64,000 nt of DNA, from positions 64,001 through 128,000 of the forward strand of contig CAVWBU010000047.1 in NCBI GenBank assembly GCA_963753345.1, read 5' to 3'. This document shows positions 1 to 64,000 of this stretch, in pieces. Under the pieces are notes generated by a model, which saw only the letters and a list, made by a program, of their open reading frames with translations, was not told where the DNA came from and made no database searches. How positions within the stretch are numbered: position 1 is the first letter of the stretch; each line of letters opens with the position of its first letter. The translations under genes were made by a program, and so were the position numbers. Source of the stretch: an uncultured Fibrobacterota bacterium. GTDB taxonomy: Bacteria > Fibrobacterota > Chitinivibrionia > Chitinivibrionales > FEN-1185.

Positions 1-1
1 T

Positions 2-3000
2 CAATCGGAAGCGACCGCCCGTTCCTGGGTGGAAAAGTTTTTAATGATCTTTGATTGGGACTGCTCCAACCCTCATCAGGTGCGGCAGGAATACCGGATC
101 CAGGGCCGGGCCGCCAGAAGGCTCAAGTCGGAGGGCACGTCCCACCGCCGCCCCGATTATTGCCTCATTTCAAACAACCAACGACTTTTGTATATCGACG
201 CAAAAAAATTTGACGCCGATATAAAGAACGACTCCGGCATTTCTTACCAGGTGCGATGCTACGGCTGGTCTGAAGGGTTCAAGGTAAGCTATGCTTTCGA
301 TTTTGAAGAACTTGCCGTGTACGATTGCCGCATCCGTCCGAAAGATTCAGACGAAGCGGACATGGCCCGCGTGCTTTACTTGCACCAATCTGAATATCTT
401 GATAATTTCGACGCGGTGTGGGAGTATTTCTCAAGAAAAGCCATCGATACGGGTTCGCTGTCGCGTTTGCTCCCCGATGATGAGAAGCCCCAAGGCGGCA
501 AGACCCTTGATCAGGATTTTGAAGAGAACCTTTCGGCATGGAGAAAGGAACTCGCTAAATCCATTCTTCGCTACGGAAAAATCCGCGAGGCCGATATTAT
601 TTCCGCGGCCAGCCAGAGGATTCTGGACAGGATCGTTTTCCTGCGCATTTGCGAGGAATTCGGTTTCGAAGAACTCGGCACGTTGCTGGAGATGGGCCAA
701 AATGAAGACGGCTTCTGGCCCCTTTTCATGGAAGAACACGACAAGCGCTATTGCAAAGTGTACGACGGCATTCTTTTTCCGGCCTCGGGCGAGGACGACC
801 CGACCGGCGTGGACACGCACCTGCGGTCATGGTGGCTCAAGGGCCGTATTTTCCGGGACATTGTCGAGACGCTCTATTTTCCACATCCTTACCGGTTTGA
901 CGTCGTGCCCATCGAGTTGCTGGGCGGCGTTTACGAACGATACCTGGGAAAAAGATTGCGGGTCATCGGCAACGATGTCCAGGACGAGTACAAACTTGAG
1001 TATCAACGGACCAAGGGGGCGGTTTACACACCGCCCTGGATCGTAAAACGCATTGTTGAAAAGACACTTAGCCCGCTTGTAAAGGACAAAGATCCCGATG
1101 AACTTTTGAAGCTTCGCGTTCTTGACCCCGCGTGCGGCAGCGCCGGCTTCCTGCTCGGGGTCTACGATTTTCTCGCCGACCATATCGTGACCTGGTTCGG
1201 CCATCACCTTTCGGACAGGCGGCGAACGGCGTATGTCGCGGAAACGGAGGACGGACCGCGCGTCGCGCCCCGCATCGCGCACGATATCATCAATAATTGT
1301 ATTTGCGGCGTGGACATTGACCCCGAAGCCGTGGAAGTGGCCCGGATGTCCCTTGCTTTGCGGTATCTGGAACAAACATCTTCGATGAGCGGCGAACCGC
1401 ACCTTCTTCTCAAGGGGATCGGCCTTAATATCCGCCAGGGAAATTCACTGGTGGGGCCGGACATTGTCGGATTGGGGATCGACGCGGAAAAGGTGATTTC
1501 GGAAACCATGCCGTTTGACTGGCACAGCATAACCACGGGTTTCGGCGCCGTCATGGAAAAGGGCGGGTTCGACGCGGTGGTGGGAAATCCACCGTACATA
1601 GAGGTAAAAAGGTATAAAGAATGGATGCCTTCGCAATACAGGTACTTCAAGGAAAGCGGTGTGTTCGAAACCACGGCGGAAGGCAAAACCGACATCGCGA
1701 TGCCGTTCATGGAACAGGGCCTTAAATTGCTCAATAAGAATGGCAGGCTGGGATTCATCATCCAGAACAGGTTTTTCAAGACGGATTACGGCGAAATCGT
1801 GCGCTCGTGGCTCAAGCGCAACAAGGCCATCGCCGAAATCGAGGACTTCCGCGACTTGCAGATTTTTGAAGGCCGCACCACCTACACTACGGTCCTGATT
1901 CTGCAAAAGAACAGCCCGTCGGTCAATTACCGCACCTACGACACGGTAACGGATGCGGCTGCCGATAATCCCAGCGTACAGTGCACCCTCAAATGGGACG
2001 CGATAGACGGCAACGTCTGGTCTTTCGACCAGCCCGACCTTCTCGAAGTCCACCACTACCTGGCGCAGAAACACGGCACAATCGGCCGGCACACCCAGTT
2101 GCAGATTTCCGTGGGGCTGCAAACGCTCTATGGAAAGTTGTATCAGTTCGAACCCGTGGAAGTCAAGCCGCGGACCGTTGTCGGCAGAAACGGCGAAGGC
2201 GAAATAATCACGCTTGAAAAAGCGGCGCTCAGGCCGCTGTGCCGCAACCGCGGGTTCTATCCGTTTCGTCAAGACAATGCCGATGCCTGGGTGATTTTTC
2301 CCTATGATGTCGCCGAAGGCGAGGCGAGCGAAATCGGGTGGAAGGAGTTTAAGGAAAGGTTCCCCAAGGCAGCTTCGTACCTGGAGGAGAGAAAAAGAAA
2401 GTTGCTCAAGGCCGTGGACGCGGAAGAAGGCGTTAACCGGTGGCATTTGTATAGATACCCGAAGAACCTAGCAAGCCAAGCAAGCGCGAAGGTGTTGTTC
2501 CCCTCCACCATCGAAGATACCATCGCGGCAGTTGACGAAAAGGGTGACATTTATCAAGATAATGTACGGATGAACTCAATTTCCTTCCGCAACGCGACAA
2601 TAACTCAATTGAAATCGCTGGCGTGCCTAGTCAATTCAACAACTTTTAGCGCGCTTGCACGGCTCAAGGCAGGACTCAGCGATTCCGGCTGGCGCCAGTT
2701 CAACCGGCAATATGCCGAGCTTGTCCCTTTTCCCATCGCGATCATCAACGACCCGGACACGGTCAGAACGCTTTCCGGTCTTGCCGACAAGATCGGCGAC
2801 TTGCAAGCCAAATCCATTTCCGCTTCAACCGAAGGCGCAAAAACCGGGTTTCGCGCTACAATCGAGTCGTTGTGGCGGCAACTCGACGGCGTTGTCGAAG
2901 AAGTGTATGGGTTGACTAAATCGCAAAAAGAGGTATTGAGGAAATATCCAAGGAAGGTCAACCGGTTCGACCTTCTCACCAGACAGACGGTTGTGGAGGA

Positions 3001-3013
3001 AGACGGGGAATAA
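2..3013 (+). CDS. Type IIG restriction-modification fusion (Eco57I/TaqI-like: endonuclease + N6-adenine MTase + TRD), 5' end outside window
   Basis: Frame is open from base 2. N-terminal PD-x-(D)AKK nuclease motif (RPDY...YIDAKK), GAVYTP, motif I LDPACGSAGFL, motif IV VVGNPPY, C-terminal TRD-like region ending in 'LDGVVEEVYGLT'. Confidence 0.9.
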   Translation, partial: QSEATARSWVEKFLMIFDWDCSNPHQVRQEYRIQGRAARRLKSEGTSHRRPDYCLISNNQRLLYIDAKKFDADIKNDSGISYQVRCYGWSEGFKVSYAFDFEELAVYDCRIRPKDSDEADMARVLYLHQSEYLDNFDAVWEYFSRKAIDTGSLSRLLPDDEKPQGGKTLDQDFEENLSAWRKELAKSILRYGKIREADIISAASQRILDRIVFLRICEEFGFEELGTLLEMGQNEDGFWPLFMEEHDKRYCKVYDGILFPASGEDDPTGVDTHLRSWWLKGRIFRDIVETLYFPHPYRFDVVPIELLGGVYERYLGKRLRVIGNDVQDEYKLEYQRTKGAVYTPPWIVKRIVEKTLSPLVKDKDPDELLKLRVLDPACGSAGFLLGVYDFLADHIVTWFGHHLSDRRRTAYVAETEDGPRVAPRIAHDIINNCICGVDIDPEAVEVARMSLALRYLEQTSSMSGEPHLLLKGIGLNIRQGNSLVGPDIVGLGIDAEKVISETMPFDWHSITTGFGAVMEKGGFDAVVGNPPYIEVKRYKEWMPSQYRYFKESGVFETTAEGKTDIAMPFMEQGLKLLNKNGRLGFIIQNRFFKTDYGEIVRSWLKRNKAIAEIEDFRDLQIFEGRTTYTTVLILQKNSPSVNYRTYDTVTDAAADNPSVQCTLKWDAIDGNVWSFDQPDLLEVHHYLAQKHGTIGRHTQLQISVGLQTLYGKLYQFEPVEVKPRTVVGRNGEGEIITLEKAALRPLCRNRGFYPFRQDNADAWVIFPYDVAEGEASEIGWKEFKERFPKAASYLEERKRKLLKAVDAEEGVNRWHLYRYPKNLASQASAKVLFPSTIEDTIAAVDEKGDIYQDNVRMNSISFRNATITQLKSLACLVNSTTFSALARLKAGLSDSGWRQFNRQYAELVPFPIAIINDPDTVRTLSGLADKIGDLQAKSISASTEGAKTGFRATIESLWRQLDGVVEEVYGLTKSQKEVLRKYPRKVNRFDLLTRQTVVEEDGE

Positions 3014-3123
3014 GGGGATTTATCGAACGATATAACCCGGAAAATTTCTTATATTATGGAAGGGAAGCCAAAACATCACGTCATATCCTCAATAAAAAAC
3101 TGATAATTGATAAAAGGGGGAAT

Positions 3124-4464
3124 ATGAAACCCGTCTCACGCCTTTTAATCTCCGCATTGCTCGTTCTGCCAATATCCCAAATAACAATCGCCGACGAATT
3201 CTCACCCGACTCGATCACCGCCATCATGCGCAAGGTCGCGCAATACCGTTTGTCGCATGGCGTCAACAGCCTCGGCGACTGGTTCGCCAGCGGAACAAAC
3301 TGGGACGCGGGCGCGTACATGACCGGCATCTGCGGCCTGTACCGCCGCACGAACGACAAACAATACCTCGACAGCATCGTCAAGTTCGGCACGGGCGTGA
3401 ACTGGACCCCGGCAAGCAGCAATCCCGATAACGAATGTTGCGCACAGACCTTCTGCGAATCATATATGTTCGCAGCAGACACCACGAAAAAATATATGTA
3501 CCAGCCCTGGCTTGACCGCGTCACAGCGGATTTTATTACCCACTCGCCGTCGGGCCGCTCGTACTGGTACTGGTGCGATGCGCTGTACATGGCGCCGCCC
3601 GGCCTTGCCATGATTGCGTATATTACCGGACAAACGCGCATCCTCGACTCGCTTTACAAATGCTGGTGGGACGATGCGCAGGTGATCTACAGTGACACGT
3701 TCCACCTGTACTGGCGGGATCCGGGATACAAGCCGCCCAAGCTTGCGGCGAACGGCAAACCCATATTCTGGGCGCCGGGCGAGGCCTGGGTTCTGGGCGG
3801 CCAGGCGCGCATCCTCAAGTATACCCCTGTCAATTTCCACGGACGCGACTCAATGATAACCCAGTTCCGCGACCAGTTGACAGCCGTCGCTGCGCTTCAA
3901 CAGGGAGACGGGTTGTGGACCACGAGCCTTCTCGATTCGGTGCAGTTTCCCATACACGAAACAAGCTCCACCGCGTTTTTTTGCTTTGCCATGGCATGGG
4001 GCATCAACAACGAAATCCTGGATTCGGCAACGTTCACCCCGCCCATGCGCAAAGCCTGGTCGGGCCTTGTGCGGAACATCGGACCCGGCGGCATGCTCAT
4101 GTACTGCCAGACCGTGGGCCAGGAACCGGGCGACAACATGTTCAACAATTATTCCAGCTCGGAAGGCGAGGGCGCGCTGCTGCTTGCAGGGGAGGAACTA
4201 TACAAGCGGGTGACCGGCGCTGTGCGGGTCAACAGCAGGCCTGTCCAATCACCACAAAACGCACTACGACCCGAATATGCCGTTCTTGCAAATGTAAACG
4301 GCCGCATTGTTGTGCCGCAAGGCATGAACAAATTCGAAGTGTATTCAATCGACGGAAGAAAAGTCTGGTCCGGGGAGAGTTTCTCTGTTCGGGATGAAAA
4401 ATCGCTTGAGATGCCGAGGTCTGTTCGTGGCAACGGTATCTATGTGATAAAGTTCAGCAGATAG
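3124..4464 (+). CDS. Secreted GH105/GH88-family unsaturated glycuronyl hydrolase with C-terminal T9SS-like sorting domain
   Basis: Signal peptide; WYWCDALYMAPP, FWAPGEAWV, LQQGDGLW, ETSSTAFF motifs; C-terminal 'EVYSIDGRKV...GIYVIK'. Confidence 0.85.
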   Translation: MKPVSRLLISALLVLPISQITIADEFSPDSITAIMRKVAQYRLSHGVNSLGDWFASGTNWDAGAYMTGICGLYRRTNDKQYLDSIVKFGTGVNWTPASSNPDNECCAQTFCESYMFAADTTKKYMYQPWLDRVTADFITHSPSGRSYWYWCDALYMAPPGLAMIAYITGQTRILDSLYKCWWDDAQVIYSDTFHLYWRDPGYKPPKLAANGKPIFWAPGEAWVLGGQARILKYTPVNFHGRDSMITQFRDQLTAVAALQQGDGLWTTSLLDSVQFPIHETSSTAFFCFAMAWGINNEILDSATFTPPMRKAWSGLVRNIGPGGMLMYCQTVGQEPGDNMFNNYSSSEGEGALLLAGEELYKRVTGAVRVNSRPVQSPQNALRPEYAVLANVNGRIVVPQGMNKFEVYSIDGRKVWSGESFSVRDEKSLEMPRSVRGNGIYVIKFSR

Positions 4465-4496
4465 ACACCGCAGCCGCCGGAGAGAATTCCGTCCTG

Positions 4497-5015
4497 TCAC
4501 AGAAGAAGATTCTTGATCTTCTTGATTATGTCTGCGGCCACGGGACTCGGGTCGGCCTTCCGCGACGCACTCGCTATCGCGTCCACGCCGGCGGGGTTCC
4601 TTTTCGGCAGCCACTTCCCGCTGGCCGAAGTCGTAAGGACAATAACATTTGCCGCGTTCTTTTTCCCCTTTAGAAATTTCTGGATATTCCGGTCCCAGTC
4701 CCAGGCCATGCAGGTATTGATCAGCACGATCGCCCGGTATGCCGACGCGTCCTCGAACTTCAGTCTGGACAGCCCGATGCATTTGATGTAGACGGAATCG
4801 CCTTTGAGCCCCTCTTTTATTTTTTCCACGAGCGCGCGCTTGTAGTCGCCGGCGCGGGACGCGACAAGAATTTTCTTTGCCAGCGCCGGCTGGTATACGG
4901 ACGAGGAATCCATGTCCTTCTGCGGCCAGAAGAGCTGGGGAAACGAAAACGAATGGGCCGAGAGGGCGATGACGAAAACGATTCCTGCGGTGAGTATTGC
5001 CAAGCGTTTTGCCAT
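4497..5015 (-). CDS. Secreted hypothetical protein (possible flavodoxin-like fold)
   Basis: 172-aa ORF with signal peptide, GGAG RBS and alpha/beta pattern (KILVAS, AIVLINTC, VIVLTTS). Confidence 0.6.
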   Translation of the reverse strand: MAKRLAILTAGIVFVIALSAHSFSFPQLFWPQKDMDSSSVYQPALAKKILVASRAGDYKRALVEKIKEGLKGDSVYIKCIGLSRLKFEDASAYRAIVLINTCMAWDWDRNIQKFLKGKKNAANVIVLTTSASGKWLPKRNPAGVDAIASASRKADPSPVAADIIKKIKNLLL

Positions 5016-5031
5016 TGCAAACTCCTTGAGA

Positions 5032-5061
5032 AGGGGACTTTCAATCAGAAAATTACGTTAC
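5032..5061 (-). promoter_or_regulatory. Putative ECF-sigma promoter GTAAC-N18-GTC
   Basis: Minus strand reads GTAAC-gtaattttctgattgaaa-GTCccc; same spacing as three sites at 50.5-51.3 kb. Confidence 0.4.
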
Positions 5062-5220
5062 GGCTGGAATTTGAAAATTACAATCCGCAATGCTGGCACC
5101 GGTGCTCAATGTGGCGGCGGGGGCCGCCCAAGGCGAGTTGTTGAAAAGTTGAATGGTTGAAAAGCCTGACAAGATGCCCGGTGATTTCTTACCCACGACG
5201 AGTAGCGCAAGAATACGGGG

Positions 5221-5482
5221 TTGACTGAAGGGAACTCCGTTGCCGCGCGTTAGGCAGGACTGTAGGCCGCGCTGGAGCGCGGTGCTGCCTGGACTCTTAA
5301 TTGTAGATTTTAGATTGATGATTGTAGATTGAAAAAATATTCCGGTTAGTCTTCGCATTTCAAATCTACATTCTACAATCTACATTCTAAAATTAGATGG
5401 CCCGAGGCCGACGACCCTTGGAAGCACCCGAAGGGGTGGACCGGAAGGACGGCCGACCCGAGCGCAGCGAGGGGAACGCCCA
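5221..5482 (-). repeat. Family A modular palindromic element, copy A1 (with heptamer-repeat hairpin insert)
   Basis: Reverse complement reads TGGGCGTTCCCCTCGCTGCGCTCGGGTCGGCC...CCTAACGC-N21-GTCAA; first 32 nt identical to the copy at 10560. Confidence 0.85.
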
Positions 5483-5686
5483 AGGATTCTTCTTGAATTA
5501 TTGACGAAGGCTCGGGGGAATCGCCCAAATTTTTCATTTATCCCATAACACCTTGCTGCCTCCCCAAAACTTGCCTTTTCGCAAGAAAATCGTTGCTTAT
5601 CCGATCAATTGAGCGTAAATTATGGACTGAGGGGGGGTGAACGGCATGTGTATAATGCCATCCACCTCTAGCGAAGGGATGTCCGG

Positions 5687-7928
5687 ATGAGAAAGGCAGG
5701 GTTAGCGGTTTTTTGTCTTGTCTTTGCGGTTTTCGGTCAGAGCATCAACATTTCCGGCAAGGTCTCAAACTCTTCGGCGCAAGGGATCGCAGGCGCAGCG
5801 GTGAAACTCTTCGGGGTTTCCTTGGCCTGCACCACCACGTCAGACGGTACATACCTCCTGTCCGGTCAGACCGGCATCTCAATGCCGGGTTACTCCTCCA
5901 AGGTTGATGCAATCAGTATCTCGTGCAGAAACAATTCTTTTGTCTTCAATGCTCCGTCATCCTTCCCGGCTGCGGTGAGGTTGTATGACCTGCGCGGCAG
6001 GATGGTCGCTCAGGTGTTCAGCGGCATTCTCAGGCCGGGTTCCACAAAGGTGCCGTTCCCAAAAAACGTTTCGGCCCGCGCCATGTTTATCCTGCGTGTG
6101 TCCGCCGGAACTTCGGACGCGGAATACACGATAGTGCCCGCGGCGGGCGGATCGTATGCGCTGCATGCCGGCGGCTTGACGGAAGGCAGACTGAGCAAGA
6201 CCGCTTCGGTTGACTGGCTGCAGGCCAGCAAGGCCGGCTATGCGTCGAGTATCCAGACCATAGACGCCTACACCGGGGTTGTCAATTTCACCCTGGGTGC
6301 GCTTGCAAACCCGGATTTCGGGTCGAATGTTTATGTTTTCGATCCCTCCATGGCCTCGATCCAGAATGTTATGGACGGCCTCAATAGCTCAACCGGACAA
6401 TTCAGCACCCAACGCACGGCATACCTGTTCAAGCCGGGGAGTTACTCCGTGACCGTAACGTGCAATTACTATATCCAGGCCTATGGCATGGGACTGTCTC
6501 CCGAAGACGTGCAGATAACAGGGGCGGTACAAAATTTAAGCGGAGGCCTCACGGCTTTCTGGCGCGGTGCGGAAGGTTTTTCCGTTACGCCGACAGGCGG
6601 CACCGATACGTGGGGTGTGTCGCAGGCCGACCCTTTCCGGCGCATGCACGTAAAGGGTGCTTTGAATCTTTCGAATGGCGGGTCCAGCGGCGGCTTCATG
6701 GCCGACTGCAAAATCGACGGCGCGATCAACCCCGGATCACAGCAACAATTTTATTTCCGGAACAACACCCTGGGCGGCTGGAGCGGCGGAAACTGGAACA
6801 TGCTCTTTCAGGGATGCGACAATCCTCCAGCGGAGAATTTCCCCGGTGGAGCCATTACCGTGGCAGCCAAGACGCCGCTTGTCCGCGAAAAACCATACCT
6901 TGTTTTTGATGCGTCGGGCAATTACTCGGTGTTTGTTCCTGCATTGCGCACAAATTCGCAGGGAACCACCTGGTATACCCAGACGCCCAGCGGCGAGTCT
7001 TTGCCGATCGACCAGTTTTATGTCGCCTTGTCCGCGATCGACAACGCAGCCACCATTAATGCGGCGCTCGCTCAGGGCAAGAACCTGCTCCTCACGCCGG
7101 GCATTTACTCGGTGGACGCGCCAATTCTTGTCCAGCGTCCCGGCACGGTCGTGCTGGGCCTCGGCATGGCAACACTCAAGCCGAACAACGGCGTGGTCGC
7201 AATGAAGACCAGCGATGCAGGCGGCATTATCATCGCCAACATTCTGTTTGATGCCGGCACCGTCGAATCTCCGGCGCTCCTGCAAGTGGGCGACTCGGGC
7301 AGCGTGCGCGACAACAGCGCCAATCCGCCGTTTCGTATTCGATATTTTCGCCCGCATCGGCGGCGCCGGTGCAGCCCAGGCAAACGTTGCGGTGGTCCTT
7401 AACAGCAACAATACCATCCTTGATCATTGCTGGCTCTGGCGCGCCGACCATGGTGCAGGCGCGGGCTGGACAACGAATCCCGCTAAAACGGCCTTGTCGT
7501 CAACGGCAAGCATGTGATTACCTACGGCCAACAGGTTGAACATTTTCAACAGCACAATACCGTTTGGAACGGCGACTACGGGTCAGACTTATTTCTACCA
7601 GAACGAGCTTCCGTACGACGTTGCCACAGCAATCCGACATTCATGGACTGGAACCAAGGACGGATATTCGGCCTATTACGTGACCAACGGCGTTACCAAT
7701 TTCACTGGCTGGTGCCTGGGCATTTATTCCTTTTTCAACAAGGCGCCGATCATCGAATCCAATGCCATGGAAGTTCCCCGAGTGTCGGGTATCAAGATTC
7801 ACCATGTCGTCACTTACTCTCTGGGCAGCGACCAGGGCCAGATTACGCATGTTGTAAACGATACCGGAGCAACGGCGAAATGGGGCGCAACGCCCATGAT
7901 AAGGTTCGGTGACTATGTAGGACATTGA
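5687..7928 (+). CDS. Secreted GH55 exo-beta-1,3-glucanase (SacteLam55A-like), paralog 1; frameshifted in this sequence
   Basis: PDFGSNVYVFDPSM, FKPGSY, FWRGAE, VSQADPFRRMHV, REKPYL, DHCWLWRADHG, YQNELPYD motifs spread over several frames (shifts near 7330, 7500 and 7585). Confidence 0.85.
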
Positions 7929-7959
7929 TTTAGCGCGAAGACATGTTTTGAAAAGTTGG

Positions 7960-7986
7960 AAGGGTGATCGTGAGGTCACCCTTTTT
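7960..7986 (+). terminator. Intrinsic terminator
   Basis: AAGGGTGATC-GTGA-GGTCACCCTT plus T-run; same hairpin at 10498. Confidence 0.7.
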
Positions 7987-8173
7987 ATTTCCTCGGAAAC
8001 CGCTTGGTGGTGAGCTTTGCCGCCCAACGTCAACCCGGCATCAAAATCATATTCCTCTTTTTGAAAAATATCCCCTATTTGAAACAAAATAAGTGGAATA
8101 AACGGTTGAATATCCTTATATTATCAGCGGAGGGGCAATTTCAAACACTGCGTGAGGGGGGCAATAAGGAGGA

Positions 8174-10445
8174 ATGGTGAGAAAGACAGTTTTAAGCGTT
8201 TTAGTGTCAGCGGTTGTTCTAAGCTCATTTGCCCAAAACGTTAACATTTCAGGAAAGGTCTCCACCACTTCAGGCGCTGCAATTTCAGGCGCCGTGGTCA
8301 GAATCTTTAATACCCCAATGGCATGCACCTCAAAAACCGACGGGACCTATCTGCTGGTCGGGTCAACAGGAATTGCCGGATCCGGAGCGACCGTCTCCCG
8401 CACGAACAGCATCATGTACCGGAACGGTTCGTTCATCTTCAACGTTTCATCACCAACACAGGCAAGCGCGAACCTTTACGATCTGGCGGGACGTTTGGTT
8501 GCCAAGGTTTTTAACGGCAGGTTGAATCAGGGATCTGCGAGCGTCCCGTTTTCATTCGACCGCCTGGGACACACCATGCTTGTCCTGCGCATCAAATTAG
8601 GTGATGCAAGCTCAACCCGTATTTTGAACCCCGCGGCAAGCGCAGGCCTTGCAATCACTCAACAGTCCCTGGCGAATGGTGCTTTGGCAAAAATCGCGGC
8701 CGTTGACTGGCTGCTGGCGGTTAAGTCCGGCTATGCATCTTATATGCAGACCATCGATGCCTACACCGGCGTCATCAATATCACCATGACCGCGCTCTCA
8801 GGCACCGCCCCAAATTTCGGACCGAACACGAGTATCTTCGATGCGTCAATGTCGTCTAGCTCGATCCAGTCCGTTCTTGACGCGGCGCACGCTGCATCAA
8901 GCCAGTTCGGCACCAACCGAGCCGCATTCTTCTTTAAACCCGGCAGCTATACCGTGAACATCACGGTCAGGTATTACATGCAGGCGTATGGTTTGGGAAT
9001 GTCTCCCGAAGACGTGCAGGTAACGGGAACGGTACAGGCGACGGAGGACGGCACAGGATCTTTCTGGCGCGGCGTGGAAGGCTTTTCCGTCAACCCGACA
9101 GGCGGGAACGCTGTCTGGGCGGTTTCGCAGGCCGACCCCTTCCGCCGCATGCATGTGAAAGGCACATTACTTATATGCAACAGCGGCGCCAGCGGCGGCT
9201 TCATATCCGATTCCAAAATCGACGGTGCGATAACCTCTGGTTGTGCACAACAGTTTTATATAAGAAACACCATCCTTAATGGAATCAATGCCGGCGGCAA
9301 TTGGAACTTTATGGTACAAGGCTGCGACAATCCCCCGGCCGAGACGTGGCCGACGGGCGGAATAAATGTGGTCGCAAAGACGCCGCTGGTGCGCGAGAAA
9401 CCGTACCTGGTGTTCGACAACACTTCCGGATTGTACTCCGTTTTCGTTCCGGCGCTTCGCACCAATTGCCAGGGAATCACGTGGGGCAACGGCAACTCCG
9501 GCCGGCGAACTGCTGCCTATCGACCAGTTCTATATTGCACTCGCAGCCACCGACAACGCCTCCACCATAAACGCGGCGCTTGCCCAGGGCAAGAACCTCA
9601 TTCTCACCCCGGGTATTTACGTGGTCAATACGCCGATCTATGTACAACGGCCCGGTACCGTTGTGCTAGGCCTGGGAATGGCCACACTGCAGGCGCAGAA
9701 CGGCTCAATTTGCCTCAAGACCGCGGACGCAGACGGCATCACCATCGCCAACATCCTGTATGAAGCCGGCTCAGGTGGTACTTCGCCTTGTTTGCTCCAG
9801 GTAGGCGATTCCGGCAGCGTGGCTGACCACAGCGCCAACCCTCCGTTCGTTTTCGATCTCTTCGCCCGCTGCGGCGGCTCTGTTGCCGGCCTGACAAAAG
9901 TTGGAGAGATTTTCAACAGCAACAACACAATCCTTGATCATTCCTGGACCTGGCGTGCAGACCATGGGGCGGGCGCGGGATGGAATTCTGACTCCAACGT
10001 CATAAGAAACGGCCTTGTCGTCAACGGCAACAACTGCATCACCTACGGACTGATGGTGGAGCATTGGCAAAAGTACAACACGGTCTGGAACGGCGACAAC
10101 GGCCAGCAATATTTCTATCAGAATGAGCTTCCCTACGATGTGCCTAACCAGGCGTCGTGGATGGAGGGCACTGTCCCGGGGATACCTGCCATCAAGGTAA
10201 CCGACCGGGCTACGAAATTCTACGGATGGGGACTGGGCATCTATTCCTACATGAGGGTGACCGCGATCACCACCACCAATGCGATGGAAGCCCCGAAGGT
10301 GCCGGGGATATCGGTCCATCGCGTGGTTACCTTTGCGCTTGGCGGAGACAAGGGAACGATCTTGCATGCAGTAAATGATACAGGAGCAGCCGTGCAGAAT
10401 CCGAGTCCCACCATGATCAGATTCGGGGATTATGTAGGACATTGA
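8174..10445 (+). CDS. Secreted GH55 exo-beta-1,3-glucanase, paralog 2; one frameshift near 9495
   Basis: Same motifs and architecture as paralog 1; both end in MIRFGDYVGH; AAGGAGG RBS. Confidence 0.85.
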
Positions 10446-10497
10446 TTGATGCGATAAGAGTAAGAAAAGTCCTTAGTGAAATTAGTGAAAATTGAAG

Positions 10498-10523
10498 AGG
10501 GTGATCGTGAGGTCACCCTTTTT
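10498..10523 (+). terminator. Intrinsic terminator
   Basis: AGGGTGATCGTGAGGTCACCCT plus T-run. Confidence 0.7.
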
Positions 10524-10559
10524 CTATTTTCCAATTCAATTAATTCCTAAATGCAAATC

Positions 10560-10727
10560 TGGGCGTTCCCCTCGCTGCGCTCGGGTCGGCCCTCCTTACG
10601 GTCTCGGCCTCCGGCCTCGGGCCGCCTGCCACAAAGGCCCTGCGGGCTGTGGTCAGGCAGTACCGCGCTCCAGCGCGGCCTCCAGTCCTGCCTAACGCCG
10701 GGCAGAAGGCACTGCCATATTTGTCAA
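10560..10727 (+). repeat. Family A element, copy A2
   Basis: TGGGCGTTCCCC...CAGGCAGTACCGCGCTCCAGCGCGGCCTCCAGTCCTGCCTAACGC-N24-GTCAA. Confidence 0.85.
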
Positions 10728-10889
10728 GATAGCCTGCGGCAATGGTTGAGTTTGGGGGAGGAAGTTGACATGCTGAAACGTGTTGGATTTTAATTTAGGA
10801 CGTCCGTGGGCTTGAACGGATACAACATCTTTCCTTCACAACTGCCGCTCCAAGGATGCGCGCTTGTGTAAATGCATTTCCCTATTCTC

Positions 10890-10948
10890 TCCCTCTCCCC
10901 GTGGCGACCCTTGGAAGTACCCGAAGGGGTAGAGAGGGTGGGGTGAGG
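10890..10948. repeat. REP-like palindrome carrying a hairpin module shared with copy A1
   Basis: CCCTCTC...GAGAGGG arms enclosing CGACCCTTGGAAGTACCCGAAGGGGT (10905-10930), 25/26 identical to 5412-5437. Confidence 0.6.
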
Positions 10949-11046
10949 TTTCCGGTCTTGCCACAGCCCCAACCACGCCGCACCCGGCGAAGCTCCCAAA
11001 GGCATTTTAATTTATTGATTGTAAGAGTTGATTGTCAGGTGAATAC

Positions 11047-11310
11047 TCAATATGATAGCAATTCCAATTTCTTCTTCCTCGGCAACCTCTTAACTTCGTG
11101 TTCCCGGCTCATCGCCTCGCCCCGCGTCCCGCATTTCTCAACATGCCTAAGCGCTACGGGCAAATGTGCCCTTGTATATTTCGCTCCCCTGCCCGCCTGA
11201 TGCGCGGCGAGCCGCGCCTGCACGTCATTTGAAATCCCCGTGTACAATGAACCGTCGCGGCATTCGAGTATGTAAAGAAACCAAGCTGCCTTCCGGCGTT
11301 TCTTCGTCAT
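11047..11310 (-). CDS. GIY-YIG nuclease (UPF0213, YhbQ/YazA-like)
   Basis: WFLYILECRDGSLYTGISND...RLAAH..GRGAKYTR...EAMSREHEVK; start overlaps the GH9 stop (TAATG). Confidence 0.9.
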   Translation of the reverse strand: MTKKRRKAAWFLYILECRDGSLYTGISNDVQARLAAHQAGRGAKYTRAHLPVALRHVEKCGTRGEAMSREHEVKRLPRKKKLELLSY

Positions 11311-13949
11311 TAAAAAATCGACAGTTTATTTAAGGTTCGTTCTCCTGCCTGCGTCATCTCAAGCAAATAGATCCCTTTGCTTAACGAGGATGTTTCAAGA
11401 ACAAGACCGCCGGCCGGGATGTTGTGGGTTTTGATCACCCGCACCACCCTGCCGGAACAATTCAGGAGCTTGACAACTGCGCCGACCTTTGCATCCCATC
11501 CGGAAAAGGCAAGCATGAAATTCCCATCGGCAAGTTTCTTTATGTTCATGCGCTTTGTGTGCAGGGAACTGGGGTTCGGGCCGATGGGCTGGCCAACGCT
11601 CACTCCGGGGCGTATGCCGTATAAAAATCCGTATAAGGCGATTTTCCCCCTCATGGTCTGCTGCGGGGTAAATTCGGAATGGGCATACACGTAACGGGTA
11701 TTGAAGTAGACCTCACCAACGGGCCAGGTCGAATTATCCGGATAGCTGAAGGCCGTCATCCAGCTTGGATTGCCCATCACCATGCCGCCGCCCCAATCCA
11801 CCACGTTGAAGTACGGCGTCATGCCGGGATGCTGGCCCGGAGTACCATCGTTCTGGCCGGAGATGTACATGGCGTCGACGCTGCGTTTTGTTGAAAGAGG
11901 CGTTGATGCCGTTGTCATCTGGATCAGGTTCGCCGGATTTCTGCCAAGTCCCCAGTCTGCTTCCAGTATCAGGGCATTCTCCAGAAAATCCTTGTCCGCC
12001 TGGGTTGTCGCAACCGAACGGGCAAGGATGGTCCGTTGAACATTCTGTTCGGTATGGAACCAGCCGGTATTATTATCCGTGGAGCGCCGTGAAGGCCTGA
12101 TGGTACTGTAGTTGGCCTCGCTGTTTTTCGCCTCGTTGATAATTGAGGCTTTCATGTTGCTGTAAAGCGTCGGATAATTTACCGTGCGGTTGGTGAAAAG
12201 ATACGCGGCGGTCGCCCATAGCTGGTTATAGGCGGTCACGTCGATAATTGTGGAAGTGGTATTGGTAACCTTGCTTTCGGCATTAATTTCGTTTTCGTAA
12301 ACCGTATTTCCCGTTACATTGTAAAGGTAGGCTGCGGCCAGCATCTTAAGGTCTCTGCCCCGCACAATTCCATCGCCGATACCTTGCTTGAAGTCCAGCA
12401 TCTGATCGGTTAGTCCGCCGGCATAATTGTAGGCATTGACGGCCGAGTCGCGATAGGTGTTCATGAGGGTCGTTTGACCGGCAATGCGGAACGCTTCGGC
12501 CAGCATGGCCGCGTTGGCTGCGCTGGCCCACGCTCCGATTGCGTTGGCGCCGGCCTGATAGAAAACATTGCTGCTGTTGGGGTTGGTGAGTCCGTAGCCA
12601 TATGCCTGTCCGTCGCGCAAATTCAGCCAGAAATCCACTTCGTTTCTGGCTTCGTCGATGATGTCCGGAATGCCGTTGCCGCTCTCCGGTATGCCGAGGT
12701 TGTCGTCGCCGATGGCGCCGTTTGTCAATATATAGGGAAGGAGTATGTCATAGATGTTTGAAATGTGGGTCATGTTCCTGTCCCAGTCGGCCGCGTCCGC
12801 ATGCCCGCCGATTGCCCGCTGGTTGGTCCTGCCGGTGGAATAGGGCAGCCCACGCATCGGGATTATCGTAGACGATCCCCGCCGGAAAAGGTCGCCCAGT
12901 TGGCATTGTTCGGCTCCATGGTGGTGATATACACCACCGTGCTGGGCGGGTTGACGCCCGGGATATACAACGGCCGGCGGGGAACCGGCCGCACGCCGGC
13001 GCTGTCCTGGCCGATGCGCATGTAAAAATACCCGCGCTCGTTTACCATAAACGGATCATGATACACATCATTGGCAATCTTGAAATCCTGGCTGCAGCCG
13101 ACGCCGTCAATTACCAGGCGGTAGGTGCCTGGCGCGTAGCTGCCGGTAAAATCCGCTTTCCAAACATTGGACATGGTAAAATTGTACCCCTGCGCTTCGC
13201 CCGCGCTTGCTTTCCAGAAAGCGACCGTGGCCACCTGCTGCGACGCTTGGGTGACGGCGTTATACAGATAAACATTGTTTCCCTGAAAACCTGTGTAATC
13301 CCTGGCGCCGCCGTTGCCCGTCCAGCAGTAAAGGTCTGCGGCTTTGATGGTCGCGGCGGTCGAATAGCCCACAAGGTTGACATGCACGGCTTCGGAACGG
13401 CTGTTGTAAATGTCATACGTAAACGTTTTTGAGGTGGAGTCGGCGTTGGTGTTTGCGTTGATCTGGAGCGTGTAGGTCTTTCCCTGCACCATGGAACTGG
13501 GCAGCTTCAGATAAATGGAGTGTTCCATGGTATGCTGATAGGCAAAATCGCTGCCGGTCCAATTGCCCTCGTACATGCCGTTGAGTTTTGATTTCCGATA
13601 GCAGTTAGTGGGCGAAAGGCCTGCTGTCCCGTACGCGGCATCGTCGGTTGAGGTCAGCTTCCAGGAGGCCGTCGCCACGGCATTGGCGGTATTGAGGGCC
13701 GTGCCATAGTTTACAATGTTGTTGTTGCTCGCATCGTGGCCGAGATTAAGATAGGCAGTCGGCCCCTGACCATTATCCACAAAGGTGACGTCCCCGTCTT
13801 TGAAATAGACCTGGAGGTAATCCTTGTCAACCACTTTCACTTCTGCAAGCATTGACGCCTGCAAATGTCTGAAAGAATGAAAGCAACAGGATACATCCCA
13901 GAATAGAAACGGCATTGCGTGCATTGAGGGGTTGTCTTTGGCTTTGCAT
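11310..13949 (-). CDS. Secreted GH9-like glycoside hydrolase with N-terminal Ig-like domain and C-terminal T9SS-like domain; frameshifted
   Basis: AAGGAG RBS and ATG at 13949 with signal peptide; VHVNLVGY, PGTYRL, GGHADAADWD, PESGNGIPDIIDEARNEVD, LGRNP, HSEFT; shifts near 13865 and 12845-12875. Confidence 0.8.
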
Positions 13950-14049
13950 GCGTGCTCCTTTACTTGATGTTTTCTGGAGGGTACGGTCATCCGACAGAAG
14001 CAAAATAGTTCCATGCGGAAGAGGGAGTAATTTAATAAAGAGAAAGATC

Positions 14050-14220
14050 TGGGCGTTCCCCTAGGTGGAGTTGCGGGGCGTAATAAAAAAGAACTGGGCG
14101 TTCCCCCAAGTATAGCCGCATGACAATGCGGCTATACTTGGGGTCGGCCGGCAATCCCGCTATGGCGGGACCACTCCGGTCCACCTAACGCAGGGTAGAG
14201 GACGTTGCCATAATTGTCAA
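14050..14220 (+). repeat. Family A elements: truncated A3 (14050) and compact A4 (14095-14220)
   Basis: Two TGGGCGTTCCCC starts; A4 has a perfect 18-bp hairpin CCCCAAGTATAGCCGCAT/ATGCGGCTATACTTGGGG and ends CCTAACGC-N24-GTCAA. Confidence 0.8.
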
Positions 14221-14421
14221 GAGGGTTGTGATTGACAAAGGGGTTTCCCCCTTTCCAAGGGGGTGGCGGCGCTTGGGCCGCCGGGGGTTGTTATTGTAAG
14301 CATTTTCCTTGCCGGGTCTTAGGGCCGGTGAGGCCCTACCTGCATTTAATTATTCTTCGCCCTACGCATTTCCGCCGTGGGCCACAATCATCCTTGATAA
14401 TGCACCATCTGTCAAGAGCAT

Positions 14422-14525
14422 TTCTCACCCCTTCCCCACATACTTCACCACCCCCCTTGTCGAAAACGCCAGCACCACCGACGCGGCCATGAGCATCACC
14501 GACAGCGCGTTGATCACCGGCGACA
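14422..14525. repeat. Direct repeat, left copy (3' end of a potC-like gene)
   Basis: About 104 bp nearly identical to 15526-15631. Confidence 0.9.
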
Positions 14526-14595
14526 TGTTGTCTCCTGCCGCAAAATCTCTCAATCACCACATCTTCATTGATGAACGAAAGGTATATTTACGTGC

Positions 14596-15066
14596 ATGAA
14601 GCGGACCGTATACATAGAAACTTCCATTCCCAGTTTCTATCATGAAACAAGAAATGACGCAATTTCCGTTGCATGGCGTGAGATTACTCGTTCCTGGTGG
14701 GATAGTCAGAGACGTTTTTATCAGGTGGTTACCAGCGACGTGGTACGCGTTGAACTTGAGGAGGGCAAACATCCTCACCAGAAGGAAAAGATTGCCTTGA
14801 TAGTCGGACTGGAAATACTTGAATATGTACCCATTATTGACGAAATTGCCGGCGTTTACATCCGGAACAAACTCGTTCCGGCGGAAACCGGCGGTGACGC
14901 TTATCACCTGGCGTTCGCATCATATTACGCCGTTGATTTTCTTTTGACATGGAATTGCTTGCATCTTGCCAATCCAAATAAATTCGGCCACATCCGAGCC
15001 GTTAATGAACGGCTTCGCTTGCCGACGCCGATATTATGTACACCAGAACAATTACTGTCGGAGTAA
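14596..15066 (+). CDS. PIN-domain (VapC-like) toxin
   Basis: VYIETSIPS, DAYHLAFA, DFLLTWNCLHLAN, ILCTPEQL motifs. Confidence 0.85.
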   Translation: MKRTVYIETSIPSFYHETRNDAISVAWREITRSWWDSQRRFYQVVTSDVVRVELEEGKHPHQKEKIALIVGLEILEYVPIIDEIAGVYIRNKLVPAETGGDAYHLAFASYYAVDFLLTWNCLHLANPNKFGHIRAVNERLRLPTPILCTPEQLLSE

Positions 15067-15080
15067 AGGACGGGCCAGCC

Positions 15081-15242
15081 ATGAAAAAATCAATTCACCC
15101 CGCTATTGAAGAAATCCATGAGGTGCGCCGGACTCTTTTCAGGAGATTCAGCTGCGACACCAAAACCTTTGGCAAGTATCTTGCCGAGCGTCAGCGGATG
15201 CACAAAAAATCCGGCCAAAAAAAGGTAAGAGCGGCCGCCTGA
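15081..15242 (+). CDS. Small putative antitoxin partner of the PIN toxin
   Basis: 53 aa, HPAIEEIHEVRR motif typical of ORFs following this PIN subfamily; AAGGA RBS. Confidence 0.6.
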   Translation: MKKSIHPAIEEIHEVRRTLFRRFSCDTKTFGKYLAERQRMHKKSGQKKVRAAA

Positions 15243-15280
15243 TCGTAGATCTCCAGTGGAATACCACTTGGGGGAACCGG

Positions 15281-15466
15281 ATGCGTAACACAATCAAGAA
15301 GGCGATTTCTGAGTCCGTAAGGGACCTTATGTGTGCCGGGATTGGCACATCATTTACCCAAAGAGAATTGCGTGGGCTCGGGGTCGAAATTCCATCCGTC
15401 CATATCAACCACACAAGAATCAAACATATTCCCAGAAAGGCGCACCCTTTACGCCGTGTGAAGTAA
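15281..15466 (+). pseudogene. Probable truncated HTH antitoxin N-terminus
   Basis: MRNTIKKAISESVRDL...SFTQRELRGLGVEIP resembles the N-terminus of XRE antitoxins, but no HTH follows. Confidence 0.4.
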
Positions 15467-15525
15467 AACAATTTCAAACTGTTTCACAAAATCATCCTTA
15501 ATCGTGTGTCATCTGTAAAGATTAC

Positions 15526-15631
15526 TTCTCACCCCTTCCCCGCCACATACTTCACCACCCCCTTGTCGAAAACGCCAGCACCACCGACGCGGCCATGAGC
15601 ATCACCGACAGCGCGTTGATCACCGGCGACA
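15526..15631. repeat. Direct repeat, right copy
   Basis: Matches 14422-14525. Confidence 0.9.
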
Positions 15632-15878
15632 CGCCGAAGCGGATCATCGAATAAATGTGCAGCGGCAGCGTTGACGAGCCGGGGCCTGCCACAAAAAACG
15701 TTATCACGAAATCCTCGAGCGACAGCGTTATGGACACAAGGAACGCGGCAATGATGCCGGGGATGGACACGGGCACGACCACGCGCAGGAGCGCCTGGGG
15801 CTCGGTGGCGCGCAGGTCGTAGGCCGCCTCCACGATTGAATAGTCGAATTCGTCAAGCCGCGACGGGGCGATGCTCAT
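15529..15878 (-). pseudogene. PotC-like ABC permease, C-terminal fragment only
   Basis: EAA motif (SIVEAAYDLRA), SLEDFVITFF, TLPLHIYS, SPVINALS; N-terminal half absent (hisH begins about 30 bp away). Confidence 0.8.
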
Positions 15879-15908
15879 GGCGGCAGTGCCCTATAGTATT
15901 TTTCCTTT

Positions 15909-16529
15909 ATGATTTCCATCATCGATTACAAAGCCGGCAATCTCACCTCTGTCAAGCGGGCGCTCGACTTTCTCGGCATTGCGTGCGCCATAACGCAGGA
16001 CGCGGATGTGATCCGGAAGAGCCAGCGCATCATATTCCCGGGCGTGGGAAACGCGGCAAGCGCCGTGCCCGTGATACGCGAGCGCGGCATAGACGCGGCG
16101 CTTGCCGAGGCGTTTAGCGCCGGCACGCCGATTCTGGGCATCTGCCTGGGTACGCAGATAATCCTGTCGCGCTCCGAGGAGGGCGACACGGAATGCCTCG
16201 GATTGATAAAAGGCAATGTCGCGCGGTTTGCCCTTTCCGACCCGTCGCTTAAGGTGCCGCACATGGGCTGGAACGAGCTTCTTGTCCGTCAAGAGCACGT
16301 TCTGCTGAAGGACGTTTTGCCCGGCACGCAGATGTACTTCGTGCACTCGTTCTATCCGCGACCGAGCGACGCCTCGGCCGTCATTGCCGAATGCGAATAC
16401 GGAATAACCTTTCCCTGCGCCATCGGCACGCGCAATTTGTTCGCGACGCAGTTTCACCCGGAAAAGAGCGGCCCAGCCGGGCTTTCCATACTTAAAAATT
16501 TCGCTGCGTGGGAGCCGCAAGCATGCTGA
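15909..16529 (+). CDS. hisH: Imidazole glycerol phosphate synthase glutaminase subunit
   Basis: [41 protein letters not shown]. Confidence 0.97.
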
Positions 16530-17300
16530 GCAAACGGATAGTATCCTGTCTTGACGTGCGCGACGGCAACCTCGCAAAGAGCGTCAAGTTCGTCAACACC
16601 AAGGACATCGGCGACCCGGTTTCCACGGCCAAGCGATACTACGAAAACGGCATCGACGAGCTGGTGTTCTACGACATCACGGCCTCAAGCGACAAACGCG
16701 ACATCATGCTCGACGTGGTGAGCAGGGTCGCCGCGCGAGATATTCATCCCGTTTTCGGTGGGCGGCGGCCTGCGTTCGGTTGACGACTGCAAAAAAGTCC
16801 TGCTGGCCGGGGCCGAAAAGGTGAACGTGAACACCGCGGCAGTGGCGCGGCCCGAACTCATCGCCGAGGCATCGGCGGCCTTCGGCGCGCAGTGCGTGGT
16901 GCTGTCCATGGACGTGCTTGGGGTGCCGAAGTCCGCTGCCACACCCTCGGGGTACGAAATCGTCACGCACGGCGGCCGCACCCGCACGGGCCTGGACGCA
17001 ATCGCCTGGGCAAAGCGCGGGGAAAAGCTTGGTGCCGGCGAGCTTGTGGTGAACTCCATCGATGCCGACGGCACCAAGGAAGGATACGAACTTCGGCTCA
17101 CCCGCATGATGGCCGAGGCCGTCGGCATACCGGTGATCGCGTCCGGCGGCGGCGGAACTCCCGAGCATTTGTATCAGGTGCTCACTGAGGGAAAAGCGGA
17201 TGCGGCGCTTGTGGCGTCGATCCTTCACTATGGGGAATACTCGATACGGGAAGTCAAGGAGTACTTGAAGAAGAAGGGCGTGAGGGTGAGGATGACGTGA
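16523..17300 (+). CDS. hisF: Imidazole glycerol phosphate synthase cyclase subunit; frameshift near 16735
   Basis: [47 protein letters not shown] across two frames. Confidence 0.95.
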
Positions 17301-17312
17301 ACTCTCATTGAT

Positions 17313-17843
17313 TTATCTGACAAATAGACTGCAAGTATCCTTCCGTAGAATTCCGTAATCATCAACACCTTCCAAATAGAACATGTTAACCCCTCTCACA
17401 AAGACGGTTTGCTTTCCAATCAGGATCAATTGCTGTATAGAATATTCTTGATATCCCGCCGGGTAAAGTAACTTCTTGTTGCTATCCAGGAAGAGATTGT
17501 CACCAACTTTTATTGTATCTTGTGCCACGACGATGTTGTTGTCACAGGCAACAATGACGTTGCTGTCAGGAATTCTCGCGGGAAGGTTAGGATATCCTGC
17601 ATTAACACTTGAGGAGCTTAAGGAATCATCCTTTACGGAAAAGAATGCTAGTACAACGCTATCACCATTTGAAATAGTATCAATTTTGGGGATACTTGCA
17701 TAAGGATGTAAAGGATGTATAAGAGGTATTTCTAAGAATGAGTAAAATCCAAATTCAAAAGTGAATGACGGCATGCCGGAATCGTGATCCAAACGCAATA
17801 ACAGACCCGAGGCTGTTGCAAAAAAAAGATATCTATTTTTCAT
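17313..17843 (-). CDS. Hypothetical protein, AT-rich
   Basis: 176-aa ORF with GGGGA RBS; visibly lower GC than its neighbours. Confidence 0.5.
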   Translation of the reverse strand: MKNRYLFFATASGLLLRLDHDSGMPSFTFEFGFYSFLEIPLIHPLHPYASIPKIDTISNGDSVVLAFFSVKDDSLSSSSVNAGYPNLPARIPDSNVIVACDNNIVVAQDTIKVGDNLFLDSNKKLLYPAGYQEYSIQQLILIGKQTVFVRGVNMFYLEGVDDYGILRKDTCSLFVR

Positions 17844-18074
17844 GCCTGATCATCCCCCTGCTTCTCCGCCCTGACGAGCGGCCTGCTCACCTCAGAATAT
17901 AGGGTTTTTTTGCGCTTCTTCATCCATAAGAAACGAATATCATCAAACAATGACAAATCTTGTCCTAATTTTCCTTCACCGTAACCCGCAGCGGATATAT
18001 TTTCTGTCTTCGTTTTTTCCGGGTTGCGCCGTCGCTTTCAGAAAAGTCTCGCAGGCAGGAATCGGAGGTGTTTT

Positions 18075-18542
18075 GTGAAAGAAGCGGATGCCCGCGTCGA
18101 TCTTGACCAGCACCAGTTGCTTCTGTACGTCGAAAAGGAAGACGGATCGTACGGCCCTCTTCAGACGGGTGCCTACCTTGTAAAGAATTATTCGGACGAT
18201 TTCTTTCAGAAACGCCACAACATCGAAACCGAGTGCATGGACAAACTCACCAGGGGCGAGATAAGCCCGGTGGTGTACTATATGCTGCTGTACAATATGA
18301 CCCCGGCCGACATTGCGGTGCGGGTCGGGATCTCTAAGGCAAAGGTGCTCAAGCACCAGACGCCCAAGGGCTTTGCCGCTGCGTCCGTTGAGGTTGTCAA
18401 GCGGTACGCCGACGTGTTCGGTGTCTCGGTGGCGAACATGTTCCAGCTGGTGGTGCCCAAGGAGAAGGATCTGAATATTTCCAGCAGAAAGACCGCGAAT
18501 CCGTTTCTGTCGGTTCTTGAAATAGGCAAGGGAAACGCATGA
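18075..18542 (+). CDS. Conserved HTH-like protein typically found next to BtrH-like genes
   Basis: GGAGG RBS and GTG start; LYVEKEDGSY...GEISPVVYYM...KRYADVFGVSV. Confidence 0.65.
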   Translation: MKEADARVDLDQHQLLLYVEKEDGSYGPLQTGAYLVKNYSDDFFQKRHNIETECMDKLTRGEISPVVYYMLLYNMTPADIAVRVGISKAKVLKHQTPKGFAAASVEVVKRYADVFGVSVANMFQLVVPKEKDLNISSRKTANPFLSVLEIGKGNA

Positions 18543-19557
18543 GCCGGATCCCGTTCGAGCACAAACTGGCCGCGCATTGCGAATCGGGAATGCTGTCGGC
18601 GCTCCTCAATCACAACGGGCTGCAAATCAGCGAGCCCACGGTGCTCGGCATCACCGGCGCCATCTTCTTCGTGTTTATCAAGACGCCCCACATGGTGTTC
18701 CCCGTGTTCGACATGAGGAGCAGGCCGGGCGACATGCGCAAGAACCTGGGAAAGCGGCTCGGCGTTGAGTTCTGCACGCAGAAATTCCGCGATCCCGTAA
18801 CGGCGCGCGCCTCGCTCGAAGCGCTGGTCGCCCGGGGCATTCCGACCACGGTCCAGGTCGACATGTTCTACATGGACTACATCCCCTCGTATATGCGCGT
18901 GCATTTCAACGCGCATTTCATTGTGGTGCTGGGCAAGGAAGGCAATGACTTCCTGGTGAGCGACTGTTATTATCCGTCGATTTCGAGGCTCTCGCAGGAC
19001 TCGCTTGACAAAGCGCGCTTTGCAAAAAGCGATTTCGCGCCCAAGGGGTTCCAGTTCTACGTTGACATCGGTGCCCGCCGGACGGCGTGAGCGACGACGT
19101 GCTCAGGGCGGCGGCCATCAGGGGAATTAAACAGGCAGCCTCCAACATGGTGAAGCTGCCGGTGCCCTTTATCGGCATAAAAGGCATGCGCCGCTTCGCC
19201 GACAACATTCCCTCGTGGCCTAAAATCGCGCGCAACACGGACGCGCTGTCGCACGCAATAATGTCAATCCACATCACGCTAGAGGAGCGCGGCACGGGCG
19301 GCGGGGGATTCCGGTTCATGTATGCCTCGTTTCTGCAGGAGGCGGCAAAGCTCTGCAACAGGCCGGAATTTTCCGACATGTCAAAACGGATCATGGGCAT
19401 CGGGGACCGGTGGAGGGAGCTGTCGCTCTTTGTGGCGCGCATCGGCAAGGACCGCGACCTGGGCGACAAAAGGATGCAGGAGATTCGCACAATGATCCGC
19501 GCCCGCGCCGACGAAGAAGAGGCCTTTTTCAAAGACCTCCTTGCCATGGTCAAATAG
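18539..19557 (+). CDS. BtrH-like (DUF4872) papain-like peptidase/amidase; frameshift near 19070
   Basis: AAHCESG, VDMFYMDY, HFNAHFIVV, EERGTGGGGFRFMYASFLQEA. Confidence 0.85.
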
Positions 19558-19606
19558 GAAATTTGATACCGCCCGGAAGGGCTTTACCAGAACCACGAGT
19601 GAAACA

Positions 19607-19915
19607 ATGCCAGACCCCACGCCGCGGATTGCGTCCCCGGAACTCAAGATGGAAATCAAGAAGCTTATCCTCGAGACGCTCAAAATATCGGATGTCAAGC
19701 CCGAGGACATCGACAACGCCGCATCCCTGTTCGAAAACAACCCCGTTGTCCAGCTCGACAGCGTCGACGCGCTGGAAATCGTGATGGCGCTGCAGCGCGC
19801 CTACGGCGTGCACATCGACGACCAGAACATCGGCCGGTTCATTATCAAGTCGGTGGATTCGATAGCCGAGTTCGTGGCGAAGGAAAAGGCGAAGGCTAAT
19901 AGTTATTTATCATGA
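19607..19915 (+). CDS. Acyl carrier protein
   Basis: LDSVDALEIV phosphopantetheine site; IKSVDSIAEFV. Confidence 0.9.
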   Translation: MPDPTPRIASPELKMEIKKLILETLKISDVKPEDIDNAASLFENNPVVQLDSVDALEIVMALQRAYGVHIDDQNIGRFIIKSVDSIAEFVAKEKAKANSYLS

Positions 19916-19917
19916 CA

Positions 19918-19990
19918 CCGGGGGAGAGGTTTCTCCCCCGGCCTCGGCCCTGCAGTCCTCGGCACTCCCCTCTCCTGCGTGGCCCCCTTG
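19918..19990 (-). repeat. Family B element, divergent copy B4
   Basis: Reverse complement: GGGGGCCACGCAGGAGAGGGG...GGCCGAGGCCGGGGGAGAAACCTCTCCCCCGG. Confidence 0.55.
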
Positions 19991-20198
19991 ATGGTGTAGT
20001 TGCGAGACCGATACCTCGGCTGGGGGGCACGCACGAGCAGCGGCTGGCGGGTTCTTCAATATTCGCAAATTCTCCCTTCGAATGAGTATCGAGAAAACTG
20101 TTTTCATCCTGTGTGGCCTGGATCTTCGATCCAGGTTCCTCCAAACAGAACCGTAAAATTCAAGAATCACCTATTATTCATGATTGTATATTCTTGAA

Positions 20199-21791
20199 AT
20201 GAATCGACTACAAATCATTTCATCGATATTCTTTCTCCTTCTCGTTTTTTCCTGCCAGCAGAAACCGCAGCGCCTCGGCATGCCTGCGAATTTCAACGGC
20301 ACGATCCCGGACACCATCACTATCGTTTCCTACAACGTTGAAAACCTGTTCGATATGGTTGACAACGGGGACGAGTATCCCGAATACAAGCCGAACCACA
20401 GCAACTGGACGAACAACACCTATCAGATCAAGTGCGCCAATATTGCGTCGGTGCTTGCGCAGATCAACGCGGACATTGCGGTGCTTGTCGAAGTGGAAAA
20501 TGAAAACGCGCTATCCGGGCTTCGAGCCGCGCTTGCGGAACGGAAGTGCTTTTATCCCTATTACGCCCTTGGCAACGGGGCAGGAAACAGCAGCGTGATG
20601 CCGGCGGTGCTGTCGAAATTTCCCCTGCTGTGGGAGAAAACGTTCGGGGTTGCGGCCGGCGCGTGGCAACACAGCAGAAACATGCTTGAGACCGCAGTGT
20701 ATCTGGGTTCGGACACGCTTATCGTGCTCGCGTGCCACTGGCCGAGCAAGACCCACAAGGAATCGGACAGGCTTGCAAACGCGAAACTCCTTGCCGACAC
20801 GCTCGCTTTGCTTCCGAAAAGCAGGGACTATGTTGTGGCCGGAGATTTCAACGAGGACTACGACGAATGCGAAACGTTCCACACCACAGGGCTCGATGAC
20901 ACCAAGGGTGTGACCGGACTGAACCATGTACTCGGAACCGCGAGCTCTGCGCCGGGGAAATTTGTGGTCTTCAGGCGCAAAAGCGAGGTCGCGTCGGACA
21001 CGGCCATTGCGCTTTTCGATCCGTGGCTGGAGCTTCCCGAAGCGCGGCGGCTTACCACCGTGTACAAGGGCAGGCCCGAAACGCCCGACCATATCCTGCT
21101 TCCCGCGTCGATGTTTGACACAATGGGAATCTCCTATGTCGACAATTCATTCACGCCGTTCACCTGGAACGGCAGGCTCACCAAGGACGGCGCGCCCTTC
21201 CGCTGGCAGATGCGCTTTACAAAAAACGGGCCCATCCACATGGGGGAAGGTTATTCGGACCATCTGCCGGTATTGGCAAAGCTGTGCCGGAAGCCGTACC
21301 GATGGCCGGATGGCCGGCGTGGCGGCATTGACAAGCCGGAACGCGCGATGTGCCAAGGGAGATTTTGAGGACGGCGTTGACGGATGGGTCTCATGCGTCA
21401 AGCACGTGGCCGTGGCGCGCGACTCCGCCTCTCCCCATTCGGGCAGCTATTGCCTTGCTATAACCGGCAGGGCGGCCGCGAACGCCTCTGCCGCGAGGTG
21501 CAGAATCTCGGTTTCCGGCGCCTGCCCAAACGATTCCCGCGCGCTTATCATTCTGGCTCAAAGGTTCCGGCAGCCTATGCTTCCGCCTGTGCCAGGGCGT
21601 CGGAGAATAACTGGATGTATTTCAGGGGTGAAGACTTTACTCCCGCGAAAGCAGGAAAGTATACGGATTATATGTTTGACAAATGGACGAACATTTCACT
21701 GCCACTCGTAGCTATGTCAGGAACTGAAAAGGAAATTGATGTGGAACTAAGGACGAAGAAAGATAAAGAGATGAGAATTATTTATGGATGA
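20199..21791 (+). CDS. Lipoprotein of the endonuclease/exonuclease/phosphatase family with C-terminal carbohydrate-binding-like domain; frameshifted
   Basis: Lipobox LVFSC; SYNVENLFD, LVEVEN, HWPSK, GDFNE, DHIL, GYSDHLPV; tail GDFEDG..GW...HSGSYCL in other frames. Confidence 0.8.
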
Positions 21792-21834
21792 TGTAAAAAT
21801 TGTTTGCAATTAGCAATAAATGGATTTAAGAGTC

Positions 21835-22079
21835 TGGGCGTTCCCCTTGCCTATCACGGCGATAGTGCGAAGGAATACAATCCCTTTTTCAACAATCGCA
21901 TATCAACCACAGGATATTCGAGCAAGCACTTGTCATATGCGCGTGCGTTAGGGACGACTGGAGGTCCCGCCAAAGCGGGATGCCGCCCGGACCCGGCCTG
22001 TGGGCCATAGGGCCGAGGCGGCCCGAGGCCGGAGGCCGAGACCGGAAGGAGAACCGACCCGCGTAGCGGGGAACGCCCA
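21835..22079. repeat. Family A elements: truncated A5 (+, 21835) facing A6 (-, 21945-22079)
   Basis: A6 reverse complement: TGGGCGTTCCCCGCTACGCGGGTCGGTTCTCCTTCCGGTCTCGGCCTCCGGCCTCGGGCC...CCTAACGC. Confidence 0.85.
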
Positions 22080-22106
22080 TCTTGTTTGTAAATTAGTAAA
22101 TTGGGA

Positions 22107-23257
22107 CTAGAGCCTTCTTATCGCCATCATCGTAATATCATCCGACTGCTCGACATCACCCACATACTTCGCCAGTTCCGCCTCTATTCTCATCAGCAGC
22201 GTCCGCGCGTTCTGCGGTTTTGAATCAAAAATCGGAACAAGCCGCTCCCTGCCGAAAAGCTCTTCCGCGGCGTTTTTCGCCTCGATCACGCCGTCGGTAT
22301 AGGCGAGCAGCATGTCTCCTCGGGAAAGAATCGCCTCCCTCACCACATAGTCCGGCTCCGGAACAATGCCGAGCGCGGGGCCGCACAACCGGAGCGACGT
22401 GACCGCGCCGCCGGGCGAGAGGATCACGGGCGGATAATGTCCCGCCGCAATGTAGCGCAGGCCGCCTTCCCTGGTGTCAAGAACGCCGAACAGAAGGGTG
22501 GTGAACAGATAGCTTTTCTTGAGGCGGTGGTGCCGCGTGAGGTAGCTGTTGGTGAGCGTCACCGCATCCAGGATGTCGGCGTCGCCCTTGGCCTGCTCGG
22601 AAAAGGCGCGCATAAGGCTGCGCACAAGCGCCATGAACAGCGCCGCGCCCACGCCCTTGCCGCACACGTCCGCGATCATGAAGCAGAGCCTGTTGTCGCC
22701 GAGCATGAACGCGTCATAGAAATCGCCCGCCACCTCGAAGGCGGGCGCGAACGACGCCTTCACTTCCCAGCCCTCGGGCTGCGGAAGCTGCCTCGGGCAG
22801 GAAATCCGCCTGGATCTGGCGGCCCAGCTCCAGCTCGTGCTTGACATGGAGCATATACTCCTGCTCCTGGTCGCGCAGCCGTTTCTTTTCGAGCGAGGCC
22901 GAGACGCGCGCGTTGAGAATCACCCTGTTGACGGGCTTGTACAGAGTAATCCTCGGCGCCGAGTTCGATGCATTTCACCACGTTGTCGATGTCGTCGATG
23001 GCAGAGACCACGATGACCGGAACATGGCGGAGCGTTTCGTCGTCCTTGAGCCGCGAGAGCGTCTCGATGCCGCCCATCACGGGCATCATGATGTCGAGCA
23101 GGATGCAGTCAAATTGACTTTTGACAATCATGGCGAGCGCCTCCGCGCCGTTCGACGCGGCCGCGGTGGCGTGTCCCTGGCGGGACAGGAGACGGCAGAG
23201 AAGCTCGCGGTTGTCCGGAATGTCGTCCACGACGAGGATACGCGCCTGTTGGGTCAT
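22107..23257 (-). CDS. Response regulator fused to PP2C/SpoIIE (RsbU-like) phosphatase; frameshifted
   Basis: ILVVDD, LLDIMMP receiver; ELELGRQIQ coiled coil; VAGDFYD, IADVCGKG, YTDGV, SDDIT. Confidence 0.9.
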
Positions 23258-23632
23258 GACGGGCCGCCTTTGCGGATAAGGGTTTCCATCGCGGCAATGA
23301 GCCGGTCGAATTCCAGGGGCTTTGTCTCGTACCGGTCGCAGCCCGCCGCAAGGCCGCGGCTCTTGTCTTCGGCCATGGCGTGCGCGGTGAGCGCGACCAC
23401 CGGGATGGCCGCGGTGGCGGGCGACGCCTTGAGCCGGCGGGTGGCTTCCCATCCGTCAAGAACAGGGAGGCCCATGTCCATAATGACAAGGTCGGGCTGC
23501 CGCTTTTTTGCCAGGTCCACGCCCGTTGCGCCGTCGGCCGCCGTGATCACCTCATAGCCCTTTCGCGCAAGCCTGCGCGAGAGCATGTCGGCGTCGAGGG
23601 GATTATCTTCGATGATCAGGACAAGCGGCCAT
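23254..23632 (-). CDS. Single-domain response regulator (DivK-like)
   Basis: LIIEDN, PDLVIMDMGLP, VVALTAHAM, ETKP; start uncertain (likely indel at ATG 23632). Confidence 0.9.
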
Positions 23633-23760
23633 GATATTATCCTTTGCAACACGAGAAAGAATTGGGCGCCCCGCTGCTGTGCAGCGGCGACCCCAAAGAA
23701 GCATGAGCAGGCACATGACAAAATGAGAATGATTGGAAGTCGGATCATGGCTGATTTCAC

Positions 23761-24387
23761 CTAAAAGATGTCCAAAATGGCGGATAGGCCGATCATGATT
23801 TCAAACCAGTTCGTGCCGAAATCTGCTTCTCCCAAATTCCGGATGGTGTTAGTACTGTCGTTTTGATCAATGGTCACTCTATTGATGGACGAGCCAGTTG
23901 AATGTCCTAAATAATCCATATCAATTTGAATCCTGAAATAATTGTTCACACGGTATCCGAAGGCGACTGTCGTCCCAAAACCAGATTGAAAAGATTCAGT
24001 ATTATTCGGCCAATACAGAATGCCCAGGGAATACGATAAGTAAAGGTTGCTGAATTTCTGGCTTGGAGCCACCATACTCGCCACGGCAACATAAGATAAT
24101 TGCTGAAATCGCTCGTAGGAACGGTTGCTCCACATCATGAAATGAGAATAGCGTAGAAAGAGCGAAAAACGGGGATTGATTTCCAGGCCCATGTCAAGCG
24201 ACGGAATGAGCGACCCTTTTGAAAACGGACCCGCGCGGGAAGTAGAATCAAATTCGCTCCAGTATTCCCAAGAAAGCGCATACGCCCCTTCCGCGCCGAT
24301 ATCCAACCTGAATTTCGGTATGAAATGCTCCTTTGAAAAGCACAGGCAGGCACATGACAAAATGAGAATGATTGTTAGCCGGTTCAT
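23761..24387 (-). CDS. Putative outer-membrane beta-barrel protein, AT-rich
   Basis: Signal peptide, alternating aromatic beta strands, C-terminal Phe. Confidence 0.6.
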   Translation of the reverse strand: MNRLTIILILSCACLCFSKEHFIPKFRLDIGAEGAYALSWEYWSEFDSTSRAGPFSKGSLIPSLDMGLEINPRFSLFLRYSHFMMWSNRSYERFQQLSYVAVASMVAPSQKFSNLYLSYSLGILYWPNNTESFQSGFGTTVAFGYRVNNYFRIQIDMDYLGHSTGSSINRVTIDQNDSTNTIRNLGEADFGTNWFEIMIGLSAILDIF

Positions 24388-24604
24388 GGCGAATTCCAAT
24401 AAATCAATATCGGACAAACAGGATACTGCCCCGTTGACAGCCTCCCCGGGGGGAGGTTGGTGGGGCGATACAATAAGCATTTTGTCATTTCATTTCTTAA
24501 GGGTATGGTAATGGTGCTTCGCACCTTCTATTATGTCTTTTCCCCTTTCCTTACGGGGTTTTAGGGGCGGAGCCCCTACCATATCTTGGTTTTGTATTGA
24601 TATC

Positions 24605-27229
24605 TTAATTGGTATTCTCCTCCGGTTCTTCTTTGTTTTCCACCCTCACCGGCAGCATAATCACAAACTCCGACCCTTTCCCGGGCTCGCTCGACACCGT
24701 GATGTCGCCGCCCATGAGCCTGCACAGGCTCCGCGAAATGGCGAGCCCGAGTCCCGTGCCGCCGTAAGTCCGCGCGGTCGACGAGTCGCCCTGGGCGAAC
24801 GCGGCGAACACGCTTTCGGCCTGCTCCTGCGTCATGCCGATGCCGGTGTCGCTTATCGAAATCCTGTACCACTCCTTTCCCTCCCGCCATTCGCGGCCGG
24901 CAAAAAGCCGCACCTCTCCTTCCTTGGTGAACTTGGCCGCGTTGCTCAGGATGTTGATCGCTATCTGCCGTACTTTAGTACTGTCGCCGTACATGACGCC
25001 CACGGTTTCCTCGCAGCCGGTGACAAGCGTAATGGAGCGGCCGACAATCTGCGGCCGCACCGCGTCGGCCGCGCCGTTCAAAACGAGCGGCAGATCGAAT
25101 TCCTCCAGATACAGGCTCATCTTCCCGGCCTCGATTTTGGAAAGGTCGAGAATGTCGTTGACAATTGCGCGAAGGTGGACGCCGGCCGCGCTGACCTTGT
25201 CGAGGTCGGCGGCAAGCTGCGCGTCGTTCTTTCCCGCCGCGTCTTCGGCGAGCATTTCGCTGTATCCCACGATGGCGTTGAGCGGCGTACGCAGCTCGTG
25301 GCTCATGCTGGCGAGGAAAACGCTTTTCGACCTGTTGGCGGTCTCGGCCGCCTCCTTGGCCTTGGACAGCTCGATCTCGGTCTCTTTTCTCTGGAACACC
25401 TCCGATTCGAGCCGGCGGTTGGCGAGCGCGAGGTCGCTCGTCTGGTCGTGGACTTTCTTCACGAGAATCGACGCGTTGAGCGCCGCGGAGATCTGTTCCG
25501 ACAGGATGGCAAAAAGGTGCAGCTGCATGAAGCCGGCCTCGAGAAGCAGGAAGCCGAGCAGGTCGTCGCCCGCAGAAAGAGGAACGGCGATCATGGAGAA
25601 CGGCTGCTCAAAGCGGAGAAGGCCCGGAGGAAAAAGCTGCTGCGCGGGAAAGGAAAGCCCGTGGGGCGGATACGTCTCGGTCCTGCCGCCTTCAAACGAC
25701 AGCACGAGGACCAGACCCGGCGGTCGCGGTCGCTCAAGCGCGCTCGGCCCTATAAGCGATGCGGCGATTTCCTCGCACAGCACCACGTGTCCGCGGGGAA
25801 TGCCCAGCTCCCAGAGGCCCCGGGCCGTTTCGTCGAGAAGACGGCCGGGGTCGAACGTGGTGAGCAGGGTGTGCGCTATGGCGCTAATGATTGACATCAG
25901 GGACTCTTCCCGGAGCTTTGCGAAACCCTGGGCGCGGCGGGCGCTCTCGGCGATCATGGTGGTGCCGCGCTGGAGCAGGTCTTCGGCGACGAGCGCCTCC
26001 GCCGGCGAAAGGATGGTCCTCGCGCTGGAGCGCAGGGCCCACAGCGCATCGTGCCACGCCAGGACATTTTCCCCTTTTTCAAGCGTGGCCTGCAGCGCTT
26101 CGTCGAGGACCTGCAAAAAGACGTTGGAGAGCTTTCCCTTTGTGTCAACAAAGAACGCCTTGAAGAGCCTGGCCGCGAGTTCCTTGCGGAACGTCGCCAG
26201 ATGGTCCTGCGGCGACGCCTCGGTGACCGCTGCGGCCATCTCGGTGACGATGCGCTCCTTTGCGGCCCGAAACGAGCCTTCGGTCCGGTGTTTCTCCGGT
26301 ATCGCATGGCGCTCGTGGATCTTCTGCAGGTTCGCGCCGAACGGACACCCGCACGATTGACGGAGTATCATGGCGGAAGCAAGAAAGACCCTGCGCGACA
26401 CCGCTTTGCCCGCAATGAGATCAAGCACCATGTCCGCGGCCTGGCTGCCGATGTTGTAGAGCGGCTGGCGCACCGTGGTGAGCGGCGGCGACACGAAACT
26501 GCACTCTTCGATGTCGCCGAAGCCCGTGACGGCAATGTCGTACGGCACGCGCAGGCCGCGCGCCGCAAGCCCTGCAAGGGCGCCGAGCGCCATCTCGTCG
26601 TTTGCCGCGACGACGGCTTCAAACTCGATGCGCCATTTGTCAAGCATCACCGACACGGCGCGCTCGCCGGAACGCCTCGACCAGTCGCCCTGCGCCACGC
26701 GCTTGGGATCGGCCGCAAGTCCGTATTCGGTGAGCGTGTCGAGGAACACCCGGAACCGGAGCTCGGCGCCGGGGTTATCAACGGGCCCGCGGATAAACGC
26801 GATCCGCTTGAAACGGTGTTCGTGGAGCAGGTGACGCATGAGGTCGCGGAATCCCGATTCCTTGTCGACAAACACGGCCGGCATGTCGCCGAGCGCCTGA
26901 TCGATGCTCACCACGGGTTTGGGCAGATATCGGCTGTACACGCTCATGAACTCTTCGGGGGACACATACGTGCCGAGTGTGCCGGATATGATCAGGCCGT
27001 CAACGTCCGCAGGGCTCACATGGTAGAACAGGGGGGAGGTTGACCCGGCCGGGCCGGTCGGAACTTTTTCTGAGACCTGGCCCGGTATGCAAATCATGCT
27101 TGCCCCGCGCTGGCGCGCGGCATCGGCGGCCCCGAAAAACAGTCCGGCCTGGTACGCAATCGGGACGTCTTCCAGAAACAGCCCGATCAGCGGATGACGT
27201 TTCCTGTCTTTGTGGACTTGCCTGGTCAT
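24605..27229 (-). CDS. Cytoplasmic histidine kinase with N-terminal LacI-type sugar-binding domain
   Basis: RIAFIRGP, VAANDEMALG, VPYDIAVTGF, PPLTTVRQP, RQSCGC; MSHELRTPLN, N/G1/F/G2 boxes; no HTH or TM segment. Confidence 0.92.
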   Translation of the reverse strand: MTRQVHKDRKRHPLIGLFLEDVPIAYQAGLFFGAADAARQRGASMICIPGQVSEKVPTGPAGSTSPLFYHVSPADVDGLIISGTLGTYVSPEEFMSVYSRYLPKPVVSIDQALGDMPAVFVDKESGFRDLMRHLLHEHRFKRIAFIRGPVDNPGAELRFRVFLDTLTEYGLAADPKRVAQGDWSRRSGERAVSVMLDKWRIEFEAVVAANDEMALGALAGLAARGLRVPYDIAVTGFGDIEECSFVSPPLTTVRQPLYNIGSQAADMVLDLIAGKAVSRRVFLASAMILRQSCGCPFGANLQKIHERHAIPEKHRTEGSFRAAKERIVTEMAAAVTEASPQDHLATFRKELAARLFKAFFVDTKGKLSNVFLQVLDEALQATLEKGENVLAWHDALWALRSSARTILSPAEALVAEDLLQRGTTMIAESARRAQGFAKLREESLMSIISAIAHTLLTTFDPGRLLDETARGLWELGIPRGHVVLCEEIAASLIGPSALERPRPPGLVLVLSFEGGRTETYPPHGLSFPAQQLFPPGLLRFEQPFSMIAVPLSAGDDLLGFLLLEAGFMQLHLFAILSEQISAALNASILVKKVHDQTSDLALANRRLESEVFQRKETEIELSKAKEAAETANRSKSVFLASMSHELRTPLNAIVGYSEMLAEDAAGKNDAQLAADLDKVSAAGVHLRAIVNDILDLSKIEAGKMSLYLEEFDLPLVLNGAADAVRPQIVGRSITLVTGCEETVGVMYGDSTKVRQIAINILSNAAKFTKEGEVRLFAGREWREGKEWYRISISDTGIGMTQEQAESVFAAFAQGDSSTARTYGGTGLGLAISRSLCRLMGGDITVSSEPGKGSEFVIMLPVRVENKEEPEENTN

Positions 27230-27373
27230 TGCTTGCCGCTCTGCGGTTGCGTGCGGGTGCGCGCGGGCGAGCGGCGGGTGTTCACGCTTGTGTGGGGATT
27301 ACTCCGAATAAACCCGCCGCAGGGAATCTGCCAATAGTATACCAATACGGCAGCCTTGGAGAGAAGCGCAATG

Positions 27374-28126
27374 TTAGAGCGCAAAAACATCCCTGAGCAG
27401 ATGTCTCCCGCCGTCAACGAAAATGATTTCGCCGGTGATAAACGGGCTTAAGGCAAGAAACAGAACCGCCCGTGCGATGTCGTCGGCGCTGCCGTGCATT
27501 CTGAGCGGAACCCTGGCTGCGAGCGAATCAAGGTAGGCCTCGGTTTTTCCCGCGGGCGGGAGAATAAGGCCGGGCGCCACGCCGTTGACGCGGATGCGGG
27601 GCGCGAACTCCAATGCGCAGATTTTCGTGAGCGCTGCCAGGAGGTGTTTCGAAAGAATGTAGGCGGCGTGGGTTGCGTCGCGGCCCGCGATCCGCGCATC
27701 GAGCAGGTTCACGATACAGCCCTTTTTCGCGGTTGTTGCAAACGCCCTTGAAAGACACAGCGGCGCCCAGGCGTTAGCGCCGATATGCTCCGTCATGTCG
27801 CGCAGGGTGATGCGCGACAGCGCGCCCTCGCGGAACAGCGAAGCGTTGTTCACCAGAAGAGACAGCGTGTTTGCGCTCAGGGAATTTGCCGTGCGGATGA
27901 GCGACCGGCAGCCCGTGGGGCTGCCGAGAGCGCCGCCGCAGGCCCATGCCCGGACGCCGCGGCTTTCGAGCTCGCGCGCAAGGCGCAGCGCCTCGGATCT
28001 TGATTTCCGGTAATGGACCACGACGTTCATCCCGGCCGCGGCGCACGCAAGCGCAATGGCCCGCCCCACGCGCCGCGCTCCTCCCGTGATGAGCGCGGTT
28101 GCATTTGTAAAGGATTGTCCGGCCAT
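27374..28126 (-). CDS. SDR oxidoreductase, pteridine reductase/FolM-like
   Basis: ALITGGARRVG, LVNNAS, YILSK, VNGVAPG, ITGEIIFVDGG. Confidence 0.9.
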   Translation of the reverse strand: MAGQSFTNATALITGGARRVGRAIALACAAAGMNVVVHYRKSRSEALRLARELESRGVRAWACGGALGSPTGCRSLIRTANSLSANTLSLLVNNASLFREGALSRITLRDMTEHIGANAWAPLCLSRAFATTAKKGCIVNLLDARIAGRDATHAAYILSKHLLAALTKICALEFAPRIRVNGVAPGLILPPAGKTEAYLDSLAARVPLRMHGSADDIARAVLFLALSPFITGEIIFVDGGRHLLRDVFAL

Positions 28127-28132
28127 GGAACG

Positions 28133-28732
28133 CTACCTGGTTGCTGGCCCCGCTGCGGTGTCGGCCGGCTGGCCCGGCTGCCGTGCGGGTGCGGCCGGCT
28201 GCGGGGGTTGCTGCGCCTGCGGAACGGATTGTTCCTGCTTTTCGGGCGGCTGCGCGGTCTGCTTCGGTTCCGTGGCGGGAGAGGCCGCAGCGGGCGCCCG
28301 CTTCTGCACGGGAGGTTCCGCGGACTCGTTCTCGTCCCTGTTCGCGGATGATTTCTGTTTCTTCTTGTAGCGGGTGATGTCGAAGTAATAGAAGTGTTTC
28401 TCCCCGACCTTGGGTATCTCCACCTGGACCATGTCGTAGGTTCTCCCGCTGTCAACGACCGTGGTCTTCTCCACGAGCCGCCAGTCCTTGTCCTTTATTC
28501 CCCAGGAACTCGAGATGAATCCGTCTTCGGCGTTCACCGCCTCGGTATAGTCCTTGCCTCCGGTGATTTTCACGGCCGTTTCATAGGAATCGCCGAGGCC
28601 TCCGGACGCGCGGGCGGATTCGGACTTCTTCACCGGATTTTCGCCTTTGCCCATGGTCTGCCTCGAAAGGCATCCGGCAACGGCCAGCGCGCAGGCAACG
28701 CAAATCGACAATCGGAAGAAAAGGGGTTTCAT
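28133..28732 (-). CDS. Lipoprotein with Pro/Gln/Ala-rich tail
   Basis: Lipobox VAGC; GDSYETAV...YYFDIT domain; low-complexity C-terminus. Confidence 0.75.
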   Translation of the reverse strand: MKPLFFRLSICVACALAVAGCLSRQTMGKGENPVKKSESARASGGLGDSYETAVKITGGKDYTEAVNAEDGFISSSWGIKDKDWRLVEKTTVVDSGRTYDMVQVEIPKVGEKHFYYFDITRYKKKQKSSANRDENESAEPPVQKRAPAAASPATEPKQTAQPPEKQEQSVPQAQQPPQPAAPARQPGQPADTAAGPATR

Positions 28733-28830
28733 CCAGTCCTCCTTTAATCCATGGTCAGTATCTAAATAAAATAGATTTCCACGCTGCGTAAAGCCAATAT
28801 TGCGTTGGTAGATATAATTACAAGAGCCCT

Positions 28831-28924
28831 TGGGCGTTCCCCTCGCCTTCGCTATCGCTCAGGCTCGGGTCGGTTCTCCCTCCGGTCGCCCCTACCGCGC
28901 GGCAGAGGAAGTCTTGTCAGTCAA
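28831..28924 (+). repeat. Family A element, minimal copy A7
   Basis: TGGGCGTTCCCCTCG...GCTCGGGTCGGTTCTCCCTCCGGTCGCCCCTACCGC-N21-GTCAA. Confidence 0.8.
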
Positions 28925-29014
28925 CTATTTCTCCCCGCGCCAATCGGCATGCGCAATAAATCAATCCTGCTCGTTGTTGACTTTCAAACTTTTCAACGAT
29001 TCAACGTTTCAACG

Positions 29015-29150
29015 GCTCTCCATGGGTGCCCCCACAACAGAGTATGGTTTAACAACTACTTTTTCTAGGGGTGCACCCAGGAGGGGGTAGCGCAGGACAC
29101 CGCAGGCCGAAGGCCGAGGGGGCCGGAGCGAGGGGGAAACATCCCCCGCT
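29015..29150 (+). repeat. Family B element B1 (left inverted repeat of the TPR gene)
   Basis: Matches the reverse complement of 33652-33789, including 31 identical nt TTTCTAGGGGTGCACCCAGGAGGGGGTAGCG. Confidence 0.9.
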
Positions 29151-29310
29151 CATATTCTTGAATATCCTTCTTTGAAAATGCCATAACTTTTGCTGCTCTT
29201 TAGAAATCCCACATTTGCTGTTTTCATTGTGCTCTTGGGAAATCTATATTCTATGGTGCTAATAGTGCCCGGCGGAGAATAATCGTGCCGGTGTCGCGGC
29301 GAATTCTTTA

Positions 29311-32300
29311 TTGAAGGATACCTTCTTTCTCTCAACAGGATGGATCTCCATGCCTAACGATGTTTTTGCCGGACGCAGAGGATTTCTCAGGTGCTTTCGG
29401 GAAAGCCTGTTTGCCCTGGCAACGGACCAAAAGGAATCAAAAGTCAAGGTCAAGAGACAGAAGGACTTTCAGGTTTCTTTCCCCCAGCTTTTTATTGTGT
29501 GCGGCGAAGCGGGATGGGGCAAGAGCGCACTTGTGCGGCGATGCGTTGCCTTGACAGCCGAGGTTGAGGCCGAGACGAAAAAGGAGTTCAAGACGATCGT
29601 CATCGACTTTGACGACCCCCTGTTTACCCGCAACATTCTGCCGTTTACGCCCCGGATGATGGTGCAATATCTGCACGCCGTTCTTGTCGATCCGTCCCTC
29701 GGCCTGGAAGACTGTTTCTCGGAATATGCCTCCGTGGAGCAAAGGCTCGAAAAGGTGATCGCCGGCGTCAACGCGCTCCACAGGGACGAATGGCTTTCGG
29801 CGACCGAAAACAACGAGCCGGTTGATTTTACGGAAGACCCCGCTCAAAAGGCGGCCTTGCGCGCCGCCGACGCTGTGAATGGCGCATCCCCCCACGCGCG
29901 CACGGCACGGCAGGAGGCAGAGGCCGCCTTTTTGCGCTGGCTCAGGGAGAAGAAGCGTCTCCCCGAAGAGGATTGCGACCTTTTCGAAAACGCGGATTTC
30001 CGGCTCACCAAGGCTCTCGTGAGCGGGCTCCAGGCGCTCTCGGCGGATCGTCCGGTGGTGCTCGCGATTGACAATCTGGAACGCGTTGCAAACCCGCTGG
30101 TCCTCGAATGGCTCAGGTCGATGTTCTTCGGCCAGCTTTTCGAAACGAAAAACAGGGTGGCGGCAATCGTGAGCTGCCGCGACCGATTGCTCAGGTCGTA
30201 CCGCAACGGGTTTCCGGAAGAGCTCCTGTGCTCCCTCTCACCCGAGGAATTAGCGCTCTGCTCCCCGGACATCGAAGAATGCAATCAGGCGATGCGCCTC
30301 GGCCTTTCCGCGGAAACCGTGGCCGCCGTCGAAGAGGCGACGGGCGGCGTAGCCATGGTGGTCCGCGATATATTGACATATGCAAATAACGGAACCGTTC
30401 CGGCAGACCTGCTCGACGCCGCGGCAAGCGCCGAAACCATGCACGACAAGATGGCAACCGTCGTCGCGCGCTTCCTCGCCGCCCCAACGGACGAGCGCAC
30501 CAAGCGCCGCATCGTGCACCTGGCCATGCTCGGCAGAGCCGACGCGGGGCTCCTTGCCGCCCTATGGAATGTTTCCGCGTCGGAGACAAGCGCCGAAATT
30601 CTCCGGCTCTCGGAGCACTATCCGTTCGTTGAGGAAAAAGCCATGCACGACGGCGTGTCGCTGCTCCTTAGGAGACATCTCATCGGCTGGCTTGCCAAAG
30701 CTTCCTCACCGTACGCCGGCGTTATCAAGGAGTTTGGACAGGCCGCGGTTGCCTACTACAACGACCAGCTGTCCCAGCTCGCCTCAGCGACACCTGCGCC
30801 CGACAAGAGATTTGTTGATGACCGCTTTGAGGAGGCCTTGCTCGGCAGCATAAGAACCCTCCTGTGGCACGACCATGCAAAGCTCAAGGGTGTCGTTCCG
30901 GGAATTTTCCTCGAGTGTCTCCTGTACAACCAGGTCCTTGCCGGGAGGATCCTTGCCGCGGCCGAAGAATTCGCTGCCGCGCTCAAGCCCGATCTTGCCA
31001 GCCTGTTCAATTCCCTTTCCGCAGGGCTTCTCGCCGCGGAAGGCCAGCCGCTGTTCGGCGGTGAAAAACCCGCGCCGGCCGAGCTTGCCATGCTTGCGGC
31101 TCTCGAAACCGCGGCCGGCGCCCTCACCCCGCCGCAGCAGGCGATCCTCAGGCTGCGCGCGGCGTCCTGCGCCTGCAGGGAGCTCGACTACCAGCGCGCG
31201 CTCGACGAGCTTGAAAAATGCGAACATTTTGCGGACGAATCGGACCTGTTCTGCCAGGCGCTCGTGGAAGGATACTGCGGAGCGGGTAGCGCGTTCTATT
31301 CGGCCGAAAAGTACGAAATGTCAATTAAGGCGTTCGGCAAGGCCGCCGAGATCCGGCCCGGGCTGTTCGACGCATGGTACTGTCTCGGCTCTTCCTATGC
31401 CGCACTCAAGCGGCATGCTCAGGCCGAAGACTCGTTTTCAAAGGCAGCCGCGTGCAGGCCCGAAAGCTTTGAAGCGCACAACGCGCTCGCGACGGCGCGG
31501 TTCGCGCAGAAGAAATACGGGGACGCTGCGGGGTCGTACGCCAAAGCGGCCGGCCTCAACCCTGGCGAGGCCGAAACGTGGCACATGCTCGGTCTTTCGC
31601 ACGCGGCGCTGTCGCGCAGCGCCGAAGCCGTGGAGGCATACAGGAAAGCAATCGCGATCTCCGCAGGCGACGCCGCTCTCTGGTTGGACCTTGCGGAAAG
31701 CCAGGCCGCCGTGGGAAGCGCCGAAGACTCCATTGTGTCGTGCAGAAAAGCGCTCGAACTGAACCCGTCCCTTCAGAGGGCCGCCGTGCTGCTCGGCCGT
31801 CAATTGAGCACCGCAGAGAATTTTCCCGAAGCCGCAAAAGCCTTTGAAACTGCCGCCCGTCTCAGCCCGAAAGACGACAGTGTTTGGTACAGCCTCGGCT
31901 GCGCCCAGCTGGAAAGCGGGGATGCGAAAAAGGCCGTGCAATCCTTTGCAAAAGCGACCGACATCAACAAGGATTTCGCCGACGCTCACAATAAAGCGGG
32001 GCTGGCGCTTTTCAAGGAAAACGATCTTGACGGAGCGGTCGCCGCATACAAGAAAGCGGTAAAGGCCGATCCGGCGCATTTCGAAGCGTACCTCAATCTC
32101 GGCAGCGCCCACGTTGCGCGCAAGGAGCTCGAGAAGGCGCTGGCTGCGTTTACAAAGGCCGCAGACATCAAGCCGGATCTGGACGCCGCCTGGTATAATG
32201 TGGGGCTTGTCTGCAGCGACCTGGGAAGGTTCGGCGATGCCCTTGAGCCGCTTTCAAAGGCGGCGGCGCTCTCGCCCTCCAAACAGGAGATATGGACGGC

Positions 32301-33628
32301 GAAGGGCCTTGCGCTCGGCAAGCTTGACAAAAACGAAGATGCGGCGGGTTGTTTTGCAAAGGCGGCGGAGCTTTCCCCGCAGTCCTTCGACGCGTGGTAC
32401 AGGCTCGGCTGCGCGCTGGAAAGCTCAACAAAATACGGCGAGGCGGTTGATGCGTTTGCAAAGGCCTCGGGGCTTTCGCCCCGCGCTGCAGACGCATGGC
32501 ATCATCTCGGCCTTGCTCACGCGGCACTCGGGCAGCACGACCGGGCAATTGCCGCCTTCGGCAAGGCGGTTGCAATCGACCCATCGGCGGGCGAAACATG
32601 GCACCTTCTCGGAGTTTCAAATCAGCAGGACGGCCGTTTTGAGGAAGCGGTGAGCGCCTTTCGCGAGGCGGCAAAACTGCTGCCCTCCAAGCAGGAATCG
32701 TGGCACGGCGCCGGGCTGTGCAGTTATTACTTGAACAAGTATGACGATGCCATTGAGCTTCTTTCCAAGGCGAAGGATCTTTCTCCGGACGCCAAGGAAA
32801 CGCTGTATACGCTCGGGCTATCCTACCACGCAAAAAGCGACTATGCTCAGGCCGCGGCCTTGTACCGCCAGACCCTGGAGCTGGCGCCCGACATGGCAAA
32901 CGCCCGCATGAACCTTGCGCTGTCGCTTCACGCCCTCAAGCGCTACGAGGAGGCCGTGGCAGTGTATAGGAAGATTGCCGAAGAACAGCCAGCAAACGCC
33001 GACGTGTGGTACAACATGGGATTGGCCTGCGAAGCCCAGGGCGGCAGCGAAGAGGCCGTTTCCGCCTACGCAAAAGCGGCGGAACTCGCGCCGGACAAGA
33101 TCGCTGCGTGGACCGGCATGGGAACCATCCAGATCTCGCTCGAACGGTATGCCGACGCAATTGCGTCGTTCACCAAGGCAGTCGGGCTTCAAAGCGACAA
33201 TGCCGACGCCTGGGCGAACATCGCCCGTGCCTCGTACTATGTCGGCCGCTTCGACGAGGCCGTCGCGGCATACGCAAAAGTCAATGAGCTCAGGCCGGGC
33301 GACGCGGCCGCATGGGGCGGCCTCGGCCTCACCTACTATACAATGGGGAATTATCCGAAGGCCATCGAGGCGAGCGAGAAGGCGATTGCGATAAAGCCGG
33401 ACGAGCTCTGGATCCAGGTCAACCTTGCACTGGCCGCGGTCATGGCGCTCAACCTCGACAAGGCAAAATCGGCGTTCGGGAAGATTATCGAGCTCGCAAA
33501 AACGCCGAACGGATCTGCTGCACCCCATTGCCAACCTCAAGGAGCTTGTCGCGCGGAATCCGAACCTGGGGCCCGCGAGGGAGATACTTGCGAAACTGGA
33601 AGAGGCGTGGAAAAAATTGAAAAAATGA
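29311..33628 (+). CDS. Large P-loop NTPase + TPR-repeat protein (STAND-like); probable frameshift near 33510
   Basis: Walker A GEAGWGKS, Walker B VVLAIDNLE, then roughly 20 or more TPR units (AWYxLG...EAxxAFxKA). Confidence 0.85.
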
Positions 33629-33651
33629 CTCCCTAAGGGTAACCTGTTTTA

Positions 33652-33789
33652 AGCGGGGGAGGTTTCCCCCTCGCTCCAGCCTCCTCGGCCTGCGGCCTGC
33701 GGTGTCTTACGCTACCCCCTCCTGGGTGCACCCCTAGAAAGATTAGTTGCAAGAATCAATCTTTGGTTGTGGGGGCACCCGCGGAGAGC
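33652..33789 (-). repeat. Family B element B2 (right inverted repeat of the TPR gene)
   Basis: Inverted copy of 29015-29150. Confidence 0.9.
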
Positions 33790-33859
33790 GGGGGAATAAC
33801 AGCCACATTGACCATCGAAGTATCACCTAACCATAGTCTATACGGCAACATCCTCCCGG

Positions 33860-34016
33860 AACCCCACTCACCCACTACAATCCTATTTTTCTTCATTGTC
33901 AAATTCCCCTCGCTTTGCATTCTTTTCATCAATCTTGAAAATGTCTCGCTTGCCGCGCCGATCGCCTGCGCGATGTCCTTCAAAGAAATGTTCATGTGAC
34001 TCCGGATATTCTGCAA
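33860..34016 (-). pseudogene. Crp/Fnr-family HTH remnant
   Basis: ISLKDIAQAIGAASETFSRLMKRMQSEG matches the Crp HTH; no cNMP domain. Confidence 0.6.
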
Positions 34017-34097
34017 TCTTGATAAGACAGCGCGTGCATTTTGAGTATTTTATAGGTCGGTCACTACGTTCACGTTCGGCGGGCAGGTAACCGGTTC

Positions 34098-34985
34098 ATG
34101 AAAACATCATCCATTCTCGAGCTCATCGGCAACACGCCGCTTGTCGGCCTCAGGGGCGAACTCGTGGTTGCCAAAGCGGAATTCCTCAATCCCGGCGGCA
34201 GCATCAAGGACAGAATTGCGCTTGCCATGATCGAGACCGCGGAAAAAGACGGCTCGCTTGTTAAGGGCGCAAAGATCGTGGAACCCACGTCGGGCAACAC
34301 CGGCATCGGCATCACCATGGTGGGCGTGGCAAAGGGATACGAGGTGTACATTTTCATGCCGGAGGGGATGAGCCAGGAGCGCAAGAATATCATCCGCGTG
34401 CTGGGCGGCACGCTTATGCTCACGCCCGACGCTGAGGGCGTGGCGGGCGCGGTAAGCGCAGCGGAAAAATTCGCCAAGGAAAACAACGCGTTCGTGCCCA
34501 ACCAATTCAAGAACCCGGCGAACCCGCGGGTGCACTACGAAACCACGGCTCCCGAGCTCTGGCGTCAGACCGGGGGCGACATCGGCGCGTTTGTTTCCGG
34601 TATCGGGAGCGGCGGGACGCTTCAGGGCGTAGGAACATTCCTGAAGGAAAAAAACAAGGATGTCATCCTTGTGGCCGTGGAGCCCGCCAACAAATCCGCG
34701 CTGCTGGGCCACGAGCCGGGCCTGCACGCTATTCAGGGCATCGGCGACGGATTCATTCCGGACGTGCTCGATGTTTCCATTGTGGACAGAATTGTCGAAG
34801 TGACCGACGATGATGCAATAGGTACCACGCGGGAATTGGCGAAATCAAATTCTTTGCTTGTGGGAACCTCGTCCGGCGCCAACGTGTGGGCGGCCAGGAA
34901 GATTGCGAGAGAAAATCCCGGCCTCTTCGTGGCGACCGTACTGCCGGACAGGGCGGAACGGTATTTCAGCACAGGCCTGTTGTAG
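34098..34985 (+). CDS. cysK: Cysteine synthase
   Basis: IGNTPLV, NPGGSIKDRIA, EPTSGNTG, GSGGT, HAIQGIG, ERYFST. Confidence 0.95.
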   Translation: MKTSSILELIGNTPLVGLRGELVVAKAEFLNPGGSIKDRIALAMIETAEKDGSLVKGAKIVEPTSGNTGIGITMVGVAKGYEVYIFMPEGMSQERKNIIRVLGGTLMLTPDAEGVAGAVSAAEKFAKENNAFVPNQFKNPANPRVHYETTAPELWRQTGGDIGAFVSGIGSGGTLQGVGTFLKEKNKDVILVAVEPANKSALLGHEPGLHAIQGIGDGFIPDVLDVSIVDRIVEVTDDDAIGTTRELAKSNSLLVGTSSGANVWAARKIARENPGLFVATVLPDRAERYFSTGLL

Positions 34986-35451
34986 CTCGCCGCATTTGTT
35001 CTTCTCATTTGTGCGGCTTGTTGACCTCAGGTTCCGCAGACCACGGTAATCACCTGAAATACAATCAGTAACATTGGCGGAAAAATCAAGACGCATCCTT
35101 CTTCGGGGTGACCACGCCTCACTGCGGCATTATTTTCTTATTCTTGAAATTCCTGAATTGCTTTCCTAATATTGATGAGAAATAGTGGTTCTTCCAGGAT
35201 ATCGCACAGGATTTGCTTTAGAAAAGGATGCCTGATGTGTTCTGTAGGACCTCAACTCCAAAACAAACCACTGGATCTGCTCCTTTGCGCATGGGCACAC
35301 CCTTGAGGATGTTCTAATGGCAGTAATCAATTTTCATTGGCTCCCTCATCATATATTGATTATATTTTACTGCAAGAGGGCAGCCGCATAAGAATCGTTC
35401 ATTTATGCGGATAAGCCGTGATGGTGTTTCGTTGCGAAAGGAGAGTACGAG

Positions 35452-37797
35452 GTGAACAAGATTTTCCAGACCGTCGCCAAAGCAACCCCGGTAATGATGG
35501 TTCTCGCGTTGTTCTGCTCCAATCCGGTAAAGGATGTTGCATGGCGCACCAGCATCGACCTGCCCATTACGGCCAACAAAAAATTCATTCTCGCCGCAAT
35601 GATGGACACCCTTTTCTTCAATAAACAGCAGGTGCTGACAACCACCACCTACGACACCATCAAGGTGCCGGGGAAGCCGGACAGTATCGCGAAGATCATC
35701 GACACCACTATGATGATTATGAAGGCATACCCTTTATATGATTCGGCAACCAAGAAGACCATACCGGACACTGTCGCTTTCGGCATTCCCACCCGGGACA
35801 CGGTGCAGGACACGATCAGTGAAGACAGCCTGGCGGACAAATACTATTCGGACCTTTTCGGCCCCCTTCCACTGTCCGGAGCTCCCAACGACACCATAAC
35901 GGTTCCGTTGACAGGCAACTACACCGCCAACACTCAGATCGCCACGCCGGCAACGCCAGTGACGCTCCAATTGGTGTATCATATCGAGCTCAAAGACACT
36001 CCCCAGACCGCGAATGTGACGGTCGTCAACAATTCTTCTGCAGATTTTGGCAGTGTTGCCATTACCGCAGGCAACCTTGGCACATCCACGGTAACCAATT
36101 TGGCGCACAACACAAGCGATACCGCACAATTCGATGCACGCGCCAAGATAATAGACAGCGTGATGATGGTGTCGGTTACCGTCACCCCTTCCACAACCGG
36201 GTCATTTGCCGCCGGAGGCACCGACAACCTGCAGGTCATCCTTTCGTTTAACGGCCTTGTTGCAAACAAGGTGGTGGCGAAGGATTCTCTGCTTGTCAAT
36301 TATCACCGCGTCTTTACAAATGCTTATAAGCTTACCGACACCGTGAGCGTGTACTACATCGATATCCTGAAGGGGTTTTTCAACTACCTGGTCACCAACA
36401 ATACTAGCCTTGAGTTGAATATGCTGGTAAACCACAGAAACCTGTGGACCACCGATTACGCCGCACGCCATATTCCTCCTCTCGATTCGGTGGCCGGCCT
36501 TGTCGGCCTTACCCTCAACGATTCCAATGAAGGATACGAGGGAGCAATCACGCCTCAAGTAGTCGTCATTCCGCCCAACCAGACCGCCAAGGTGACCTCC
36601 AAGGAAAACCTGTCCGGCTACCGGATGTTTCCGGAATGGGAATGGAATACCTACGATAACGATAGTGAATCGGTGACAAAAGTCGACTACGACATCACTG
36701 TAGCTGCGCACGGAACACGGGTGACGCTCAATGCGGGCGACTCGCTCAATTTCATTATTCGTACAACGTCGTTCAAGTTCGACAAGATGTACGGCGTGTC
36801 CATGCTTCCCTACCACAGAAAGAGCGATCCCAAGAACATCCCCGTCTCGCTTCCCTGGAGCAAGTCCGTCACGGATTCGCTGCGCAATAATTTTATTCTC
36901 CAGAGAGTCCTTGCAAAAGTGACGACGAACATGAACATCCCCGCCGGAGCGTACATCGACACCATGCACGTCTATTACACTATCTCCAGCACCACCGACA
37001 CTACCAAAACCGTCTCGGATTCGGAAATCTTCTCCCCGGTGACGCGAGATTCTACGTACGTGCGGTCCCTCGACATTACCCAGGTGGTCAATAACTATCC
37101 CGATTCGGTGAGGATAAAAGTCTCGGCCACGGTCCCCAACGCCACAACTCTGATGGCGGTAAACGATCTTACCGTGCCGACGGATGCCGATTACACCAAA
37201 TATGTGGGACGGATGATCATCCACGCACAGGCGAACTATAACCTGGTGGCTGCTCTCTGGTGGACGGTTGCCGACACCACGGTGATGGACCTCGGCGGCA
37301 CAAGGGTCGATCTGGGCGGCGCAGGCGGCGTGCTCGATTTCGTTGAGAAAATGCGCGACCGTCACGACAGCCTCAACATCAAGGTCACCAATTTCACCAA
37401 CGTGGACCTCAAATTGTACTCTCTCATCGCCACCGATACGTCCAAAATAGCTGCGCTCGTGGACACCAATAATGCGGGCTACATATCCACCAACGACTTT
37501 ACTGCTCTCATCAACAACCCGACGGCTGGCTTTGTCAACCTTCTCGGCAGCGGCGTGTGGATTCCGCCGAGAGATTCCACCCAATCCGTGGAGAACACCA
37601 TTCGCATAAACGACGCGGACCTTACCAAGCTTGTGAATGCCAAAAAAATCGGCATGCGCTGGGAAGTGCGGTTTTTGCCCCATCCCGCAACTGCCACGTC
37701 GCCGGTGCCGGACGCGCTCTCCAACACCGATTGGCTCAAGCTCAATTCCTGGATTCATGTAGACGGGGTCAACAGCATTGATTCGCTGTTACAATAG
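35452..37797 (+). CDS. Large beta-rich (Thr/Asn/Val) putative surface lipoprotein
   Basis: 781 aa, AAGGAG RBS, GTG start, LALFC lipobox-like sequence. Confidence 0.75.
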   Translation: MNKIFQTVAKATPVMMVLALFCSNPVKDVAWRTSIDLPITANKKFILAAMMDTLFFNKQQVLTTTTYDTIKVPGKPDSIAKIIDTTMMIMKAYPLYDSATKKTIPDTVAFGIPTRDTVQDTISEDSLADKYYSDLFGPLPLSGAPNDTITVPLTGNYTANTQIATPATPVTLQLVYHIELKDTPQTANVTVVNNSSADFGSVAITAGNLGTSTVTNLAHNTSDTAQFDARAKIIDSVMMVSVTVTPSTTGSFAAGGTDNLQVILSFNGLVANKVVAKDSLLVNYHRVFTNAYKLTDTVSVYYIDILKGFFNYLVTNNTSLELNMLVNHRNLWTTDYAARHIPPLDSVAGLVGLTLNDSNEGYEGAITPQVVVIPPNQTAKVTSKENLSGYRMFPEWEWNTYDNDSESVTKVDYDITVAAHGTRVTLNAGDSLNFIIRTTSFKFDKMYGVSMLPYHRKSDPKNIPVSLPWSKSVTDSLRNNFILQRVLAKVTTNMNIPAGAYIDTMHVYYTISSTTDTTKTVSDSEIFSPVTRDSTYVRSLDITQVVNNYPDSVRIKVSATVPNATTLMAVNDLTVPTDADYTKYVGRMIIHAQANYNLVAALWWTVADTTVMDLGGTRVDLGGAGGVLDFVEKMRDRHDSLNIKVTNFTNVDLKLYSLIATDTSKIAALVDTNNAGYISTNDFTALINNPTAGFVNLLGSGVWIPPRDSTQSVENTIRINDADLTKLVNAKKIGMRWEVRFLPHPATATSPVPDALSNTDWLKLNSWIHVDGVNSIDSLLQ

Positions 37798-37861
37798 CAA
37801 CCATTGGGATTTTCGACGCGCCCTTAAAGGCAACAGACCGATAGAAAGAGGTGCATGGGTA

Positions 37862-40309
37862 ATGAACTCCGCACAAAAGCTGGCAATCGCTATTTTGTTC
37901 GCTGCGCCGGTTATCACGCTTGCAGCCGTAGACAACAACCCCATAAGCGCCGGAACCACCACGGGCCGCAACGTAACAGGGAGCGGTCCTGAGGCCACGT
38001 TTGGGAACCCGGCCCTGCTCGGATGCGACCGCAATCCATGGGGCGGATTGCTCCTCCTCCCCATCACCGATTACGGCATGGGCCTCTGGAGCGACAAGCT
38101 GGCCCTTTCGCCTTTCACCTTCCTGGGGCACGTGCCCACCGACTCGGCAAGCACCAAGGAGTTTATCAAGGAGGTGATGGCCAACAGCTTCAACCTTTCC
38201 GACAACACAACGCCCGACCAAACCTCCCAGAAAATGACTGACCTGTTCAAGGGCGGGACATCAATCTACAGCGGCTTCCGCACATCCCTCCTGTCCTTCG
38301 CTTACAGAAGGATTGCGTTCGACGTCACCACGCACATGGACGAGGAACTGCACATCCCCGAAGGGGCGCTTGATCTGCTTTTTTCCGCGACCAGGGGCCT
38401 TCAGCGCGGCAATACGCTTGACTTCAGCGACTTTAATCAGGATGGAATCTGGGCCACCGATTTTACTCTGCAGCTCGGCCTGCCGGTCACCATTCCGGCC
38501 TTGCATAAATTTTTCAACCTGCGGTACGGCGCGGGCGGCGTGGGCGTCAAATATGTAATGGGACACAGCATGATGCAGGCATGGGCGGATAAGGGCACAA
38601 CCGTCTCCTACGATTCCGTCAACAATGTCCTCAAGATGGACGGCCATATTCACGTGCAGAGCGCCGGCACAGGGCTGCACGGGCCATGGGAATGGCAGAA
38701 CCCTTTTGACAACGGTTTTCCCGTAAACGGCCACGGCATAGGCGTCGACGCTGGCGGCATCCTCTACGACAAGGACGCTGCTCTGTCAATTAATATTCAG
38801 AACTTAGGCGTTCTGTTCTGGACCAACAATGTCAAGGCGCATACCTACGATTTCAAAAAAGACAACCTTGACATGTACAGCCTTATCAGCGGAATAAGCT
38901 CGAAAGGCAAGGGCGACAGTGCGATCTATTCTCTTTTCGACAGAAACGCCGGTGAAAATTTCCCCACATACAGCGACTCCCTCAGCAATCCTCCCAGCGC
39001 GATCACCACGTGGCTGCCGCTTACTCTCAATATCGGCTATGCGCGGATTTTCGATTTCCGGAAAGCCGACAACAAGAAACTGTACATCTTGGCCGATTAC
39101 GCCAATGTTGCCGTCAATTACGAGCAGGAGCTCACCCCCGGACCCGGCCGCTCTTACATACCGCGTCTCTCCATCGGCTCGGAACTGGCGTTTCTCCACA
39201 ACTTCTGGCCTTTGCGAATGGGATTCGTGATGGGAGGACCGGAGCAATGGGCGTCGGCCCTCGGCATGGGATTCAATTTCCGGTATTTCTCGATCCAGGG
39301 AGCGTATAAAGCCATCGGCAACTGGTGGTTCACGCCCACGCGCGGGTTCGAAGTGGCGGCGGGCCTCAACATCAATTGGGGCGTCAAGCCGAAACCCGAG
39401 CCGGTGGCGCCAAAACCCCAGCCGGTGGTGAGCAAGTGCCTGTTTACTCCTCCTGCAGGGTTTACCGGCATGCTTGACAAAGACGGATGCCCTGACCCGG
39501 ACGTGGACAAAGACAGCCTCTGCGATCCATGGGTTTCCGAGTTGCACAAGGACTCTCTCTACGCAAAGGTATGCCACGGCGTCGACAAGTGCCCGAACGC
39601 GCCGGAAGACTACGACGGTTTCCAGGACAAAGACGGCTGCCCGGATTACGACAACGATCAGGACGGCATTCCTGATACGCTTGACAAATGCCCGAACGAG
39701 CCAGAAGACATAGACGGGTTCGAAGACCAGGACGGGTGCCCGGACTACGACAACGACAAGGACGGCATCCCGGACACGCTCGACAAATGTCCGAACGAGC
39801 CAGAAACATACAACGGCTACAAGGACGACGACGGCTGCCCGGACACGCTGCCCAAGCCCACGGTGAAGGAAGAGAAGGCGCTCAACAAGGCGCTGCGCGC
39901 GATCAACTTCAAGACAGCGAGCGCCGAACTCACCACCGATTCGTACACGGCGCTCATGCAGATCGCGGCCTTCCTCAAACAGTATCCGTACCTGCGGTAC
40001 GAGGTGCAGGGCCATACCGATTCTCGCGGCAACGACAACTACAACCTCCTGCTCTCCGCGGCACGCGCCGGGTCGGTGAGGTTCTACCTTGTCGGCCAGC
40101 AGGGCATCCCGGATTCGACTCTCATCGCCATCGGGTACGGCAAGACGCGACCTATTGCCACGAACAGCACGGCTCAGGGTCGCGCGCTTAACCGCCGCGT
40201 GGAGTTCAAGGTGATCGACACCAAGGAAGACTACCAGAGGCTCAAGCTCCTTGAGGCCGATTTCAAGGACAGGGTGAAGGCGGCGCAGATCAAGGGCGTC
40301 AAGTACTAG
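37862..40309 (+). CDS. Outer-membrane barrel (DUF5723-like) + TSP3 Ca-binding repeats + OmpA peptidoglycan-binding domain
   Basis: Signal peptide, GNPALL, barrel strands; repeated DKCPNEPED.DGF.D.DGCPD; INFKTAS, VQGHTD, LSAARA, NRRVEF. Confidence 0.88.
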   Translation: MNSAQKLAIAILFAAPVITLAAVDNNPISAGTTTGRNVTGSGPEATFGNPALLGCDRNPWGGLLLLPITDYGMGLWSDKLALSPFTFLGHVPTDSASTKEFIKEVMANSFNLSDNTTPDQTSQKMTDLFKGGTSIYSGFRTSLLSFAYRRIAFDVTTHMDEELHIPEGALDLLFSATRGLQRGNTLDFSDFNQDGIWATDFTLQLGLPVTIPALHKFFNLRYGAGGVGVKYVMGHSMMQAWADKGTTVSYDSVNNVLKMDGHIHVQSAGTGLHGPWEWQNPFDNGFPVNGHGIGVDAGGILYDKDAALSINIQNLGVLFWTNNVKAHTYDFKKDNLDMYSLISGISSKGKGDSAIYSLFDRNAGENFPTYSDSLSNPPSAITTWLPLTLNIGYARIFDFRKADNKKLYILADYANVAVNYEQELTPGPGRSYIPRLSIGSELAFLHNFWPLRMGFVMGGPEQWASALGMGFNFRYFSIQGAYKAIGNWWFTPTRGFEVAAGLNINWGVKPKPEPVAPKPQPVVSKCLFTPPAGFTGMLDKDGCPDPDVDKDSLCDPWVSELHKDSLYAKVCHGVDKCPNAPEDYDGFQDKDGCPDYDNDQDGIPDTLDKCPNEPEDIDGFEDQDGCPDYDNDKDGIPDTLDKCPNEPETYNGYKDDDGCPDTLPKPTVKEEKALNKALRAINFKTASAELTTDSYTALMQIAAFLKQYPYLRYEVQGHTDSRGNDNYNLLLSAARAGSVRFYLVGQQGIPDSTLIAIGYGKTRPIATNSTAQGRALNRRVEFKVIDTKEDYQRLKLLEADFKDRVKAAQIKGVKY

Positions 40310-40337
40310 AAAGCAACCGCCCGGTCGCGGCGGAACC

Positions 40338-40371
40338 AGGGGGAGAGGTGCAATGCACCTCTCCCCCTTTT
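40338..40371 (+). terminator. Intrinsic terminator
   Basis: AGGGGGAGAGGTGC-AAT-GCACCTCTCCCCCT plus TTT. Confidence 0.8.
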
Positions 40372-40478
40372 CATTTATACTTGCCGATCGACAGCGATGC
40401 AAACCAAGCGAGGTGCCGTGCAATCGGGCGAGCCGCATTGTATTTTTTCAGCAGAACCAAAATCACGCGGAGGACAGG

Positions 40479-41069
40479 ATGAACATTTCAGCGTTCCGGG
40501 CAATTGCCGTCTCTATGGCCCTGTTTTCCGCCGCTTCGCTCGCGGCGGAGGCGGGCGCGCCGGTGCAGATCGAACCGACCATCCAGAACTATTCAAAGCT
40601 CTTCACTCAAAAGCTTTCCAAGAAATTCTTCGTGGGCGATGTTATTGACAAAAGAAAGAACGCCGGAGCGGATTCGGTGGGCGCCACCCGCACCGGACGA
40701 TTCGAAATGTCGCCCCTGCGGTGCAAACCCCTGCCGAGCGCGATACTCCAACAATCGCTCACGGGAATGTTTCGCGAGCTCGGAGCCCTGGCCGAAGACG
40801 GGAAAGGCGCGGATTTTCTGGTGAATGCGGAATTGCTGGAATATGGCCTGGAGGAAACCAACAAGGTGTTTTCGCAGCAGATCAAGGCGACCATCAAGTT
40901 CCGCGTCATGATCAAGACCGCGGCGTCGGGCGCACTTGTCAACCAATTCGTGATACGGGCCGAAGATTCCCGCTCGGCAATGGACACCACGCCTTTTGCG
41001 GTGAAGGTTGCCGCAAATGCTATGGTGTCGGGCCTACAGAGCCTGCTTGAAAGCCTCGCTACGCTGTAA
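40479..41069 (+). CDS. Secreted protein, YajG-like
   Basis: GGAGG RBS, signal peptide, VIDKR motif and alpha/beta pattern. Confidence 0.6.
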   Translation: MNISAFRAIAVSMALFSAASLAAEAGAPVQIEPTIQNYSKLFTQKLSKKFFVGDVIDKRKNAGADSVGATRTGRFEMSPLRCKPLPSAILQQSLTGMFRELGALAEDGKGADFLVNAELLEYGLEETNKVFSQQIKATIKFRVMIKTAASGALVNQFVIRAEDSRSAMDTTPFAVKVAANAMVSGLQSLLESLATL

Positions 41070-41072
41070 CTA

Positions 41073-42284
41073 CTATCCTGTCACTGAAATGGCCCCGCGC
41101 AGCGCCGAAACCGGCTGCGCAGGCCCTGCCTGGATGATCGCGCGGGCGGCGTCGCATTTGTCCCAGACGTTAAACAGAAGCACGCCGACGCACCTGTTGT
41201 TCTTCACGTAATAGATAACGCCCTTTTCGTGTTCCTTCTGCCAGTCTTCAATCGTGTCGAAAGAAGGATTGACGTCGCCCACCGCCTCATAACCGTATTC
41301 AAACAAATCCGAGAAGAAATACGGCATGTGTGCGTAAGCCTCCTGCGCGCCCGCCATGTTCCGGCCTGCGAGGCGTCCCTGGGATACGGCGTTGTCCCAA
41401 TGCTCCACGCGCATGAGCGAGGAGAGGGCGTGATACGGAAAACGCGCCACGTCTCCCGCGGCATAAACGTCCGGATCGGACGTCTGCAGATGCTCGTTGA
41501 CGACAATGCCGTTGTCGCACAAAAGCCCGGCGCGTTCCGCGATTTCGCTCGACGGCCGCATTCCGATGCCGGCAATAATGCAGTCGGTGGCTATTGCTTC
41601 CCCCCGGAGCGTCCTGGCCGCGGGCCGCGCGCCGGTCAAGTCAAAACCCAGAGGTTTATCTTCCGTCAACATCCTGATCCCGGCGCGCGCGAAGCGGGCA
41701 AGCACCGCCTTTCCAAGCGAGGCGGGAAAAACCGATGCGCACGGATATCGTTCGGGAAACACCATGGTGACGCCCACGCCGCAGGCAGACAGGACCGCGG
41801 CCATCTCGGAGCCTATGAACCCTCCGCCCGCGACGACGACCGATTTTCCGGGCACAAGCTCCTTCTTGAGGCTCACGTAGTCGTCCAAGTACCGATAGTA
41901 ATTGATGCCCGCCTGACCGCCGGAAAAAGTCCGGGGCGTTCCGCCGGTGGCGATGAGCAGCGAGGTATACGAATACACGGCTCCGCTTGCGCACGCAACG
42001 GTCTTGTTGCGTGCGTCAAGCTTTTCGGCCGGGTTGCCGTTAACAAGGGAGACCCCGTTGTCCTCGTAGTAGCCGACCGGATTTACGAAGATGTCGCCGA
42101 CGGCCTTCTTGCCGAGCCAGAGCCCCTTGGAAAGCGGGGGCCGGTGATACGGAAGGTGGGGTTCGCTGCACAGCAGAAGAATGGTGCCGCTTTTGTCAAC
42201 GTCCCTGATGCCGGCAATCGCAGACGCGCCCGCAACCCCGCCGCCGACAATTATGTACGTAAAGAAGTTTTCGTTGGTCGCCAC
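41073..42284 (-). CDS. FAD-dependent pyridine nucleotide-disulfide oxidoreductase (ferredoxin reductase-like)
   Basis: IVGGGVAG, PYHRPPLSK, IATGG, GGGFIGSE, TSDPDVYAAGD, RVEHW, PYFFSD. Confidence 0.92.
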   Translation of the reverse strand: MATNENFFTYIIVGGGVAGASAIAGIRDVDKSGTILLLCSEPHLPYHRPPLSKGLWLGKKAVGDIFVNPVGYYEDNGVSLVNGNPAEKLDARNKTVACASGAVYSYTSLLIATGGTPRTFSGGQAGINYYRYLDDYVSLKKELVPGKSVVVAGGGFIGSEMAAVLSACGVGVTMVFPERYPCASVFPASLGKAVLARFARAGIRMLTEDKPLGFDLTGARPAARTLRGEAIATDCIIAGIGMRPSSEIAERAGLLCDNGIVVNEHLQTSDPDVYAAGDVARFPYHALSSLMRVEHWDNAVSQGRLAGRNMAGAQEAYAHMPYFFSDLFEYGYEAVGDVNPSFDTIEDWQKEHEKGVIYYVKNNRCVGVLLFNVWDKCDAARAIIQAGPAQPVSALRGAISVTG

Positions 42285-42397
42285 TGCTCGCCTCCTTATT
42301 GGCTATCTACGCAGGAAAACGCACCGCAGGCAAAATAACGGATGCAGACACGCAGAAGGTTTACCCCCGGGGCGGCCGCTCCGCCAGGCACGGTCCT

Positions 42398-43435
42398 TTA
42401 CCGGTACACGGTCCTGTTGCTGCACAGCATGCCGTAGGCATCGGTGCAGCAGGAGCATGCATCGGGAACCTTTGCGGCCTTATGCATTGCCCTGAACGAC
42501 GAATAGTCCCTGCCGAACCAGACTCTCCTTGCATCGTCCTTCAGGATATTGCCGAACACCACGGGTTCGGTGCGCTGCTGTTTGTCAAACAGGAAAAACG
42601 ATGTCGTTACGGAAAGGTAATCGCAGGGACAGACATTGCCCCTGATGTCGACAAACAGTTCGAGGCACTGCCGGCATCCCAGCCGTTCGGGCCGCATCCG
42701 CGGAAGATGGAGCGTCTGTCCGTTGCGCCGGGCCCGCGCAATCGCCTCGCGGAAAACCGCCTCGGCGCTCGGGTTGCCCTCTTCGCGGTACAGCGCCAGC
42801 TGCGCCAGTTCTTTGGAAAAACACAGCAGGTTGGAGACGAACACGGTTTTCACGCCGAGCGAGTTGACAAAATCCACATACTGCGGGAATTCTCCTATGT
42901 TGTCCCGGTGGGCCACGAACACGGTCTTGATCGCGCTGCGCGGAAGCCCGCTCCCAAGGTCCTTGATGGTCTGCACGGTGCGTTCAAACGACGAGCCGGT
43001 CTTGAACGCCTCCACGGTCTCCTTGTTCACGCCGTCCAGCGACACCACCACTTCGGGCACGGCAAACTTCGACAGCATGGCAACGGTGTCGCTGGCAAAG
43101 CTGTTGCCGTTGGTGTAGACGGGAAACCGTACCTTCGGATTGATCGCCAGCACGTGCTCCATCATCCGGAAAATGTCTTTGTTGAGCAGCGCCTCGAACC
43201 CGGAGAAGAAAAAGTATTCTGCGCGCTCGACAAAGGGCCGTATCCGCTCCACCCGGCGCGCAAATTCCTCAAAATCAATTGTTCCCCGGGGCCCATCCGG
43301 AATGTCGGTGCCGAACTGGTTGAGAAAGCAGTGCCGGCACTTGAGGTTGCAGCCGGACACGGTCTGAAGGATAATCGACGAAGGATAGCCGAAAATCTTG
43401 CGGTCAATGAAGCGCTTGAGTCTGACGGGAAGCAT
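42398..43435 (-). CDS. Radical SAM protein with SPASM/twitch domain
   Basis: CNLKCRHC; C-terminal GC...GNVCPC...FGNI...CSCC. Confidence 0.9.
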   Translation of the reverse strand: MLPVRLKRFIDRKIFGYPSSIILQTVSGCNLKCRHCFLNQFGTDIPDGPRGTIDFEEFARRVERIRPFVERAEYFFFSGFEALLNKDIFRMMEHVLAINPKVRFPVYTNGNSFASDTVAMLSKFAVPEVVVSLDGVNKETVEAFKTGSSFERTVQTIKDLGSGLPRSAIKTVFVAHRDNIGEFPQYVDFVNSLGVKTVFVSNLLCFSKELAQLALYREEGNPSAEAVFREAIARARRNGQTLHLPRMRPERLGCRQCLELFVDIRGNVCPCDYLSVTTSFFLFDKQQRTEPVVFGNILKDDARRVWFGRDYSSFRAMHKAAKVPDACSCCTDAYGMLCSNRTVYR

Positions 43436-43602
43436 TTATTCTTACTCCGAATGTGCCGGTGCAGTCAAAATAGTTGATGAAACCGGGCTGCAATACGCCT
43501 GATTCTTCCGGAAGTTATATCGGGAAATGGATTCTTGCTTCGGGGGGAGAGATATGATCGATGATCATACCATATTTTTCTCTGCGGCTGGATTCTTCAT
43601 TG

Positions 43603-44383
43603 TCAAGCACCTTCGCCTCGTAATTCCCTAATCAGTTTCCCCGGGTCCTTCGTCCTCATCAGCGACTCCCCCACCAGCAGCGCCGAAACTCCTGCCTTGT
43701 AAAGCATGGCCGCCTGGTCCGCGTTTTCTATGCCGCTTTCGGAAACAAGCACCATGTCCCTGGGTACGTGAGGAGCGATGGCAAGCGTGGCGGCAACATT
43801 CGTCTCAAAAGTGGCGAGGTCGCGGTTGTTGACGCCGATGCAGGAGGGAAGCGGTGAAAGCGAAAGCACGCGGTCGAGTTCGCTGGCGTTGCGCACCTCA
43901 AAAAGAATGTCGAGCCCCTGTTCGCGTCCCGCGCAGTACAGTTCGTCAAGCTGGCCGCGCGACAGCGCGGCGACGATGAGCAGCATGGCGTCGGCGTTCA
44001 TGGCGGCGGTCTGGAGAACCTGGACCGGGTCGATGATGAAATCCTTGCGCAGCACCGCTCAGCGGCGCCGCGTTTCTGGCGGTCTCGAGGCAGGCCTGCG
44101 ATCCCTGGAAAAATTTTTCGTCGGTGAGCACCGACAGGGCCGCCGCCCCGGCCGCATGGTATTTCTTTGCGATGGCCGCAGGGTCGAATTCCCGCGCTAT
44201 AACGCCCTTGCTGGGAGACGCCTTTTTGATTTCCGCGATAACGGCCGGCCCGCCTTCGCGGCGCAGCGCCTTGACAAACGGCCTCCTGTCGCCGGTTCGT
44301 CCCGAAAACCGACCGCGCTCCCTGCGCAGACGGCGCACTTCCTCTGTTTTCGCCGCGATAATGGTGTCGAGGATCGAAGGCAT
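43603..44383 (-). CDS. trpC: Indole-3-glycerol phosphate synthase; frameshift near 44058
   Basis: [43 protein letters not shown]. Confidence 0.95.
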
Positions 44384-44420
44384 ACTGGCCCGGTTTATTT
44401 GCGAAGGAAAAAACGCTCCG

Positions 44421-44993
44421 TTATATAATCCCTGCAATAAAATTCTTGAGCAGCGCCTTGCCCACCTGCGTGAGGATGGATTCCGGATGGAACTGCACGC
44501 CCTCGATGGGGTATTTTGTGTGCCGCACGCCCATGATGATGCCGTCCTTGGTCTGGCTTGATATTTCGAGACAGTCGGGGCACGACTTGCGCTCGATGAT
44601 GAGGCTGTGGTAGCGCGTGGCAATAAAGGGATTGGGAATGTTCGTGTAAATCTTCTTCCCGTCGTGGTGGATCTCCGACACCTTGCCGTGCATGAGATAC
44701 GGCGCGCGCACGACGCTGCCGCCGAACGCGGCGCCGATGGCCTGATGTCCCAGGCACACGCCGAGCAGCGGAATTTTCGGACCGAATGTTGTGATGACCT
44801 CAATGGAAATCCCGGCCTCGGCCGGCGTGCACGGCCCGGGCGAGACAACGATTGCCTTGGGGGAAAGCGCGCGGATTTCGTCGAGGGAGATCCTGTCGTT
44901 CCGCGCGACGCGCACCTCTCCCTTGTACAGTTCGCCGAGGTACTGCACCAGATTAAAGGTGAACGAGTCGTAATTGTCGATGATCAGGATCAT
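44421..44993 (-). CDS. trpG: Anthranilate synthase component II
   Basis: [31 protein letters not shown]. Confidence 0.95.
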
Positions 44994-44999
44994 CGGAGC

Positions 45000-46481
45000 T
45001 CAGTCTCTTCCTATGATGCTTTTCGCGTCGTTGATGGCGGTGAGAAGCGCGCGGGCCTTGTTCATGGTCTCGTCGTATTCGAGGGACGGAACCGAGTCTG
45101 CCACGATGCCCGCGCCTGCCTGGATGTACGCCGTGCCGCCCTTGCACACCACGGTGCGGATCACGATGCAGGTGTCGAGGCTGCCGGAAAAGTCGATGTA
45201 GCCGAGCGCGCCGCCGTAGATGCCGCGCCGCACCGGTTCCAGTTCGTCAATGATCTCCATGGCGCGGATCTTGGGGGCGCCCGACAGCGTGCCCGCCGGG
45301 AAACACGCGAACAGCGCGTCGAGCGCATCCTTGCCGGGCACAAGCGTTCCGGAAACGTTCGATACGAGGTGCATCACGTGCGAATACTGCTCCACGTGCA
45401 TCATCTCCTCCACCTTCACGCTGCCGTAAACGCTTACGCGGCCCACGTCGTTCCTGCCGAGATCGACGAGCATGATGTGCTCGGCCGTTTCCTTCGGGTC
45501 CTTGGTGAGCTCGTCGGCGAGGCGCTCGTCCTCCGCCTCGGTCGCGCCGCGCGGCCGCGACCCTGCAATGGGCCTCATTTCAACCATGCCGTTTTCGACC
45601 CGCACCATCATTTCCGGGGACGAGCCCGCGACCTGCACGCCGTTCAGCGACAGGAAGTACATATACGGCGACGGGTTTACGGTGCGCAGGATGCGGTAGA
45701 TGTCGAACGGGTTTGCGTCCACGCGCACGCTGATGCGCTGGGACGGCACCACCTGGAACACGTCGCCTGCGCGGATGTATTCCTTGCACGCCGCCACCGC
45801 CGCTTCGTACTGCTCTCTGGTGAACGTCGACGACGATTCCTTGACGTCGTGCACGGTCACGCCCGAAGACGCAAGCCGTACCGCAAGCTTGTCTTCGAGA
45901 CTGCCGAGCGTGTGGCACGCATCCTTGTACGCATCCTCGAGAGGAACGCCGTCGTCCGTCCGAATGGTGGTGATGAGCAGAAGCTTGTGCTCGCGATTGT
46001 CAAATGCGATGATGTCGCGGTACAGGCCGAAGAATATCTCGTCGACAAGGTTTTCATTGGGGTTCTTATCCGGGATTTCCTCAAACAGCCGAACGCAGTC
46101 GTAGGAAAAATATCCGACTGCGCCGCCGCACAGCCGCGGCAGCCCTTCCACACGGACCGTCCTGTACCGCGCCAGCAGCGAGCGGAGGCGTGCAACAGGG
46201 TCGCCCTCGCCCTTTTCCGCGTTTTGCCCCGCAATCTCCCACGACATGCCGTTGCTCCGGAACGTCGCGAACGGCTTTCCGCCGATAAAGGAGTACCGCG
46301 CCACCTTGTCGCCGCCGGTCACGCTTTCCAGCAGGAAGCTGTATGGTTCGTCTTTGTAAAGCTTGAGCCAGACCGACACGGGGGTTTCGGTGTCGGCCAG
46401 TATTTTATGGCAAACCGGGATAATGTTCCCCTGGCCTTGTTGGTCGAGAACTTTTATTTGTTCGAGAGACGGGATAATCAT
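45000..46481 (-). CDS. trpE: Anthranilate synthase component I
   Basis: FLLES, GDVFQVVPSQR, NPSPYM, EHIMLVDLGRND, PAGTLSGAPK. Confidence 0.95.
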   Translation of the reverse strand: MIIPSLEQIKVLDQQGQGNIIPVCHKILADTETPVSVWLKLYKDEPYSFLLESVTGGDKVARYSFIGGKPFATFRSNGMSWEIAGQNAEKGEGDPVARLRSLLARYRTVRVEGLPRLCGGAVGYFSYDCVRLFEEIPDKNPNENLVDEIFFGLYRDIIAFDNREHKLLLITTIRTDDGVPLEDAYKDACHTLGSLEDKLAVRLASSGVTVHDVKESSSTFTREQYEAAVAACKEYIRAGDVFQVVPSQRISVRVDANPFDIYRILRTVNPSPYMYFLSLNGVQVAGSSPEMMVRVENGMVEMRPIAGSRPRGATEAEDERLADELTKDPKETAEHIMLVDLGRNDVGRVSVYGSVKVEEMMHVEQYSHVMHLVSNVSGTLVPGKDALDALFACFPAGTLSGAPKIRAMEIIDELEPVRRGIYGGALGYIDFSGSLDTCIVIRTVVCKGGTAYIQAGAGIVADSVPSLEYDETMNKARALLTAINDAKSIIGRD

Positions 46482-46530
46482 GATGACTTACAATCCTTGA
46501 AAAAACTTAACGGGGAATAATGAAAATAAT

Positions 46531-46762
46531 TGGGCGTTGCCCTCCCCCTCGACTTCGCTTGGGGTCGGGCCGGTCTCCCTCCGGGCTCGGGCCATCTAAT
46601 TGTAGAATGTAGAATTTAGATTGTAGAATTGAAATACAAACATCGGAACATTTTTTCAATCTACATTCATCAATCTAAAATCTACAATTTAGTGGCGGCA
46701 ATTCGCTCTGGCTCACCCTCCGGTCCACCTAACGTGCGGCAGCGGGACTTCTTCTTAGTCAA
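46531..46762 (+). repeat. Family A element, copy A8 (with heptamer-repeat insert)
   Basis: TGGGCGTTGCCC...GGGCCATCTAATTGTAGAATGTAGA...CTCCGGTCCACCTAACGT-N22-GTCAA. Confidence 0.85.
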
Positions 46763-46837
46763 TTATCTTCTTCACGCCAATCGGAGTATTTAGGAAATCG
46801 GCTATTGTTTTCATGCAATTCCCATACTCCTCAACTA

Positions 46838-46993
46838 CTCCTCGTGGGTGCCGCCACAGCAATGCATGGTCTAGCAGCTGCTTTGTCAAGGCGGCTACCC
46901 AGGAGGGGGTGGCGGAGGACCGGTCGCGTATGATCAAAAAATCTGTTTGTTGAAGCGATGCGACCGGGCCGGAGCGAGGGGGACACTTCCCCC
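46838..46993 (+). repeat. Family B element B3
   Basis: TGGGTGCCGCCACAGC...ACCCAGGAGGGGGTGGCG...GGCCGGAGCGAGGGGGACACTTCCCCC. Confidence 0.75.
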
Positions 46994-47007
46994 ACCAAAA
47001 ACTTTAA

Positions 47008-49669
47008 TTAATTCAAAGCTGCCAGACTTCTCTTCAACTTCTCCAAATTTTCAAGAACACCTAAGTATTTTTCGTTTTCCTTTTTGACAACTTCCGGCGG
47101 CGCCTTGTCCGCGAAATTCGGGTTCGAAAGCTTTGCCTTTGTCGCCTCCGCGAATTTTTCGGTCTTGGCTATTTCCTTGGAAATCCTGTCGCGCTCCACC
47201 TTCCTGTCGATGAGCCCTTCGAGCTCCAAATATACCTGATGACCCAGAACCACGGCCTGGCCCGCAAAGCCGGGCCGCTTGGCCGCCGTGTCGACAACGG
47301 TTTCTTTGAGCCTGCAGAACATGTTGATCTCATTGACATGCGGCAAAAGCATTCGCGCGGCCCCGGAACTTGACGGAATAATAACCGCGCGGCCCTTCTT
47401 GTCCGGCGGAATGTTGTTTTCCGACCGGATGGTGCGCAGGGCGGTGATCACGTCCATAAGCAGCAGAAATTCAGATTCGACGGCCGCATTGACGCGCGAA
47501 GCGTCTTGTACGGGATACGAGGCCTTCATGATGGTGTCGCTGTCGAGCAGCGGCGGATACTCGATTTTCTCCCGCAGCGCCTGCCAGATTTCCTCGGTGA
47601 CAAACGGCATGAGCGGATGCAGCAACTTGAGGATGCTGCCGAGCACCCATGAGCATACGTTGAGCGCGTTCGCCGCGCGGCCAGGGTCGTCGGTCTGGTA
47701 GAAATCGGCCTTTTTCGCCTCGATGTACCAGTCGCAGAAGTCGTGCCACGTGAAGTCGTACAGGCTGTGGGCGGCCTCGTTGAGCCGGTACGACGAGAGG
47801 GCGGCCGACACGTCCGCAACAACCGTGTTGAGGCGGGACAGGATCCACACGTCGAACGGCGCAAGGCGGTCCGCCGGCGGCAGCGCCGCAAATGAATGCC
47901 GCTCTTTGATGTTGTCAAGAAGAAAACGGGACGCGTTCCACAGCTTGTTGCCGAAGTTCCTGCCGATGTCGAAGGTGTCGGGCTCCAGAAAAACATCCGC
48001 GCCCTGCGACGTGATCATGACAAGCGAGAACCGGAGCGCGTCGGCCCCGGACTTCGCAATCACCGCGAGCGGGTCGATGGAGTTTCCCAGCGACTTGCTC
48101 ATCTTGCGGCCGGTGGCGTCCCGCACGGTCCCGTGGAGGATGACGTCGGTAAAGGGCAGCTTTCCCGTAAAATGCAGTCCGGCCATGATCATGCGCGCCA
48201 CCCAGAAAAACAGGATTTCCGGGGCCGTGACGAGCACGTCGGTTGGATAGAATTTGTCAAGCACCTTCGTCCGGTCGGGCCAGCCCATGGTTGAAAAGGG
48301 CCACAGCCACGACGAGAACCACGTGTCGAGCACGTCGTCGTCCTGCGCCAGCGACACACCGTTGCATCCGGGGCACGAAGCGGGGGTGTCTTCGGCGACA
48401 ATGGTCTTTCCGCAGTCTTTGCAGTACCATACGGGAATGCGGTGTCCCCACCAGATCTGGCGCGAAATGCACCAGTCGCGGATGTTTTCCATCCAGTCGA
48501 TGTAGGTTTTTCTCCACCGGGCCGGATAAAACGTTACGCGGTTGTCAACCGCTGCGGCAAGCGCGCCTGCGGCCAGCGGTTTCATCTTCACGAACCACTG
48601 GTTGGAATAGTACGGCTCCACCACGGTGTGGCAGCGGTAGCAGTGTCCCACGGCGTGGACGTGGTCTTCTATCTTGTCAACAAGGCCGAGCGCCTCCATG
48701 TCGGCGACGATCTCCTTGCGGCACGCAAAACGGTCGGTGCCGATGTATTTCTGCGGGATGGGGCCGGTCATGCAGCCGCCCTCGTCCATGACCACGATGG
48801 GCGCCATGGCATGGCGCAGGCCCATCTGGAAGTCGTTGGGGTCGTGCGCGGGCGTCACCTTCACCGCGCCGGTGCCGAATTCCCGGTCCACGAAGTCGTC
48901 GGCGATAATGGGGATCTCCCGGTTTACAAGAGGCAAGACAAGCATCTTCCCCACAAGGGCGGTGTACCGCTCGTCGGCCGGGTTCACCGCCACGGCCGTA
49001 TCGCCGAGCATGGTTTCGGGCCGGGTGGTTGCAACCGTGACGGACCCGTTCCCGTCTGCAAAGGGATACCTGAAATGATACAGTTTGCCGTTGGACTTCC
49101 TTGTGCTCGGCCTCCTCGTCGGACAGCGCGGTGCGGCAGCGCGGGCACCAGTTGATGATGTATTTGCCGCGGTAGATGAGTCCTTCGTTGTACAGCTGCA
49201 CGAACACTTTTCGCACCGCGCGGGAGAGCCCTTCGTCCATGGTGAAGCGCTCCCGGTCCCAGTCGCACGACGAGCCGAGCTTCTTGAGCTGGTTGGTGAT
49301 GGTCGCATGGTACTGTTCCTTCCAGCTCCACACTTCCTTGACAAACGCCTCCCTGCCCAGGTCGTGGCGGGTCTTTTTCTCCTTGGCGAGCTTCTTCTCA
49401 ACAACGTTCTGCGTGGCAATGCCGGCATGGTCGGTGCCCGGCATCCACAGGGCCTCGAAGCCCTGCATGCGTTTGAAACGGATGAGAATGTCCTGGATCG
49501 TGTTGTTGAGCGCGTGGCCCATGTGAAGAATGCCGGTCACGTTGGGCGGCGGGATCACAATCGAATACTTCGGTTTGGTGGAATTCTCATCGGCATGGAA
49601 ATGCCCCCTCTCCATCCAGGAGGCATACCATTTGTCTTCGACGCGCGCAGGGTCGTATTGCTTTTCCAT
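47008..49669 (-). CDS. valS: Valyl-tRNA synthetase; single-base frameshift near 49093
   Basis: [48 protein letters not shown]. Confidence 0.97.
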
Positions 49670-49897
49670 TGGGCACGCTCTCCGAAACCGCAGGGATCGC
49701 CGGGAAAATCAGCCCTTTTCGGCAGTGGTTGTGCCGGAAAGTGAAGCAGGAAATATACAACAACGCTGGAGATTTTGAAGAGAAAAGAGGAAACGGATCA
49801 GGCCGTTATCCGGCTGCGTTCCGCGCTCCCTGTGCCGCGGGGCAGACAAGCCGGGCAACGGCAATGTGCCCGCTGCTCATTGGCTGCCCCGTGCAGG

Positions 49898-50536
49898 TCA
49901 GTTGCCGTACAGCGCCCTAAGCTGGTCCACGGTCGGATGCCCGGCGTAGAATTCTCCCTGCGGCCCTATATAGCCGTCCTTGTGTTTGACAAGCTTGACG
50001 GAAGAAAACCCGCCTTTCGAATTCGGAACGCCCACGGTAACCGTGTCGGCAGATGCCGACTTCTGCTGGCCGGCTGCCGCCTGCGACGCCCCTGGTGCGC
50101 TCGACAGCGATTTCGCTTCGGTACCGGTTCCCGATGCCGTTGACGTCTGCGACGGTGCGTTGTTCTGCACCGATGCCGCAGGAGCGGCGGTTGTCGCCGG
50201 CTGAGGCGGCGGCGGTGACACAATCACGTAACCGTCCGAATACGGCCGGAAATATACGCCGTTATAGTAGTAGTACCTTTCGGCGCCGACAATAAAAGTG
50301 GTGGAGCCGTCGGGAAGATAGGCGACATAGGCGCCTATCGGAGGCGCAATAACCGTAACGTCTGGCCACCAGGGACCGTAGTACGGCCAGCCGTAGTACC
50401 CATGATAGTAGAATCCACCGTGGTAGAAATGTCCGCCGAAACGACCCCAGGCAAACGCGCTTGAAGACGACAGTATCATGATCATCGCGGCCGCAATTGC
50501 AAGTGCCGCCCCTTGCCGTGCTGTGTGACTGTTCAT
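49898..50536 (-). CDS. Secreted Gly/Tyr/Pro-rich protein (DUF6515-like)
   Basis: AAGGAGG RBS, signal peptide, APPIGAYV..LP...YYYYNGVYF...GYVIV.PP. Confidence 0.7.
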   Translation of the reverse strand: MNSHTARQGAALAIAAAMIMILSSSSAFAWGRFGGHFYHGGFYYHGYYGWPYYGPWWPDVTVIAPPIGAYVAYLPDGSTTFIVGAERYYYYNGVYFRPYSDGYVIVSPPPPQPATTAAPAASVQNNAPSQTSTASGTGTEAKSLSSAPGASQAAAGQQKSASADTVTVGVPNSKGGFSSVKLVKHKDGYIGPQGEFYAGHPTVDQLRALYGN

Positions 50537-50560
50537 AAACCCCTCCTTTCCCAACCATAA

Positions 50561-50591
50561 ATTAGACGGAGAGAAGAACCGGAGCGTTACA
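50561..50591 (-). promoter_or_regulatory. Putative ECF-sigma promoter
   Basis: TGTAAC-N18-GTCTAAT upstream of 50536. Confidence 0.55.
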
Positions 50592-50625
50592 GGAACTGCG
50601 TTGGCTCTTCAGCGACAAATATAAC

Positions 50626-50665
50626 AAAAAAACAGCCCCGCGTGTTGAAACGCGACACTGGGCTG
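50626..50665 (-). terminator. Intrinsic terminator
   Basis: CAGCCCAGTGTCGCG...GGGGCTG plus T7 on the minus strand. Confidence 0.6.
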
Positions 50666-50704
50666 CGCACGGAATCTGTGGGCAATCCAGATCGAAGCGA
50701 ATTT

Positions 50705-51163
50705 CTAATCGTCTTCGCCGTGACCCCAGTGTGCGTGCCTTCTTTCGTGCCCAAAACCCCTCGCCCGTTTACCCTGCATTTCAAGGAACTTCTTAAACTG
50801 CTCCGGCGTAAGAATTTGCTTGATCTTCATAATGTTTGAAATGCTGTTCTTGATCATCTGTTTGTGCTGCTGCGCAATTTGGTCGGCATATCCTTCGAGA
50901 GCGGTCTGGTCCGGTTTGGCCTTGAGAAATTCATCCTTCATCTTGTGGCGAAGAGCCTTGGCGGCCTCAAAACCGGCCTTCATCTTTTCCCGCATTTCTT
51001 TGCGCTGCTGTTTGAGTTGGTCCTGCTGCGCCTGACTAAGTCCCAGTGCAGCCCAGCCATGGTGTCCATGGCAGCAGCATCCAGCCGAATCCTGGCCCGC
51101 ATACAGCGGAGCAGCGAGAAGCCCGGCGACAGATACGGCGATCATCACAATATGTCGGGTCAT
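50705..51163 (-). CDS. Spy/CpxP-family periplasmic protein
   Basis: Signal peptide, LGLSQAQQ and ILTPEQ (LTxxQ) motifs, helical. Confidence 0.85.
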   Translation of the reverse strand: MTRHIVMIAVSVAGLLAAPLYAGQDSAGCCCHGHHGWAALGLSQAQQDQLKQQRKEMREKMKAGFEAAKALRHKMKDEFLKAKPDQTALEGYADQIAQQHKQMIKNSISNIMKIKQILTPEQFKKFLEMQGKRARGFGHERRHAHWGHGEDD

Positions 51164-51220
51164 GATTTCCTCCTTTTGTAAATATCCTGTGAGATTTCCG
51201 TTCCCCCTCGTGTTCAACGC

Positions 51221-51250
51221 ATTTGACCATATGCGGACGGCCCTTGTTAC
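51221..51250 (-). promoter_or_regulatory. Putative ECF-sigma promoter
   Basis: GTAAC-N18-GTCAAAT upstream of the Spy-like gene. Confidence 0.55.
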
Positions 51251-51296
51251 GCTTAAGGACCTGCTCGCATTCCGCAGATCATGCGGCAACGCTGCC

Positions 51297-51326
51297 GAAA
51301 CACCTCTGCCCACCTCGCGGTCTAAC
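51297..51326 (+). promoter_or_regulatory. Putative ECF-sigma promoter
   Basis: GAAAC-N18-GTCTAAC upstream of 51383. Confidence 0.55.
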
Positions 51327-51382
51327 TATATTTAGGTACTGTTGCACCTCGTCAACATTTTCTTCCCATGGAGGTTGGCATC

Positions 51383-52231
51383 GTGAGGAAAACTCTGCCG
51401 TTGCTGTGCATCATCCTGGCCTTGGTGCTTATGGTCTGCGAACCGCCCGAAATCGTTCAAAGCAAATGGACGGACGCAGACAGCCTCCTCACCGTTGATC
51501 CCGGCCGCTGGAAAACCTTTGTGCAATATCCCGACGATCCTCAATTCGGGATCGGCGTGAAAAACGACGATAGATTCCTGTACCTCTGCATGACCTCCTG
51601 GAAGCGGGAGGTAAACGAGCGCATTCTGAGGCACGGGTTCACTACCTGGTTTACGAGCAAGTCGAAAAAGGGCAAACGGTTCGGCATTCACTACCCCATG
51701 GGGCTTCCGGACAATGCGCTGGCCGCGGACCGTCGGTCTCACCGAGGAGGCGGAGGCCGAGAACCTGTCAGGCAGATGACGGTGGAGATGTTCCAGGAAA
51801 TGGAACTTCTGGGGCCGGGAAAAAACGACAGCGTTCCCGTTAAAATTGCCGTTGCCGAGACCTTCGGCATTGTTGCAAAGTTGTTTCCCACCGACGAGAG
51901 CCTTGTCTACCTGCTCAAGGTTCCGTTCAATTCCGATTCGGTAAGCAAGTACGCTATGGACGTCGGAAAAGACACGCTGATAAGCGTGACCTTTGAGACC
52001 TTTGTTCCGGAGTCTCCGTCCGACCACGAAGGAGCGGATGGCCAGCAGGCGTCGGTTCCCATGGGTATGGGCGGGGGCAGTAGTGGCAGTGCGGGGGCCG
52101 GCGGAACCCACGGCGGCGGCATGCACGGCGGCGGTGGCGGCCGCGAAGCCCCGGTTGCCGAGGAATTTGTCGCGCCGTTCAGCGCCGGTTTTACAATAGG
52201 GAAAGCCGGAAGTAAAGAGCCACGGCCATAG
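51383..52231 (+). CDS. Putative lipoprotein with Gly-rich segment
   Basis: GGAGG RBS, hydrophobic leader ending in Cys; GVKNDDRFLYL, GFTTWF, FGIHYPMG. Confidence 0.7.
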   Translation: MRKTLPLLCIILALVLMVCEPPEIVQSKWTDADSLLTVDPGRWKTFVQYPDDPQFGIGVKNDDRFLYLCMTSWKREVNERILRHGFTTWFTSKSKKGKRFGIHYPMGLPDNALAADRRSHRGGGGREPVRQMTVEMFQEMELLGPGKNDSVPVKIAVAETFGIVAKLFPTDESLVYLLKVPFNSDSVSKYAMDVGKDTLISVTFETFVPESPSDHEGADGQQASVPMGMGGGSSGSAGAGGTHGGGMHGGGGGREAPVAEEFVAPFSAGFTIGKAGSKEPRP

Positions 52232-52327
52232 GCCGTGGCTTTGATGAGGGGGTGTAACCCCCGAAATCAAAGAAAAGCGCGTAAGCGCTTTAGCGTAACA
52301 TTGTGCACCACGCCCATAGGGCGTGGT
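52218..52327. repeat. Four-hairpin palindromic element with matching terminal hairpins
   Basis: AGCCACGGCC-ATA-GGCCGTGGCT and ACCACGCCC-ATA-GGGCGTGGT enclose two further hairpins. Confidence 0.65.
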
Positions 52328-52411
52328 CTGTTTTTGAGAAAACGCCATTGGCTTTTCTCTACTGCTTGTTCACGCTGCACAAAATCAGGGAAAATAGCCG
52401 CAGCGCCTTCC

Positions 52412-53188
52412 TCAGGAAACCGCAGTGATGGATGGATGGTCTCCGCAGACGGGACAGGCAGGGTTGCGCCGGACATTCACGGTGCGGAACTCCATGGTGA
52501 GCGCGTCAACCGTGAGCAGCCGGTTCGCAAGAAGCTCGCCCGCATTGGCGACATACTTGACAGCCTCCACGGCTTGAATGATGCCGATCATTCCGGCAAG
52601 CGGCCCCAGTATTCCGGCCTGCGCGGTGGTCGGGACCGCGCCCTGGGGCGGCGGCGCAGGGAACACGCAGCGATAGCACGCCGATTTTCCCGGAACAACG
52701 GTCATGGTCTGCCCGGAACATTGCAGGACGCCTGCGTGCGAAAAGGGTTTGTTCGCGATCACGCACGCGTCGTTGATGAGGAACTTGGTTGCGAAGTTGT
52801 CTGTCGCGTCGATGACAAACTCATAGTCCTTGATGACGTCGCCGACGGTGTCTGCGTTCAGAAACGTCCGGTATGCATTCACGGTTATGCCGGGGTTGAG
52901 CGCCAGCATCTTTTCCCGCGCGGACTCCGTCTTGGGGCGGTCAATGTCTTTTGTAAAGTGAATGACTTGTCTCTGGAGATTGGTGATGTCCACCGGGTCC
53001 GCGTCCGCTATGCCGATCGTGCCGACCCCTGCGGCGGCAAGGTACAGTGCCGCGGGAGACCCGAGCCCGCCCAGTCCTACGACAAGCACCCTGGACGCAA
53101 GGATCTTCTCCTGTCCGTCTTCGCCGATGCCCGCAAGCAAAATGTGCCTGCCGTACCGCTTGCGCTGCTCTTCTGTCAAGCCAGCCAC
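52412..53188 (-). CDS. moeB: MoeB/ThiF/HesA-family adenylyltransferase
   Basis: RYGRHILL, VGLGGLGSP, TNLQRQ, DATDNF, CYRC, CPVC. Confidence 0.88.
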   Translation of the reverse strand: MAGLTEEQRKRYGRHILLAGIGEDGQEKILASRVLVVGLGGLGSPAALYLAAAGVGTIGIADADPVDITNLQRQVIHFTKDIDRPKTESAREKMLALNPGITVNAYRTFLNADTVGDVIKDYEFVIDATDNFATKFLINDACVIANKPFSHAGVLQCSGQTMTVVPGKSACYRCVFPAPPPQGAVPTTAQAGILGPLAGMIGIIQAVEAVKYVANAGELLANRLLTVDALTMEFRTVNVRRNPACPVCGDHPSITAVS

Positions 53189-53292
53189 AGAGGCCGTCCC
53201 TTCTTTCCCGCACCCACAGAAACACGCGTTGTCTATTCAGCGCCTCAACTCGTTTACACGTTTACTCGTCAACACGTTAATGTTCCAGCGCT

Positions 53293-54039
53293 TTAGTCCC
53301 TTGCCATAGACAGAACCCGCACCCTTGTTGCGCCCGCGTCAAGCAGGGCCTGGCTGCATCGGCCCGTCGTTGCGCCGGTGGTGACGATGTCGTCCACCAG
53401 AACCACGCCTTTGTCCCTTACGAGGTCCGGCCGGGGCACGCAAAAGGCGCCTGCCAGGTTTTTAAGCCTGCCCTCCCGGGAAAGCGCGGTCTGCGTTCTC
53501 GTGGCTCTTCTTCTCTGTAAAGCACTTGCTCGAAGCACGGGCCGGCCTTCGCGGGACGCGCAGACGCCGGCCGCAAACCGCTCCGCCTGATTGTATCCGC
53601 GCGAAAGCCTTCGGAACACGTGGAGCGGCACGGGAACAACAAGGTCCATGCCGTCGAAAAAATCCGCAGGAACAAGGTTGCCGAACGTTCTGCCCATGTC
53701 GAAGGCAAGCCGCGAAAGACCGCCGTACTTGAAGGCGTGCGCGATTTCCTTGACAACGTCGTCAAAGTCGAACAGGGAGACAATCCGTTCAAACGGAAAA
53801 TCCCACGCGTGCTCGCACGCGCATACGGCAATGCGGCGGTCCTGCGCGCACCGCGGGCAGGGGTCGCGGCTGCTGTGGTTCTGCTCCAGCCGCGAAACAC
53901 ACGAGTCGCACAGCCACGGGTTTTCCCGGGCGCAGGGGCGCCTGCATGCGATGCACAGGCCCGGAAAGAAAAGGTCGCGCGCGTTGCGCAGGCCGCGGGA
54001 AAGCGTTGCCTTGACAAACGTGACAGGGTCAGGCGGCAT
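53293..54039 (-). CDS. comF: ComF-family amidophosphoribosyltransferase-like protein
   Basis: Zn-ribbon cysteines, VPVPLH, RGYNQAE, LVDDIVTTGAT. Confidence 0.9.
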   Translation of the reverse strand: MPPDPVTFVKATLSRGLRNARDLFFPGLCIACRRPCARENPWLCDSCVSRLEQNHSSRDPCPRCAQDRRIAVCACEHAWDFPFERIVSLFDFDDVVKEIAHAFKYGGLSRLAFDMGRTFGNLVPADFFDGMDLVVPVPLHVFRRLSRGYNQAERFAAGVCASREGRPVLRASALQRRRATRTQTALSREGRLKNLAGAFCVPRPDLVRDKGVVLVDDIVTTGATTGRCSQALLDAGATRVRVLSMARD

Positions 54040-54856
54040 TCGGGGCGCGGGGCTCTTGTGCGCCCTCGTCCCTGGAAAGAGCGTTCCGCAGGATGAGGCC
54101 GGAGAAGAGGATGAAAAACACGATGCAGATGACCTGGTTGTGGGAGAGCGGCCCCAGCCTTTCGTGCGGCGTGTAGAACCGGGTGAAATCCACGCAGAAC
54201 CGCAGCACGGAGTACATGAGGCCGGCCAGAAAAAACCGGAACCCCGCAAACGTCTTGCGTGTGCCGACGAGCAGAAGAATTATTGCCATAAGCAGCCCGC
54301 CGCCCGACTCTATGAGCTGGGAGGGAATGAGCGCGTGCGCGTGCACGTCGTGCATGTACGCGCCCGCCGGACTGTTTGCGGGAAAGCTCACCCCGCAGGC
54401 AGCCGTCGTGGCCGCGCCGTAGCAGCATCCGTTGAGAAAACAGCCGATGCGCGTGAGAAAAATGCCGAACCCGAGGCTTGCGCTCGCAATGTCGGCATAG
54501 GGAAGAAACCGCTCCTTCCTGACGCGGAAATACGCGATGGCGGCAACAATCGCGCCGATGAACCCGCCGTACATCACGAGCCCGCCTATGCCGAGGTTTC
54601 CGCCGTGGAACGGATTGAAAATGCCGGTGAGGTCTCCGGAAAATTCCTCAAAGTGAAGAACGACGTAGTAGAGCCTTGCGCCCACAATGGCCGCGATAAT
54701 CACCCAGAATCCGAGGTCAGAAATAACGTTCGGGTCAAGCCCGCTCCGCCTGGCGCGCCATGCGGCAAACCAGATGCCGAACAAAAACGACAGCGCGAGC
54801 ATGAATCCGTACGAGTGGATGGGGAACCTGAAGATGTGGAACAGGATGGGATGCAT
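54029..54856 (-). CDS. lgt: Prolipoprotein diacylglyceryl transferase
   Basis: HSYGFM, GARLYYV, GGLVMYGG, RIGCFLNGCCYG, PSQLIES. Confidence 0.93.
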   Translation of the reverse strand: MHPILFHIFRFPIHSYGFMLALSFLFGIWFAAWRARRSGLDPNVISDLGFWVIIAAIVGARLYYVVLHFEEFSGDLTGIFNPFHGGNLGIGGLVMYGGFIGAIVAAIAYFRVRKERFLPYADIASASLGFGIFLTRIGCFLNGCCYGAATTAACGVSFPANSPAGAYMHDVHAHALIPSQLIESGGGLLMAIILLLVGTRKTFAGFRFFLAGLMYSVLRFCVDFTRFYTPHERLGPLSHNQVICIVFFILFSGLILRNALSRDEGAQEPRAPNAA

Positions 54857-55134
54857 GGAATGGCACTGTCCTTTCGGGAATCCGGGAATGCGACGGCATG
54901 AAGAAAATAAAACGAGCGTGATGATGAGTGGTATAGATGTTTGAGGGGAAACAGAATGAGGTTACAAGGAGGGTCGCGATGTTCGATGGTCAATGATGAC
55001 CGATGGCAATGGATTAATATATTCCCACTCTTACGTGGCAAGGCACAACCCCCCGGTTGTCGCGTTCTTGTCGTCCCTTGTTGATATGTGATAATATAAT
55101 TCCGGTCTTGATTCTATCGCCGCGAAGCGGCATT

Positions 55135-55292
55135 CCTGCAGGAGGGCGTTGCGGGAACGCGACACGTGCATTGCGCAAGCGATGCGCCTGGTGCGTGTTC
55201 CCGCTGGAGGGGGTGTGCCCCGAGACCCCGCAGACGCGTGAAGCGCGGCGAGGAGGCTTGGGGCCAGGGGGAAACGCGAAGCGGTGCCCCCA
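55135..55292 (+). repeat. Family B-like multi-hairpin element B5
   Basis: GGAGGGGGTG...CCGCAG...GAGGAGGCT..GGGCCAGGGGGAAAC...CCCCCA plus an upstream GCGGGAAC/GTTCCCGC stem. Confidence 0.55.
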
Positions 55293-55313
55293 CCAAATTT
55301 TATTGATATTATA

Positions 55314-56591
55314 TTAAAAATCCTGCCTGCTGTACCGCGCATTGAGCAGGAACCCGAGCAGTATCGCAATAGTCAACGTAAAGGACCCGCCGTAGCTCAG
55401 AAACGGCAGCGGCACGCCCACCACGGGCATCATGCCCAGCGTCATGGACACGTTGATGAAGATGTGAAACGCCAGAAGCGACACGGCGCCCACCACCACG
55501 AGATTGGTGAACCGGTTCCTCACCACCTGCGTGGTGGTATAGCCCCGGATGATGAGAAAGAGGAACAAGAGCAGTATCGCAATGCAGCCGAACAGGCCGA
55601 ACTGCTCCCCCAGGACCGAGAAAATGAAATCGGTGTGCTGTTCGGGAAGAAACGACAGGCGCGTCTGGGTACCCTGGAGATATCCCTTGCCCATCAAATG
55701 GCCCGAGCCGATGGCCACCTTCGATTGGATCACCTGGTACCCCGCGCCCGACGGGTCCATCTGTGGATTGATAAATGAGAGTATCCGCTTCTTCTGGTAG
55801 TCCTTGAGAACACCGTTCCACGCGACCGTCGTGATGCCCGCGGTGAACAGGTTGAGCACCACCACGCCGACCAGGATGAGCATGCGCGGCCGGGCGTAGT
55901 AGAGCACGGCGCAGATAACCACGAAGAACACGCCCCACGGGATGGCCTCCCAAATGCCTCCATGCGTCCCGAACGCGAAGGCGAGAATGAGCGGTATGGC
56001 CGACAGCGCAAGAGACACCACGGGTGAAAACAGGAACAGCAGATCCAGAAACGTGAGGCCCGCCCAGTACATCATGGGCACGGCCATAAGCCCCAGGATG
56101 AGCGCGGTCCCAAGGTCGGGCTGCTTGAGAATGAGGCCGAACGGGAAAAGGATCATCACGCCGGGAAGAACAAACGAGGTAAGGTGGTCAAGCGAAATCG
56201 ACTTTGTTGAAAAATACCGGGCGAGCGCGAGCAGGAGGCCGATCTTCGCGAATTCGGACGGCTGCACGCGAAGTCCTGCGATGTTCACCCAGCGTTCCGC
56301 ACCCTTCGAGATGACGCCCGTGAAGAGTCCGTAGAGAAGAAGGAGCAGCGACGCGGCGTACACCACGTAGGCAAAAGAGAAATACAGACGGGTGGGAATG
56401 GACGTGACGACAAGGATGATCGCAAGGCCCAGCGCGATCCAGATGATCTGGTTTCTCGTCGAATGCACGAGCGGGCCCGAATCGTAGATGTGCGTGGCGG
56501 AAAACACCAGCAGCACGCCCACGGTCCACAGCGCCATGGCCGCCATCACGAGCGCAAAATCGAATTCCGTCTTTTTTTGTATTTCGGACAT
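55314..56591 (-). CDS. rodA: Rod shape-determining protein RodA
   Basis: GAERW, VQPSEFAK, KQPDLGT, GYQVIQSKVAIGSG, LPEQHTDFIF, LPFLSYGGS. Confidence 0.96.
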   Translation of the reverse strand: MSEIQKKTEFDFALVMAAMALWTVGVLLVFSATHIYDSGPLVHSTRNQIIWIALGLAIILVVTSIPTRLYFSFAYVVYAASLLLLLYGLFTGVISKGAERWVNIAGLRVQPSEFAKIGLLLALARYFSTKSISLDHLTSFVLPGVMILFPFGLILKQPDLGTALILGLMAVPMMYWAGLTFLDLLFLFSPVVSLALSAIPLILAFAFGTHGGIWEAIPWGVFFVVICAVLYYARPRMLILVGVVVLNLFTAGITTVAWNGVLKDYQKKRILSFINPQMDPSGAGYQVIQSKVAIGSGHLMGKGYLQGTQTRLSFLPEQHTDFIFSVLGEQFGLFGCIAILLLFLFLIIRGYTTTQVVRNRFTNLVVVGAVSLLAFHIFINVSMTLGMMPVVGVPLPFLSYGGSFTLTIAILLGFLLNARYSRQDF

Positions 56592-56601
56592 TGTTCGCCT
56601 G

Positions 56602-58500
56602 TCAATCCGCCAGCCTTGGCTTGTGCTTATCAGCAAGCGCGGTCTGCGCGCACGAGTCGGCGATCCTCTTTCCCTCCGGGTCGTGGCTGAAAAAATACCT
56701 GAGCACCGCTCCGGCAATGGGCGCGGCGATCGTGCCGCCGTGACCCGCGTTTTCCGCAACCGCCGAAACGGCGATCACCGGATTGTCGGCCGGCGCGCAC
56801 CCTATGAAAAGGGCGTGCGTCTTTTCGCCCTGCGGGTTCTGCGCGCTCCCCGTCTTTCCCCCAACTTCGACGTTGGGGACCGCGGCGCGGCCGCCCGTGC
56901 CGCCCGCGGCGAGCACTTCGATGAGCGACTTATGGAGCGTGGCAACAATGGCAGAGTCCAGATTGAGCGTCCTTGACACAGTGGGATTCTGCTGAAGAAT
57001 GGTTGTTCCGTCGCTTGAACGCACTTCTTTCATGAGGATGGGGCGGTAGATAAACGCGCAGTTTCCGAGCGCGCCGGCAAGCACGGCGAGCTGCAGCGGG
57101 GTCACCAGCTGCGTCTGGCCAATCGCCATGTCCATGTTGAGTCCCTGCGTCCACACCCAGCCCCGCGATGCGAAGCGGCGGTTGTACTCCTCTTCACCGG
57201 ACAGCCACCCGGATTTTTCGCCGAAAAGATCTATGCCCGTCACCTGGCCGAGCCCGTACATGTCGGCCGCCTTGTTGATGATTCTGTCGCCCAGCCGCAG
57301 GCCCAGTTGGTAGAAGTAAATGTCGCACGACTGCTTTACCGCTCCCACCAGGTCGAGGCTGCCGTGGCCCCGAAGGTCCCAGCAATGGGCGATGCGGCTG
57401 CCGAACCTGAAAGCCCCCCGGCACGGAGCCGGCATTCGGGATGTTCCCGTGATCTTTCCGCTTATAAGTCCGGCCGCGGCCGTGACGAGCTTGAATGTGG
57501 AGCCGGGAGGGTAGGTGCCGGCAATCGCGCGGTTGTTAAGCGGAAGATTCGGGTCGAGCGCGATCGACGCCCAGTTCTTTGAGCGTTCCGAGGCCGCGGC
57601 GGAGAAGATATTCGGGTCCGCCGAAGGGCTTGACGTCATGGCGAGCACCTCGCCGTTGCGTGGGTCAAGCGCCACGACCGCGCCCTTGAGGGTATCGGGA
57701 AACGAGTCGACCGCAACCGTCTGCAGCGCCGCATCGATGGTAAGATAGACATTGCCGCCGGGCACGGGCTCGGTGCGGGGCATGTCCTTGATGGGGCCGA
57801 GGCTTTTGCCGTACGCGTTCACCTCTATGTATTCCTGGCCATCCCGGCCGCGGAATATGTCTTCGTACTGGCGCTCGATGCCGGCCTTGCCCATCTGGTC
57901 CCCGAAATGGTAGCCGAGGTTCTTGAGGGAATCAAATTGCGTTTCGGGAATTTCGCTCATGTACCCGAGCACGTGAAACGCCTTGCTTCCCATCGGGTAT
58001 TCCCGGCGCGATTCCGTTTCCACCGTTATACCGGGCAGTTCCATGGAATGCTCCTCGACAATGGAGACGAGCTCCATGGACACGTCTTCCTTGAGCCGCG
58101 CGGGATCGAACCGCCGGCGCTGCGCGTCGCGCATGGCCTGAACGAGTTCGGTGCTGTCGAACACTGCGATGCCGCGCGAATCGCGGATCTTCGTCAGGTT
58201 CTTCACGATTTCGGAACGCTTCTTGACTTTGTAGGGGAGCACGCAGATGGAATAGGACGGCCTGTTGCGGGCGAGCACGCGGCCATTTCTGTCCAGCATA
58301 AGACCGCGCGGCGCCTTGATCACCCGCAATTGCATTCCGTTTTCCCTGGAAAGCCGGATGTTAAGCTGCGCCTGGACCACCTGAAGATAGAAGAGCCGCG
58401 CGATAAGGATGAAAAACAACGCACCCACCACGATGCTGAGCCGGAGGCTCTTGGCGGTCCGTTCCTGCTGGTCGTCCTGAAAATGCGACCGTATCGGCAT
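56602..58500 (-). CDS. mrdA: Penicillin-binding protein 2
   Basis: APRG..LDRNG, YPPGSTFK, SCD, GKTGSAQ. Confidence 0.95.
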   Translation of the reverse strand: MPIRSHFQDDQQERTAKSLRLSIVVGALFFILIARLFYLQVVQAQLNIRLSRENGMQLRVIKAPRGLMLDRNGRVLARNRPSYSICVLPYKVKKRSEIVKNLTKIRDSRGIAVFDSTELVQAMRDAQRRRFDPARLKEDVSMELVSIVEEHSMELPGITVETESRREYPMGSKAFHVLGYMSEIPETQFDSLKNLGYHFGDQMGKAGIERQYEDIFRGRDGQEYIEVNAYGKSLGPIKDMPRTEPVPGGNVYLTIDAALQTVAVDSFPDTLKGAVVALDPRNGEVLAMTSSPSADPNIFSAAASERSKNWASIALDPNLPLNNRAIAGTYPPGSTFKLVTAAAGLISGKITGTSRMPAPCRGAFRFGSRIAHCWDLRGHGSLDLVGAVKQSCDIYFYQLGLRLGDRIINKAADMYGLGQVTGIDLFGEKSGWLSGEEEYNRRFASRGWVWTQGLNMDMAIGQTQLVTPLQLAVLAGALGNCAFIYRPILMKEVRSSDGTTILQQNPTVSRTLNLDSAIVATLHKSLIEVLAAGGTGGRAAVPNVEVGGKTGSAQNPQGEKTHALFIGCAPADNPVIAVSAVAENAGHGGTIAAPIAGAVLRYFFSHDPEGKRIADSCAQTALADKHKPRLAD

Positions 58501-58509
58501 GAGAAACGC

Positions 58510-59007
58510 TCAGTTCCTTGCGCGGGGCTTGGGCAGCATGTCCCACACGTGCCACAGCCCCGCGAGGGCGATGGAATACAGGGCGCGGGGAAGGCAATGA
58601 AGAAACAGCGCGCCGAACACGACGGACAGGGGGCCGCCGAGCTTGAGTATCTGGACAAAAAGGAATGTGGTGTCGTGGATGATGAAGGCGACCAGCAACA
58701 GGGCGCTCTTGATGAGCGCATCGGTGCGCATCGTCCGCTCGTTGAAGAACCCGATAAACGCGCCGGTCATGGTGGCGGCGAGCGCGTTCTGCCCGAGCAG
58801 CGAGGGCGAATACAGGTCGAGGCCCAGGCCCAGGAAAAATCCGACGAAAATACCGGGCATCATGCCGTACTTGATTGAGAAGAAAAAGAGTGCAATAAGG
58901 GGCAGGTCCGGCCCTATCCCGGCAACGGAAATAACAGGCACGAACGACGTCTGCAGCACGAGCGAGAGCGCGAACACGATGAGCCACTTTACTGCGTGCG
59001 ACATCAT
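58510..59007 (-). CDS. mreD: Rod shape-determining protein MreD
   Basis: Hydrophobic, PDLPLI, GFFLGLGLD; synteny. Confidence 0.9.
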   Translation of the reverse strand: MMSHAVKWLIVFALSLVLQTSFVPVISVAGIGPDLPLIALFFFSIKYGMMPGIFVGFFLGLGLDLYSPSLLGQNALAATMTGAFIGFFNERTMRTDALIKSALLLVAFIIHDTTFLFVQILKLGGPLSVVFGALFLHCLPRALYSIALAGLWHVWDMLPKPRARN

Positions 59008-59837
59008 TTGGATTTCTCAAGGGAATCAAGTTCGTCCCTGAATGACGCCCATTGCGGCGGCAGCTTGATCACAAACACTTCCTCTATGCGGTCAAAGGTG
59101 ACTTCAAGCTTTACAAACGCCTTTTTGAAAATCGGATCGCGGCCCTCCTCGAGTTTTGTCACGACGCCTGCAAGCAGGCCCCTGGGGTAGATGCCGCCGA
59201 GCCCCGAGGTGATGATGGTGTCGCCCACGGCAAGGTCGGCGTGCGCGCGGAACATGATGGAGAATTGGCTGCCGTTTGTGGTCTCAAGGATGCCGATTTC
59301 CCGGGTGCGGCCGATCATGACGCTTGTCCGGTTTGCCGGGTCTACAAGTAATTGGACCAGGCTCATGCGGCCCATCACCTGAACCACCTTCCCCGCAACG
59401 CCGCGGCTCGTCATCACCGGCATGTAGGGAAGAATCCCGTCGTTTTTTCCCACATCGATGATTGCGCTGCGGGAAACATACGACGGGTCGCGGACCACCA
59501 CCCGCGCGGGGACGAGATCAAACGAAAACTGTCGGGTGATGCCGAGAAGGTCGGTGAGCCGCTCGTTCTCGCGCGTGTTTTCGGTGAGCCGCGCCGCCTT
59601 TACGGAAAGCGCCGCGATCTCCCCTTTTAGCCGCCGGTTCTCGGCAAAAATGTTTTTGGCGCGCGTTGTCTGGCTGAAATAGAACTGGAACGGATAGAAG
59701 ATGCTGAGCGTGAGCATGCGCGCGATGCGCTGCTGCTGAACGGCGGAGCTCGACAGCATCAGGATGCCCAGGACCGACGTCACCAGCAGGGAGGCGAGAT
59801 TGCGATGGGAAACAAAGAACCGGATGATCCACTGCAT
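59004..59837 (-). CDS. mreC: Rod shape-determining protein MreC
   Basis: ENERL coiled coil, IDVG..DG, TSGLGGIYPRG. Confidence 0.93.
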   Translation of the reverse strand: MQWIIRFFVSHRNLASLLVTSVLGILMLSSSAVQQQRIARMLTLSIFYPFQFYFSQTTRAKNIFAENRRLKGEIAALSVKAARLTENTRENERLTDLLGITRQFSFDLVPARVVVRDPSYVSRSAIIDVGKNDGILPYMPVMTSRGVAGKVVQVMGRMSLVQLLVDPANRTSVMIGRTREIGILETTNGSQFSIMFRAHADLAVGDTIITSGLGGIYPRGLLAGVVTKLEEGRDPIFKKAFVKLEVTFDRIEEVFVIKLPPQWASFRDELDSLEKSK

Positions 59838-59877
59838 GGTGTACTCTGGGATGGCCCTATTCAGGGCGGACCGCGCC

Positions 59878-60909
59878 TTACCGTCTCCTGCCGGTATTCA
59901 GGAGAACGGACTTGTATGTGTCAAGGTTCTCGATGATCTTGAGCGCGCCCCGCGCGACGCAGGTGAGCGGGTCGTCGATGACGTTGACCGGCAGATTGGT
60001 TTCCTGGCGCAGCCGTTCGTCGAGCCCCCGGAGGAGCGAGCTGCCGCCGGTCATGATGATGCCTTTGTCAAGAATGTCGGCAGAGAGCTCGGGCGGCGTC
60101 TGCTCCAGCGCCTGTTTCACGGCCTCCACGATGGTGGAGATGGGTTCGTTGAGCGCGTCGCGGATTTCGGTCGAGGTGATGCGGAGCGTTTTGGGAATGC
60201 CGGCGACCAGGTCGCGGCCCTTCACTTCCATCTCAAGCTCGTCTTCGAGCGGGAACGCGGAGCCGATCTGGATCTTTATCTGCTCGGCCGTGCTTTCGCC
60301 GATGAGAAGGTTGTAGGTCTTCTTGAGGTACGAGACCACAGCCTCGTCCATTTCGTCTCCGCCCACCCGCACCGACATGTCGCACACCATGCCGAACAGC
60401 GCGATCACGGCAATCTCGGCCGTGCCGCCGCCGATGTCGATGACCATGTTGCCCGACGGTTCGTCCACGGGCATACCCATGCCGATTGCCGACGACATCG
60501 GCTCAGCGACAAGGTACACCTCGCGCACGCCCGCGCTTTCCGCGGAATCGATCACGGCCCGCTTTTCAACCTCGGTAATGCCCGACGGCACGCCGATGAC
60601 GGCGCGCGGCCGGAAAAACGACGGATATTTCTGCACTTTCTTTATAAAATGCTTGAGCATTTCCTCCACGAGGTCGAAGTCGGCGATCACGCCGTCCTTC
60701 ATGGGCCGTATCGCCTCGATTTCGCCCGGCGTGCGGCCGAGCATGCGCTTGGCCTCGAGGCCGAACGCTCTGACGTGCTTGGTGCTTTTGTCAAGTGCGA
60801 CAACCGAAGGCTCGTCGATGAGAAGTCCTCTGCCGCTCACGTAGATGAGCGTGTTCGCGGTCCCGAGATCGATCCCGAGATCGTTGGAGAGAAAGGGAAA
60901 CAGAGCCAT
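59878..60909 (-). CDS. mreB: Actin-like rod shape protein MreB
   Basis: GIDLGTANT, RPMKDGVIADF, DIGGGT, TPPELSAD. Confidence 0.97.
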   Translation of the reverse strand: MALFPFLSNDLGIDLGTANTLIYVSGRGLLIDEPSVVALDKSTKHVRAFGLEAKRMLGRTPGEIEAIRPMKDGVIADFDLVEEMLKHFIKKVQKYPSFFRPRAVIGVPSGITEVEKRAVIDSAESAGVREVYLVAEPMSSAIGMGMPVDEPSGNMVIDIGGGTAEIAVIALFGMVCDMSVRVGGDEMDEAVVSYLKKTYNLLIGESTAEQIKIQIGSAFPLEDELEMEVKGRDLVAGIPKTLRITSTEIRDALNEPISTIVEAVKQALEQTPPELSADILDKGIIMTGGSSLLRGLDERLRQETNLPVNVIDDPLTCVARGALKIIENLDTYKSVLLNTGRRR

Positions 60910-61111
60910 ACGGTAAGCCTCTATGGTCGAAACATGGTGAGAACTTAATTAAGTAAGTGCTGGCGGATAAGGCGCTTTTGGCGTTGCAAAAGAACAACTT
61001 ACGCGAATGCCGCGGCGTCAATTTCGTCGCAACAGGAAAATATACAATAATGACAACGATTCATGCCAGGAATTGTGGCGGTGCTGGAAATCACGGGCGC
61101 ACGGCGGGCCG

Positions 61112-62437
61112 TTATCGCGCCGGAGCGGCCGAGGGCGGCCTTGTCGCGCCGGAATCCGCGGGCGCGGGCTGCGGTTTTTGTTCAACCGGTTTATTCACAG
61201 CTGTTGAGTCGGATTTCGGCGCGGGCGCGGCGGCAAGGCTGTCGCTCTGAGGCAGGGCCTGCGCCGCCTTTTCGATAATCGCTGGTGAACCGGCCGCAGC
61301 CGTATCGGCGTGCGCCGGCGCAGGAGGTTGCGCCTGTGGCGGCTTCACCTCCGCCGGGCGCGCTTCGGCCGGACTGCCTGCCGCCGGTTTCTCCCCCGCC
61401 GGCGGTACGGCAGCGGGAGGTTTTTGGGGGCTGTTCTTGACAGAAGCAGCTTTTGGCCTGGGCGGCGGGAGGGTGTAGGTGAGCGCGAAGTACGGGTTGA
61501 ACTCGATGTCGCTGACAAGGGAGGTCACGTCGCACGACATGTCGAAGCTGAGCATGGCAAAGCGAAGGCCGGCGCCGAAAGAGAGAACGTCCGTTTCCCA
61601 GTTGAACCGCTTTCCTATGCGTACGGCGATGTATTTCGTGGGCCACGCCTCGATGCCGATCGGAACCGACACCCGGTCAAAAAACTGGGAGGCCGACGTC
61701 AGCTTGTTCCCGACGTCGCGGTACACGATGTCCGCGGCAACGGTGTAGGCGACCTTCAGCAGCGTGTCGGAATACGCCGCGCCAGCGCGGCCGCTGCGCG
61801 GCAGGGGCGCGCCGCCGCCGAAATATCGCGTCTCGTCAAGATCGCCCGTGGTGGAACCCAGCTGAAAAACCGCGGCACCGAGCGTCAGCTTCTGCGGAAT
61901 AAGGCGGTAGGTGAGGCCGGCCGACACCGAAATCCCGTACCCCGCGTACGACACGATTCTTTCCTGCAGGCCGTTGAGGCACAGCCCCAAACCGAGGGCC
62001 TCGCCACGGTATCCGAAGCAGAGTGACACCATGGTGCCGTCGTACGATCCCGGAACGTTGTAGTCGGGGCCGTTGCGATAGTCGGCCGGAATTATGCCGC
62101 CGATAAACTGGTTGGTAACGGCAGCGGCCGCAAACATATTGAGAAAGGTCCAGGCGCCTTCGCAAAAGGCAATGGTGTTCTCCGACGGGAGCGGCGCATA
62201 GCCGAGGTTGAGATACGGCCGATCCGAAAGTGCGGGTGACGCGGGATTGTAGGACGCGAAGCCGGAGCCAGCAAGCGCGGTTCCCGCATGACCCATCGCG
62301 ACCTGGCGCGGCGACGCAAGGAAATCGAGGAACTGGAACCCCGCCATCGACTCTTCCTCGCTCTGGCCAAAGGCACGGAAAAAGACCGCCGGAAGCAGTG
62401 CGGCAAAGAAGCAGATTTTTTTGCTTGTCCGGTTCAT
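61112..62437 (-). CDS. PorV/PorQ-like outer-membrane barrel with Pro/Ala-rich tail
   Basis: FQFL..ASPRQVAMG...YNPA; barrel strands; low-complexity C-terminus. Confidence 0.75.
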   Translation of the reverse strand: MNRTSKKICFFAALLPAVFFRAFGQSEEESMAGFQFLDFLASPRQVAMGHAGTALAGSGFASYNPASPALSDRPYLNLGYAPLPSENTIAFCEGAWTFLNMFAAAAVTNQFIGGIIPADYRNGPDYNVPGSYDGTMVSLCFGYRGEALGLGLCLNGLQERIVSYAGYGISVSAGLTYRLIPQKLTLGAAVFQLGSTTGDLDETRYFGGGAPLPRSGRAGAAYSDTLLKVAYTVAADIVYRDVGNKLTSASQFFDRVSVPIGIEAWPTKYIAVRIGKRFNWETDVLSFGAGLRFAMLSFDMSCDVTSLVSDIEFNPYFALTYTLPPPRPKAASVKNSPQKPPAAVPPAGEKPAAGSPAEARPAEVKPPQAQPPAPAHADTAAAGSPAIIEKAAQALPQSDSLAAAPAPKSDSTAVNKPVEQKPQPAPADSGATRPPSAAPAR

Positions 62438-62479
62438 AACCGACCTGTAAGATATATCCTTCAACGGTGAGCCTTCAAC

Positions 62480-63595
62480 CTAAAATCCGTACACGAGATC
62501 CAGCTTCTGGTCCACGCCCGCCCACACCTCGTCGGTGGTGAGCGCGTAATTGAGGGTGAGCCCCTTGCGGATTGCATTGAGGTCGACCCCGAAGCCCGCG
62601 GTAATCCTGAATGCGAAATTCTGCCAGTAATATTGCCAATCCGAGGCGATATAGCGATTAATGGTGATGTCGCCGATGCCCGCGCGCACCCTGAACGTCT
62701 GCCAGCGGCGCCACTCGAACCCCGTAAACAGCACTGCTTCCATGGAGCTGAGCCGGGTGAACGTTCCGTCAACGATATAGCCGTCGACGTCGCAGCTCCA
62801 GGTGAGAGGGTATCCTGCAAGCAGGCCGCGATAGGAACTTGCGAGCACGAATTCGGGCAGCACCATGTCGGTGATCGACGTCGGGCTGCCGTATCCCTCG
62901 TCGCCGGCCCCGTAATTCTGCTCCGCTGAGGACGACACCTGCCAGTTCATGGCAATTCCGGCCGGCGCGCCGGACAAAAGCTGGAGCGGGCTTATGTCGC
63001 GGACCGCCAGCGCAAGCGTCAAGCTGTCCGCGACTTTGTACTGGACTGCGAGCGAAAATCCGCCCACCGCCGTGGCGTCCGAATAGACAAGCGAGGTGCC
63101 CACGTACGACGTGGGCAGGTACTGGTAGTAAAAACCGATGGACAGACCCGCAGACAGTCTTCGCGTGATGAGATAGCTGAGCGCGGCCTTCACCGTGAGC
63201 GTGGTGTACGCGCCGTTGTCAAGCTTCTCCTCGGACGCATTGTAGAGGTCGTCGAGAAACGGGTCGCCGCGGTACAGCGCCCCGATACCGATGCCGACGC
63301 GCGGCGGCAGTTTGAATTCGAGGGAGGCGAAGCCTTCGGTGCGGCCCTGCGAGTACAGCCCGGTTCCCGCGGAAAGTGTTCTTTTGTCAAGGAGGCTCAA
63401 TTGCGCGGGGTTCCACCACGTGGCAAAGTACGACGGCGCCGCAGTCTGGCCACCGCCCATGGCGGTCGCCTGCGCGTCTGCGGGAGCGCGCAAATACGCC
63501 CCCGCCTCGCCGCCGATCTGCGCATGGGCCGCGCACGCGCCGCACACCAGTGCGGCGGCGAAAACGTCCCTACTTCGCAACAATGATTTTCCCAA
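62480..63595 (-). CDS. PorV/PorQ-like outer-membrane barrel
   Basis: GAYLR..A.A.AMGG...WWNPAQL; ends in YGF. Confidence 0.72.
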   Translation of the reverse strand: MGKSLLRSRDVFAAALVCGACAAHAQIGGEAGAYLRAPADAQATAMGGGQTAAPSYFATWWNPAQLSLLDKRTLSAGTGLYSQGRTEGFASLEFKLPPRVGIGIGALYRGDPFLDDLYNASEEKLDNGAYTTLTVKAALSYLITRRLSAGLSIGFYYQYLPTSYVGTSLVYSDATAVGGFSLAVQYKVADSLTLALAVRDISPLQLLSGAPAGIAMNWQVSSSAEQNYGAGDEGYGSPTSITDMVLPEFVLASSYRGLLAGYPLTWSCDVDGYIVDGTFTRLSSMEAVLFTGFEWRRWQTFRVRAGIGDITINRYIASDWQYYWQNFAFRITAGFGVDLNAIRKGLTLNYALTTDEVWAGVDQKLDLVYGF

Positions 63596-63998
63596 AAGAA
63601 CGCTCTCCGTCCTGCGCGGTTATTCTGAAATAGTACACTCCCACGGCAACGCGTTTTCCCGCGTTGTTCGTTCCGTCCCAGAAGTCACGCGTCCTGTCGG
63701 TGCTTCTGCCGTTGCCGAGCGGGTCGTCCTTCCCCGCTTTGCGGTCTTCGTTGGTGATGATATTCTTGACAAGACTCATGTTCCAGTCGTACACCGCAAT
63801 GGTCACCTTTGACGCCTTTGACAAGCTGTAAGCGAATATCGTCCGCGTCTGCTGCGAATAGTCGCCGGTGAGAATGCCGGGATAGGCGTAGGTCTGCTTG
63901 AGGCCGCTTTGTATTGTGCGCTCCCGGTGGACATACACGAACGGAATCTTCCCCCGCTCGCCGGCCCTCTCGTCCCTGGTAAAAAACAGGCCGTTATT
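63570..63998 (-). CDS. Protein with C-terminal FlgD-Ig-like sorting domain (partial; continues beyond window)
   Basis: YAYP, VTIAVYD...LVK, WDGTNNAGKRVAVGVYYFRI; frame open to the window edge. Confidence 0.8.
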   Translation of the reverse strand, partial: NNGLFFTRDERAGERGKIPFVYVHRERTIQSGLKQTYAYPGILTGDYSQQTRTIFAYSLSKASKVTIAVYDWNMSLVKNIITNEDRKAGKDDPLGNGRSTDRTRDFWDGTNNAGKRVAVGVYYFRITAQDGERSFGKIIVAK

Positions 63999-64000
63999 GA

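Follow-up and report, generated by a model that had tools for sequence, protein, structure and literature searches.

A homologue of the T9SS type A sorting domain nested in the N-terminal domain of Fibrobacterota enzymes: a possible internal signal for export or anchoring

Introduction

Type IX secretion system (T9SS) substrates are defined and predicted by a C-terminal domain (CTD) that is cleaved. Two GH55 genes, here GH55-1 and GH55-2, in a stretch of 64,000 nucleotides from an uncultured Fibrobacterota bacterium (the window) raise the question of whether such a domain could also act from within a protein: the initial annotation had placed a T9SS-like sorting domain inside the N-terminal domain of both enzymes.

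Results

Layout of the two GH55 genes

The start codons are the ATG at position 5687 (GH55-1) and the ATG at position 8174 (GH55-2), and the two genes are divided as follows:

5687..5737, plus strand: GH55-1 signal peptide, residues 1-17, predicted cleavage before Gln18 (sequence reading, alignment A1)
5741..5872, plus strand: GH55-1 outer domain, first half, residues 19-62, four strands (Pfam CarboxypepD_reg, AlphaFold2, Foldseek)
5912..6136, plus strand: GH55-1 nested homologue of the T9SS type A CTD, residues 76-150 (TIGR04183, HMM alignment, model, pI)
6137..6208, plus strand: GH55-1 return strand (about residues 157-161) and LSKTAS linker, low confidence (models, alignment)
6209..6319, plus strand: GH55-1 outer domain, second half, residues 175-211, three strands, starting DWLQASKAGY (AlphaFold2, alignment)
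6320..7928, plus strand: GH55-1 catalytic region, frame-broken in the assembly (comparison with an intact orthologue)
8174..8233, plus strand: GH55-2 signal peptide, residues 1-20, predicted cleavage before Gln21 (sequence reading, alignment A1)
8237..8362, plus strand: GH55-2 outer domain, first half, residues 22-63 (Pfam CarboxypepD_reg, alignment A1)
8405..8629, plus strand: GH55-2 nested CTD homologue, residues 78-152 (TIGR04183, CTD HMM alignment, pI)
8630..8695, plus strand: GH55-2 return strand and LAKIAA linker, residues 153-174 (alignment A1)
8696..8797, plus strand: GH55-2 outer domain, second half, residues 175-208 (alignment A1)
8798..10445, plus strand: GH55-2 catalytic region, one frame break near 9460, ending with the catalytic domain (ORFs, PDB 4pew)

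Every element that the initial annotation had described is thus present, and the nested domain lies where it had been placed in both proteins. The signal peptides were judged by reading the sequences and from the module alignment A1, most rows of which have a Q shortly ahead of the first strand.

Both proteins terminate with MIRFGDYVGH and the stop codon at the end of the GH55 domain, which matches residues 244-547 of 561 of PDB 4pew (E 3.6e-81). From window position 9450 on, GH55-2 matches PDB 4pew, 4tz1 and 4pex (E 3.6e-81 to 3.1e-80), which carry the table label 'putative secreted protein' and which we take to be GH55 exo-beta-1,3-glucanases. The GH55 proteins do stop at the catalytic domain, as had been claimed, and have no C-terminal CTD.

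Both genes have frame breaks, all downstream of the module, that were overlooked in the initial annotation: at least three in GH55-1 (near 7330, 7487 and 7583-7668, by comparison with an intact, 93% identical orthologue with an open frame of 750 amino acids) and one in GH55-2 (near 9460, where the ORFs 8174-9763 and 9366-10445 overlap in different frames). The GH55 orthologues of the same genus are unbroken, with open frames of 750-784 amino acids.

The insert is related in sequence to type A CTDs

On their own, the two inserts score below the TIGR04183 cut-off of 23 bits (GH55-1: residues 83-142, 16.3 bits; GH55-2: residues 85-119, 19.4 bits), and a Pfam search of the isolated inserts gave no match. 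Two canonical CTDs of the window serve for comparison:

4324..4458, plus strand: C-terminal CTD of the GH88/105 protein (TIGR04183 18.6 bits; Pfam Glyco_hydro_88 E 4.3e-52)
11316..11516, minus strand: C-terminal CTD of the GH9-like protein (Por_Secre_tail, residues 448-514 of 515)

The genuine tail of the GH88/105 protein is also under the TIGR04183 cut-off, and the GH9-like tail reaches 22.5 bits with the NCBIfam profile and 31.1 bits with Pfam Por_Secre_tail, over Pfam's cut-off of 27. Four paralogous inserts exceed the TIGR04183 cut-off (28.6, 28.3, 25.9 and 24.9 bits), as does the internal insert of Fibrobacter succinogenes P0166 (25.3 bits). Among the 147 TIGR04183 matches of the genome at E <= 0.01, twelve are internal, and all twelve fall within module ORFs.

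The relationship becomes clear in an iterated search. When every ORF of the genome was searched by jackhmmer with residues 1-218 of GH55-1, the module was present in full in 33 ORFs, and a further 104 were matched at positions ~52-150 only, in each case at the very C-terminal end; the domain E-values linking the two sets are 1e-5 or better, many of them below 1e-13. HMM positions 76-150 of the GH55-1 insert align column by column with the 104 genuine CTDs. In this common HMM, inserts and CTDs share G104 (33/33 and 102/103), R/K105 (30/33 and 83/103), G118 (33/33 and 101/102), Y134 (23/33 and 88/101) and the late Lys/Arg at position 148 (23/33 and 55/71), which is Tyr in GH55-1 and Arg in GH55-2. 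Both are basic, with a median pI of 10.0 and net charge of +5 for the inserts (10.87 in GH55-1, 10.9 in GH55-2) and of 9.8 and +4 for the CTDs; the outer-domain halves have a median pI of 5.3 and a net charge of -1. The likeness to C-terminal tails of the CTD type that the initial annotation had noticed is seen in the common HMM, in most fold residues and in the charge. A difference lies in the GxY glycine (position 132), which is Gly in 97 of 101 CTDs; the inserts have Gly in 4 of 33 and Gln in 21 of 33, and they thus form a separate, diverged subfamily. Canonical CTDs stop at HMM positions 149-152, the very point where the inserts continue.

That the resemblance is due to chance, or an artefact of low-complexity beta-strand sequence, might be argued from the scores of the GH55-1 and GH55-2 inserts, which by themselves stay under the curated cut-offs. 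The iterated search, the above-cut-off inserts including P0166 and the common-HMM columns contradict this reading, the confident structure models (below) also speak against it, and we regard its probability as negligible.

Predicted structure of the module

AlphaFold2, run on an alignment of 30 modules, gave a model with mean pLDDT 82.4 in which the strands from residues 1-44 and 157-193 (model numbering) flank a separate sandwich at 57-145, with linkers of low confidence; the insert modelled alone reached pLDDT 86.8. The outer domain is a seven-stranded sandwich (pLDDT 87-97) with four strands ahead of the insert (E2-9, E20-23, E28-31, E37-42; pLDDT 87-97) and three behind it (E158-163, E170-174, E178-180; pLDDT 92-94). 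In Foldseek, 190 model columns were aligned with 5aq0_B, a transthyretin-like domain of 82 residues (TMt 0.64); the carboxypeptidase transthyretin-like domains 2nsm and 3mn8 were matched as well. Pfam CarboxypepD_reg (PF13620, 82 positions) matches residues 22-71 of GH55-1 (profile 2-61, 23.7 bits) and residues 25-62 of GH55-2 (profile ~2-43, 18.6 bits); neither reaches the cut-off of 32.3 bits, and the match is partial because the domain is interrupted. G166 and Y167 of the outer domain are nearly invariant among the 30 modules, and its first half shows a weak similarity to the SusC/RagA transporter N-terminal domain (TIGR04056 positions 1-41, 19.6-21 bits).

The insert is an Ig-like sandwich of ~75 residues that superposes on solved T9SS CTDs: RemA (8gl6_D; TMt 0.70, Z 7.4, rmsd 2.5 over 75 residues), mirolase (8qb1; Z 7.3) and NucA (Z 7.3). 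The prediction of a TIGR04183-type sandwich within a CarboxypepD_reg-like domain is borne out by these models, in which the insert is not predicted to fold as an unrelated domain. Among solved structures the insert is closest to DUF3244 (4g5a; Z 9.2, rmsd 2.1 over 76 residues), and the T9SS CTDs (Z 7.0-7.4) score in the same range as many Ig-like domains unrelated to them (Z about 7); all Foldseek E-values for the module and insert models are above 1e-3. As the Ig-like fold is common, the fold match to CTDs is, taken alone, weak evidence.

A generic fold is also what would be expected if the insert were an Ig-like domain that arose from a CTD by exaptation and plays no part in type IX secretion, and the module a spacer or stalk, a glycan or cell-surface binder, or a periplasmic or outer-membrane tether, with the enzymes using another route or staying periplasmic. 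The signature of the insert subfamily (Gln for Gly at HMM position 132, the extra strand, LxKxAA) and the weak match of the outer domain to SusC/RagA fit such an exaptation too; the basic charge and the late Lys/Arg of CTDs, both retained by the inserts, do not.

Past the end point of canonical CTDs, the insert has an extra return strand (E86-90 in the insert model, E139-143 in the whole model), followed by the linker motif LxKxAA (LSKTAS in GH55-1, LAKIAA in GH55-2). At least 90% of the 30 modules share K153, A156 and D158 (model numbering), in spite of the low pLDDT of the linker in which the motif sits. Such conservation could mean that the precursor is cut here, behind the insert: the insert would then be the true C-terminal CTD of a small N-terminal fragment, and the enzyme would be carried non-covalently via the split outer sandwich. 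However, LxKxAA may merely begin the next strand of the outer domain, and we know of no precedent for carriage of this kind.

Distribution, position and cargo

In the genome, the 33 whole-module ORFs and 177 ORFs with a C-terminal CTD do not overlap, and the module is N-terminal in 33/33. In a library of 1.84 billion proteins, 64 of the best 150 matches have the same architecture; the module is N-terminal in 64/64, with alignments that begin at residues 1-36, and a C-terminal CTD alongside it was found in 0/64. Mutual exclusivity of module and C-terminal CTD, suggested as a check by the initial annotation, is thus what is observed, in counts that include paralogues, which are non-independent; the crude signal-peptide base rate, with 119 CTD ORFs out of 1084, is not precise enough to support a statistical test. 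Within one paralogue family, one member has the module, two have a CTD (by clustering) and two more have C-terminal TIGR04183 matches.

The named module-bearing relatives belong to Chitinivibrionales and Fibrobacter and include three CE1 esterases of F. succinogenes S85. The architecture had been ascribed to 'this lineage', on the basis of two genes; it is indeed lineage-wide, but its scope has to be corrected: the module is a family spread over the phylum Fibrobacterota.

The cargo comprises GH64, GH30, GH3, GH55, GH12, GH116, Fib_succ_major, CE1-type esterases, GH99/71, LRR, RCC1, PA14 and DUF2271, and is diverse, as is that of T9SS CTDs. Among the library proteins are GH3, GH12, GH30, GH64, GH99, LRR, RCC1 and PA14; in the genome itself, it leans to beta-glucan enzymes (GH64 x9, GH3 x6, GH30 x4, GH55 x2). 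This tilt would suit an exapted glycan binder, whereas cargo beyond glycans outside this genome (LRR, RCC1, PA14) would not, and neither a module directly behind the signal peptide in 97/97 proteins nor the absence of a C-terminal CTD from all 97 is expected of a module that is only a spacer or CBM. In other phyla, GH3 enzymes are commonly located in the periplasm, which counts against export.

T9SS machinery and a docking model with PorV

The T9SS of the genome is complete, with SprA (404.6 bits summed), the sortase PorU (494 bits; cut-off 420) and three PorV-family genes above their cut-off. SprA is present in 118 of the 121 genomes of the phylum, and its co-occurrence with the module is therefore uninformative.

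When a PorV homologue was docked with the complete module, the score was 0.81 (runs 0.82, 0.80 and 0.81), against 0.00 for the best of three controls; the mark used is reached by 116 of 157 solved complexes and by 2 of 215 mismatched pairs. The runs had at least 47% of contacts in common and the partner a pLDDT of at least 64. All named partner contacts are inside the insert (80, 82-90, 108-115, 117, 119, 128, 130, 132-137, 140). The pass argues against an exapted domain with no type IX role, but may stem from the program's memory of solved CTD-PorV complexes. The insert lacks a free C-terminus, and the part where one would lie belongs to the predicted PorV contact, which counts against export.

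With this query, the short PorV paralogue that was docked was not found in four genomes of the same genus, each of which has 22-24 module matches among the best 24 candidates scored per genome. According to PMC10994853, it is the shape of the folded type A CTD that SprA and PorV recognise, in a hydrophobic pocket that is plastic; PMC12618676 describes PorV as recognising all type A CTDs.

A module protein in the cell envelope

F. succinogenes FSU_2468, a CE1 esterase, carries the module. According to supplementary files 2 and 3 of PMC6851124, the proteome of the cell envelope contains it, and the peptides detected stem from residues 28-45 and from the catalytic domain; only three distinct peptides are recorded, none of which spans or ends at the linker. 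The envelope-associated protein keeps the N-terminal half of the module, which does not support its removal as a cleaved signal and also fits an exapted domain. Peptides from both sides of the insert are compatible with a cut in the linker, but no sign of cleavage was seen, and we consider such a cut very improbable.

Discussion

Our preferred reading is a composite module with a nested CTD that acts via PorV and SprA without removal by PorU. Each GH55 precursor opens with a Sec signal peptide and, immediately behind it, the module of ~200 residues: a seven-stranded CarboxypepD_reg (transthyretin-like) sandwich with a complete CTD homologue in the loop between strands 4 and 5, one extra strand that brings the chain back and the conserved LxKxAA linker. 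The looped-out, folded and basic CTD homologue would meet the type A carrier PorV within the SprA translocon in the way a C-terminal CTD does, and this engagement would take the enzyme over the outer membrane, hold it on the cell surface, or both. As the CTD homologue is internal, PorU probably leaves it in place and the mature protein would keep the module. A function in export is plausible, on the indirect support of the homology, the basic charge, the strict position, the diversity of the cargo, the complete T9SS and a docking model that may merely reflect solved CTD-PorV complexes, and the module may be an unrecognised way to export or anchor enzymes; for the mechanism as a whole, with PorV recognition, T9SS dependence and lack of cleavage inferred, we put the chances at about even. 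More tentatively, and with somewhat less than an even chance, Fibrobacterota could own a second class of type IX signal: a complete type A CTD, looped from an N-terminal carrier domain, whose folded body is recognised by PorV/SprA without a free C-terminus and which is kept as a surface tether. Exaptation without any type IX role is, all evidence considered, possible but rather doubtful.

If the nested N-terminal copy works, secretome predictions for Fibrobacterota overlook a whole class of exported enzymes: 33 ORFs here, and among others the three CE1 esterases of F. succinogenes S85, a model rumen cellulose degrader. It would be a direct demonstration that the translocon reads a folded shape and not a chain end, and would offer a display route for proteins whose C-terminus cannot be extended; with a second signal class, T9SS targeting would not be intrinsically C-terminal. 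Even if the link to the T9SS fails, the module would remain a clean and widespread example of a sorting domain reused through insertion into another domain. Proteins with no match other than an internal one are being labelled 'T9SS type A sorting domain-containing protein' by automatic annotation.

Comparison with known systems

The closest known system is the T9SS type A CTD (TIGR04183 / PF18962 Por_Secre_tail), with the solved examples RgpB (7pq4/5ag8), RemA (8gl6_D), NucA (8glk_D) and mirolase (8qb1). Shared are the homologous sequence, the Ig-like sandwich of ~75 residues, the Gly/Tyr/Arg fold columns, the late Lys/Arg, the basic charge and the occurrence on Sec-exported enzymes and surface-type proteins of an organism with SprA, PorV and PorU. 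Unlike the CTD, the insert is not C-terminal but nested some 75 residues behind the N-terminus, in a loop that belongs to another domain, has an extra return strand and mostly Gln for the GxY glycine, and is probably uncleaved.

The basic terminal domain (BTD) or Fpm-1 of F. succinogenes, reinterpreted as a T9SS CTD (Suen 2011, PMC3079729; Raut 2019, PMC6851124), has phylum, domain family and basic character in common with the insert. Unlike the module, it is C-terminal, and mature proteins reportedly lack its peptides; the published listing gives no BTD for FSU_2468, and the N-terminal module goes unmentioned in the passages of both accounts that were consulted.

Bacteroides DUF3244 proteins (4g5a, 3d33, 3sd2) are the best structural match of the insert (Z 9.2), but are small stand-alone proteins, 14% identical, and the likeness observed is structural. 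The hook-capping protein FlgD, to which the 'FlgD-like' lead of the initial annotation points, has an Ig/Fn3-like domain inserted in a Tudor-like domain, and thus likewise an Ig-like sandwich nested in another small beta domain, although host domain and system differ and FlgD_ig had no match in the family scans of window proteins, inserts and module proteins. Finally, PorU and PorZ of Porphyromonas gingivalis have uncleaved CTDs and stay bound to PorV or PorQ. These CTDs are still C-terminal and their carriers are parts of the machinery, whereas the module is found on dozens of enzymes, but they are recognised, not removed and hold the protein on an outer-membrane barrel, the behaviour proposed here for the insert.

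The N-terminal module of the GH55 genes

Behind the signal peptide, both GH55 genes of the window encode a module of about 200 residues: a CarboxypepD_reg-like outer domain that is split by an insert homologous to the T9SS type A C-terminal domain (CTD; TIGR04183 or Por_Secre_tail), followed by a return strand and an LxKxAA linker. The genes are arranged in tandem, and in this assembly the frames of both are broken downstream of the module:

5687, + strand: start of GH55-1
~7330, ~7487 and 7583-7668, + strand: single-base indels in GH55-1, relative to an intact, 93%-identical orthologue
8174, + strand: start of GH55-2
~9460 (region ~9440-9480), + strand: frame change in GH55-2, one break

The breaks (window 7330-7700 and ~9440-9480) are outside long homopolymers and could reflect real pseudogenes or assembly errors.

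Residues 22-71 of GH55-1 correspond to positions 2-61 of the 82 positions of the CarboxypepD_reg profile (23.7 bits) and residues 25-62 of GH55-2 match the same profile (18.6 bits; Pfam, cut-off 32.3); TIGR04183 is below threshold in both (16.3 bits in GH55-1 and 19.4 bits in GH55-2; cut-off 23). The initial annotation had placed a sorting-type domain within the N-terminal domain of both proteins, and this is borne out by the order of the matches: signal peptide, partial CarboxypepD_reg, TIGR04183. With the isolated inserts, Pfam returned no relevant match, even at E 10. Both genes finish in MIRFGDYVGH and a stop codon. Their C-terminal part is similar to residues 244-547 of 561 of PDB 4pew (E 3.6e-81), which leaves no C-terminal CTD; the same-genus orthologues are unbroken frames of 750-784 aa that consist of module and GH55 and nothing further. 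The GH55 proteins do end at the catalytic domain, as originally described. The initial annotation likened the inserts to the C-terminal tails of two neighbouring proteins. The TIGR04183 matches of the inserts are no weaker than that of the genuine C-terminal tail of the GH88/105 protein, which reaches only 18.6 bits; the tail of the GH9-like protein is above the Pfam Por_Secre_tail cut-off (31.1 bits versus 27).

The GH9-like protein is encoded by two adjoining ORFs on the same strand, possibly a single broken gene:

11310-14014, - strand: GH9-like protein, ORFs 12863-14014 and 11310-12857

Pfam did not find a GH9 domain in the 515-aa part, and the sole PDB match of the protein is endoglucanase 3x17 (E 2e-7, residues 6-87).

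A family of module proteins

A protein search of this genome with residues 1-218 of GH55-1 returned 37 matches, many of them spanning nearly the whole query. Among the 21,161 six-frame ORFs with 90 aa or more, jackhmmer identified the whole module in 33; 31 of these have a start codon and a signal-peptide-like N-terminus directly ahead of the module, and the remaining two are truncated by the start of the ORF. In the same run, 104 ORFs matched HMM positions ~52-150 alone, at the extreme C-terminus, and there were 10 further partial matches, some of which are pieces of additional frame-broken module genes. With a crude signal-peptide detector, 1084 six-frame ORFs of 250 aa or more were flagged, a number too clearly inflated to support a statistical claim on how often signal-peptide proteins carry a CTD. 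The module is a family rather than a coincidence, and the architecture and homology of the nested CTD are secure.

TIGR04183 has 147 matches in this genome at E <= 0.01: 127 end at most 15 aa from the stop codon, eight end at 19-23 aa, and the other 12 are internal and are all in module ORFs; four inserts exceed the curated cut-off. When both detectors are pooled, 177 ORFs have a C-terminal CTD and 33 have the module, with an overlap of zero. Counted genome-wide, module and C-terminal CTD are mutually exclusive, a point that the initial annotation had suggested checking. Catalytic families mostly carry either the module or the CTD, not both, and one paralogue family alternates. Several module genes are found in tandem arrays:

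C49:247714-255096, + strand: four GH64-type module genes in a row
C41:146168-150527, - strand: three module genes in tandem
C18:79075-84571: three adjoining module genes, with a fourth about 4 kb on at 88402-92637

Anatomy and predicted fold

In an alignment of 30 modules, numbered in GH55-1 from residue 19, G6, G36 and G86 are invariant, and conservation reaches at least 90% at K153, A156, D158, G166 and Y167. AlphaFold2 modelled this alignment with a mean pLDDT of 82.4 and a pTM of 0.50, as a sandwich of eight strands between two low-confidence linkers, with four strands ahead of the first linker and three behind the second, which holds the LxK motif. The LxKxAA motif (GH55-1 residues 169-176, window ~6191-6214) has K, A and the following D conserved to at least 90%, yet the linker pLDDT is below 50.

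By Foldseek, the outer part aligns to carboxypeptidase transthyretin-like domains; the alignment to 5aq0_B (TMt 0.64) has 190 columns over a target of 82 residues and must therefore cross the insert. The insert modelled alone (pLDDT 86.8) matches, among others, the CTDs of RgpB (7pq4) and RemA (8gl6_D, TMt 0.70) as well as 8gl8_D, with E-values of about 1e-2; at E <= 1e-3, Foldseek gave no match for either the whole-module or the insert model. In VIA-align the best match of the insert is the DUF3244 protein 4g5a (Z 9.2), and T9SS CTDs follow with Z 7.0-7.4 amid many Ig-like domains, from which the method does not set them apart. The modelled fold of the insert is compatible with a CTD without discriminating. 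The initial annotation expected a TIGR04183/FlgD-like fold inside a CarboxypepD_reg fold; the models match CTDs and transthyretin-like domains, although not CTDs specifically.

Canonical CTDs of this genome stop at HMM positions 149-152, and in the models the insert carries one more short strand beyond this end point, which would return the chain towards the host domain. Some proteins with many CarboxypepD_reg repeats end in CarboxypepD_reg and a CTD (library proteins P0075, P0126, P0140 and P0147 and a 652-aa ORF on contig C24 of this genome); the nested arrangement may have evolved from such a tandem.

Cargo and distribution

Pfam scans of 31 of the 33 module ORFs (the two GH55 genes were scanned separately) identified GH64, GH30, GH3, GH12, GH116, a Fib_succ_major domain and DUF2271 as cargo; several ORFs have no match past the module. 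A profile of the 30-module alignment had 636 matches at E <= 1e-30 among 1.84 billion representative proteins. Our own HMM found the whole N-terminal module in 64 of the 150 best listed of these, none of which (0/64) has an extra C-terminal CTD-type match. The 65 listed matches with a single matching stretch carry GH30, GH64, GH12, GH3, GH99/71, RCC1, LRR, PA14 and DUF2271 domains (Pfam), and in none of the 65 did Pfam find a C-terminal Por_Secre_tail at E <= 1e-4. Other listed library matches are long CarboxypepD_reg repeat proteins, some ending in CarboxypepD_reg and a CTD. A function as beta-glucan-binding module is weakened by the LRR, RCC1, PA14 and esterase cargo found elsewhere.

The named relatives of the module are from Chitinivibrionales and Fibrobacterota MAGs; the scan for related loci, with eight closer GH64-type modules as query, is restricted to close relatives. 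Of 121 sampled Fibrobacterota genomes, 97 have a match at E <= 1e-15, and genomes of the same order reach 24 scored matches each, the ceiling of the scoring. Whole-module matches are present in each of five closed or near-closed genomes, one of which is F. succinogenes S85, to judge by its protein names, with three module proteins, all esterases. One F. succinogenes protein, P0166, passes the TIGR04183 cut-off on residues 84-145 (25.3 bits) and lacks a C-terminal CTD; its RefSeq name, 'T9SS type A sorting domain-containing protein', is explained by this internal match. In P0151 and P0166, residues 22-62, which form the first outer-domain half, show a weak match to the 41 N-terminal positions of TIGR04056, the model for SusC/RagA TonB-linked transporters (19.6 and 21 bits, well short of the cut-off). 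The arrangement had been attributed to 'this lineage', which on these data is the phylum Fibrobacterota.

T9SS components and predicted docking

The genome encodes SprA, a PorU-type sortase (494 bits, cut-off 420) and three PorV-family proteins above cut-off. Co-occurrence with SprA is uninformative as support, because SprA is present in 118 of 121 genomes of the phylum. Individual PorV-family sequences:

C27:105931-108321, - strand, outside the window: 797-aa frame that carries an insertion of about 400 residues behind the first strands
window 61529-62341, - strand: weak match, 54.4 bits (cut-off 90)
window 62990-63496, - strand: weak match, 32.8 bits (cut-off 90)

Other genomes of the order also have this long form, in open frames of 789-955 aa; a short form of about 390 aa was found in some genomes only.

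Complex prediction of the short PorV homologue with the whole module, both as alignments, scored 0.81 (runs 0.82, 0.80, 0.81), and the best of three docking controls scored 0.00; of 157 solved complexes, 116 attain the mark applied, as do 2 of 215 mismatched pairs. Contact agreement between runs was at least 47%, the partner pLDDT was at least 64, and every named contact of the partner falls within the insert, on the conserved DLxGR hairpin, on the loop that precedes the Tyr strand, and on the final part of the last canonical strand and the adjoining turn. As CTD-PorV complexes have already been solved, this docking result may reflect mere likeness to them. The nested domain could also have been exapted for a function independent of T9SS, and we regard this as a real, if less than probable, possibility. 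The short PorV paralogue is rejected as a dedicated partner: a search with this sequence did not find it in four same-genus genomes, each with 22-24 module matches within a scoring limit of 24. All four (4/4) have the long form with its insertion of about 400 residues.

Published data on F. succinogenes

Suen et al. (2011, PMC3079729) list FSU_2468/Fisuc_1948, a module-bearing protein of strain S85, as a CE1 esterase with signal peptide and without basic terminal domain. In the account of Raut et al. (2019, PMC6851124), the basic terminal domain is equated with the T9SS CTD, and CTD peptides are described as absent from mature envelope proteins. FSU_2468 has eight contiguous rows with three distinct peptides in supplementary file 2 of that study: residues 28-45, within the first outer-domain half, account for two of them and the catalytic domain for the third. 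Supplementary file 3 includes the protein with a pSortb prediction of outer membrane. The envelope-associated protein thus retains the N-terminal part of its module; since only three peptides are on record, the lack of insert peptides carries no meaning. Cleavage at the linker, with the enzyme piggy-backing on the N-terminal fragment, would suit the low-confidence linker and the presence of both regions among the peptides, and we consider it very unlikely. Literature searches by accession and locus tag returned only Suen et al. and one transcriptome paper, and searches on T9SS and TIGR04183 found no paper describing an internal or N-terminal CTD.

Comparison of nested and C-terminal CTDs

When the 33 inserts are compared with the 104 C-terminal CTDs on one HMM, the main conserved columns are common to both. 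A Lys or Arg near the domain end is present in 23 of 33 inserts versus 55 of 71 aligned CTDs, and median pI and charge are 10.0 and +5 for inserts and 9.8 and +4 for CTDs; the halves of the outer domain are acidic (pI 5.3). We favour a T9SS-linked role of the module, in docking to the carrier, export and/or uncleaved retention at the surface, and give it about an even chance of being correct. Such a role fits the strict N-terminal position, the exclusivity with C-terminal CTDs, the charge and residues that the inserts keep, and the range of cargo.

Lauber et al. (2024, PMC10994853) describe a folded type A CTD that rests on PorV loops inside the SprA pore, with about 40% of its surface buried; in their description the conserved CTD motifs set the fold, not the contacts, and a near-invariant Lys near the C-terminus contacts PorV. 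The Gly of the GxY motif (HMM position 132, GH55-1 residue 132, window ~6080) is typical of C-terminal CTDs (97 of 101) and rare among inserts, of which 4 of 33 have Gly and 21 of 33 have Gln. The residue at this position cleanly marks nested versus C-terminal copies.
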